A stretch of DNA of 64,000 nucleotides from assembly GCA_951406725.2 (NCBI GenBank), contig OX597814.1, positions 133,176,001-133,240,000 on the forward strand, read 5' to 3'. The translations under genes were made by a program, and so were the position numbers. Origin of the DNA: Octopus vulgaris. Its lineage: Eukaryota. This document shows, piece after piece, positions 1 through 64,000 of the stretch. Position 1 is the first letter of the stretch. Each line of letters starts with the position of its first letter. Below the pieces are notes generated by a model, which saw only the letters and a list, made by a program, of their open reading frames with translations, was not told the origin of the DNA and did not search any database.

Positions 1-698
1 ATTTTCACAGATGTATTCTTTACATTCGTTGTGGCACAAACTTTTGGTTAACAAATTCATAGATATATTGTATAATACATTATAACATTATATCTATGCA
101 CTGATAAAACACCAGCAATTTAAAAATTGAACTATATATAGTCACACCACATGTACATAAAAAACAAGAGCATGCTTTGACCAATGTGCACCAACAATCA
201 CACTAAAATATATATATACACAAGACTAAATGAATGTTTGACCGACACGTACATACAAACAATTATTACAAATTATTTACTTTTAACTTTAACGACAAAG
301 AAATTAAGATGGACTTATTTCTTTGTTTATTTTAACTGCGTTTATTTAAATATGTCACCAATATTTGATGAAATGATTGAGGATGAGTCAAACTTGTCTC
401 GATTCTCGACTAAAAAATACAGATTGAATATATAAATAGATAGATAAATAAATAAATGGATAAATAAATAAATAGACAAATATCTCAAATTTGTTTAACG
501 TGCGTGAGTAGAAATGTGAAGTCGAATTCATTTGATGTTTCATTATCCTCAGATGTGTGCTGCATTAACTATAGACTCCAAATAAGATGAGATACAGTGT
601 AGAATGGAAATAGTCATAGATCTTTCCCCATGAGTGTTTCTACCTCTAATCTCAAGACACAATAGCTATAAATAGTTTTTCCATGGTTTCAAAATACA

Positions 699-762
699 TA
701 CTCTTTTACTCTTTTACTTGTTTCAGTCATTTGACTGCGGCCATGCTGGAGCACCGCCTTTA
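699..762 (-). mobile_element. Isolated 3' tail of a SINE/LINE retroposon (5'-truncated), ending in (TAAAAGAG)n
   Basis: Minus strand reads TAAAGGCGGTGCTCCAGCATGGCCGCAGTCAAATGACTGAAACAAGTAAAAGAGTAAAAGAGTA; it closely matches the LINE 3' end at 42805-42850. Confidence 0.75.
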
Positions 763-1964
763 GAATGACAAAAATATTCATAGACGTTTTCCAATTCAGT
801 GGAGAGTATTTAGTTAAACTAAGGATTATTACGATTTTCAAAGTGAAATATTAGTCAACGTTTGTTCAAAAACTTCATTTTAGTTTGTCCAATATTGCTT
901 TTCTTAATTTGTTTATTCTTGCTGTTCTCTATTTGAGTTGCCATAGCGGTTAAAGGAAAATAATATTTAGCAATGCTTCGTTCATGATACTTTCCAATTT
1001 GGTAGTAATATGATGTGACTCTTGTGTGCGTAAGGCATGCGTCATCAATGTAATTTTCCAGACAACTTCAATGTGTACATTAATCGTTAAATTACAAATT
1101 GTGAGTTCCAAATAAAAGGTTATTTTCAGTTTTAAAACAAGCCTTTCTTGCCCTCATGTTTTAAAAGTTTCTGTCTGTCTCTTTCTTCGCCCCTTGCACA
1201 AATTTATTAAATCCCATTTTAATAATGATTCGATATTTAAAAAGTACCAGTAACATCTCACAACATAGATCTTTATATTTTGTAACCTGAATTACTATTT
1301 ATTCCAATGTGAATTTCGTCTATGTTAAGAGTTATTTGCTGTTAGTAATTTGTGGCACTTGGATACTTTTTCTTGGATTTGATGACTGTAGAACAAGGTA
1401 AATCAGAAAATTTAAGAGGTTACCAAATGGGTTACAAATTAAATCTCATTCACACTATCGAATGTTTCAACGCCATCAGAACTACACCGACCAAAAAGGA
1501 ATAAAATTAATGAACCTCGTCAGGGTGCATAAAAAACAAATCAACGATTCCTCTGTTACAAATGCTCTATATAGTCAACATCTAGACATTTGAGTGAAAA
1601 GGAAATTCAAACTATTCTTTCCTTTCTAAAAAATGAAAGGAAATCATCAATAGCGAAAATCATCAAGAACGAAATAATCAATAATAAATAGGAAAATAAG
1701 ATTATCTTATTATAATGTTGAGTCTCAATTAAATCAACAATAGTGAGAAAAGGTACCGAAAAAAAATTATTTCTTACAATATGCGTGCCAATAGTGAAAG
1801 TGCCTAAATTCTCTGTTACCATGTCTCTAATTTCCTTTCTTAATAGATTCTTCTTAAAGTTAACAATTGCTAATTTTAGAAAATCTATTTTCAAGTATTG
1901 TAATGTACCAACAAAGTTTTCCAGAACTTATATTTGCATGCAGACAGACACATCCATCCGTCCA

Positions 1965-2372
<408 letters not shown>

Positions 2373-2939
2373 TGGTGATAATGATGATGCCAATGATACT
2401 GATGAGAATGTACTGATAATAGAAAGCAGATATCAATAGTGTTGTACTTTGTAGAGTTTAATGGGTGGCAGTAGATGGTGTGAGAAGTATAGATGGAGAC
2501 AGAAACGATGATGGTTGTGATAATCAGGGCGTTGATGTGGAGTGTGATGGTGGTATTTGGCCATGTCTATTTCTGTTGTGTGCATTCAGGAAAATCCCGT
2601 CTTTATGCATGTGCGTGTATGCTTACATGTCTGTTGCTATATTTTCGTATGTTTAGCTGTAAGTGTGCTTAAATATTTGCTGGTATTAGTATAACGTTTG
2701 CATGTCCAGTGCTGCCCAGTAAATATCTATGTATTTCTTTGTTTGCATCTGCGTACATATGTATGTATATATGTTAGTAGTATTGTGTGTATGTCTGTAT
2801 GTTTGCTTGAGTGTAGTTATATAGGTCTCCTGTGATTTGTATCAATGTCCAGCAGCGCAGTATTTTACCCGCTTCATCCACAAATCTCATCACGTCACTT
2901 TGGCGAATTTTTAGTGTTTTGCTTTCGTCAGTAGTACCG

Positions 2940-3480
2940 CCATCAGCACCATCGTTAAGTAGACTAACCGACTAATTCTTCTTTTCTATGAACACCACCA
3001 AAATCAAGATAATCATATCAATTATCATCAAAATATCAACGCCATGTGTAATAGTTCGATCACCAACATAATCATCTCCATGGTATTATCATCATTAATC
3101 ATCGTTGACATCATCATCACCGCACAATCAGCATGTACATTACTACCTTGACCACATTCACAACCATCTCGACTGCATCAACAGTCAAGCTCAACATGAC
3201 CGCTATCACTTTTAGCACAACCACCAGTAGCATAACGTCACCATTATCAGCGGGAATTTTCGTACAGTTATCAATCATCACTTAAACATCCACCATTGTC
3301 ACAATTACCGCCATCTTCTTCGACATTTCTTTCTCATCATATCAGTAACACACCACTACATCTATCTTTCCCGTCTACCTCCACCATTATTGCTAGATCA
3401 GTTTTATCATCGTCATTACAATTTCAACATTATTTACTAACTCCTACATCTTCACTGACGTCTCGAAATATGACAACACG
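2940..3480. repeat. Degenerate (CAT/CAC)n low-complexity tract
   Basis: Dense ATCATC/ACCACC words and no long ORF. Confidence 0.6.
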
Positions 3481-3587
3481 TAGGGGTGGGTCACCGCCAT
3501 ATTCTGCTCTGCTACCACTAGTATTTTACGGTCATATATAACTTCTCTGTCATTTTCCTCGTGGACGTCAACGTCATCAGATCAACT

Positions 3588-3897
3588 GTGGAGGCACATG
3601 GCCAAGTGGTTAGAGCAGTGGACTCGCGGTCGTGGGATCACGGGTTCGGATCTCAGATCGGGAGATGTGCGCGTGTTTATGAACGAAACACCTAAGCTCC
3701 ACGTGGCTCCGGCAGAAGGTAATGGCAAACCTCTGCTGACTCTTTCGCCACAACTTTCTCTCACTCTTTCCTCCTGTATCTTGCAGCCCACCTGCGACGG
3801 ACCGGCGTCCCATCCATGTGGGGAACATATACGCCAAGGAAACCGGGAAACCGGCCCTTATGAGCCAGGCATGGCTCGAGAAGGAACAAACATCATA
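3588..3897 (+). mobile_element. Full-length tRNA-derived SINE with 14-bp TSD
   Basis: A-box TGGCCAAGTGG (3599), B-box GGTTCGGATC (3643), central CCTGCGACGGACCGGCGTCCCATCCA...GGAAACCGGG segment (Meta/V-domain-like, from recall); flanked by TCATCAGATCAACT (3574-3587) and TCATCAGATCAGCT (3898-3911). Confidence 0.9.
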
Positions 3898-3921
3898 TCA
3901 TCAGATCAGCTAGGGCCCTTA

Positions 3922-4032
3922 CACTCGTCCACTAACTCAACATCTTGTACTGGGCGGTGTAGTTATCTTTCTGCTCTTTTATATATTTGTATTTCTGTCA
4001 AAATGTCTGATATGTTGGACGCAATTTTTTGA
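3922..4032. repeat. Local direct duplication, copy 2
   Basis: Matches 2027-2135. Confidence 0.9.
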
Positions 4033-5135
4033 GTAAGTAAAATATATACAGACATCAAAAGGTTTTATGAACAGAATAAGCTATTACTTACAGTTTCATG
4101 TGATGTACTTCGAGATATAACATTCCAAAAACTGAACCGGAATTATTTCAGGTACTCTGAAAAGTTTATAAAATTCCTACGATGTCAAAAAGCAAAGGAT
4201 TCCCGCCGGTAACAATGAAGTTTCTAAACTGGACGGAAAATTCGATGGATTACTCAGACCTACTGGTGGAACGACTGCCATGTCTACAGGAGATAGGGAT
4301 TCAAGCCCTAAGAGAAGTCTTTGGGTTTCTCCCTCTAATGTTTACATGCTATTATGTATAGCTTTATGTGATGTACCTCGAGATCTAATATTCCAAAAAT
4401 TATTTTACTTACTCTCGAATGTTTATAAAATCCTTGTGATTTGAATGGTGTAAACACACACACACACACAAACACACACATATCAAATGGATGCCTTGTC
4501 AAACTATTCCACACATACAATAATAGCTATAACAACAAACCAACGCACCTCCTTCATCAGCTGCCCTACGGATATCACTATGATTTCGACACCTGCGCCG
4601 CATCATTCAATCCGGCGGTGTCAACAACACTAAAATAAGTGCTGTTTGTGACCAAACAAACCTTAGATATCACCACATTCATTCATTCAATCTTATTTCT
4701 ATGAAGGATTAAAAACTAACATTATTAATTAAACTACAACAAAGAAACCACATTGGAGTGGGCATCGTGGTTTATTACTACAAATTGCACTGATATAAAC
4801 ATGCTATAAATTGTATTATTACACAATATAACGTGTTGCTACAATCCTACGCAGCTTCCCGTAAGGTGTTCCCCATACAGATGGATGAAGCGAATACTTT
4901 TCTATGTATGTATACATATTTACAAACATACATAAGTATATATACGTTTATATATTTGTTTTGCAAGATGTGAAATCGTGTGTTGAAAGAGATATTGTTG
5001 TATTTATGAATGGTCATTTTGCCAGTTTAGCCAATAATGTAAAAAATAAATAACGCTGAAGCAAAGTAACACCAAATATATAGTGCGTGTGCTTTTATTG
5101 GCTAAACCGGCAAAATAACCATTCCTAAATACAAC

Positions 5136-5317
<182 letters not shown>

Positions 5318-7737
5318 AAGCAGTCACTTATTTTAAATACTTCCAGGCAGAGCCTTTTCTACAATAATTGCCGCGGCTGATAACATTAAGAAGGTAATAT
5401 AACAGTATCCGGATATTTACCAAAATTTGAATTCTAAGTTTGTTATTTATTTTCCTGCTTTAATGTATTATTTTATGGCCTTATTTTGTATTTTCTTATT
5501 TATTACATTTACTAGTTATTTAGAATTGTTAATCTCATTCTTCCACTACGTATGTTTTCATTTATTTTATTTACGATTCATTTCCAATTCGTCTTAATAT
5601 AATGTAATCATTTCAAACTTTCTAAATTTACATCTAGGTTGTAATGAAGTAGAATGAATTCGTTGATATAATAATATTGTATATTACCTAATCAGTAACT
5701 TTCCCTATGGCATTATACAATTTTCGCCTTGATGAATTTTCATTAATTTTGTCTTATTCTTATCTTTAATAATGACATTGTACTGATATAACAATTATTA
5801 TTGGTTGTATATAGTAAATACAGGAATAATGTAGAGTAGCTGAGGCAGTAAATAGAATGGTTTACTGAGGTATTACAGTATTTAGTTTAATACCTGTTTG
5901 TTTTGAGATTTTGTTCATCGCTATTGTCTTTCACTTAAAACCTACGGGTTTAACGATCGTTTCGTGAGACTTGATACAGTAATAACAATCCCAAATAGAC
6001 AAAAATGAAAGTTTATCACTCATAAAGTGCAAATTATGAACTAGAGTGAACAATAACAAATACAAAAACAGGTAAGCATTCTGGAAAACTTTTATGGAAC
6101 TAAAATATACTTCATTATTCATATCTTAATAAAAGCTCCAAAATATGATACTTCAAGTTCTCATATCAACTCTGATATGTCAGGACTGGTGGAACCTCCA
6201 TGGAAAAAATTAAACTAACACTAATAATGTATGACAATGCTCTGGAGATTCGTGTTTTCAAAATAAAAAGAAATAGTATGAAGAAAATTAATATTATAAA
6301 ACCTCCAACAAAGCACAAAGCTACATACACTGGCTACATGTTAATACATTCTTAAACATTATCTAAAATCAGCACAAGTAAAGATACAATAGCCCGCTTA
6401 ATGTACATTGTTACTGCCCTTTCAAGCTAAATACGGTAACTGGTCTGCAAGCGCCAATTTCCTTTTCCCGAACATAGATATAGAGCAGAATCTACTCTAT
6501 ACTACTTTCTCACCTATCGTTTCTCTAATTCTCTTCTTTTCTCTAGTTCCCTTTTTTCTTCTCTTCATGGTTTTTTATCTGTCTTTCTCTTCCCTCTTTC
6601 TCCGTTTCTCTGTCTCGTTGCTCACACGAGCCCATCGTCCATCTTTCTTTTCCTCACACATACATACATACATACGCACATACATACATACGCACATGCG
6701 CACACAACACATATAGATAGAGAGAGATGTATATATGTATGCATGTATGTATAAAGAGTGAGATTTGGTCTGTAGAGTAAATTCATATGCATTAATTATT
6801 GTGAACGTGTTGAGAGGAAGCTGACCTTCTTGGACATACATGTGTGTGTGTGTGTGTTTTACAAAGGAGAAAGGTTTTTTTCCTACTTAAACTGAAGTGT
6901 GAACGATTTTCTTGAACAGAATTACGATAGTTGATTAAGAACTGCATAGTTTGAAGTTATCGATTTGTGTCCTTACCTTTACACCAGTCGCTGGACCAAA
7001 ACTTTATTTATTTCTTCTCTCAATACCGTAAATCAATTGTCTCATTGATTTCGAACTTGCGGTCGATTTCACGCACGTTGAAATCGTCAGAGAAAATAAG
7101 TTATTATATCCTAATACTATCCGAGCTTTTTTATTTACCGAAATATTCCTCGAAAGTATAGAAATAATCTGTTTCCACTGTTGTTATATTTGTGGTTATT
7201 GTAAGCCTAAGATTTCATATAACTTGTTTTATCTGCTTTTCCTTCATCTTGAATATTATAGGAATCTAGAGAAGAAATAACAAAACCACTTTGCTATCGA
7301 TGTTGAGACCTTCTTGTAATTGTATTTGATATTTTATTTTCTTAGAAATGTTTGAAGTGGTAGTTTCAGAAATAATACTTTCTATTTCAATGGCGATAAC
7401 CTTTCTTTTTATATATTTTTATCTTCTATTATTTGTCGTTGCTTTTCTTTTCCTCAATCGTTTTGTCTTCGTTTACCAGAGGATTCTTTGTTATTGTTAT
7501 TTATTTTTCAATAAATTAAGAGATATTTTATAATATTTGGTACATATTTCTACGACAAAATGACAAAAACAATGCAAAATATAACATTAAAAAGGATAAA
7601 TGAAAGGACGACTGTAACAGCTGTTATAATTTCTTGTAAACAACGGTTAGTAGTACATAGGTATAAATTTCCAAGGTTACAGCTGAAATATTTTTCACAT
7701 ACTTAAAAATTTACCATCACTGGTAAAATAAAGAATA

Positions 7738-8195
7738 TGATTCTTTCTACTATAGGTTACACGACCTTAAAATTTGATTCTTTTTGGAGGTTGAGGAGCT
7801 AGTCAATTATATCAACTCCAGAGTTCAACTGGAGTTTATTGTAGCCACCAAGTAAGAATAAAAAGCATGGTTAACCTCAATGGAACTTGAAACAAGAATG
7901 TAAAACAAAAACGGTCAGAGAAATGCCTCAAAGTAGTAGCATCCGATACGCTGACCATTCTGCCACCACGTCATCTTACATTGATTGCTTTACATTTTAG
8001 TGCAATGACTGACATTTTGAGAGAGGGGTTTAGTTGATGATATTGACCCCAGTCCTCAACAGGTAGTTATTTTATTGACCCTGAAAAGATGACGGACAAT
8101 GTTGAGCTCGGCAATATTTGCACATAGAAAGTAAAAAACCAGAAGAAATACTACTATGTTATTTGTCCGACGCGCTAACGATTCTGCAAGCTCAC
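7738..8195 (-). mobile_element. Two old, tandem, degraded copies of the GGCGGCGAGCTGGCAG-headed SINE family
   Basis: Reverse-complement similarity to 47441-47662 (TTCTTTCTACTATAGG tail; TTATTGACCCTGAAAAGATGA core; CGCTAACGATTCTGCAAGCTC head). Confidence 0.65.
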
Positions 8196-8620
8196 AATTT
8201 TAATAATGATAATAATACGAATATGAAAAATAATCACGTTCTGCATATTTATTATTGTTGCTAGCTTTATTATCATGCATTATGTGTACTGTAGCATTGT
8301 CATTTATAGGACGCCAATGAGCTTATGACTGACTTCATATATTTCGACGCCAGAGAGTTCATAGAAATGGATTTTTCAATTTTCTGAACGACTACATAAT
8401 CGCTGGTATACATTCACAAACAAATGTGTGTGTGTTTGTGTGTGTGCGTGTGTGCATGCGGTAAAATTTAAGAGCTGATAAAAGTGTTCGATATATAATA
8501 AGCAAGGCATCAATTTTGCAACGCTGTAACAGCTAGCAAAAAGGATTAAAATCCAGCTGACTAGAAATGGTAATTACGGAGCCTGAAGAATAGCCTGGTT
8601 TATACACAAACACACACAGT

Positions 8621-8687
<67 letters not shown>

Positions 8688-9830
8688 ATATACATATATA
8701 TATACATAAATACTTATACATATATATATATACATGTATAAATATATACGCGCACTAACATTAAACTATTTTTCTATAGTCAATATAAGGTGAGGACTTA
8801 GCGTAGTAGTTTCTTCAGTTCCATCTTGATTTTAATCTCACCATAAACATTTTTTCTTGCTCTAAATTCAAAAGGACCTGATTATCGACTTCCTCTCCAT
8901 TCTAGTGAAATAACTGTCCTCGAATAACATCACCCGTTCTAAACATCCGCTCTTTTAAAACAAGTTTAGTGGTTTCTGTTATTGTTTGTATAGCTTCAAC
9001 CATGAATGAACTAAAATTATAATATTAAAATATTAGATTTTTTCCAAACAATACTCATGTCGCTGGCTGTTGTCTAAATCATGAACATTAGAAATTTTGA
9101 AATGTATTCTGACTTTTAAAGTTCTTTAATTTTTCGTAAGGTCAGTTATACTCCCTCCAGTTATTTCTTCACTAGCTGGTGAAATATTTTTGGAAGATGT
9201 GATCAAACAATTCCCAGTGGCTGTAGTAGCAATGTTGTATTCAGTGGCCAATGTACAGATGGATCTAATATTTTAACTCAAACCACCAGCCAATTGTAGG
9301 TGAAGCATCTGGAGCATGGTTTACAATTTCATGAAGAATGTGATTAAAATGTTTTAAAATCTGAATTCAAAGCCTCGCTAAAGTTTTCGGCCTCTTCAAT
9401 TAATCACCAATAAGGATTTTATAAGCTAATAAATATTTGGAATTTTTTATGAACCGATAGGAAATACTTGCTGAACTTTTAGGAGCGAATAGATTCCTGG
9501 TCGAATGCAGTGACCTATGTGGCTTCACCCCTTACAGTCGTATTCGCACTTCTGCCCTGTAACCCTGAGGTTGCTTTGAACCTCATGAATCATTCAAAAT
9601 TTCCACAAAGTATTTCGGCACTTTATATCCCAGTCCTGTTTTCGGCTTTCTTTTCATTTCTGCAACCAAAGTTACAGTATTCATTTCGATAGTAATTAGA
9701 TGTAATAGAATTCAATATCGATTGCAATATTCGATCGAAATTGACAACATTCAATTTCAATCATTGCAGTATTTATACTTGCCATTATTTGGAAATTCGA
9801 TTGTACAGCAGGTTTTACTTATTGCATATA

Positions 9831-11461
9831 CAGATGCCGCCAAAATGTTCATAACGGCATTGTTTTCGTCAGAAAAGAAGGTACAATTTTTTATCAAAGT
9901 TGTTTTATATTCTATAATTTTCACAGAGAATAAATACGATATCATTTGTTATTGTCTGAGATTCTGGTGTAATTTGAGAGGATAATACAAAAGTTATGGA
10001 TGATTTAGTGATTTACTGCAAAAGCCGTACCGGCCAAAATGATCAGAACGGTTGAAAAAATAACAAAATAATCAAAAATGACAGAGAATACTGGAATTAT
10101 TTAATATTTAGCGTGAAGCCCTTTAGCTTCAATCACACTTTGACATCTTCGATTGCATGAGGAAACTAAATTTACAATGTCTTGCTGGGTGATCTTATTC
10201 AAGTTTCTTCCTGATAGGCATTCCATAATTACTCGGTTGTTTTAGGATTTCTGGCTTTCGAACGTTCTCCTAGAATATTCCACACATTTTCAATAGGATT
10301 GAGATCCGGGCTTTGAGCAGGCCAATCCATAACAATAACCTTTTCAGCCTTGAGGAAGTTCATGACCACTTTAGCCTTGTGACATGGGGCATTGTTCCGC
10401 ATGAATATGGATGGTCGCTTAGTTGAATTTCTCAGCACAGGCAAGACATGATCTTTTACAAGTTGTTTATAAACTCCTGCATTTTACTTTCCATGTAATC
10501 GCACCAAAGGGCCCACACCATGTCCAGATATCATCCCCCAAACCATGACACTTCCTCCACTGAATTTAACACTAGTCTTAAGGCATTTAGTCGACAATTT
10601 TTCACCTACTTTTCTACGAACGTACCTTTTCCCATCTGAGCCAAATAACATAGACTTAGATTCATCACTGAAATGCACCGTTTGTCATTTTTCTTGAGAC
10701 CACAACACATGTTCGGTTGCAAAGGTAAGACGACACTTTTTATTCTTGAAGCTGATCAGTGGCTTCACTGCAGGTGCTCTTGCTTGTAGGTCATGTTCAA
10801 CTAAACGACGAGACACAGTTTTTCGAGATAAATTTTTCTTCAGTACAATGCTCATTTCCCGAGAAACAGCAGCAGCAGTTTTAAATCTGTCCTTTTTAAC
10901 CAACTTTATCATAGCACGATCTTCTCTCTTGGTCATTTTTCTTGGTCTACCTGAAGACATTCTTGCTTCACACGAACCACAATCATCGTAGACCTTAATA
11001 ATACCATGAACAACACTTTTTGACTTGTTAACAATCTTTTCAATAGACCCAATAATTAAATTATCCTTCTTTCGAAGTTTAATAATCTGCTGACGAATTG
11101 GTAACGGAGTAAGTGGCATTATATAAACAAAGTACACTGCAGATATTCTTACTAATGTTTAGTAAACGAGCCGTCAAGTAAACAAATTCAAAACATTAGA
11201 GTTCGCCGGTTCAATATACTAAAGCACGGAGTAAACGCAACCGTTCTGATCATTTTAGCCGCCATGGGTTTTGAAGTAAAGCATTAAATCATCCCTGACT
11301 TTTGTATTATCCTCTCAAATTACACCAAAATCGTAGGCAATAACAAATAATATCGTATTTATTGTCTGTAAAAATTATAGTATATAAAACAAATTTGATA
11401 AAAAATTATACCTACTTTTCTGACGAAAACAATGCCGTTCTGAACATTTTGGCCGCAACTG
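9831..11461 (-). mobile_element. Complete Tc1-family DNA transposon with ~225-bp IR/DR-type TIRs and TA TSD
   Basis: TA|CAGATGCCGCCAAAATGTTCATAACGG... at the left end and ...CCGTTCTGAACATTTTGGCCGCAACTG|TA at the right; TIRs 9831-10054 and 11238-11461; transposase inside. Confidence 0.95.
10101..11119 (-). pseudogene. Tc1 (DD34E-type) transposase, disrupted
   Basis: MPLTPLPIRQQII...SGRPRKMTKREDR (paired HTH and GRPR), HFSDES, VMVWGMIS, FMRNNAPCH (second D changed to N), WPAQSPDLNPIENVW, ...IEAKGLHAKY*; in-frame stops and a frameshift. Confidence 0.92.
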
Positions 11462-11842
11462 TAAGTCTTTCTGATCTGATTTTTTCTGAGGTTCTTCAGT
11501 AGCATAGTCTCAGACTCTTTTACCTCTGCCAGTGTGATTTTTTTTTAACAGTAAGACTTTCATTAACAGTAAGACTTTGCAATTTGACTGTAAGAAATAA
11601 ATATTATTGTTGTTTTTTTTTTCGTATGCTACAATATTCCACTTTTTGTAAACATTCTCGTAAAATAATGCTGCGGTACTCAGTATTTATGACCAATAAT
11701 TATATAATGAAGAGTTGGAGACCACCCTACCCAATTAAAACAGTTTCGGAAAAAACTACTCAAGAATTTATACGGTTATTAATAATGAATACAAAACCCA
11801 CAAACACGGAATGCATTATGCAATATTTCTGTCTATTTTGTA

Positions 11843-12420
11843 TACAATGTGTCCGTTAAGTTATGATGGAATTTCGAAATTATGTATCGTTCTAACTTTC
11901 AACACTACACATTTCGTATACATGTTGAATAAGAGTCCATCTGATAAAGTTTACGTACAGTTTAGCGCAGTTCCATGTGCCTAGTATTTGTTGCCCAACA
12001 GATATCTTATTGATGCTCTAGTGAGATAAGTGAAGAAAAAGGGAATTGTGTGCGCAGAACTTCCCGTGACGGTCACGCGAACGACTCCACGCCAAGCTGA
12101 TTCATCAGTCAACACGTGAACGTTGCAAAGGAAACTTCAATGTGTATTTTGGCTTGCGAAATTCGAATCTGTGATGTGTTCGTCGTGAATACCGTTGTGT
12201 TTAATGTAGTCACCACATGAAAACAATATTCAACGTTGAGCTCGCCAGCTTAAGGTAACAGGTAGATTGTTGGATGCAAAACGTTCCGGCAGGTCATCGG
12301 TTAATGATGAGTCAGTTAAGGATATCAGGGAGCCCAAAGAAAGCGGTACGTATCTGCGCTAAACATCTAGACATTAAGAATAACACAGTTCACAAAGCTC
12401 ACAAGAAATATAGGTAAACT
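11843..12420 (+). mobile_element. Degraded Tc1/mariner-superfamily relic (DUF4817-type HTH N-terminus)
   Basis: TA-CAATGTGTCCG terminus-like start; broken reading ...KLQCVFWLAKFESV...PHENNIQR...LKVTGRLLDAKRSGRSSVNDESVKDIR. Confidence 0.55.
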
Positions 12421-12514
12421 TAATTAACTGGAATCTTATTCAACATGCATATGAAATGTGTAGTGTTGCAAGTTACATCAATGGTTTTGAAATGCCACCA
12501 TGACTTTAAGCATA

Positions 12515-13190
<676 letters not shown>

Positions 13191-14199
13191 TTAGAAATCA
13201 AATAGTATTATTTTCTACTGATAACCACCGTAATGGTTGAATTATGAATAGAAAATAATGGCCCGACAAGGCACCAATGTTTGCTATGTAAAGCTTCACA
13301 GAATGCACAGAGGCAAAGGTGTATGCGGGCGGCGAACATATAAAAATTGTCTTGCTTCTAGCAGAAACGCCAGAGAAATGGATAACCTAGTACTTTCCAG
13401 AATATGTTAGTTATCTCAAATCTGGTTAGTCTTTGTCAGCCTGTTCACCTAAGACAAAATTTAAAATATTCGCTACATCGATGCCTATACACTCGGCTGA
13501 TAGCCCAAGCCATAAACAGAGCTGAGATCAGTGAATAGTTTTATATAAAAAAAAATTATAAACATTATTACAATACAATACTATTATTTTTCAGCGATAA
13601 GCACTGTAAAGTTTGAATTATGAATAGGAAAATAGTGTGCAACAAGGCACCGCTGTTATCGACTGCTATTTCCAGCAGGCAAACGTTCGTGCCATGCTGC
13701 GCCATTATTTCCTGTATATATATATAACACATCATTTGATAAACACAAATATATGTATTGTATTTATTAATATTTATCTCTCATCAGATGGAGTACATTT
13801 TTATTGATCTTCCCATCACGGAACAGTACAATGTGTGTGTGTGTGTGTGTGTGTGCTTATGAATGTATGTATATGTATGTATTAAGTAATCAAATGCAGT
13901 AGAGAATAACTGAAAAGATGTGAAGAAAGCGATGCATTAGAGCGATGCATTCGGTAGCAATGGAAAGAATAAAATTATAAAGCATTATCTTTAATATCTT
14001 TATATATACTGTATTCGGTAGTGCGTCTCAAATTTATAAGTAGAACTGAAGTTTGATTTGAAACTACCGACCGTTTAGACTCGGGGTCCACTATAATCGA
14101 ATTCATGTGGTCGAAAAGCAAATTTAACAATGCCTCAGTTTTATAGAGTTGATTTTACGTAGCATAAAGATTGTAGAATCTCTTTATAATTTAGATACT

Positions 14200-14550
14200 C
14201 TGTAAATGAGTCTGTCAACGGAACAGCCTGCTCCTGAAATTAACATGTGAGTGGCTGAGCACTCCACAGCGACGTGTAGCATTAACGTATTGAGGAGATT
14301 TAACGTGACACAGTGTTTGACAAGGCTGACCCTTTGAAACGCAAGTACAACAGAAGCAGGAAGAAAAAGTGAGAAAAAGTTGGGGTGAGAAAAACTCGGC
14401 ACGGTTCGCCACCATCCCCTCTTGGAGCTGCGTGATGCTTTAGGTGTTTCGGTGTTTCCGCTCGATAAACAATCATGGTCTGGGAATAGAAACGCCTGGT
14501 CTGGGAATCGAAGCCGCGATCTCACAACCGCAACTCCGCTGCCCTTACCA
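14200..14550 (-). mobile_element. tRNA-derived SINE sharing its head and middle with 3588-3897 but with a different 3' half
   Basis: Minus strand: TGGTAAGGGCAGCGGAGTTGCGGTTGTGAGATCGCGGCTTCGATTCCCAGACC...GAAACACCTAAAGC...CAACTTTTTCTCACTTTTTCTTCCTG, then unrelated sequence (...GTGGAGTGCTCAGCCACT...CAGGCTGTTCCGTTGA). Confidence 0.75.
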
Positions 14551-14569
14551 TATATAAATATATATATAT

Positions 14570-14661
14570 AAACTTTGAAAGCTGGGATCCATATCATTAA
14601 CAAGAAGCAGCGCTATTGTTGCTATGATGTTGCACATAACACATCTCTTTCTCAAACATTG
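14570..14661 (+). repeat. Inverted-repeat arm paired with 17863-17958
   Basis: AAACTTTGAAAGCTGGGATCCATATCATTAACAAG...ACACATCTCTTTCTCAAACATTG is an imperfect reverse complement of 17863-17958. Confidence 0.85.
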
Positions 14662-14827
14662 CACTGCAACTTAATGAAATTTGTAAATTGTATAGAAGAC
14701 AGGTGTCTCATTAAATTTGTAGCATACTACCCTTTGTGCTTAAACTAGATCATTTGTTAAAATTTGGGGCTTCTAATTAGCGATGAGTGAGCGGCAAAAT
14801 GTTAACATTTCATTGGTGTGCATCTTC

Positions 14828-14830
<3 letters not shown>

Positions 14831-14883
<53 letters not shown>

Positions 14884-14896
14884 TATGCATATGTAC

Positions 14897-14971
<75 letters not shown>

Positions 14972-15030
14972 TATGCATATGTACATATGTATATATATAT
15001 ATATATATATATCATATGTACAAAACATAT

Positions 15031-15070
<40 letters not shown>

Positions 15071-15078
15071 TATGCATA

Positions 15079-15124
<46 letters not shown>

Positions 15125-15150
15125 TATATACTGATATATATCTATCTATC
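14831..15150. repeat. Higher-order compound microsatellite: (TA)n(GA)nTATGCATATGTACAT units
   Basis: The ATATGCATATGTACAT spacer recurs between TA arrays at about 14883, 14971 and 15070. Confidence 0.85.
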
Positions 15151-15311
15151 TAGAAAAATGTTGATTCAGATGAATACGGTACTTAAGTTGAGGCACCAGA
15201 ATTTAGTATTGGGTTATCCATGCAATTTCAAAATAAGTTGATTAAAATCAAAATAAGCAACAAGGATATCCACAGGTAATGCAATATGATCGTTTCATGC
15301 GACTCCATTTA

Positions 15312-17280
15312 CCGTATTTGACGGCATATTAGACGCACTGGCATATTAAACGCACCCTCATTTCAGTAGGTCAAATTCAGGAAAAAATGTTTTAAGTGTA
15401 TTTAAGCATATATTGTTGATAGCAGTCTAGCAGCACATTACAAAAGCAGAAAACGTTGCTGTATAAAAGCAAGCATACAAAAGGAAAGCATACAAATTAC
15501 AATAGTAATCATCTTTAATCATCTTTTTAACCAGAAAACTCTTCATCATCTTCTACACCAGAAAAGTCTTCATCATCTTCAAAACAAGGAACATCTTCAT
15601 CACTACTGCTGAAATCACTGTCTTGAAATAATGCATCATATTCTGTGCCATGAAGGGTATTGCTAATGCCACACTTCTTAAAAGCCTTCACAATGATTTC
15701 AGGCCTAACATCATCCCAAGATTTCTTCACTCACTCACACACTTCAGCAATGGTGGGCCGCTTCATTCTTCCTGTGGGTGTGAGGGCATGATGTGGCTCT
15801 GCCATCCACTTGTTCCAATGTTCACGCATGTTCTGCTTAAATGGCTTATTCACAGACACATCTAAAGGCTGCAATTGGCTCGTCAGTCCACCAGGATTGA
15901 CAGCTAACTGCGTTTTCAATTCTCCCACCCTTTTTTTAATGGCTTCAGTTCTATGTGCTCTAAACTGATCTCAAACCAGAAGAGAAGGTTTTCTTAATAG
16001 TCCACCAGCACGCCTTGACCATATATTTTGTAACCACAGTTTCATTCCATTTTCGTCCATCCAGCCTTTTTCGTGAACATGAACTAGTACACCTCTTGGA
16101 ATTTTATCCTTAGGCTGAGTTTTTCTCTTAAATAGCAAAAGAGGTTGCAGTTTTATGCCATCAGCACAACAGGCCATAGCTACTGTATAGTGGGTCTTTT
16201 CGTGGCCAGTGGTTTTTATCGAAACAATTTTAGACCCTTTGACACTCACAGTCCTGTTGGATGGTACATCAAATGTGAGTGGAACTTCGTCCATATTCCC
16301 TATTTGGCCCAGTTTTCTTTCTTGCATTTATAACAAATCTATGAAAATCTAATATTTTTTCTTCATAATCAGCAGGCATTTTTTTGTGCAATGGATGCTT
16401 TTGTACGCATTGATAAACCCTTCCGTTTCATAAACCTGTAACACCAACCTTCTGTTCCTGCAAAGTTCTGTATCCCTCGTTGTTCTGCTACTCTCATGGC
16501 CTCATGAATTATCATTTTGGTAGATACACTTCTCCCTGAGTTTCTCTCATCAAGCACCCACGTTTTTATATCATCCTCAAGTTCTGGCCAATGTGGGGCT
16601 GTGCAACGAAGGTTATGTTTACCTTTCTGTGCTCTCATCAGCTGCTCTTCTTGCTGTCGCCAGACACGTATCACTTTTTATGTAGGTGGTGGCCCAAAAA
16701 CTCTTGCTGCTGCTCTATTTCCATGCTCCTTGTCATAATCTACCACTCGTAGTTTGTAGGAGATTTTGTAGCTTGACCTTTTTGCTGCCATAGCCGTGAG
16801 GGTGCTTGTACTGTTGTAGTGTGTTTTGTTATGATCATAAACTTTGTTGTACCAAGATATCCAACCTACCTCCGTATATACACGAACTCGCAACGATCAT
16901 GTGCATTCCGTAGTTTTACTCCTCACCGTCAGATGGCATCGTGTTAGGGTTCCGAACAGCTGATATTAGTAAACGTGTGTCATGGATCGCAGCCTAACAA
17001 TTTACGGTAGATTGCTTTGATTTTTACGATAATTCGTATTTTAAAGTAATAATACTGGTAATAATAATAATAATACTAGCAATAAAATAATGATGCATGA
17101 GTACGGAAAATATCATTAAGGCGTTAGCGTAGGTAGAAATACTTATCGTAAGCTAGGTTAGTGAGCGCCTGGGAGAAGATTAGCCTACGGGAGGGTCTTG
17201 ACTTCGCATATTAGACGCAGGGTGATTTTTTGAGCCAAATTTTTTGGAAAAAAGTGCGTCCTATATGCCGTCAAATACGG
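15312..17280 (-). mobile_element. Complete pogo/Tigger-like DNA transposon with 28-bp TIRs and TA TSD
   Basis: TA|CCGTATTTGACGGCATATTAGACGCACT ... AGTGCGTCCTATATGCCGTCAAATACGG|TA; subterminal GCATATTAGACGCA repeats; transposase inside. Confidence 0.95.
15527..16791 (-). pseudogene. POGK-like pogo transposase (Brinker-type DBD, CENP-B HTH, DDE_1), disrupted
   Basis: MAAKRSSYKISYKLRVVDY..HGNRAAAR; WPELEDDIKTWV..GWCYRFMKRKGLSMR; IGNMDEVPLTFD; KGWMDE; PGGLTSQLQPLDVSVNKPFK; AFKKCGISN plus acidic tail; stops and frameshifts. Confidence 0.92.
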
Positions 17281-17524
17281 TAATTGAACAATGCAATCAT
17301 TTCATTACATCAATTTAAAATGTAGAGGAATCTTCAGCTGCACAAAGGCATAGAATTTAATTAAACTAGAAGGATACATTAGTATAATTTTACCCTCAAT
17401 CTCTAAGAGGATAAGGAGATAGACAAAGAACATGTTTTACCAACAACATCACAGTGGTAACTAAAATTTTTTTCCAAGAAGGCGCTGATTTCCACTGGTT
17501 TTTCTGTTACTTATATATTAATTA

Positions 17525-17642
17525 CGGGGTGGGGGCAGTTTTTTATTTTATAGACTAGTTTATCAAATCCTTTGTATATTTAAGCATTAGATATACAAAG
17601 GATTTGATAAACTAGTCTATAAAATGAAAACTGACGCCCCCG
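17525..17642. repeat. Hairpin with perfect 35-bp stem
   Basis: 17545-17579 is the exact reverse complement of 17591-17625; weaker pairing extends outward. Confidence 0.95.
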
Positions 17643-17650
17643 AAAAAAAA

Positions 17651-17865
17651 ATCGACTCCAGGGCTTATTCTTTGTAATCCTAGTATTTATTCTGTCGGTC
17701 TCTTTTTGCCGAACCGCTATGTTACGGGGACGTAAACACACCAACATTGTTTGTTAACCTATGATGGGGAGACAAATGCAGACATACAAACACATACATA
17801 TACATATATATATATACATATACGATGGGTTTCTTTCAGTTTCCGTCTACCAAATACACTCACAA
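17651..17865 (-). mobile_element. Internal fragment of a SINE with an embedded (CATA)n tract
   Basis: ATCGACTCCAGGGCTTATTCTTTGT...GCCGAACCGCTATGTTACGGGGACGTAAACACACC...TTCTTTCAGTTTCCGTCTACCAAAT; homologous to 28555-28832. Confidence 0.75.
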
Positions 17866-17958
17866 TATTTGAGAAAGAGATGTGTTATCAGCAACATTAA
17901 AGCGACAATAGCGCTACTACATCTTGTTAATGATATGGATCCCAGCTTTCAAAAGTTT
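17863..17958 (-). repeat. Inverted-repeat arm paired with 14570-14661
   Basis: Imperfect reverse complement of 14570-14661. Confidence 0.85.
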
Positions 17959-20120
17959 GTGATAGGAAAAGCCATTAACTCTTTTAAAGCTTTGTATTTA
18001 TCTGCTATTTCTGAATATTCATTTTCCATCGATATCTTGAAAATGTCAATCGATATGTCTGTAAATCTTGATCTCACTGTCATGTCGCAGGATATGTCAT
18101 TCACTTTACTCACTTCTGCGGCAATGAGATTAGCTTACTGTGAGAATTCAGAAATAAAGCCGGAACGCCACTTAGATAATTACTGATGGCAGAGAAAGTA
18201 TAAGTAGTGAACAAGTGGACAAATGATTACATGCTCACTCATTAGAGACTGTAATACAAATACTCTGTACTATAGTGAAGTCGGGTCAGTGATCTCATCA
18301 CAGACTAATGAGACCTGCTACTGGTACCAAATAAAACAAGTCTACCTTTTTCAAAGTCGAGTAGCCACCGACTAAACTGCCCCCCGCCTTTTGAATATAT
18401 TGCTACTCTTATGAGGAGGGCGTCTGGATACCTAGCAGGTCTAAAAACTATACCTGTCAAATGACAGATGAGCTGCTGGTGAGCTAAGAACCATCCAGGT
18501 GGTGAAGGCATGCCACCCCAATATTTTTGCCAAGAAATACTATGAGAAAATCAGAATGAAGTAACGCTATGAATTCATCCGAGAGGAAAATTCGTACTTA
18601 ATCGGGAAAACTTGCATTACAGTAACATCAACGCGCTGCAAAAAGTACGATACATGATGCCCTCCCCCAACCACCACCACCAACACCAACACCACTACCA
18701 ATAAATAAATAGATAAAAATAACACTAACCAAAAAAATGACGAAACATACTTAATCAATTCTATGAATAACATTTTTTCCGCGAGGCCAGCTTTTTGAAA
18801 AAGGGACATATTTTGTTCGTCGAAAATGAAAATTGTTTTATTTTCTGCATTTATTTTTTTGTTGATCTTATTTATAAATGAAATGAATCAGTGAAATTAT
18901 ATATCAATGAAATATTCGAATAAAGCATATCAATTGTAACCAGTTAAATGTTTACTGAAAATGAACAGTGAAAAAACAGTCCCAATTCAGTTTTCAGTTC
19001 GTAAACATATGAAATGCACTTTATTACGAAACAAAAGTTATGACATGACAGGTTTGTAGATGCGCTAATTTCCTAAAATGAACAGTTTTTACATCATGAT
19101 GTATGACAAAAACTGTCATCAATTTTTCGTGATGTTAGTACCTTATACAGGTAGCGACATCTTTTCTATGTTTAAGCCCCGTGGGTGCATATTACACTAC
19201 TATCTCCTAATGAACTTGCTGTAACATACGTAAGCTAAGATGTCGCTGAAAATTTCCATAACTGTAGCGGTAGATTACAGTTTGTGCTAACTAAAGAACT
19301 ATGAAATAATTGTGCAAACATCTACAATCTGACAACGAATAAATTTGCACCTTTCAAAATATAGCCATAATCTCTGTAGTGCGAATCACTTTGACATGTG
19401 TTTCGTTTAGCATCATTGATACAATAAATCTGTAAACTAGATTAACTTTTGATCAGAAATGGGAGTTTTCTTTGAGATAGCATTTGATATTGACTTTTTG
19501 CATGAGGCAATGGGAAGCGTTGTAACTGACTCTATGAGTCCAAAATCTCAAAAAATATTAAAAGAAAAAAATTTTAAATTTCACTTTGCTATGATATTAT
19601 ATTTAAATATTGAAGGAGACAAGAAAACAGAAACTTCGAAAAATATTTGCCTGTGGTCGAAACTGTTTCAATCAATGAAGAGATCAAAATGATTGCTGCT
19701 CCACTGAGAAACACATTTTCAGACAGCTCTTTGAATTGCTGAAGAAAACTTAAAATGCTGCGACTATCAAAATGTACACACAATAACTAGCAACTGCAAC
19801 AGACCTTTCCGATATAAATGCTCTCATGATCGCCCTATTTTACTACAAGGCAGTGACCATAATGTTATTGAAACAATTATTGTAATAATCACCCGTAAGT
19901 TGCCGACTAATCCTAGTTACCAATGCGGTAGAAACTTAAGAGCTGATAGAGTTGCTAGATATATAATCCAATCACCAATTTTGCAAAGCTGCCATACCTA
20001 ACAATCTAATCTAACGAAAAAGAACAAAGTCCAATTGCCGCTAGAACTATATTATTGTGTGTGTGTATGTGTGAGTGTGTGTCTGTGTTTGTATGCATGT
20101 TCGCGTGTGCGAGCATATAG

Positions 20121-20168
<48 letters not shown>

Positions 20169-20302
20169 GCTAGCTAGCATTAGACTATTTTGTCTAGTCA
20201 ATATACGGTGGAGGCTTATAATTCTGTTTATAAAAATTTCACATGCCACCGTTTCTCGCTGACACCCACGCACACACACATACACACACATGCGCACAAA
20301 TA

Positions 20303-20383
<81 letters not shown>

Positions 20384-20894
20384 ATTAAATAAATGTCAAA
20401 GAAATAAATTGTGCAAGGAAATTCACTTCAGCATTGAAGTTCCGAGAAAAGTATATGGTGAAGCATAAACCCTTACATCTGAATGCACTACATCGTATAG
20501 CAGAAACGGTATAAGCTAATGAAGTTCATTGCATAATTTCGAGCTCCTTTTTCATTTATTTAATTTGATATTAGTCTCTATAGTCGACAGATGCTTCAAT
20601 CCACTACACGCCAAAACCTCGATATAATGGTGGTTGTTCTTGTTGAAGATCTCTCAAACCGCTGATAGATTAGAGATTCTTCTATTTTTGCCGGTGACTT
20701 GATTTTGAATTACAACTGGAGTGGTTGTAGTTTGTGTGGAGACACACGGTTTCCTTCTTTGGCTTCCTCTAAGGGTAGCACTTGCTTGTGTTCATGTCTA
20801 AAGACACGTCCAGGAATTAGACCTTTGTCAGATTGGTAGTTGTTGTGATGAGAGTTACGATGACCCTTGCGAAAAATAGACTGGTCCGTGTAAA

Positions 20895-23712
20895 GTGCAA
20901 AGATTGAAGCGTGTTTTGAATTAGATGATAACGTTACACTTGTGTTCAATCCTAATACGAAAATATCTTTGCGGCAATAAAGCAAGTGAATGATGAGCTG
21001 GATAGACTGAGGAAATGCGAATTGAGTAGCTCCTATTGTATGTATAAAAAACAAAAATATCGAAATTAGGTTTTGTGCCGATTTTTCGACCTGTTTAAAT
21101 TACTGTTTTAGAATGAACCATTATCCAGTATCGACCACAGAAGACATTTTTACAAAACGAAACAGAGGAAAAATATTTTCAAAATTCGATCTCTCTGATG
21201 CATGTCTACAAATCAAAGTAGTTTTTAAAAATGCTCCAAGCTGTTAAAAGTCAACACGCACAGAGGTCTATACAAATACAATAGCATACCTTTTGAACTG
21301 AAGATAGCAATATTTGGACTGAAGATAGCAATATTTCAACATGTGATGGCCGCGATGTTGGCAGACAGTCAGTTTGTTATTCCTTACCTTGATGTCATGT
21401 TAATCAAAAACGAATCGCGGCATGAGTATATTGAACCAGTGAAGTATGTCTTTATAAATTAAGGATTATGGTTTCACGCTAAGTGAAGAAAATTGTGAAT
21501 TAATTCTGCCTAAAAAGAAATACCTAGGTCAAATCATAAACAAGAATGGAAGACATCCTGACTCATCGAGAGCAGACGCGATCAAGAATATGCCTCCTCC
21601 AACGAATATACCGACATAATTTACTAAGTCAAGGAATGACCTAGTAAATTAATATAAAGTACATTCCAAATATACATAAATTGAGAGCACCATTACACGG
21701 TTTACTAAAAAAAAAGGAGAAAAATGGAATTGGTCTGTAAAGTCTCAAAACTCATTGGAAGACATAAAGAAAATACTAATTTCTGACTTGTCACTAACGC
21801 ATTTCGAACCTAGAATGGACATTGTTGTAGCGTCTGATGTTTCGGAGTATGGAATAGGAGCAGTCTTGCAACACAAGTATAAAGATGGAAATACGAAACC
21901 AGTAGTTCATGCTTCACGTTCGCTGACAGAAGCGGAAAAAAGTATAGTCAGATAGAGAAGGAGATTCTATCGATTATTATTGCGGTAATAAAATTTTAAA
22001 ACAATTTCTACATGGTATAAATCTTTTGTTACAAACCGACCATCGACCATTACTATAAATTTTTGGATCAAAGAAGGGATTCCCTATCTATACAGCAAAC
22101 CGACTACAACGCTGGGGTACAATATTGCTGAACTACAATTTCAAGATGCAGTATATTCTGTCGAACAAAATTGGTCATTCAGACTGCTTATCGAGGTTAA
22201 TTCCCAAGAGCGTGGAACCGCTAGAAGAGACCGTGATTGCGTCATTGCAGTCAGAAAAGGAAGTAAGAAGTATTGTGTATAATATAATCTAGGAACTACC
22301 TGTGACAGCGCATGATAAAAAATGAAATCCGTAGAGGACAGTTACATTACAAATATGAAAGAAACATTGAAAAATAAGCATAATAAAAATACAAATTCAA
22401 ATAATTTCTCATTATTCGACGATGTCTTAATCTACGCGCAGAGAGTAGTAGCATCAAGTGCACTACAGAAACGTGTATTGCAACAATTCCATTGTGGCCA
22501 CCCGGGAATGTCCAGAATGAAAGACTTAATAAGGAGCTTTGTATATTGGCCGACTACAGACAGGGACATGGAGAAATTGGGGAAAGCATGTAGAGGTTGC
22601 GCGTTGGCAACCAAAGCACCACCTGTAAAATACCAATCGTGGCCGGAGATTCAGAGCCCATTATCCAGAATACATATCGACTACGCTGGACTAGTGAACG
22701 ACGCATACTATTTAATCGTTGTGGATAGCTATACAAAGTGGCCAGAGGTATGCAGATGTAATAAACCCACAGCCAAGACAACAAAGTTTCTATTTGAGTT
22801 ATTTGCTCCAAACGGTGTTCCAGAGATGTTAGTATCTGATAATAGGACACAATTCACGGGATAACAATTCAGAAATTTCTGTAAAGTACATGCCATAAAG
22901 CTCATCTTTACTCTGCCCTATCACCCGGGGTCAAATGGGTAAGCGGAAAGATTTGTCGACACGTGCAAAAGAGCACTGAGAAAAGCTAGGGAGGAACTAG
23001 ATAATGACAAGGCGCGAAAGAAATTTTTCTGCCTGTATAGAATAACGCCAAATCCAAATACTAATTAAGGAAAGTCACCACCCAAGTTAATGTTCGCACG
23101 TAAAAAACATCGATCGTCGATGAATTATTGCCAGCAAATAATATATATAAAGGCAAGACAAAAATATTTTTGTAGGAAATACAAGAAATATTACAAAACA
23201 TTTCGAAGTTCATTTTAAAGGTTACAAAAATGGTAAAGAAAGTTGGGAGGATGGCTCTGTAATCAAAAGATTTAGTAACATGATGTATTTAATTAAAGGA
23301 CAACATTCGGAACACAAGAGACAACTTAACCAGGTAAAGCTGAGACATACAGAAGAATGAAGGGTGATACCAATAGAAGTTTTCTATTATACGTTTGAAG
23401 TGCCAGCACCGAGAGATATTGAACCACGTAGAACTAGCTTCAGAAAACGAAAACAGACTGAATATCTGGAAATTATACCTAAACGAAATATATATATTAA
23501 ATTTTCAAACAAATGGATACTTACAAGAGTGCTTAGTACAACGAAAAGAAAAAGTGCTATGTGCAACGAACAATACCACCTTAAGAGTCGGGTAACAATT
23601 GAGATTCAATAACTAAAAAAAAAGAGGGGGGAGAGGTGCTGGAAAATAAAATAAAATTAAGATAAAAGAAATTCCCCTTTCTCACATTAATCGAAATCTC
23701 AAGAGGGGCGAG
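20895..23712 (+). mobile_element. Decayed Ty3/Gypsy LTR retrotransposon pol region (RT-RNaseH-integrase) with PPT
   Basis: Broken frames give IRFCADFS, IFSKFDLSDA (RT); VVASDVSEYGIGAVL, HASRSLTEAEK, LQTDHRPL (RNase H); HCGHPGMSRMK..FVYWP..C..C, RIHIDYAG, VVDSYTKWPEV, LVSDNRTQF, PYHPGSNG*AERFV (integrase); polypurine tract 23615-23636 followed by TG. Confidence 0.9.
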
Positions 23713-23781
23713 ATAGACTGGTCCGAGTAAATTATAAATAGCAACGATCCACGTGAGTTCAGAGTTCGGAGTCGAGTGAAG

Positions 23782-25345
23782 TTCCAGTCGTACATGTGTT
23801 GTACTAAACGTTAGTTAATGTTTAAAGTTGCTGTTAAAATTGTTGTTGGTTAAATTGTTGGTTGTTTTGTGCTGATTTAGCAGCGGTTTAAAGTTGTGCT
23901 TTCTCTCGAGAATATCGAGAGATAAGCAACAAGAATGTACTATTCGAAACTTAGCGGTTCCGGATTTTCCTCTTCGGAAGAGGTGTTGGTTCGTGCAGTC
24001 GAAAGGATGGATAAAGTTCTAGAAACGAAAAGTTTTGCAGAGTCGGTGGAGGTAGACCTCTCCAACTTGGAAAGTTACGGAAGAATGGCAACCAGAATAG
24101 GTGGTAACGTTAAGTTGTCACCATCCCAGAAGAAAATGGAACAGATTGACAGAAAATCTGTGATATACAAAGTATACTCGATGTAAAACAGGAGAACTGA
24201 ACATGTGGAAGAAAAGATCATTGAAAAGGCATTGTACTCGGTCTGGCCAGAGGGAGTAAATTTGGATCCATAATAGTATTATTCAAGTCGGAAGCAAAGC
24301 AATAGAGAACGCAACGAGAACAATAAAAACAGATAAAATGGTCCTTCTAACTACATATATGGGAAGAAGGACGTCAAGGATAAGAATGGAAGGAATTCCA
24401 CCAGAAACTGATGTGGCTTGGGTCGTGGCGGCTATTCTCCTGGGTAGCAGGAAGGAGATGACCATCCTCCAAGCCACAAAATCGACGGCTCTGTGTGGAA
24501 GGGACAGACAGTCGACCTGATTATACAAGCTGTGGTGGAGACACTGGAAAATTTTGTTGAGACAGTGTCAATTGGTGAACTGGTATTGAAAGTGTGGGTA
24601 GAGAGCAGGACTCCACGCTGTTTTAAATGTGGCCAGTAAGGCCACATTAGAGCACACTGCTTTCTACAAAAGCGAACAACAGAAGAAATGCCGGAAAAGA
24701 AGCAAGAGGAGGAAAAACAAAAAAAGAGGAAAGAGAGGAAGAATGGAAAGTGGCAGAGGGAAACAGGAAAAAGAGAAAAAGTGTAATGTGGAACCCCAAA
24801 CCTTGGCCACCCCACCCATAACATCTGAGACTCCTCCTCCCCCTACAGACACCGAACCCACCCATTCCACTCCTAAACATGCTAAAAAAAAAGAATCGCA
24901 GAAACAACAAAGCACAAACAATTGCCTTCCCCATAAAGTAAACTACGCTTGCATGATATCGGACAAGGGCAATAAGGGGCTAATCGGGATGGTAACGGGT
25001 TGAAAGACAGCAAGATTGGTGTGTACAGATGGATATCAGAACATAATATGGTGGAATATGTGTACTCTATTTCCAGAAGGACAGATGGAGCAAGTGAAGA
25101 AATATAAAAAAATATGAAACACTACTAGCGAAATATGGTATCGACGTGATAAAGGGACTCACAAGGAAGTAAGTGTTGCTGCTCGACGTGGGGCGAGCAG
25201 CAAATTTCCATATTTTCATTTTCGTTATTCATTTCATATAAGCATATAATTTTATTTGAATTTTATTTATTTTTTTTGTGTTATATGTCCCCACATGTGC
25301 TTGTATTGTCACCTCTTTGTTGGCCTCTTGTGGGCAATAAAGAAA
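23782..25345 (+). mobile_element. Non-autonomous ORF1-only retroposon (HAL1-like) with >=15-bp TSD
   Basis: TSD CGGAGTCGAGTGAAG at 23767-23781 and 25352-25366; ends ...CCTCTTGTGGGCAATAAAGAAA; single decayed Gag-like frame and no EN/RT motifs. Confidence 0.75.
23935..25140 (+). pseudogene. LINE ORF1/Gag-like protein with CCHC zinc knuckle, disrupted
   Basis: ATG at 23935; YMGRRTSRIRMEGIPPE (RRM-like strand, inferred); RTPRCFKCGQ*GHIRAHC at 24619-24660 fits CX2CX4HX4C; K/E-rich and P/T-rich tail. The 3' limit is approximate. Confidence 0.7.
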
Positions 25346-26626
25346 CAGGTCCGGAGTCGAGTGAAGCTCATGTTAGTTCGCAGTGAAATCGGATGGTGTC
25401 AGTTGGTTATCTCACAAGGAATATTGATTCTTGGTTCGTAAAGAGATTTGTTAGTTCGTTACATTACTTTTGCTGTTGTCTGGCTATCATATTTATTGTA
25501 CGTAACAAATTACGTTATACCAGTGGCGATAGTCATAGTTCGGACGAATTGGAGAAATAAGCAGATCCTTCCTGAATGGCGTCTGTGTTCCCAAGGCTTG
25601 AGATTGCCAGTGAGTATACAGTGGCGAGCTGTGACAGGGTACTTCTTTAGGGTATTGAAGATAAAAAAATAACAAAGCGGTCACCAAACTGAAACCCGTT
25701 GTATTTACCCATACATTCCTTAGAGAATCGCCTTCTTTCTTCCATCAGCAGAAGTCATTGTAAATAAAATAGATGTAGAATTTATGATGATTTTCATATC
25801 GAGGTCACTGATATTGGTAAATTTTCAACCAAAATCTAAAGCACTCAAGTGGCGTGGAATTTCAATATCGATGTGCAGAAATCCACATTATTGATCTGGA
25901 TGAAGCTGCAGACTCCCTTATATTTAATACGTAACATGGACAAATCACAGAAATGCAATTTATATTTCCATTTATGCTTTAAATTTCAAATAAAACACGT
26001 TTCTAAAAACAGCTGTCATGAAAGGAGATTCCAAACAGAATATTGAGAAGGACAGAAGTAAGGTAATAGATGAAGGAGAAAAAGGAAAACAATCAATTAT
26101 CGATTATGGCTGTTTCTGAACTATAAAAGAAATATATTTCGTGTTGCCTGGTTACGCAGTCATGCAGTCGTTAGTTGTTAGCGGGATTTTCAGCTGGTGA
26201 GTCCCAAAAGACATTGAAGTCTTTAAAAAGTTTACTATGGACTGAACTGGCCACTAGTGATTTAGTCCATAGCAACGCTCACTCAAGGCTGACTTGACTA
26301 TAAAGATACAGTGTTTAGGAGTGTCGTAGATCAGAGAAAGAGAGTTAGAGAGTAAATTTACAAAATATTGAATATGCAATTCTTTACATAGAGATCTGTA
26401 CATTTTTAATTTCTGCTTACAAATATTTCTTCCAATAATATTGATTTCTAACATCGGTACGAACTGCACAGTTTCACACAAACACACACACACACACACA
26501 CGAGTATATGAGCGTGAAAATGTGTGTACGCGTGTGAGTGCGCATGTGTATGTATTTGTGTGTCTGTGTGTGAATGTGGGTGTATAGATATTATAGACAT
26601 ATTGCCATAGATGGATAAAATATATT

Positions 26627-27416
26627 CGAGAGGGTACCCAAAAGAAACCGGAATGATTTTATTCACTTAGTTTTTACATGTTTACACATTTTCTCACCTT
26701 CAAAGTATTCTCCATTTGAAGCAACGCATCGGTCCATTGTTCGAAGCAGGGCTGGATCTCTTGCGAAGTGATGTCTTTTAACACGTCTGTCGTTTTTTCT
26801 TCATTTCTTCCACATCTGCAAATTCCGTAGCACAGCTGTCGTAACCAGAGATGACCTTCAGAAAAAGGTCCGGATCAACTTCAGACTGTTCTTTCAGTTC
26901 ATAACACGCATTCAATTGTGACTGCTTTTTTTCTTCCGTGAATGATTTTGCTGCAACACTTTTCATTCACAATTCCTCTCTCAAATTTCGTTGGCAGGCA
27001 GTCCAGGACACACAAGTCATATAAAAAAATTCGTCAATTGTTCGGTGATGATCCTTCAAGATCAGTTCATGAATTTTTGTGATGTTTTCATTCGTTCGGG
27101 TGGTCAATGGTGTCCTTGAACGAGGTTGTTCTTCAGGCAACAAGTCACCATTCCTAAAATGGTAAAACCATTCGTAAACTTGTGTTTTGCTCATGGCAGC
27201 GTCCTTGTAAGCTGTTTGAAGCTTGACAGCTGTTTTGTTGGCCGCTTTCCTCAGCGGAAAACAGAATTTCAGGGAAGGATGCTATTCCTTCGTTTCAGCC
27301 ATCGCAAAAATCGACAGACAGAGGAAAACCACTACAAAACAATGACGTACCACGTGGCAGTACGACTTAGGCGGACGACGCCGGTAGGTAGACTGAAGTC
27401 TGACATTGTTATTTGA
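26627..27416 (-). mobile_element. Internally deleted mariner relic
   Basis: ATG at 27302; MSKTQVYEWFYHFRNGD...PRSRTP..RTNENITKIHELI; LFLKVISGYDS (first D region) joined directly to the C-terminal RCVASNGEYFE. Confidence 0.8.
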
Positions 27417-28053
27417 AATAACAGGAAAAATATTTTTATCATATAATCCAACATTTACTTGGTAGCTATGTTTAATTCATGGAGAAAAAATTACCATACA
27501 GATAAGTTAACATTTCTTTTTACTAACTTTTCTTTTTCCTACTTTTATTCCACATTTCTGTTCATTATTTACTAAAGTAAAATTATTTCAAAAACTTCTA
27601 GTTATATAATTTTAGTTTGTCATGTCTTAATATAGGGTGTAAATAGCAAAAGTTCATATAAGATAGAGCTGAATATTGCCAACTTAATCGTTTTAATATG
27701 GTATTGTATAGAGACATTCTATTTCAGCAATATCGAGGAATATGTTGTCATCAGACGCGCGTAATCTAAATAATGTAACGCATAAGATTTGTAATAAGAA
27801 TTGAAGGTATTAATTTTGATAATTTAGAATAAGAATTGTAGATATTAATTTTGATAAATTTAATATTTAGTCCTATATGTACATATTGTGGATAATGTCA
27901 TTCAATGATGATTGAGTTGCTTGAGGGTGATTCTATCTCTTAAACCTATCTCTATATATATGTATATAATACAGTGAGTAATTCATTTTAGTACCACTAA
28001 ATTAAACTTCTCTCCCCTGTGGACTCAGAAATAACTTCCCTAATATTAATATT

Positions 28054-28092
<39 letters not shown>

Positions 28093-28554
28093 TACATACA
28101 TATACATACACACATATACATACGTACATTCTCATATTTAGTCTGTATATAAACACACTCCCTTCTGGTATTTTTCTCAAATAAAACGGTCATAGATTAG
28201 AAAGAAAGAAAGAAAGAAAGGATGGAAGGAGCATAAGTGCAATATTATTAGCGGAATGATGGTAACTTGGTACCATACAAATGACGATATCTGAAGTCAG
28301 AAGGTTGAATTATAAGCCTATAGAAGTATTTAAGTACGTATATTCTGGCGATTAATTTATTAGAGGTTAGTATGATGTATTTCCAAATATCCGAGAGGCT
28401 TTATCTGCATAAATGGACTGCAACAGTTGGAGATTCAAATAAAACTGTCATGGTTAGAAGTTATGAAGTAAATCTTCTATATATGGTTATTAGAAATTAG
28501 AATATATTTAGTGCTAAGCTTAGGGTCGTGGGTATCGATTAGTCATCTCACTTA

Positions 28555-28832
28555 AAACAAATCGACCTCAGTACTTATTTTTTAATGCTAGCACTTACTG
28601 TATCGATCTCTTTTTCAGAACTGCTGAGTTATGGAGGCGTAAACAAACCAACACTGGTTGTCAAGTGACTGTGTGCAACAAACATAAACACAAACACACA
28701 AACACAAATGCGCGCGCACATTGATATATACATGCGGGTTTCTTTCCATTTCCGTCACAAGGCTTTGGTCGACCAGGGTCCTACAAAGTAAGACTGAACC
28801 TGGAATCGTGTGGTTGGAAAGCAAACTTCTTA
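28555..28832 (-). mobile_element. Degraded SINE, same family as 17651-17865, including the tRNA-like head
   Basis: ATCGACCTCAGTACTTATT...CGTAAACAAACCAACACTGGTTGTCAAG...CACAAGGCTTTGGTCGACC...GACTGAACCTGGAATCGTGTGGTTGGAAAGCAAACTTCTTA (reverse-complement B-box GGTTCAGTC). Confidence 0.7.
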
Positions 28833-30006
28833 TTTCCCTTTTCCTGTAACTATTAAAACCATACATGCCTTTGGTTTTATAATTAATGGCCAATATAATT
28901 TACATCAACACATAGAGATAAAGACAATTTCCTGTTTGGGAATCGATCATGTTACCTTCAAATATTGATTTTCGCCTATAAATTGTTGTTCATATTGTTT
29001 CTACCCGTCAAATTCCAACAGAGAAACTGTCACAGGCATTTAAACAGATTTATAAACCCGTGTGCAAGCAAACACTGAAGAAATGTAACTTCTTGAATGT
29101 TCTGAGTACCGTACTTCAAGTGTGGACGCCTTGTTTCTCCGAACAGGCACATGATACATATATCTTCTTCATATACTTGGCTTCTCAAAATCTTCCTTTT
29201 GTACTATAGCACTGACACGCAAAGACATATATTTATACACATCGACACCTCACATGCACACAGTGACGCACAGAGGCACACACAATCACACGTGTAAGTA
29301 TAGTTAAGTAAATTGGTTATCATATGTTGGTTCTGTTGCTATCTTTGTTGTTTAGTTTCAGATTAATTCTGATTGAAGTTACGTATAATCAGATATGTTT
29401 TACCTACGATATTTCCGTTTATTCATGATTACATTATCCATCATGGCTTTCCTTTTTTAAAGACTGCAGGAAGGATGTGAGGAATCCTTCAAAGGTATTT
29501 CCTGTGACGTACACAAAAACAACTAGCATATTTATGTTTAAAATCGCATGACGAATAAATATGCAAATCAACGTTTACATATGTCTGTGAATGTATTTGT
29601 GTGTGTCTATGTGTGTGTTTGTGTGTGTGTGTGATATGGATAATATTGAGCTGCTTCAAACTCAAAATTTGGATTTTTATTTGTGCTGTACTGTTGCGCT
29701 TTAGCATATAGCGTTTATGCTATCTATATGCACCTCAGGCCAGCGATTTGAATTTGTCTCGAGGCCCACTCGAGTATACTGCATTAAGGAAATTCTGATG
29801 TCTGTCGGTTTTGCTCCCCTTTTAGCCCATTCGCTTAGCCAAAATTTGAAATATACTGCTTTTTTTTCTTTTTCTTTTTCTTTCACTCTACCTCGGTCTT
29901 TTCCTGACCAAAATACCACAGCCTTTAATAACATATATTCACGAAGTAAGTGACATCGATAACGCACACATGTGCACTTCTACACACACATACACACACA
30001 TGTATG

Positions 30007-30115
<109 letters not shown>

Positions 30116-32683
30116 GAATCTGTGGTAAATGCATTACATGAGCTGCTGCAAAATTAGTTTGAATTTGAAACCATATTTTTACAAAAAAAGTTCCTTAGTC
30201 ACAACTTTTCTCAGCGATTTGTTCATGTGACTGTGTATATGTATGTGAACGTATGTGCGCATGTATACTTGTTTCAGTGCATACAATTCTTTGTGCGTTG
30301 TGTTTGTATATGTCTATGTATTTACAGGTGTGATGACTTGCGTCGGAAATTGAGAAAATCTTTACAATTCCTAATTGTACTATCTTCTTTTCAAATATTG
30401 ATCATATAAAGACAGGTCACTACACTCAAATATTTTATTCTTGACATCACACTTAACAGTATTACATTCGCATGTGCCTCCTTCCTGGTAAATAAATTCT
30501 ATGAACCCTCTCCAAATTTTTCCTACTTGAAAGCTTCCTTTCATGTGTAGAAAAAAAATTCTGTCAGAATATAAACGATTTATTGCAAATGAGATGTTTC
30601 AACTACCTCACTCAATCAATGCCAAAATATATAATGTAGAAGACTTAGAAATAGACGTTCTGTGTGTCTGATACCACCGAGTATGTTATATCGTACAATT
30701 CACCTTCGTGTACATTATACGTACAGCGACGATGTTTTTCTTTAAATTTCAATTCTGATTTCAGTTTTCTGAAACTGTCTGCAGTTTCGAATCTCAGTAT
30801 TATTTCAAGTTAACTAACTTCACTAAATTGATATTTACAGAATCAAGAAACATAGACAAGTCTAACTACACGCTGTATTAATGTAATTACAGTGTTTTAA
30901 GAGAAATTCCATTTAAGACAACAAGTAACAGAACATTAAATTTCTTCACCTCGAAAGTTAATAGAACAATCACGCGTTGAGAATATTTCTTAATGTTTCA
31001 CCACCAGAACATATTTTTAGCTTTGCTCTTAAATAACTTCGGTGATATAATTATCACGAAGAACTGTAGTTTCTATCTACTTAGAAATCATGTGAACCAA
31101 GTAGTTCCAAGATTCGACTGCTATAACTACACAACATTCCAAGACGTATATTTTCAAAATTGGTTTGGAGAGAGGTTAGTTACACATTCTTATCGTTAAT
31201 AACTTATTCATTCGCACGTGCTATACCATGATAAGTAAATTTGTTAATATGATTGTTATTTTTCGGACCCTCATAGATTTAACATACTTCAGAATAGAAT
31301 ATGTTCCAGCTGTTGTCATTTTGTATATCCAGAACAGTATTGTCCAACACAGCTGCCTTTTTGGTAGGCTATAGTGATGATTTGTGGTGATTTGAAGGAA
31401 ATTTGACAGCATCTTCTCTTCTAGCACATGGAACTCCTATTTGCAGCTGATGAAATTATCTTACTGGTTAACGGATGACTCGCTAGCCGATTTAGGTAAA
31501 GTAATTTTTAATCAGTTGATAACGAAAAGTTGTGTGTTATCACGTATAAACATGGAAATAAATCAATAAAATATTTCATGAAATATTTTTACTGAAATAT
31601 AATCAATAAAATATGAGGGAAATCGTGATGATCTCAATTATAACAGCTGTAAATGTTAGGTATTTTAGTGTTTTGCGAGAACAAAGGAGGAATGACAGAA
31701 TTAGAATGGATAAATATGTTTTATATCTAAGATGAATATCAAACACAAAGAATATAGAATTAAATGAACATCTAAGAAAAAGAATACGTAACCAATCACC
31801 ATTATGCCTTCTTACTTTCTTCAGTGTGATAGATCAGCGTAAGAGAATGTCACGGTATACTTTGATAATCAAAACGATCACATAAGTTAGCCGAGGCAAG
31901 TCATCTTGCAAACTTCTATAGGGTTTCGTTTCGAATTTTAACTATTTTAGTTCTTTTGAATTTATATTTATACAACTTCACATTTCTCTTCCTTTTTATT
32001 ACCCTGATGCCTCGTTAAAGTAAATAAATCGTTTACATATTTCAAAAACAAACATGATAACTAAAATTAGACACAAGCTTAATTTTCTTTCTTCCAAAAC
32101 AATATTTGGAATTGAAATATTAGTATAAAAAATTGTATAAAGTATAATTTTCAAAATTGATTCATGCACATTAATTGAAACCGGCTCGCAGATTCAATTT
32201 CGCGGAGCTTCACGGAGCTACCGCAACCGATATTAACATTAATGCTGAAGAATAAAATTTCCTATTTGTTCAAAAAGTATGCTTCTTCTTCTTCTTAAGC
32301 CTAGTGAGACAGAAGCGATAAAAGATAAAGGCACAAGTATCGAATAACTAAAAGTTATAGAAAAATATACGCCAGGCTCTTTATGGTCTCAGCCAATTTT
32401 ACTAGTTTCGAAGTTTTCATTCACTTTCTTACTTAGTCATGTGGTTAATGTTTTGAAGAGTTGTTTACAGTGTTCTTGGTTAATTTTAATCTATTACAGG
32501 AAATAACTATATTGATTCAAGAAAAATGTATATAAAGACCACATAACGAGAACAGAATTTAAAACATTTTGGAGCGGAAATTCAATAGTGAAATACATTT
32601 AACGAAGTTTAGGTATTTTAGATATCCACCGCTCGTTACTTAATTTCTATATCGTTTCAATCTCTATAGTTCAGTCTAGACTT

Positions 32684-33255
32684 ATAACTAAGAATCAACA
32701 TTCCCAACAATAGCATGTGACGAAGATATACAAAACAGCAGCATAATACTTAAATCTTATGAAAATTTCCTTTTAAACACTAGAGAAATGTTTTGCGATT
32801 TTATACAGGATTTATAGCCGTAATTGTTATTCTAAACTGAAAGTCTATATTTAGTTCATAAAAAAAGTATCTGAAAACCGGCTTTGTACTGGTTCTTGTG
32901 CACTTTAGTTAACTGTGAAACTACATGAGAATACGGATGGTTGGAAGTGTCTGAAAACCTCCGCTTCGAACTTCACATCTTCAGGATGAGAAGGCTGCAG
33001 GTTATCAACAAGCTTATATCAGAGCATTTAATTGAGCTACAGACTCGCAACAATCTATAACATCAGTCTATGAAATTAGCTATAACAGTAGGTGATATAA
33101 GATCATCTGTCACTGGCACCCTGCAACCTATCTGTATTGCACTTTCTAAATCTAACAACAAAACATAAAATCAACGAATACGTCTCTGAATACGTATAAC
33201 TAAGAAACAACATTCCTAACAATGGTATGTGACGAAGATATACATGACAGCAGCA
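32684..33255 (+). repeat. ~60-bp direct repeat pair about 510 bp apart
   Basis: TATAACTAAGAATCAACATTCCCAACAATAGCATGTGACGAAGATATACAAAACAGCAGCA (~32684) versus TATAACTAAGAAACAACATTCCTAACAATGGTATGTGACGAAGATATACATGACAGCAGCA (~33195). Confidence 0.85.
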
Positions 33256-34902
33256 AACTTCAAATGTTTGCATTCCTTAGAAACAGTCCAAACTCCTGCA
33301 TGGATGCGGAATTTAGTATACATAGAACCATCATATCATACCATAAGAAGATTATTTTAATTCTGATATTATCTGAAGTCAGAATTGAACGGTAGACTTC
33401 TATGAAACCAAGACCAGAAATATCGAATTCCAAATAAACAGATGCGAACCCATGTCATAGGAATATTTGATTCTCATTTTCCTCACTGAATCATTTATAG
33501 CCTACAGCAATAAAATACCTGACTACAGTGCAAAGAAGCTGCTGAAAGACTACCTAATGTCCACATTCAAAAGGAGCAATGCTAGTCTTTAAAAGAGGAA
33601 CAACATATTGTGAACTGCTAGCTTTCGTATTTTCAGTGCAGGGAAAAAAAACGAAAACCTGTGAAAAGATACATTGAGAATATGTGCATTGCCGTAACTG
33701 AACTCTTCTATTTAAACAGGTGCATGCCCTATTTGCGTTTAATACAGCACATCAAGCATAAGCGGTCAAATTTAAATATAGTCATCATCGATTAGTAATA
33801 AGCAACTCGAATTTAACAGAGTTTGAACGAGTGGAGTGTTTGTGAATATGTACGGATAGGAATGTATGCGTCGGAGAAAGAGTGAAGGTAAAATGAGAAA
33901 AACAGAGAGAAATAAGATTATCAATTTACCATTCTAAGTTTTTCTAAAGAAATTATTTAAATGAATTTTTTTTTGTAATGTAACATTACATTAACATTAG
34001 ACTGACTTTATTAATTTTAAATGTTAACAAAGAAATAATAATTGAGAAAATATACGAAACAAAAGTGAAACTAGTTTTAATTGCATTTCTTTTTCATTCT
34101 CCTTTGTGTAAATTCAGAATACAAAGCGAATTTTTTTTTTAAAAAGTACATTTTATTGATCTTTCGCTGGAAGTTATAATGAATCACTCGTTAGAAATAA
34201 TGCCGTCAACACCTGTATGATGAAGACCAGATATCGTATTTCGTATCGTAAATCTTTTTGTCTTGTCTGTACTATTACTGGTTTAAATACCATGCTGTCA
34301 ACTGGAATGTTGTAGTTTGACGGGGCTTATATTTATAACCTTAGTAAAATGACTCACTGGTAGCTGTCTTGTATAGATGCAGGGAGAGCAGTAATATATA
34401 TTTGATTTTTCAAGTTTCGAATTACCAACAGCTGATAAGTTTGTCTGGCACTGTTTGAAATCAATCTTCTCTGACAGTTTAATGCACAAAGTTCTTTGGA
34501 AAACACAAGAAAAACATACATTTGCTGCAAAACTGTAATCAACGGAGAAACTTAGTGCTAGATAACCTGATCAAAGTAATGAATACTGTGCTGTTTGTCA
34601 AACAGCAGGAAAGTACAAGAGACAACCAAAGCCTGGCAAGACTCACCGTCTCAAGTAAGTATTGATACATGTAATAAATAATTTTAAAATATGTCGTCAG
34701 GCTACTCGAATAAATTTAAACCAGAGCTAGATTTGAAGCAAGATATCTCATATAGAAACAGCTATAACAGATCTACATAATGAAGTTCACTAGAGCTCTG
34801 CGTAGAGTGCGCTGGGACAATAAGATGTATACACCTAAACAATGACTCAAATACTCTCGAACAATAAATTGAATAAACTCCAATAATTAATTGAATATGC
34901 TA

Positions 34903-35545
34903 TCCGGTCATCCGATAAGTTATGTCCGGTTTTACGTTTTTAAAAACTGAATGAAATTTAATAGTATTTTAGAAGGTCTAATGGAATTAAAAATTATTTT
35001 TATGCATTTGTGTACATTTCAACTATTTTACAGAAGAACAGAATTAAAATTTCTTTGATTAAAACCCTTTCTAACATGGAAGTATCCAAAGAGCATTTGA
35101 GTACTAATAAGGAATCTCTGCAGCCGAAGCGACTCGAAACATACACTCAGTTTATAGGAAAGAATGCTTGAATGGAAGAATTTGTAGAAAATGGTTTAGA
35201 AAGTTCAGAAGTGGAGATTTCAGCCTTGAAGATGAAGATCGAACAGAACGTCCAGTTGGGTTTAATGATAAGCTGCTTGAGGCATCACTTGAAGAAGATC
35301 TTGCATTATCAGTTGAAGAATTGGCAATAAATCTTAGTTCAAACCATACAACTGTTTAACGTCATCTTCAATACATTGGAAAATGGGTGCCCCATGAATT
35401 GTCGGAAAGCAACCGCAAATCCCGAGTTGACATCTGCTCTTCTCTCCATTCTCCCGAACTCATTTCACCCTTTTTGGATAGACTTGTGATTGGTGACGAA
35501 AAATGGATCTATCGAAATGTTAAACAGTGGCTTCGTAAAAGGGAA
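34903..35545 (+). mobile_element. 3'-truncated mariner relic (SETMAR/cecropia-like transposase)
   Basis: TIR-like start TCCGGTCATCCGATAAGTTATGTCCGGTTTT; MEVSKEHL..; RKWFRKFRSGDFSLEDEDR..RP; WVPHELSE; FLDRLVIGDEKWI. Confidence 0.85.
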
Positions 35546-36932
35546 ATAGTTTCAAATAAGGTCATTGAAATAGTAAGATGCTCGAGTAAACGAACTTTCG
35601 TCAAATGTTTTGCCCATTCCACCACTGAAAACCTCAAGGAAAACTATCCTCAGGAGCCATACGTCACTAATTATATGAACCTTGTATAAACGTTCATTAT
35701 CATAACTTGCTGTCTGAAAAATCTCTCAAATAGAAGTTGTAGCTGCAGGTCATACTGTAGCTCGAAGGCCATGATATTCAAAATTCTTGCCAGCCATGGA
35801 CCGTACAGTATTTTCAATAAAGATCGATTCTAGGAATCAGCGGGTCAGAGGTAAATTTTAGGTGTGCCCTTTAACCTTGTTGTACATAGTATTCTAGTCT
35901 TATAAGTGATTGCACTTTTCAAAATGATTGAACAATAATTTCTAACGTTGCTACGAGTTAATCCAAATTATAAGTCGAGTATATTTAGTTGTAATCGACA
36001 TCACCATGAAACTTAAAATTAATTTATCAATATTTATTGCATTCTTGAAATTGAAAAATGCTATTTATAGATTCTAAAGAGAATTTGAAATAGACACGAA
36101 AAATACAGGTCATGTTTCATAATGCTCCGAAGCGTAGATTTATGTCTATTTAGCATAGTAAAAGTCAGGCTGTTATCAGATACACATTGTATGGTGTGAT
36201 GTGCATAAATTCATTTTCAGATTGTGGTTTATTTTAATTACATGTCAAAGAAGAATCGGTTTCGAAATTTCCTTGGATATTTGAAACAAATAAAAACGCA
36301 ACAGGTATACAGTCCTCCATACATAAATACACATTATGATATTTTATTTGTTTGTATGATATCGCATTGACGATACCGAATTTCTAGCAGACTAATCACT
36401 GGTTTGCAGCATTTATGACAGTGAATGTGACAAATGAGTATAACAAAAACCTGCTGATATCTATATCTTTCACCAATATACATCGGCGTAAGATACAAAT
36501 GAATAAATGCTTGTGTGAGCGTGAGTGTTTTAAACTTTTATATGGACTGCTAGAGTCAAACTTCACATCTACTGTCTATCATATTACCGTGCTAAGCAGT
36601 AAACGAAGGCAACATAAAACCTTCACCTATTTAAATTACAGAACCTGAACCTTCCAAGCTGTATTCGACAATTAAATGACCTGTCGACGGGCAACACAGT
36701 CCACACTATAATAAACTCTATTATTATATATGTATGTGTGTGTACGCGTGCGTGTCTCTGTGTGTCACATGTACATATAACGTGTTCAGGTTATATTTAA
36801 AGGTGTTTCATGTTTAACTTTTTTAGGAACAGCTCTGTGTTTGGAGGACAGTCAACAGCGTTGGAGAGCATGAAGATTAAAATTGTTGTTGAGAAAAGGC
36901 TAGGTAACATGAAGGGCTGGAAGCCATATGAA

Positions 36933-37037
36933 TATTATTTTCTACTCTAGCCACAAGGCCCCAAATTTGGGGGAGGGGCCAGTCGATTAGATCGATCCCA
37001 GCACGCAACTGGTACTTAATTTATCGATCCCAAAAGG
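36933..37037 (-). mobile_element. 5'-truncated SINE (core plus tail B) of the 47441 family
   Basis: TTTTCTACTCTAGCCACAAGGCCCCAAATTTGGGGGAGGGGCCAGTCGATTAGATCGA..CTGGTACTTAATTTATCGA is the reverse complement of the 47540-47655 region. Confidence 0.8.
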
Positions 37038-37286
37038 CTGATTGCCAAGATCAAAGAGGTATTCGAAGATTCTCTAAGGGACGCAGAAATGAGCGCAAGC
37101 GCCAGGTTGCGGAGCTGCTTTGAGGACGTTGTAGCAGCAGAGGGTCAGCTAGTTTGAGTAAACTATTATCTCTCAGCCATAAACTTGTTGATATATTTTG
37201 ATTTTTCAAATACTTTTATTTTTGCATGAGATAATGTTTTCATTTCCTTTTATGTAAAATGTTAATTTTAGCCCAAGTACCATGTA
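37038..37286 (+). mobile_element. 3' end of a Tc1/mariner-superfamily element
   Basis: LIAKIKEVFED..RLRSCFEDVVAAEG resembles a transposase C-terminus; ends in terminus-like ...GTACCATG|TA. Confidence 0.55.
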
Positions 37287-37329
37287 GTGATATCATTATT
37301 ACGTACATATATACATGCATAACCACCCT

Positions 37330-37978
<649 letters not shown>

Positions 37979-38299
37979 ATTTCGTAGAGGAAAGACGTGT
38001 TTGCTTTTGCTCAGTGAAAAAACAGAAAGGTTTGCATAAATCGACGAAATATTCTACTAAAAGTAACAAAAAGTAGAACTTGTTAACACATAAAATCTAC
38101 TAAAATACTTTAATTGAAAATATATTAATTATAAACGTAATATATTTCGCTTGAAGCCATATATAATACAGTAAATTTGGTTACGCATGCTAGAATATTC
38201 GCCGAAAAGCAAATTGGGACAAATCTTTTCGTGAAAGAAAATTTCTTCGTACAAGCACGTGGGTTTGGACTGTACCTTTCAAGATAAGTATCACATGCA

Positions 38300-38551
38300 A
38301 TTGTCTGTTTATTAATTTTTTAAGCTAACATCTCAGATACAATTGTTTGTTTAGTAATTTTTTAGGCTAACATCTCGGTTACGATTGTTTGTTTATTAAT
38401 GTTTTAGGCTAACATCTCCAATACGATTGTTTGTTTATTAATTTTGTAGGCTAACATCTCGGTTACGATTGTTTGTTTATTAATTTTTTAAACTGACATT
38501 TCAGTTACGATTGTTTGTTTATTAAATTTTTAAGCTAACATTTCAGTTACA
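38300..38551 (+). repeat. Minisatellite, 6 x 42 bp
   Basis: Units start at 38300, 38342, 38384, 38426, 38468 and 38510; consensus ATTGTTTGTTTATTAATTTTTTAGGCTAACATCTCGGTTACG. Confidence 0.95.
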
Positions 38552-39078
38552 TATCTTACTCTTTTTCTCATCTCCCCTCCTCCCTTTCATATCCTCCTCT
38601 TCTCTCATTTCTCTTTCCTTTCCATCTTACATCTACCTCTCCTCTCGTCACCTCACCCTCTCTCTCTTATATACTTCTCATCCGCCTATTCTTCTCACTC
38701 TGTCTCTCCCTCTCTCTCACATCCTTCATCTTGTCTCTCCTTCACTCTGTCTCTCTTTCTCTTGCTATCCTCTCCTCCCCTCTGTTTCTCTTTCTCTTCC
38801 CCTCCTCTCCTTCACTCTGCCTCTCTTTCTCTTCCCCTCTTCTCCTTCACTCTGTCTCTCCTTCTATTCCCTTCCTCTCCCCCTCCCCTACCTTCCTCTA
38901 TCTTTTTAACACACCACACCCCCTTGCTTTCCTCCTATCACCCTGTCGATTTCTTTAATAGCACCTCTCTCTTTCCTTCCTATCTCCCTCTCTCTTTCCC
39001 TATTTCCCCCCTCTGTGTTTCTCCGTCTCTACCTCTTTCTATCCCTAATTACCCCTCTAGCCTCGACTCCCCCTCTGG
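38552..39078 (+). repeat. Polypyrimidine (CT-rich) tract, probable LINE 5' UTR
   Basis: About 500 nt almost free of purines, directly upstream of ATG 39093. Confidence 0.8.
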
Positions 39079-39092
39079 ACCTCAAAACGAAG

Positions 39093-42000
39093 ATGGCACC
39101 AAAGTGTGAAAAGAAAGAGTTAAATCTTCTGCTGAGAGCATGGACAATTGCTAGTGGCGATCCGTTGAACAACATCATCACTGCCGCGCTAAAAAACAAT
39201 GGTTTTCATAGAACCATTGACCAGATAGAGCGGAAGAAAAATGAGTTTATCCGGTCTTACATGCTTATAAGACCACACATCAAAACACTGGACAACATAA
39301 TTGAAAATTATTGTGGCAAAGCTGATGAGGATGAAAAGGACGAAAAAGAGAAGGAAGCCGGAAGTCTCTGTGATCCAGAGTTTCCTTAGGAAAATGGATC
39401 ACCGACCCCGGTGAACGACCAAGTAGTAAAGGATAGGGGAGCCAAGGGAGCAGAAACTGGAAGCCCCCCTGTACCAGTGGTCCTACGAAAAATGACAGAT
39501 AGAAAAATTAGAAAAACAGAAGAAAAAAGGAAGGACCGAAAACAAAAATAAGGAGGAAAAGGAGGAAAAGGCAAAGCAACCAAAGCTGAAACCCCAACCC
39601 ACCACATAAACAGCAGAGAACCCCATGGAGGATCCAATGCCACCCAGTACACTTCAGGAAAGAAGAAATCTGGAAGGCACCGAAGAACCTGTAAGTTCTA
39701 CCTGCGGGGCAAATGTTGGCATGGTGAGGACGGCAAAAACTGCCGGTTCGCCCACCCGACACCCCGCCAGAACTTCAGGGGACTCAAAGAGAAAAACTTT
39801 ACCGAGGGAACACAAGAAATGTCTCCCAGAAAAACTTTCAAAAACGAAGTGCGCTCCTCAGATGTTCTGCGCAACGCAGCAGCTGAGCCAAGAGTCTTTT
39901 TTATGCATGGCGGAAAGAATTGTCCGGCAGCTAACCTGGTTACACCAAGCACAGAGAAGGAACCCTGCCCACCACTGTGCAAGACCACCACAGTCAACAG
40001 ACATGGGATGGCCTCCCCTAACGCCTGCACAGCCGTCACCCCAATACTTTTACTAAATATTGGGGGCCTGTTGCATCAAAATAGAAACAAAATTTCTTTC
40101 CTGAGAGATCTTACTGCATGCAATCAAGCCCTATGCATAACGCTTGTGGAAACTCACCTCAACCCTGATATAGAGGACGCAGAAGTACACATACCAAACT
40201 ATGCCATACTGCGAACAGACAGAAGGGAAAGGAGCCATGGTGGAGTTGCTGTATACATCCGAGATGACCTCACACCCCAGGTCTTGATGACATACTCAAA
40301 TTCGGTATGTGACACCTTAATTGTATACATAAGACAACATAATATAGTCATATGCATTACATATTGCCCACCGGATGCCCCAAATCACATAGGCAAGTTT
40401 GAAGATTGCCTCACAAGAATTAAAGAAATCCTCATGAATCTGGAACACCACGTGACCATATTTCTTATGGGTGATTTCAACTTCCCCAACGTCAAATGGC
40501 CCGAAGGTCACATACTCTCAGGAATGAATCATTGCAAGCAAGTACAGGTGGAGTCCCTGCTCAACCTCACCAATGCCTTATTCATGGAGCAAGTTGTACT
40601 CAAGCCAACTAGGGCGAATAACATTCTGGATCTCTGCTTCACGAACAATATGGACATCATTCATGATGTGAAAGTGAAACCGACATCAGTTTCGGATCAC
40701 AACATAATAGAACTGTCTATGTTTGGGCCGAAAGTAACCAGAGACATACAGCCTAAAGGAAGCACCCGAAATCTCTCCAATCTGAACTTCCACAAAACAG
40801 ATTGGAAATCGATACAAAAGAGATCCTCAGAGAAGACTGGCCGGAATGTCTCTCCACACCAGACATTGACATGAAACTAGAATGTTTCATGTCTTCTGTG
40901 CAAGCCGTATGCCAGAAATATGTCCCAGAGCACAAGGCCAAAACAAATAGGAGCAAGATTCCAAGAGACAGGAAGATCCTCATGTGACGACGGACGAAGG
41001 TTGCAAATCGTCTCAACCAACATCCCAAAAGAAGCGAAACGTCCCGCCTAAAAACAACACTGATGGAGATCGAAAAAAGGCTGCAACAATCCTATGTGAA
41101 GGAGAAAGCAGACAAAGAAGCCTGGGTTATAAAAAACATTAAATCAGACCCAAAGGCCTTCTTTCATTACGCGAAAGAAACAGTCTCAGTGCACTACAAG
41201 ATAGGACCCCTTCTCCAAAAGGATGGCTCCCTCACAGACAGTCCAACTATGATCAGTGAGATGCTGAATGACCAGTTCAAAAGTGTCTTTACCACCCCGT
41301 TGGAACACAGATAAGTGAACGAACCAGTGGACTTCTTTGCCACCTCACCTATAGGCGGTTACAATAGAATGTATTGACATTAGCGTAAAGAAGTCCTACC
41401 AGCCATAGATGAAGTGGACACAAACTCAGCTGCTGGTCCAGACGGTTTCCCAGCCATCCTCCTCAAAGCGTGTAAACATGCCCTGGCAAAACCCCTTAAG
41501 ATTCTCTTCCAGAGCTTTCTTGCGAATGGCAAACTGCCAAGCAAGCTGAAGGAGGGAATAATATGCTCAATACATAAAGGGGGAAGTAGAGCAGATGCCA
41601 AAAACTATAGGCCTATCTCTCTGACTTCACATATCAGCAAAGTCATGGAACGGATAGTCAGAAAGAAACTAATCGCATTCCTTGAGGAAAATAACTTGCT
41701 GAGTAATACCCAGCATGGTTTTCGACCAGGTAGGAGCTGCCTGACCCAGCTCTTACAGCATTATGACTGGGTGTTGAGGCAGTTACTCAACAAATCAAAT
41801 GTGGACGTAATCTACCTTGATTTTGCAAAAGCTTTTGACAAGGTGGATCATGGTATGATATGCCACAAACTACGTGACCTCGGCATAGCTGGAAAACTTG
41901 GAGTGTGGTTGCATGACTTCCTGAAAGATAGGAGTCAGGCAGTAGTGGTTAATGGAGCCACTTCTATGATCACACAAATAGTGAGCGGTGTTCCACAGGG

Positions 42001-42785
42001 CACTGTCTTGGGACCACTGCTTTTTATAGTGGCCCTCTCAGATATGCCCTCAAATGCCCGGATAGCCACTCTAGCCAGCTATGCAGACGATACGAAAGTC
42101 TCGCAGAAAATACAGAACCCCAGCGATATTCCAAGTGCACATTACCTGGATGGCGACAAAGTGCGGACGACTGGCTGGGTGGATCCTAAGAACATTCAGA
42201 ACCAGAGATAAGGAAACCATGATGGTCCTCTGGCGGACATTCGTCCTCAGTCGCCTGGATTACTGCTCACAGTTATGGTCACCCACCAGTGTAAAATTAA
42301 CAGCGGACCTTGAAGCAATCCAGAGAAGATTCACAAAGAAGATCGTCTATTTGCAACAGCTCAGCTACTGGGAAAGGTTGAAACAGCTAAGACTCTACTC
42401 CCTGGAAAGAAGACGGGAGAGGTATGCAGTAATATATGTCTGGAAGATCCTGGAAGGAATTGTGCCAAATTTTGGCATTGTAAGCTACACCAATGCTAGA
42501 ACGGGACGACACTGCATAGTGCCAAAGATCCCAGCAATGCCATCACGCTTCAGGACCAGCTTCTGCAACAGCCTTGGTTTCAAGGGCCCACAGCTTTTTA
42601 ATATTCTCCCAAAGAGTCTGAGGAACTTGCACAAAGTAGATGTAGCGGTTTTTAAATCAAAACTGGACATCTTCCTGTCAAGAGTCCCAGATGAACCTAC
42701 CTCACGGCAAGAGGTGCAAATGAGAGTAGCTTTATCAAACTCCATTCTTCACCAAGTGCCACATATTAGACGAGGTTCGTCGTAA
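39093..42785 (+). pseudogene. LINE polyprotein: N-terminal region, CCCH zinc finger, APE endonuclease, reverse transcriptase (disrupted)
   Basis: CKFYLRGKCWHGEDGKNCRFAH (39690); LLNIGGL, LVETHL, HGGVAVYI, MGDFNFP, NILDLCF, SDHNII (EN); AGPDGFP, NYRPISLTS, QHGFRPGRSC, YLDFAKAFDKVDH, GVPQGTVLGPLLF, YADD (RT); several stops and frameshifts plus a deletion after YADD. Confidence 0.92.
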
Positions 42786-42880
42786 TAACAATGTAGCATA
42801 AAACGGCGGTGCATCAGCATGGCCGCAGCTCTGAGGCTGAAACTAGAAAAAATATATATATATATATTTTTTATATATAC

Positions 42881-42976
<96 letters not shown>

Positions 42977-43339
42977 AGAGGGGTGACCACCATGACGATC
43001 ATACCGAAGAGCTACGGAGAATTGCGTAAGTAAAACTGCGTAACTCTTGATAGCGAAACATGTCTGTGATTAATCTATATTTTTGTTTCTTGTCATTTGC
43101 CTTGCTCTCTTACGTTCTGGCGTTTGCTAAATTCTCTTGAGACCATTCCTTTCATAGTGGTAAGACCATAACGGATCTACTTCTAACAAAAGGATTGTCC
43201 ACGTAGTGGACATCCCTCCTATATGTATGTAATATAATTTTCTGAACCTTCAGATTTTAATATGCTTGACCACTGGTTTTAAATTGATATTAATCTAATT
43301 AATATTCAATTTTTTACCCTCATTATTTTAAATTGAAAT

Positions 43340-43410
<71 letters not shown>

Positions 43411-43706
43411 CATGTATCCTTTAAGATCGTTTACTGGAAACGTTTTTGAGTAGGCATATAAACGTTTCTATTTTATTATGTCGGCTACATCCTAGTGATA
43501 CCAACTCCCAATAGCAGTTTTATAGAGTTGTATCGTGCTGTGCCGATGTCATATAGGATACATACTAAACAATAGGTGGAATTTATGAGCACTTTATTGC
43601 ATCGCTACGTGCGTTTCCACAAATCGCATGTTACTTAAATCATAGTGATGATGTTCGACTTGTTTTGATAGTAGCAGCACACTTATCTCCCTCTTTTATC
43701 ATTACC

Positions 43707-43707
43707 A

Positions 43708-43790
<83 letters not shown>
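43707..43790. repeat. (TC)n microsatellite
   Basis: Directly visible. Confidence 0.95.
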
Positions 43791-43794
<4 letters not shown>

Positions 43795-45637
43795 CTTCGA
43801 CTGATTCCCACCAAATACATATAGAACTGGCCACATACAACCTTCAACCATTTCATTGCTGAAAATTGATAAACAGCCTTCAGTTATATATGCGTTGCTT
43901 CCAACGTTAATGCAATATTGCCTGAGGAAGCGAACGCGTAGATTATGACCTGCCCGATGTCCATGGGTACTATAGACTATATTGTAATCATCTTAGGAAT
44001 ACGGAATATGATCGTAAGAATTATGTGACTTCTGGAAGCGCGCGTAGCGATACGTGAAAATGTTTATAGATTCCATCCATGGATTATTATTATTTATTTG
44101 TAAAGGTTTATTTTTTTATTAAATGACCTTGTTATGTTTCCGATTCTATATGTAACTGTTTAATCCTGTCATGTACAAAAGAAGTCTTGGAACTGTCTGA
44201 ATTTTAAAGTGACCGTCTTGTGGCTCATTCTGAATGTGGAGATAGCGTAAAATACAGCACATGGCAGAAATTGTACCCGAAATGCTAGTGAACGAAATTT
44301 TGTACATATCCAACTGAGATGCGTTTTCTAAGAAAAATATATCACAAATGTTTATCCAAATTTAAAATATCTATCACTCAGATGTTATGCGAAAAATGCA
44401 AATTATATATATTTTGTGTCTACAATAGATCAGTTTGCAATTTTATTGCGTAGCGAAATGGTTCCATAGTTTCATTGTGAAATAATTGTATAGTTACTGT
44501 TGTCAAAGCGTTACATACATAGATCATATGCAGAAGAGTATAATGCTGAGTAGATGAGAGTAAATGAGATAGTCAAGTATAAGATAATGATTGTGAGGGT
44601 GCAGAAGTAAGGAAAGAATATTACAGTATTTTGTCTCTAAGAGAGGTTTCATTTCATGGTTATTTGGAAATTATATACACATCTCATTACTGCTTGCAAC
44701 AGTGATATTCATTTGACATTTTCACTGTAAAGAGAATATGCTTATTTTGAATCACATGATTGCGGTTGCTATATACGTACCATTAGAAAGGATACTCAAT
44801 GATTTTTTAAAGAATATATATTCATAACTGACATACTTTAAATATATGTTACTATAATAGGTGAATGAATATAGGAGAATTTTTCAGAATACAGAGTATA
44901 TATCCATAACATTTGGGTTTTGAAATTAAGACAACGTCTAAACACTCAGCAAAATAATTAGTGTGTTAAAAGAATAGAGAAGATAGCAAATGTACACAAA
45001 ATATATTTACATATATGTATGATTTTATTTCAAAAATTTACTACATATATTTGGTATTATTTTTAACTGATGTTTCTAAGCCAGTGTCTTTCTAATACTA
45101 AAGAAGAGAAAAGTTGCAAGGTTCCCTACAGAAATGAAATCTCATATCTGAACGAAGCCAAGTAGCAATGTTATACGTCTTACGTCAGACCTACCTGTCA
45201 GGAAAGATCCCTTAAACCAATAAGTCCAATAATAATTGAGCCTGCACAGTTAGAAGATATAGTATTAAATGTATCTGATACAATAAAAAAAAAAATTGTA
45301 ACATTGCCTACACGATTCGAAACTCGTATCTGCTGTAAATCATATTGCTGTACTAATTGCTAATCTAACTTAACATCATTTTTTCAAGTCCAAATTAGAA
45401 ACCTTAGCCTTAAAAAATCTAGGATTCATCATACTAGCGGCGGTATGTTAAGGGGTAACTCAGTCTATACAATATCAAGGCATCATGAGAGGAAGGGGAA
45501 AAGTAAGCATTTAAATATATCACATCTATTTGGCGTAGTTATTATCACAGATAGTGATACGGAAACAGTAGTTCAAAATAATATATAGCGGCATTTCAGA
45601 TAATACGCACAACAGATCATGGTATATAATCTGGTAG

Positions 45638-46054
45638 AAGGCGGCGAGCTGGCAGAAACGTTAGCACGCCGTGCAAGACGCTTAGCTGTATTTCGTCTAC
45701 TGTTACGTTCTGAGTTCAAATTCCGCCGAGGTCGACTTTGCCTTTCATCCTTTTGGGGTCGATAAATTAATTACCAGTTACGCACTGGGATCGATATAAT
45801 CGACTTAATCCGTTTGTCTGTCTTTGTTTGTCCCCTCTATGTTTAGCTCCTTGTGAGTAGTAAAGAAATAAGTATCTCGTCTGCCGCTACGTTCTGAGTT
45901 CAAATTCCGCCGAGGTCGACTTTGCCTTTCATCCTTTCGGGGTCGATTAAATAAGTACCAGTAATGCACTGGGGTCGATATAATCGACTTAATCCGTTTG
46001 TCTGTCCTTGTTTGTCCCTTCTGTGTTTATTCGCTTGTGGGTAGTAAAGAAATA
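45638..46054 (+). mobile_element. Dimeric tRNA-like SINE (head-core-tailA plus partial head-core-tailA) with 17-bp TSD
   Basis: GGCGGCGAGCTGGCAGAAACGTTAG head, B-box-like GAGTTCAAATTCC, core CCTTTCATCCTTTCGGGGTCGAT; TSD GGTATATAATCTGGTAG at 45621-45637 and 46055-46071. Confidence 0.92.
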
Positions 46055-47025
46055 GGTATATAATCTGGTAGTTGAGGTTATATAAATCAGTAGTTACTGT
46101 GTTAGAACGGAAGAACAAATTACACAAAAGTGTTCGTAAAAATGCATATATGCAAATATTCTTGTATATATTTTTGTCCAATGCGTCATGTACAGAGAAT
46201 GTGTTAAGTAAAGTATATTTGAATTGTATTCCTTCCTTTTCGTAGCAGCACGAAAAGCAAGTTACCGTTTTCGGTAAAACTAGTTCTACACATGTTTCAT
46301 ATTTAGAAATAGCTGAACCAACAGTTTCTTTCAACGGTGAGATTTTGTTTAATGGAGGACGTGTCACCATAAAGTGTGGTAGCTTATAGCTGCAATATCA
46401 TAGTTGACATGTGAGCTGCATAACTGATATTTGCCATAATAACTCTTGTAATGTTAAGATACAAAGGGAAGTGGACATTTCTTAAGCTGATGGTGAAAAT
46501 TCCCTAATAGTAATTGAACTATCCGACTTGTAACCCACCAGGACAGTCTATGGAATAACAAGACTTCTAGGTATAGTATAGAGAAGCAAAAGATTCCTTT
46601 TCATATTATATACTGTACCTATAGCAGTTCATTGTTTGATTCATTCCATTTTTCATATAATAGTGTCTATTACAGTGGTAGTACGGAATATCCAATCGAG
46701 AATATGGCTGGAGAGGATCTCTCCTGCGAAACGTCTTCGACATATAATTTTCTTTAAAAATGAAATATTTTTCATAGAAGTATAACTTTTCTCCTCAAGA
46801 AAGTGACAATGCCATTCTTCATCAGCATATTAACGGAAGTAATGCTGCTGGTAATTCGTGGTCAAAACGTAGGCCTGTTGTTGACGGTATACAAATTCAA
46901 TTGTTAAATGAAATGTATGGATGCAAGTTCGTATCGTTTGCACGTTGCATATGTCGTTTTCCTTTAAAATGTAAGCCAAAGTATCACTACTATTTCATTG
47001 GTATGACAATGCCTAGTATTTACTG

Positions 47026-47425
47026 AGGCGGCGAGCTGGCAGAAACGTTAGCACGCCGGGCGAAATACCTAGCCGTATTTCGTCTGTCGTTACGTTCTGA
47101 GTTCAAATTCCGCCGAGGTCAACTTTGCCTTTCATCATTTCGGGGTCGATTAAATAAGTACCAGTTACGCACTGGGTTCGATATAATCGGCTTAATCCGT
47201 TTGTCTGTCCTTGTTTTTCCTCTGTGTGTTTAGCCCCTTGTGGGTAGTAAAGAAATAGGTATTTTGTCTGTCTTTAAATTCTGAGTTCAAATTCCACTGA
47301 GGTCGACTTTGTCTTTCATCTTTTCGGGGTCGATAAATTAAGTACCAGTTGCGTGCCGGCGTCGATCTAATCAACGGGCCCCTTCACCCAAAATTTCGGG
47401 CCTTGTACCTAGTGTAGAAAAGAAT
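47026..47425 (+). mobile_element. Chimeric SINE dimer (head-core-tailA plus partial head-core-tailB)
   Basis: Same head and core as 45638; first unit ends AGCCCCTTGTGGGTAGTAAAGAAATA (47257), second ends AAATTTCGGGCCTTGTACCTAGTGTAGAAAAGAAT. Confidence 0.9.
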
Positions 47426-47440
47426 ATATTGTATCAACTA

Positions 47441-47662
47441 AGGCGTCGTGCTGGTAGAAACTTTAGGACGCCGGGCGAAATGCTTAGCGGTATTTCGTCT
47501 GTCTTTATGTTCTGAGTTCAAATTCCACCGAGGTCGACTTTGCCTTTCATCCTTTCGGAGTCGATAAATTAAGTACCTGCTGTGTACTGGTGGTCGATCT
47601 AATCGACTGACCCCCTCCTCCAAAATTTCGGGCCATGTGCCTAGATTAGAAAAGAAAAGAAT
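47441..47662 (+). mobile_element. Monomeric SINE of the same family with tail B
   Basis: AGGCGTCGTGCTGGTAGAAAC...GAGTTCAAATTCC...AAATTTCGGGCCATGTGCCTAGATTAGAAAAGAA. Confidence 0.9.
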
Positions 47663-49604
47663 ATCTTGTTTCTACCATCGAATACATTAAAACATTCGGA
47701 AATCTATGAATGGTGGAACAGAATCATTTATTACCCGGAAGAGTAACCTGGTATTTCTACTACTACTACAACTACTCCCATTACTACTAATACTACTTCG
47801 AATATATACAATAAACAAAATAAATTCTATAGTAAAAGACATTTTTGTCAAGGGCGCATTTTCCTATTTATGATTTTCTAACACTTAACGTTACCAACTG
47901 AATGAAAATTTGGCAGACAATATACCAGTAGAAACTCCATTATCGTGAAAATCTAGTTCTACTGTTGCTCATCTCCAATGCCAAATTAGCTTATAGTGAC
48001 TGGGTGAGAAGCTTAAAGCGGTTTGTGGTTAACATCATTACAATATGGAAGAAGAAAATAGCAAGAAAAAATGTCAGTATGCCTATGAAGAAAATATGTT
48101 AATTCTATCAACTTCTCGACAAAACCGGAACCTTCAATGAATACATTATAACCTGAGGTTGCGTATACTTTGTTCCGAAAGTGAGTAATGTCCTCGGCCA
48201 ATATTTCAGCGTGCAATGTCCTGTCTGGCAGATATCCTGGACAGTATTTGTTATGGGCCCATGTCCAAGATTATGAATGCACTAAGAAAAAGGTTACTGG
48301 GTAAGTCTCGTCATAAATCTTGTGTCATACTTGACACTTTTGCGATAAACCCTGCTGCCAAACTGGTGTCAAATGCATCATTCTGCACTTTTGTGTTTCA
48401 ATACCAGTGAGGCAGACAGGAGAATTTTGATTACGCCTTCGTGAGATGACTTGAGTGTCACGGTTTTCGATGGACCAATAATGCAACACACCTTTGTTAA
48501 TCGAAACAGATTGATACCAAGGAAAAAGATAAACGTACTGACACTTTAAAAAGAATATTGTCTTACAGTGAACTTTAAGAACTTAAGATGGTATAAACCG
48601 TTAGCACTTTCCTATTTCATATATTTGCACGAACCAATAATGGACATACTACGTAGGTTTTCGAATTGCTAGAAATAGCACTACGTTACTTAACAGACGC
48701 TTTGTCATCTTTAAAAAGCTAATTACATATTGGATAATACATTTCAGAGAAACTATGTCCGAAAAGACTGGACGGCTTAGATACGATGCCTTTGTATTTG
48801 GTTACGTCCGACAATAGCTAATATGAGGTAAACCACTTACTTGATTATGACTTAATATTCTATGACGAAGATAGTCTACTGAGCGGGACGTCTGTATAAT
48901 ATTACTTTGCTATTGATTTGAAAGGGTGACGTCGTAATTAAATTAATTCGAAATATGCCGGTAAAATCATATTAACATGACATATTTAATCTTGTATTGT
49001 ACTTGGACTGCCTAAACCTATAACTTTAGAGAAGTGATTAACAATAATTACGAGAAAAATTTAAAATAAATAAAATGACTTGTTTCAATTTGAAAGCTTT
49101 GACCACTGAATAATCTGTTCAAAATCTGTTCAAAATATGATTATGTAAAATACCCACGAAATTATGATAATTGGGGATATTTTACATCATCTAAGTACTA
49201 CCCTATTATTACGAAGAATTAAAGGAGTACTGGCAAAAAATAACTGAGAAACGGAGAAAGAATAACAACATTGTTTACTAATGCGAGTTACGAAGTGCAA
49301 TAATTTATAAATGATATATAATCTTCAGGATCTGCATTAGTGGTTTCCTACTCCATATCATTCTATTTTCTTTCTTTCAGATCAGTAACTCTTCATCTTT
49401 ATGGGCATAACGGAAACTAAGTACCACTTGACATTCATTTTTGTAAACTTTACAAATTGCGTAGTTTTAAAATATGATTACCATTCTGCAACATTAAATA
49501 GTCACTGAATCACAGAAAAAATTACTAGAAATTTTAAGTTTCATTACAAACCTTCTTCTAGTAACACGGAGTGCTGTCCAACAACACACACACACACATA
49601 TATA

Positions 49605-49664
<60 letters not shown>

Positions 49665-49818
49665 GGGTGTGTGTGATTGTGTATAGAAGAATATATTAAT
49701 AAAAGGGATTCCAACCTTGTCTGATTTTCACGTTTTATTTACAATCTTATAATGATATAATATAAGATAATATAATATAATAAAATAAAATAATAGAATG
49801 TTAAATGTTCATTCTGAT

Positions 49819-49863
49819 TGAACTAGTACTTTCATGCATTAAATTATGCAATCTTCAGGTTCA
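49819..49863 (-). ncRNA. Minimal type I hammerhead ribozyme
   Basis: Minus strand: TGAAC (stem I), CTGAAGA (core), TTGCATAATTTAATGCAT (stem II TGCAT/ATGCA), GAAA, GTAC (palindromic stem III), TA, GTTCA (stem I'). Confidence 0.85.
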
Positions 49864-50269
49864 TGTAGTAGTGGTGACAGTCATGCTTCACAATTTTTGA
49901 CTGTAGCGAGATGATTAAATCTGTGCCTTAAATACAGCTGTGTGGGCTCCAGATTGCTAGGTTTTGCAAACTGTATACTGACCAATCAGTGTGTAGTATC
50001 ACTCAATTACTTAAGCTGATTGGTTTAGGCGTCACGCTTTGTTGAACATGTCAAGAGTCCTGTATCTTAACTCTGGCCGAGGCAGCAATTGTTGGTCTAT
50101 TTTTAGAAATGTTGTAAATAGCCTTTGTCAGAGAATTTTATATTTTTATATTTCAATTGTCATCATCATCATTGTCAGCACCTTAATTATTGTTGCTAGT
50201 GGTGATGGTGGTGGCAATAGAACTTTTAACCCTAAATAAGATAATTTTCCTGCTATCTAAGTATTATTA

Positions 50270-51199
50270 TTATTGCTTATTTAGCTTGGGTTCGAATTTA
50301 TCAATAAAATTCTTTTCTCTGATTTTCCTCTCGATTTCACTTGGGCTGTGTAATTTGTAGAATGGAAATATTATATATATTTTCCGACCACATGTTGCTA
50401 GGTGGTTACTCAAGGGTATCTGACGGACCTCTGGGTCTCTAATCTGTTGTCGGTGTACACGTGAGATTTCTGATAGTGCATTTCCCGTCTGACCTACATA
50501 TATTTCTTCACAATTTGGGCATTTGATGCCTGTAAATTAAATTTCTGCTTTTGCAGTTCATATTCGCGTTTGTGAATATTTTCCCGGTTTTTGTGTTTAT
50601 ATATTGGCCGGTATGTATGAATTGGCATGTGCCACATCGGCTATCATTGCATTTAGATACAGTGAATGTTTGGTCTTTGTTGCTAAGGTCAAATTTTGCC
50701 TTTGTTAGTAATTTTTTCAAGTTTTACTAAGAACCATAGCTCGATCCGTGATTATGTCTTTTAATTCATTACTTTGAGCAATGATTGGTAGGTTTGCTTT
50801 GGAAATGTTGAAGATACTCTGGTGACATGGGTTGTGTGTCACTATGAATGGTATGGCTTGTTCTTGTTTTCCTCTTCCTTGGGTTGTCCTCAGTTGTTAT
50901 ATGGGTAATTTTATAGCCCGCTGTATGCCATTTTCTATAAGTAGAGATGGGTATTTTTGTTTGAGCAAAAATTCTCTTAGTTCTATTAGGCGTTTGTTCC
51001 TGATATTTGCATCTTCTATAATGGTACACATTCTTCTGGCTAGGCAGTATAGGATGTTGCGTTTTGTATGTGGTGGATGGCACGACTTAAAATTTAGGTA
51101 TTGATGTGTGTCTGTGTGTTTATAGTATATATCTGTGGTGATGGTGGTGTCTTTTTTAATTACCATTATATCTAGGAATGGTAATTTGGTACTACTCAT
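50270..51199 (-). pseudogene. Penelope RT-GIY-YIG ORF remnant
   Basis: ORF pieces 50897-51199 and 50508-50720 plus frameshifted YVGQTG...FIDKFEPKLNKQ*. Confidence 0.85.
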
Positions 51200-51332
51200 C
51201 TCCTTTGTTATTATGGATACCGAATACTATAAGCATTTGGTTGAGGACCAACTGAAGGACACAACCTTCTATTGTGAAATACCCTCAAATATAGACCACC
51301 ACATCATGAAAAAGATCAACAACCTGAAAGCC

Positions 51333-51569
51333 AGTATATAAATAAAGAAACCTTTTAGGTAAATTTTACAAATTATTCTATAATTATGTACATACTTACA
51401 ACAACGGATCTGCTATGTGCCTCGCCGCGTATGGTAGTAAAAAAGACGTTAGCGTCTATTTCTAATTCAGTATGTGGTGAGGCACATAGCTGACCCGTTG
51501 TTATAATTATGTATATAATTATAGAATAATTGGTAAAATTTACCTGAAAGGTTTTTTATTTATGTACTG
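51333..51569. repeat. Fold-back palindrome with ~100-bp arms and ~37-nt spacer
   Basis: 51333-51432 pairs with 51470-51569, with about a dozen differences. Confidence 0.92.
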
Positions 51570-51615
51570 TCTACCAGGTAAAATTATAAGTAATTTTACC
51601 CTATATTATTAACAT

Positions 51616-52120
51616 AAGAGGATCAAGGTGACCAACACCGACGTTCTGACTCGTGCTGGCATCCCTTCTATGTACACCTTGCTGAGACAACGTCGACTAC
51701 GCTGACTAGGCCACGTTCGCCGTATGAAAGACGGTCGAATCCCAAAAGACATTCTCTCGGAGAACTCGCAGCAGGACAGAGGAACAAGGGTCGCCCACAG
51801 CTGAGGTACAAGGACGTGTGCAAGAGGGACATGAAGGCACTCAATATAGATATCAACTTCTGGGAGGACCTGGCAGCGGACCGCACCAGACGAAAAAGCA
51901 CACTTCTCAAATAGCTACGGATCGGTGAAGAGGAGCTGTCAGCTGCAGCTGCAGAAAAGCGAGCCCGACGTAACGGATCGACAGCCAACAGACCAGAATC
52001 CACACACAGATGTGATCTATGCGACCGAGACTGTCATTCTCAAGCCGAGCGGCCCAACCTAGACTATAAATGGACAGACGTGATACTCATGGTCAGCCAT
52101 GACCGAAGGTGGCCTAAAAT
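51616..52120 (+). mobile_element. 5'-truncated RTE-clade LINE fragment with (CATA)n/(TA)n tail
   Basis: VTNTDVLTRAGIPSMYTLLRQRRLR*LGHVRRMKDGRIPKDIL..GEL..G.RNKGRPQLRYKDVCKRDMKAL.I...WEDLAADRTR; C-terminal CDLCDRDCHS. Confidence 0.9.
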
Positions 52121-52122
52121 AC

Positions 52123-52203
<81 letters not shown>

Positions 52204-52714
52204 GAGCGAGAAAGAGTGAGACAGAGAGACACAAAGAGAGCAAGTTATAGTAGCCATTCCTCTGGCTTCTTGCTCACTTCTGCATACAGCAGCGACCATC
52301 CCATATCGTCTATCTTTTTGCATGTGTAGCACTAGGGACTACACATCTTCAAAGCATTTTTCAGTTTCTGCCGGAGTAGGAAACTGAGGTTTCCTCTCAT
52401 TGCGAGAGACACATTTATAAAAAAATGGTTCCTCTTTCGGAGTATTTTCCCTCCTCACTAAGGCGCATAATACCTGGTTTCATAATGTCACTCTTGTATT
52501 TCAGAGCCTTAATTTTATTAGTCATCCACTGAAAAAATAGCCCAATTGCTAACGACTTTAGAAAAGGAAGTAGCTTTGTTATTATTGCTGCTCCTGCTAT
52601 TGTTCGTGGTGATGGTGGTGTCGTTGTCGTCGTCGCTGTTCTTTTCAATCGTATTGTTCATGTTACTTTTTTTGTTTTCGATTTTGTTCATCAATGTTGT
52701 TGATACAGTTGCTG

Positions 52715-53552
52715 GGATCTTTTCTGTTTGATGGACGGAATTTTCTAGTTAACTAAACAATTTGAAACTTCGTATACTGGTAGAATGTGTCAAAAGAAAA
52801 CATTATTGTAAGCAAAATTGAAAACAAAATTGTAATTCGTAACTTTAACGTAGTTTAATTCTACGAATTTTAACCAATGAAATTGCAGCATTCGAGCTCA
52901 AATTATTTGTTGCGTCTAAAAACTCACACGCACACGTCTTATTCATCCTTTCTCTCTCTTCTGTCTACATGTGCTAGAAATAACAGCTATATCTCTTAAA
53001 TCGATGAATTTCGTCGCCCAATAAAAATATTAACGATATATTTTGAATATTTCCTTTAATTTTTTTTACCGAAAAGGCTTCTCCCATGGTTTTGAAGGGC
53101 CAGAAACAACAAAAACAAAACAATAATATGCCTAAATCGGTCTAGAGTTTGCGCGTGGAGTGTGATTCGTATTATTTTTATTTTTTATTTTATCTAGTTT
53201 CAGCTCACGAGCTTTGGCTATTCTGGGGCACCGCCATTTGTAAAAATTTGCGAAATATTTTTTCATAAAAGGATGCCCCAGCTTGTCGGAAGCTGTGATA
53301 TAAGTTGTGAAAAAAATCCTCGACACCAGTGCGTAATTGGTACTTAATTTATCGACCCCGAAACGATGAAACATTGACCCCCCCTTCTAGTTTATTTACT
53401 TTTTGTGTAAATCTGTTACAGCATGGGGCAACTCACGAAAGTGTATGTATGCTTGTGTGCGTATGTGTGTGCATGTATATGTCCGTTTGTATGTGTGTGT
53501 ACGCTTATATATTAATTACTATGTGCTTGTGCAAATGTATATGCATGTGTTT

Positions 53553-53586
<34 letters not shown>

Positions 53587-53591
53587 GAGTG

Positions 53592-53644
<53 letters not shown>

Positions 53645-53868
53645 TGCGTCTGCTATATTTCTTTATCAATATCGATAACGCAGCAATGCTGGGGTTTCAT
53701 TGGTTAAAATTCGCAAAATTAAACTACGTTTAAGTTACAAATTACAATTTTGTTTTCAATTTTGTATACAATAATGTTTTTGTTTTTTTTTGACACATTC
53801 TACCAGTATACGAAGTTTCAAATTTTTTAGTTAACTAGAAAATTCCGTCCATCAAACAGAAAAGATCC
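52715..53868. mobile_element. Non-autonomous long-TIR DNA element (MULE- or Merlin-like) with 9-bp TSD
   Basis: About 175-bp TIRs starting GGATCTTTTCTGTTTGATGGACGGAATTTTCTAGTTAACTAAA (52715-52891 / 53686-53868); TSD CAGTTGCTG at 52706-52714 and 53869-53877; SINE scraps and microsatellites inside. Confidence 0.88.
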
Positions 53869-54499
53869 CAGTTGCTGTTATTGTTGTTATTTCTGCTGTT
53901 TGTGGTGGTGGTGGTGATGCTGCTGCTGCTGCTGCTAATGTAGTCTTCCTCATCAGTATCTTTGCTGCTGGTACATTTGTTACTGACGTCATAGCAACAA
54001 TGGGAAATTATATTTCTCTTTGTTGAGAAATTTATTTCACCTTCAGCTGCGTTTCTGTCCGAAATTATAACTGAACGCTGGTAGGAGTCAAAAGAACGGT
54101 GCAATAGAACGCTGGTAGGAGTCAATAGAAAGGTCAACAGAACTGTGCAAAATCTTACCGCTACAATACGAACAATGCAAGCAAAATACTTGTTAAATAA
54201 AATTTTCAATAAACGTGTCTCAACCAGCTGAGATACTTGATTAAGCATTTACAAATAACGGAGGTTCAACATCTATAATATAATGGAGAAAGCTAAAAGA
54301 AAGCAATTATTAATGGGTTGACCGTCTGCAAATATTTTTTTATAAATTCATGTTCTAAGAAATGTCCTATAATTTCGATTTCTCAAGTTTATTAAACTTT
54401 TTAGCTACAACTTCTCGCAAATTTAATATTCATTGCATTCGCTGCGTTCAATTTTCACAAATTTAAATATTCATAGTATTCACTGCAGAGTATTCAGAA

Positions 54500-55572
54500 C
54501 ATTCCATTCCAAGGAAGGCGCTGATACGTTGTACTTGTTCAGAAGAAAGGTTGGGAGAAGTTTGATCAGTTGCCAGGATTGTGTAGAAGCAGAAGAAAAT
54601 AACTTAGCGTGATATGTAAAACATTGCTGAAACATGTAGGAGACCGGTATCGTCAAAGTTGTTAATTTTGTAAAGACAGAACCAAAAGAGGAAAAAACTA
54701 AAAGAAAAAAAGGAACAAAAAAGAAATAGCACGGAAGGCAAAAAGCATGTGTGATCAGTTTGCAAAAGATACGAACGCCAAGACAGATACCTAAGACTGG
54801 TGGTTATGGATACAGAGTAGTGACCTGAAGATAGAAACAGAATCATTTATGAGTGCAGCACAAGAATAAGCATTATGGACGAACTATGTGAAGTGCAGAA
54901 TTGACGACACAACTGAGAGCTACAAATACAGAATGTGTGTCGAGAGGGGTAAAACGGGATGGCACATTGTTAGCGAATGCCCGAAACGGACACAACGAGA
55001 TTATAAAAGATGACATGACAATGTATCAAGAATGATCCTTTCGGAGCTTTTTGGAAATCACGACCTACAAAGAACAAAACTGTAGATCACAGTGGTTAAG
55101 GAGAATGAATACTACAAAATTTTGTGGGAAGCAATGATTCAATGTGACCCCCAGATCAGATATCGGAAACCTGACATTGTGGTGAACAAACAAAAATGCA
55201 TGGTAATCGACATAGCATATACCGGTGACATTGAGATCAAAGAGAAAGCAAGAGGAAAAACTAAACGTCTATGACGATTTGAAGTGGACAATACGCAGGT
55301 TTTGGACAATGTAGTGACGTGATAGTAGTAAATGGCGCGCTTGGAAGAATCAGCACTCAAAGACCAACATGGCTCAAAAAGATTGGCGCAAATGTAAAGA
55401 CAGAACACCTACAAAAATCATCATTGCTTGGAACTGCAAGAGTTCTCCGCAGAGTTCATGAAGCATGACCAGCAAACAAGTGTTACCTTAGTGTACTGGA
55501 TGTGGACATCTGATACTTTCCATCATACCTAGGAAAATAAGCTGAGAGACTTTTTTAATCAAATAATAATAA
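54500..55572 (+). mobile_element. 5'-truncated R4/Dong-like non-LTR element (CCHC and restriction-like endonuclease) with (TAA)n tail
   Basis: DLKIETES..AQE*AL.TNY..RID; RMC..RGKTGWHIVSECP; R*HDNV; KILWEAMIQCD..RKPDIVV..VIDIA; LQKSSLLGTARVLRRV; ends CAAATAATAATAA. Confidence 0.85.
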
Positions 55573-56218
55573 GAATGAAAATAATTTTGGAACAAGATCA
55601 GCAAATTTAGCGAAGATCAATTACATTGATTTACTGCTTCTCAACTATGATTATTTTATTGAATGGATGAAAGGCAAAGTTAACATCGGTGGGATATTGA
55701 CTCTAAAAGTAAAGAGCCGTAAATAATTCTACCAACAAATTACAACACCAATAATGGGGACATTTAACACTAGGAATTGGTTCCAATCCCTGACAGGTAT
55801 TATCAATGAAGGGAAATGAACACTCAATTACAAAGTGTAAACTTCCTAAACATATTTCTGTAGCCGTTTTTAATGTGAAGTAGTTACTAACATCTATCGA
55901 TTCATGGAAAAAGCACAGATGTTATTTAACTTTGAGATTCAAGGAACTAGAGATGAAAAAATAATAATTGCAAGCATAAAAACTGAGACATAGATGGACA
56001 AGTGATGTGCGCACATGAATTAGAAAAGCCTTATTGATTGGCAATCTAAAGAAAGCGCTTACGAAAAATCATGGACCAGATTAGCAAATCTGTCAACGAA
56101 ATAATCCCTGTTCCCAATCACGAATGATTAGCATAAATTATTTAACGTAAAACAGTGTTAAATAGAAAATTCAAATAATTGTAGCTGTAAATGAAAATGT
56201 AAAAAGAGAAATTCTAAA

Positions 56219-56222
<4 letters not shown>

Positions 56223-56276
<54 letters not shown>

Positions 56277-56290
56277 TGATAATAATAATA
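56223..56290. repeat. (TAA)n microsatellite
   Basis: Directly visible. Confidence 0.95.
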
Positions 56291-57059
56291 CAATTTAATC
56301 TCTTTTACAAAGGAACACGACGAAAACTCAGTGTAAGACAACCACAACACAACGCACGTTACAGCACAAGATCCCGCAGTAATTAAAAAAAAAGATGAAG
56401 AAACACAAGTCCTGGAATTCCAATGAGAACATAATCTGGTGTCGAAACAAGCAAATGAATTATTTAAAAGGTATGATAGGGAAATCCGTGGAAAATATTG
56501 AGGAATTAAAATGTAAACTAAATTAAATGCATGTCTGACAAAAGATGCCCATACCTGCTTACTTTGAATAATAAATGAAGATGTGTCAGTGTCACTGTGT
56601 ACTATCGCATCATCAGCCATAGTACGTCCTCCAAGGTGCAAATATTACTAAGCGGCAGAAATTTTATTAACGAATCCTGCTTGAAAATTGAAAGAGCAGA
56701 TATTTCAATGCGGGTAAGTGAGATATGACTCTTATGTTGCAGTTGCTTAAGTAAATTACCTTGATATAAAAGAAAATTGTTAATGGTGTTCTATTCATGA
56801 GAACGATTTCTTATTTTTTAGAACTACATAAATCAATGAAGCATTTTTCTCCTAATCTCTCTCTCTCTCTCTCTCTCTCTCTAACAGTTAGAGCGACTGT
56901 GTAAAAGGTTCGTTGTTGGTTTAATGCTTGTTGACTTTGCTAACTGTGCTATTATTAGTGTTGCAAATGTTATATTGTTGTTGTTGTTGCGGCAGTTTTA
57001 TGGCTTTTCTTGAAGGTGATGATGTTGGTGGCTCTTCTTATTTCTGTTTTCTCTCTCCT

Positions 57060-58220
57060 ACTAGTTATTTTGGGAATTCGTGAAGAGGTTGCATCTTTCG
57101 ATGCGGTCACCCGTTCACAACTGATTTTGCTGTTCTAGTTCATATTTGGTGCTGAAGTAAAGTTCCAAATTCCACTCTGATCCGGCAAGACTAAGCATTG
57201 CAACAAGGAGATAATGACTGCATTTAGCATATTGCGCACTAAACCCACCACAGTAAAATATATTTGGCTAGTCCTGATTGGGATTTGTCTAGTTTGGTTT
57301 GTCTAATGTAGTTTTCGCTGCATTCATTGCATTTGATGATATATATTAAATTTTTTGAAAACAAGCGAACTGGTTGTTCACTATGAGATCTTGTCCCGAA
57401 TTAAAATCTATGTTGTGTCCTCAATGAGTTTGGACCAAATTCCGCAGTTAAAGCGGCCATACTTTTTAACTGTTGGAGTTGAGTCTATAGTTGGTAGTTT
57501 TGCCTTGAAACATTGTTTTTGTGGGCGTTTTATTTGGCATTTGGTTTAATAGGTGTAGGTCATCCCATATGAAATATGTTATACATTTTACGAGAGAGTT
57601 TAACAGTATGTCAATGAAGTTTTCTAAGTCTGTGTTTCCCGGGCTGGGCTTGCCGCGATCGGCCAAATTTTGAGAACCTTCAGAAATGGTATATTTATGC
57701 AAACGCTGGCTGATTCTTTGCAGGCATCGCTAATTGTTATATTTTTATGCATTTTGGAAAGTAGTTAGTAGATGTTACTGGTTTTGGCAATTAAGTTCCT
57801 CAGATAATCAATTTCTTTATTAGTTAAGTCTCTTCGCTGTGGGTTTATGAGGATATTACCTCTCATTATTGTTTTAGTTTGTTGATAGTTATTCACTATT
57901 TTATTTCTTGAAGTAGTGTTAATTCGGCATTTTTGTATTATCCCATATTCCTAACAATAGCATTTCCCTTATCCGCTTCTTTTATACTAATATCATTATT
58001 GTCTTCAGGTCATATATAGTTTTCCATTCTGTGCACTTAGAGTTGGATTTCAGTATAAGTGGTAGAAGTTCGTTACATGAGGAAGTGGACATGAACTCAA
58101 AATTTGTCTAGTTTTTTGTTTCTCTTTATTGTTGGCTTGTTATATGTTTTACTTCGAAGAAAGGGTTGTCTACTGCTTTGTTCATCGAATATTTCTTCCA
58201 TTAATCTTAATTTCTGCAAA
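57060..58220 (-). mobile_element. Old Penelope-like RT relic
   Basis: Minus strand DNNDISIKEADKGNAIV (PLE ADKG motif) and LENFIDILLNSLVKCITYFIWDDLHLLNQMP; heavily disrupted, boundaries approximate. Confidence 0.65.
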
Positions 58221-59724
58221 ACATTTAAATGTCATCTCGTACTACAGTGAGGCTAGAATATCGTACAACTTTTATAAACGTTAACAAAGTTATGAAAAGC
58301 CCCTATAAGGATGAAATACTAAGGCAGGAAGAAATAAACAGGTCAAAGATACCACATCGCATCCAACATCACCAAAACGATAATGATAACAATAAAAGTA
58401 ATAATTTACAGCAGAGAGAAATGGTTATAGTTATCAACTATCCGGTTGAAATATTTTGAGCAAAGTTTACAACTGAATAAATCAAATTTTTGGTCTATAC
58501 CCCCACTTGACACAGGGTAAAATAAATCAAACATAAAAGGCATTTCATGAAATGGCGTTTGGACCCATTTTTCTATGAGCTTGTTCATTTTCACACCAAC
58601 ATGTAAATTTTGAAATAACACAGGCCATCTTCTTTCAGTTGACAAACGTATAGGGACAGATTCATGGAGAACTATTTTCTGAGTATTTAAACGAATTTCA
58701 GAGCAAGTAAAATGTTCTTTTAAAATTGTTTCTGCTGATATGATGCATGTTTCATGTGTAGGGCTATTATCAACTCGGCATTGAATATTAACCAGTAAAA
58801 GGTAACCAAGTACCACCTGTCGTATGATCGGATCATCAGCGACTAAACCCTAACAATCTTACCTGGTGAAAAGGGAGATTACTGAACACTAAATACTACA
58901 CTCTGATGAAGCAGCTGCCATTAAGAGAGTTGCTAAAGTCTATACAATTACATTTAAGGTGAGTATAATTACATACAATTACCTTTAATGGCTTAAGGGA
59001 GTATTTTCACATTATATCGGTCAAATAACACGGGAAAGTCATTACAGGAAGAATAGTTAAATTTCAAGGTGGTTTTAGTTGAGTATCCTATAATGCTTAG
59101 CTACCAATTATATATAAATATACTATGTAGCGCCACAGTTTATCGACCCGCTAGTTCCAGTATATTTAATTTTTAATCTCATATTGTTCATAGAATCAAT
59201 TCATAATTTTTATGTAGGCTAGCATCACAGCTTGATAAATCCTTTATTACTACGTTATCGTTTACAATACTTATTCAGATACACGAATAAATACGAAACG
59301 AAGCTAAATAATCTGATCGCTGCATAGGTTATTTTATACCTTCGTTACTATTGTCATAAAAATTGCAAATCTCTATCTTTTAATCACGCTCCATGCTGGC
59401 GACGGAGAATTTGGCTCTTCAAATTACCAATATCATCGGTTATCAACATTCCCTAAGTATATAAATCAATTTCCAGGGTACATAACAAAATCGAAGACTG
59501 ATACTAAAGGGAAAATAACGTCCTGTGTAACATGACATTCATACAAACGCGAACACATAACGGAATACAAATTTTCCTCTCGTTTACATTTGCATATATG
59601 AGTGCTTTTGTATTTTGTACATAAATGCATTAAAGCCCAACACAATATGAATTCAGAATTTGTGATGTAAATATTTTTAGCACAAACCAGACTGTCTTAT
59701 ACATAATTACATATGTGCATGTGT

Positions 59725-59847
59725 TTATCTATCTATTTATCTATCTATCTATCTCTAAATGTATATATATATATAAATAAATATATATATACATATATAT
59801 GTATATATATACATACATACATACATGCATACATACATACATACATG

Positions 59848-59907
<60 letters not shown>

Positions 59908-59908
59908 C
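59725..59908. repeat. (TATC)n/(TA)n/(CATA)n compound microsatellite
   Basis: Directly visible; a similar (GACA)n/(CATA)n array lies at 60755-60896 and (TA)n at 62830-63008. Confidence 0.9.
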
Positions 59909-61989
59909 ATTATTGCTTTCAAAATTTTTATATAGTTACAAATATTGAGAATAATACATAATGGTATAAATCTATGTTATAGTTCCCTTTTCGTAAGAAA
60001 ATATGCATATGAATGGCTGGTTAGGAGAATCAACATCCGTGAATGAATTATCAGTCGTTTCTCAGTTCATTTCCTCCCCAGAGTCGAAAAGAATGGAAAT
60101 AACTACAGTCGCCATTCTATGGTTTTTACATTGCACTAGCTTGAAGCCATATTCTTACAATATGTTTTTCATTCTGTTAACTCTTGTGCAGTATTGAAAT
60201 GGGGGGACATTAAGCTCTTCTGATATGAAGGTCTTAATCTGGCCCTTGGCTCGATAGTCGGTCGATATTAGAAATACATAAATAAATCGATATTTGATAT
60301 ATATGTTCTTAATCTCCATCTAGATTTAGATAAATAAGATAGTTAAACATATCCTTCATGACCATGTTTTCATATTTGATATACAAATAAGACAGATCGA
60401 AATAAATTATATGAATAATGCTCACATTATTTTTAATATGTCTTTGCTGGCAACACCAAAATTTTATATCAATAACTTTTAATCACATTCCTTACTGACG
60501 AAAATTAATGTTCTCTAATTTTTCAGAATTATCATTGTTTATTTAGTAGGTTTTGTAAGTACATAAATAATTTCCCAATATACTTATAAAAATCGGCGAC
60601 TGACACTAGAGAATAATTATCTCTTATGCGCCATTCCTCTCATACAGATGCAGAAGCAAATGGGCATATCAATCCAACCAACGAACCACCCAAATATGTG
60701 TGTGTTTATGTATATATATATATATATATATATATGTATCTAAATATATATTATAGAGAGAGACAGACAGACAGACTGACAGACAGACAGACTGACAGAC
60801 AGACAGACAAACAGACAAGCAGACAGATACATACATACATACATATATACATACATACATACATACATACATACATACATACATACATACATACACTAGC
60901 ATAAAAAATGTGGCTGCAGGAATGATAACATTCATAATTAATTAAATCAGGAAACGTGCAGAAGAAAAAGAAGTGGATGATTGAAAATATTGCAGCTGAA
61001 GTGGAAAATTGAATTTGAATAATAGTCTTTTTATTTTTTTTACTTTCGTAAGGAGGGGGTTTCAAAGGGCAAAAATTGGGGGGAAATATTAAAGAGAAAA
61101 CTAGTGACTTGATTAACTTTGAAAGATCATTTTCTTCCACTGTTGAACCCTCTCATGTACACTGCGAATTGGGTTCATACGCAACGGTTTACGCTTATCT
61201 GAGACCGATGAAATAAATGTAGTATCATTTGATGAAAGGATATTTGTCGGTCAAGTTTTGTAGAAAACAGTTTCTGAGTATCTTGTGCCCAAATCTTTTG
61301 GATTTTCTAATAGCGATGAACGTTAACTCATTCAATGGGTAAAACCTCAATTGAATACCACATAATTCTTCCCACCTTATTGTGTACTGAAAAATTATTA
61401 CTGGGGGAATTTAAGTGTATTCCTGCTCTCTACCTGAACTCGTATTTCCGTAATTCTAAGTGTAAGCTCAGCTATATTTATAAAATCGTGACAAAAATGT
61501 GTTTTAGTCTGCAGAAAGTAAATATGTGACGTTCTATCTCGAATTTTCTTTGCATGGGGTTTAGAATGTAAAGAGAAATTACATTTTTATATTTAAATGA
61601 AACTAAATATATTTCTATCTATTTCAATTCCAAATTTAGCTGCCAAATTTTTAAGCTTACACTTTTTGTACTGTTTAAATATTACACTTTCCCCGTATTT
61701 TCCCTGCTATTTCACACTCTTTTTATAAGCAACGCTAAATAGAGATAAATATTTACAGTTATTGAGACAAAACACAAAATTATAAAAGATAGAATAAATG
61801 AATTTTCTCAAAATGTTCAAACTGTAGTAAAAGAAAAAGGAAATTACCGAATTATGCCAGTGAGGGATCTGAGAAGGAGAAAATACAAATATAGCAGTAG
61901 TAGATATATGATATGATGCCTATCAGAAAGTACCACAGGAAATATAATTCAATCAGTTTGAAGCAAAAGGGATCTGAACACGTTCACAA

Positions 61990-62410
61990 TCTTGAGAAGA
62001 CCGCAGAGTGAGCTAACAGTACTGAATCTCATTGGTCAAAAGAATATTGGTGGAACGTCGAATTAAAACAGCTACCACAAAACAAACAGTTATTATTGTG
62101 TGTAAACACATTAAAAAGATATACTCTGTTGTGGAATCGGATACAAAAATGATCAGAAAAATGCATGAGAAAGAGGAAACTTGTGAATCATTGATAAGCA
62201 ATTTGCAAATCCATTATCCAAGATGCGCCTTCTGTTCCATTCCTTCATATTTATTGGAGCAACAGGATATGTATGACTGAATTTGGGGAAGAAATGCAAC
62301 TCGTTAGTTCATACGCTACCAATACAAACCTTCAAGGCCTTGTAAAAATTTAAAGGATTATGAGCAAAGCAAGATGATTTCCCACACAATGTTGCTAGAA
62401 TGCAGGCGAC
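61990..62410 (+). mobile_element. Possible highly decayed restriction-like-endonuclease retroelement 3' end
   Basis: ILVERRIK..VIIV, HEKEETCESL, FIFIGATGY resemble the PD..D..K(Y)..IVGALG order of R2/NeSL-type endonucleases; weak. Confidence 0.3.
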
Positions 62411-62830
62411 CCGTCTAAGTTAACTACATGTCAAATGAAATTATACATTCTTGTGTTATGCTTTTCGATTCTCAAAAAATATACACATCAGTGGCTATTC
62501 TGATTATTAATCACCGCGATACGAACTATTATTAAATATTAAATCTCTTCTTTACCTGTCATCATAGCGACTAGAAATAATTTTTGATATGAAAGGCTTA
62601 ATGGAGATCACCTCAGAAGTTAGTCGATATTAGAATCACACACACAATATATATATATATATATTGACTATTTATTAAAATTTTATGTATTGATTAAGTC
62701 TTTCCTTGTTTGTTTTGCAAAATAGTGGTTTTGTCTCTAATAATATTTTATAATATTTTACTATAAAATTGGATTTAATCCTAAATCTGATTTTTTCCCT
62801 GTAAATTTGGATTTATTCCCTAATATTTAT

Positions 62831-62894
<64 letters not shown>

Positions 62895-62895
62895 A

Positions 62896-62946
<51 letters not shown>

Positions 62947-62974
62947 TATATACATATATATACACACACACACG

Positions 62975-63013
<39 letters not shown>

Positions 63014-64000
63014 AGGATATCTACTTATTAATTTCAGTTTGATAATGGAATTGATCGAAACTTATTTTATATAGGCAACTAGATTAAGATTAGCAGCACA
63101 ATTTGCCGCATCATGATTATTGCGCGACCGTTAACTATATTTTATTTTGACAAATAAATAAATAGGACGTAAAGCCAGATTAATTTTCCCATTGTTATTT
63201 AGAATATTTTAAAGGTTTCAGTACTACCACCATTAAATTATAAATCTACAAGTTTTATTTACATTACATACAGGCACAATAATCAATCTTATTAAAGTTG
63301 TCTGACTTTTAGAATCATTGGTAAGTTATTGCGTTGTTTTTTGTTTTGTTTTTTTTTCTAGGCAAACAGATCAATTTCTAATGTACTTATCACATTCGGT
63401 TCATACTTCAGAAAAACCACACCATACGGATCTTTAGATACTTGTATTCATGCTACTTTCTTTCTATATGTAATTACCCTTCCTTTATTTTTAATTATTT
63501 ACCCGTTTTTATCAATGTCTCAAGTAACCAATCCCCTTTTGTTATCCGTTAAAATACACTTATCTGTTCTTCTCGTCTGATTTTTCTCCCTTCACGAGTA
63601 CCATACATAAATGCTTCACTTTCTTCACAGTAGATAAGTAGTAGTTACGGTAGGTTTTATGGATAAAATCTTTTGTGTATGACTCTTCTAGATATAACAA
63701 ATCGACTGAGGTAAATAGTGTTCAAATATTTGAATAGAGTAGAGTGTTTCTGAATTTTATTTATTGTTTTTTCTATATTTTCTGGAAGCCGACACTTTCT
63801 AGCATATCTCTTGGAACATTTTGTAGAATATCATCATATTACAAATTTCATTTTTTATAGTATATCTCCAGGAATATTTATAGTATATCTCCATGTCACA
63901 AACACTATGAAAACGTTTATGCACTTGGCTTTTATCAATCATTTGTATTCTCTGTACGTTAACATGATTGCTTCTCAGAACGAAAATCGAATAACCGTCT

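Follow-up and report, generated by a model that had tools for sequence, protein, structure and literature searches.

The window (the whole stretch of 64,000 nt analyzed here) contains a dead copy of an ORF1-only retroposon, whose family likely borrows the EN and RT of an L1-group LINE through a common 3′ tail without poly(A). The copy lies 30 nt downstream of the TATA box of a host LTR, where transcription of this LTR is predicted to begin. The evidence comes from the window itself and from other loci of the same 2.8-Gb genome, which are labeled with L-numbers.

Layout and decay of the window copy

An initial annotation had delimited the element by an exact 15-bp direct repeat. This repeat is real: the window has two exact matches to the 15-mer and no more, at 23767 and 25352. 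It is probably the core of a TSD of 19–21 nt (23763-23783 and 25348-25368), because in the closest copy, L002, the TSD at this LTR base is 21 nt long. The 3′ TSD copy at 25348-25368 has mismatches. The unit and its host are arranged as follows.

22319..22864, +: integrase-like ORF fragment from the host LTR retrotransposon; in L043, this protein is again found downstream of the LTR
23710..23762, +: what remains of the U3 of the host LTR (LTR-A), from the alignment with L002, which begins at 23710, and with empty LTRs
23733..23740, +: TATA box TATAAATA, read from the sequence, its first T 30 nt before the TSD start
23763..23783, +: 5′ TSD copy (exact core 23767-23781), where LTR transcription is predicted to start
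23784..23934, +: GT-rich 5′ UTR of the ORF1-only unit, kept in other copies
23935..25172, +: decayed ORF1 with two predicted RRMs, a CCHC knuckle, a charged/Pro-rich linker and a C-terminal domain
24619..24660, +: CX2CX4HX4C knuckle, interrupted by an in-frame stop; relatives match zf-CCHC, though below the Pfam cut-off
25283..25347, +: 3′ tail, common to the LINE (83% over 66 nt); its last ~48 nt are also found in SINE A
25348..25368, +: 3′ TSD copy (exact core 25352-25366), same LTR target site
25369..25517, +: remainder of the host LTR (R/U5), with 84–89% matches at ≥39 other places (332 candidates)

The ORF1 of the window copy is broken by in-frame stops at 24184-24186 and 24637-24639, the second of them inside the knuckle, and also by frameshifts; the fold assigned to it was transferred from an intact relative, L096. 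Within the tail there is a 4-bp hairpin (25323-25335) followed by AATAAA (25336-25341), and the tail terminates in AATAAAGAAA with no poly(A). Between the TSDs no EN/RT similarity was found except for one 10-aa HSP to the LINE ORF2 region, in agreement with the earlier statement that the unit encodes neither endonuclease nor RT. We assume the host LTR retrotransposon to be of the Gypsy type.

Elsewhere in the window, Tc1/mariner-type transposase pieces are present at 15971-16677 (−) and 26967-27281 (−), which we take to be pogo-like and mariner-like, respectively. Inverted repeats of 190–260 nt (9829-11463, 51322-51579 and 52712-53871) are probably MITE-like elements or inverted repeat copies.

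The host LTR as a repeated target

The downstream flank of the unit matches a multi-copy LTR. Among 30 loci of this LTR, 26 are empty at the insertion site and four (the window, L002, L120 and L122) hold a tail-bearing element; further insertions at the same site were found in L140, L300 and the upstream unit of L044. The ORF1 pieces of L122 are only 33–46% identical to the window-type query, and the tail of L120 differs (the upstream junction of the L120 insertion was not found). A TATA-like match occurs in 25 of the 26 empty loci. In three of the occupied loci (the window, L002 and L122), the distance from the first T of TATAAATA to the TSD start is ~30 nt; in L140 it is 31 nt, despite a different TSD sequence.

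We also considered whether the direct repeat might be an LTR-like or Penelope-like terminal repeat. This reading was rejected, as empty LTRs have the 15-mer once. Tails located upstream of ORFs are not terminal repeats either, since they belong to other units.

The ORF1-only family

A DNA search of the genome with the window unit produced at least 64 matches, many of them near full length, with 66–83% identity (605 candidates, 40 scored). TSD-bounded units of the window's family span 1557–1687 nt, and intact relatives have a single ORF of at most 499 codons. The ORF1 of these units is under purifying selection: in the RRM-knuckle core, the median dN/dS is 0.28 over 171 pairs and the value is below 1 in 169 of them. 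When the window copy is compared with 18 others over the same core, dN/dS ranges from 0.14 to 0.84 and does not exceed 0.33 in 15 cases; the value of 0.84, obtained against the nearest copy, is expected from decay after insertion. The genome-wide survey of copies thus upholds the original proposal of an ORF1-only (HAL1-like) retroposon, in that its relatives are units of similar length (1.5–1.7 kb) with their own TSDs, no RT and dN/dS below 1. The opposite case, in which the other copies are full LINEs and the window copy is a unique deletion, did not hold.

A quickly built tree of 178 ORF1 cores has a single branch (support 97) that splits 137 ORF1-only rows from 41 LINE rows, the latter collected with a single query; the window copy, whose ORF1 falls into two pieces, was left out. 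This split makes the ORF1-only units look like an old radiation. Of the single Gag-only satellite postulated initially, the ORF1-only nature stands, but there are many ORF1-only families instead of one. ORF1 pieces of the units and of the LINE show 32–65% protein identity, and this identity, together with that of the tail (83% over 66 nt), traces both the ORF1 and the 3′ end of the units to an L1-group LINE. A poly(A) tail is a feature of L1 derivatives. The tails of the units end in a few A-rich bases directly followed by the TSD, without the poly(A) that a strict definition of mammalian HAL1 demands; one array unit carries a longer A run.

A clade of ~1470-nt ORF1-only units (41 rows) is found mostly at one fixed site in a second SINE. 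Its members (L133, L141, L145, L239, L250, L256, L264 and others) have an altered tail, insert ~22–25 nt inside this SINE, and share a few bases between their 3′ end and the target. A young ORF1-only family (L331, L332, L334, L335 and L338) uses one insertion base just before CTGACGAG, a motif which we take to be hammerhead-like, and has no TATA upstream. ORF1-only units of different branches (L151, L265 and L279) lie 9–13 nt into the SINE A head; two of these three flanks have a TATA-like word at -29/-30.

The ORF1 protein

The structural model of L096 (mean pLDDT 58, mostly ~80 in the core) contains two tandem RRMs, with a Foldseek match to IMP3 RRM1-2 (E 1.9e-5) and a match to La (VIA Z 9.2, rmsd 2.4 over 81 residues). 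As modeled, this pair of RRMs indicates that the protein is a LINE ORF1p and not a retroviral Gag. The initial description of a decayed Gag-like protein is therefore kept with regard to the decay and the knuckle, but not with regard to the Gag label. Named homologs are fish proteins with ZCCHC3-type RBDs; in the profile comparison of ORF1 with a fish ZCCHC3-type ORF1, the match is limited to the knuckle.

The partner LINE

An RT fragment adjoining one of the unit copies was used as a query and gave 141 scored matches; in many of these, a frame of 1132 aa is open. This ORF2 includes APE, RT and zf-RVT domains. Among solved structures its best match is human L1 ORF2p (E 3.6e-71), R2 being far weaker (1e-24). 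The LINE encoding it is 5.3 kb long and ends in a poly(A)-less tail like that of the window unit; the tail was present at the expected place in the first 20 stretches and then in 51 of 60 further loci. We consider this L1-group LINE with the 1132-aa EN-RT to be active, and intact young copies of both the LINE and ORF1-only units are present in the genome. The initial annotation had envisaged a three-part system in which an unseen autonomous LINE, the satellite and a SINE rely on one tail. The LINE with the shared tail has now been found, and a single RT would serve all three.

The partner LINE has a Tx1-type architecture (APE, RT and a C-terminal zinc finger in ORF2, RRMs and CCHC in ORF1) and a Tx1-type target preference, namely, few recurrent targets at fixed bases; its Tx1 label rests on this architecture and target habit. 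The commonest target of the LINE (L083, L088-L090, L228 and L233) is a repeat with a decayed ORF1 fragment, a 3′ hairpin and CTAG, presumably a Helitron-like 3′ end. Thirteen recently active L1-Tx1 families have been reported for O. vulgaris, in a paper whose available text does not mention ORF1 (PMC13282606).

SINE A and the shared tail

The same tail is found in SINE A, represented in the window by two features.

45639..46067, +: SINE A with a head and two body-tail units; 20-nt TSD on both sides
47026..47270, +: another copy of SINE A, also with this tail

For each of the three SINE copies of the tail, the alignment score with the tail of the window unit was reached by none of 5000 dinucleotide shuffles, and across the whole window the score was reached by 1 of 200 shuffled tails. 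The tail alignment reported initially is thus significant against shuffled controls, with two corrections in detail: the GTGGG assigned to the copy at 45825 reads GTGAG, and the match to the copy at 47210, although real, has a best local alignment that spans the last 26 nt only. The tails of SINE A and the LINE match at 77.6% over 49 nt.

The predicted 4-bp stem of the SINE tails is paired in 14–16 of 16, without a two-sided change, and two divergent tail types, picked by eye, retain the stem with changed pairs. The small hairpin of the initial annotation is consistent with these data but can only be suggested, as RNAalifold predicted no consensus structure over 62 unit tails.

Among 61 SINE A heads, 25 have a tail at most 700 nt away, and 10 of these 25 have a TSD of 11–21 nt, the same range as in the LINE. 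TATAWA is located upstream of one of the 10 TSDs compared with 7 of 140 background windows. In this small sample of 10 TSDs, SINE A has the tail and the TSD length in common with the LINE, but not the targeting. An Rfam search with SINE A gave no tRNA match; its head contains words that we take to resemble tRNA-promoter A and B boxes. At L047 (3782-4040), two tandem SINE A copies have one shared spacer, like LINE trains.

Insertion sites relative to TATA boxes

TATAAA occurs at -43..-26 in 8 of 26 independent first-insertion targets but in just 7 of the 364 windows taken as background (Fisher 6e-7), in an interval picked after inspecting this first set and in a sample that is not random, since most targets are other repeats. 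The reverse-strand TATAAA is found in the same position in only one of the 26 targets. The other 18 targets are without strict TATAAA in this interval; many have one-mismatch variants and some have nothing. The test was then fixed before new loci were fetched. From the resulting 18 rows we dropped four seen before, four further copies of one seen target and two duplicates of one new target, while two more rows in a previously seen repeat were counted apart. Three of the six new targets have TATAAA in the interval, compared with 1 of 84 background windows (Fisher 7e-4); with the two rows counted apart, the figure is 3/8. TATAWA is present in four of the six, and the remaining two have TATA-like words at -28 and -29. 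No consensus among the TSD sequences was seen on inspection.

The TATA distance is -27 to -32 for most ORF1-only units and for an 1148-aa LINE, and -38 to -42 for the 1132-aa LINE. The commoner distance (~30 nt) is the canonical TATA-to-start spacing. Because of the two distances, the 1132-aa LINE is probably not the direct partner of the window unit. The second-SINE site used by the ~1470-nt clade has no consistent TATA. At the same promoter-like repeat (L184 versus L344; L233 versus the C1 array), the 1132-aa LINE lies ~39 nt and the ORF1-only units ~29 nt after the TATA, an offset of one helical turn.

Head-to-tail trains

Another tail is located just upstream of 72 of the 194 units, and of 5 of the 50 in a further set. 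Four long arrays ahead of a LINE comprise 12, 14 (5′ end open), 7 and 6 ORF1-only units, and one array consists of five LINEs. In older arrays of the window's family, one spacer is repeated after each tail, and the units are ~30% apart. One inner array spacer reproduces the final bases of the flank upstream, and the unit was therefore added at the 5′ junction. We propose that shared spacers, sliding spacers and the polarity of the trains all arise because insertion recurs at a set distance from a single TATA. Tail-directed self-targeting or a HeT-A-type tail promoter is unneeded, as first insertions have no upstream tail and trains grow at the 5′ junction.

Proposed mechanism and alternatives

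In the mechanism that we find most likely, the ORF2p of an L1-group LINE would recognize the tail in trans and start TPRT, and the RNP would owe its position to a complex on the TATA box, either TBP or the pre-initiation complex, and not to the sequence of the cut site. The new copy would then sit at the transcription start and be transcribed from the captured host promoter. Later insertions would recur at this distance from that TATA, pushing older units downstream and giving rise to trains. ORF1p might aid targeting; it is a candidate for such a role by analogy with HeT-A Gag at telomeres (PMC5537684). We infer the tethering, the promoter-driven transcription and the role of ORF1p; help from ORF1p in targeting would explain both the retention of ORF1 and the lack of bias in the SINE, from which ORF1 is absent. 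In its full form, the proposal is that a guild of elements docks on TATA-bound machinery at Pol II starts, with ORF1p doing the homing, ORF1-only units capturing promoters and stacking in dated trains, and the SINE borrowing only the tail. We advance this full form tentatively, as plausible though short of probable.

The ORF2 endonuclease, or another domain, might instead read a TATAAA-like word directly and cut 30 or 40 nt further on, in which case the match to the start site would be a by-product and no host factor would be needed. The distance is indeed specific to the LINE lineage (~-29 versus ~-39), degenerate TATA words also occur at the sites, and Tx1 target choice has been put down mainly to the endonuclease (PMC4494074). 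However, the motif is strand-specific, and SINE copies, which are expected to use the same ORF2p, are unbiased (1/10). As the commoner distance moreover coincides with the canonical TATA-to-start spacing, we find direct reading unlikely. RNA–DNA pairing, whereby the 3′ flank of a read-through transcript (the old TSD) primes at array spacers or wherever else the repeat occurs, could account for the presence of the window unit's spacer in its closest relatives (L002 and L004), for SINE TSDs that often start with letters matching the SINE end, and for the overlap between the end of the 1470-nt subfamily and its SINE target; cotranscription with the target has also been said to strengthen targeting (PMC4494074). 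Yet pairing does not predict an upstream TATA. It is also at odds with the occurrence of unrelated ORF1 lineages and LINEs at one target and of one lineage at many targets, with spacers that slide within a train, and with L228, which uses the same upstream flank with a different downstream sequence. We regard it as quite improbable.

It might also be argued that insertion is random, that hot spots were copied passively with the host LTR or the presumed Helitron-like repeat, and that trains arose through unequal crossing-over. The targets are repeats, and some trains contain near-identical runs of units; unequal crossing-over or passive copying may be behind such homogeneous runs. As a general explanation, however, this is hardly credible, being largely refuted by the presence of different unit families at one site. 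In addition, the window LTR is no nearer to that of L002 (86.7%) than to 29 others (mean 87.7%), neighboring units are often ~30% diverged, and contigs span the empty T1 site in three of four runs.

If placement by a TATA-bound complex is true, the octopus elements would be the LINE equivalent of Ty3 and a naturally occurring case of TPRT aimed at promoters. The LINE, the ORF1-only units and the SINE have the tail in common, whereas ORF1 and targeting set them apart, and the role of ORF1p in target choice therefore becomes testable, as does, in this three-part system, the question of why ORF1-only elements keep their gene. Insertions at transcription starts could silence or rewire LTR elements and genes in the large octopus genome.

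Comparison with known systems

Each part of the system has a precedent, but our literature searches found none for the positioning of a non-LTR element relative to TATA boxes or start sites, and no description of this octopus system.

Known ORF1-only derivatives are HAL1, HeT-A and Ag-Sponge (PMC5786205, PMC5753468). Like mammalian HAL1 (half-L1), the octopus units are a non-autonomous L1-group derivative with ORF1p only. They differ from it in that their ORF1 is of the two-RRM + CCHC type, poly(A) is absent, the 3′ tail is common to a LINE and a SINE, and insertion is site-biased, with trains and a deep radiation into many families (PMC5753468, PMC5786205).

Crocodilian Tx1 families favor other transposons, LTR elements included, and SINEU forms tandems around a TSD; the set compared here consists of Tx1-Mar with SINEU, and of Tx1-8_Crp and Tx1-4_AMi in LTR retrotransposons (PMC4494074). 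The octopus system resembles these Tx1-clade LINEs in its L1-group affiliation, transposon targets, passengers at the same target and TSD-sandwiching tandems, and transcription from flanking sequence has been proposed there as well (PMC4494074). However, each Tx1 family uses one target family or group, whereas the octopus targets are unrelated and have only the upstream TATA, at its fixed spacing, in common; unlike SINEU, the octopus passengers code for ORF1 (PMC4494074).

Drosophila HeT-A/TART/TAHRE likewise combine a Gag-only element, head-to-tail arrays and autonomous partners; HeT-A Gag directs targeting and HeT-A depends on an upstream promoter, for both of which we propose a counterpart in the octopus units (PMC5537684). 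Those elements belong to the Jockey clade, are telomeric and poly(A)-tailed, and have their promoter in the 3′ UTR of the neighbor, whereas the octopus arrays are interstitial, TSD-spaced and downstream of a host TATA box (PMC5537684).

Stringent L1-clade LINE/SINE pairs of maize, sorghum and Chlamydomonas have a common 3′ end, as in octopus, and a hairpin has been described for the monocot pair; the octopus system differs in being from an animal, in adding ORF1-only families and in having no poly(A) (PMC3747384). The closest parallel in placement is Ty3 at Pol III genes, where a TBP-containing complex positions the element at the transcription start, as the tether that we propose would do in octopus (10.1101/2021.07.27.453949). 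Ty3, however, is an LTR retrotransposon that relies on integrase and TFIIIB at Pol III genes, whereas the octopus elements are non-LTR elements at TATA boxes (10.1101/2021.07.27.453949).
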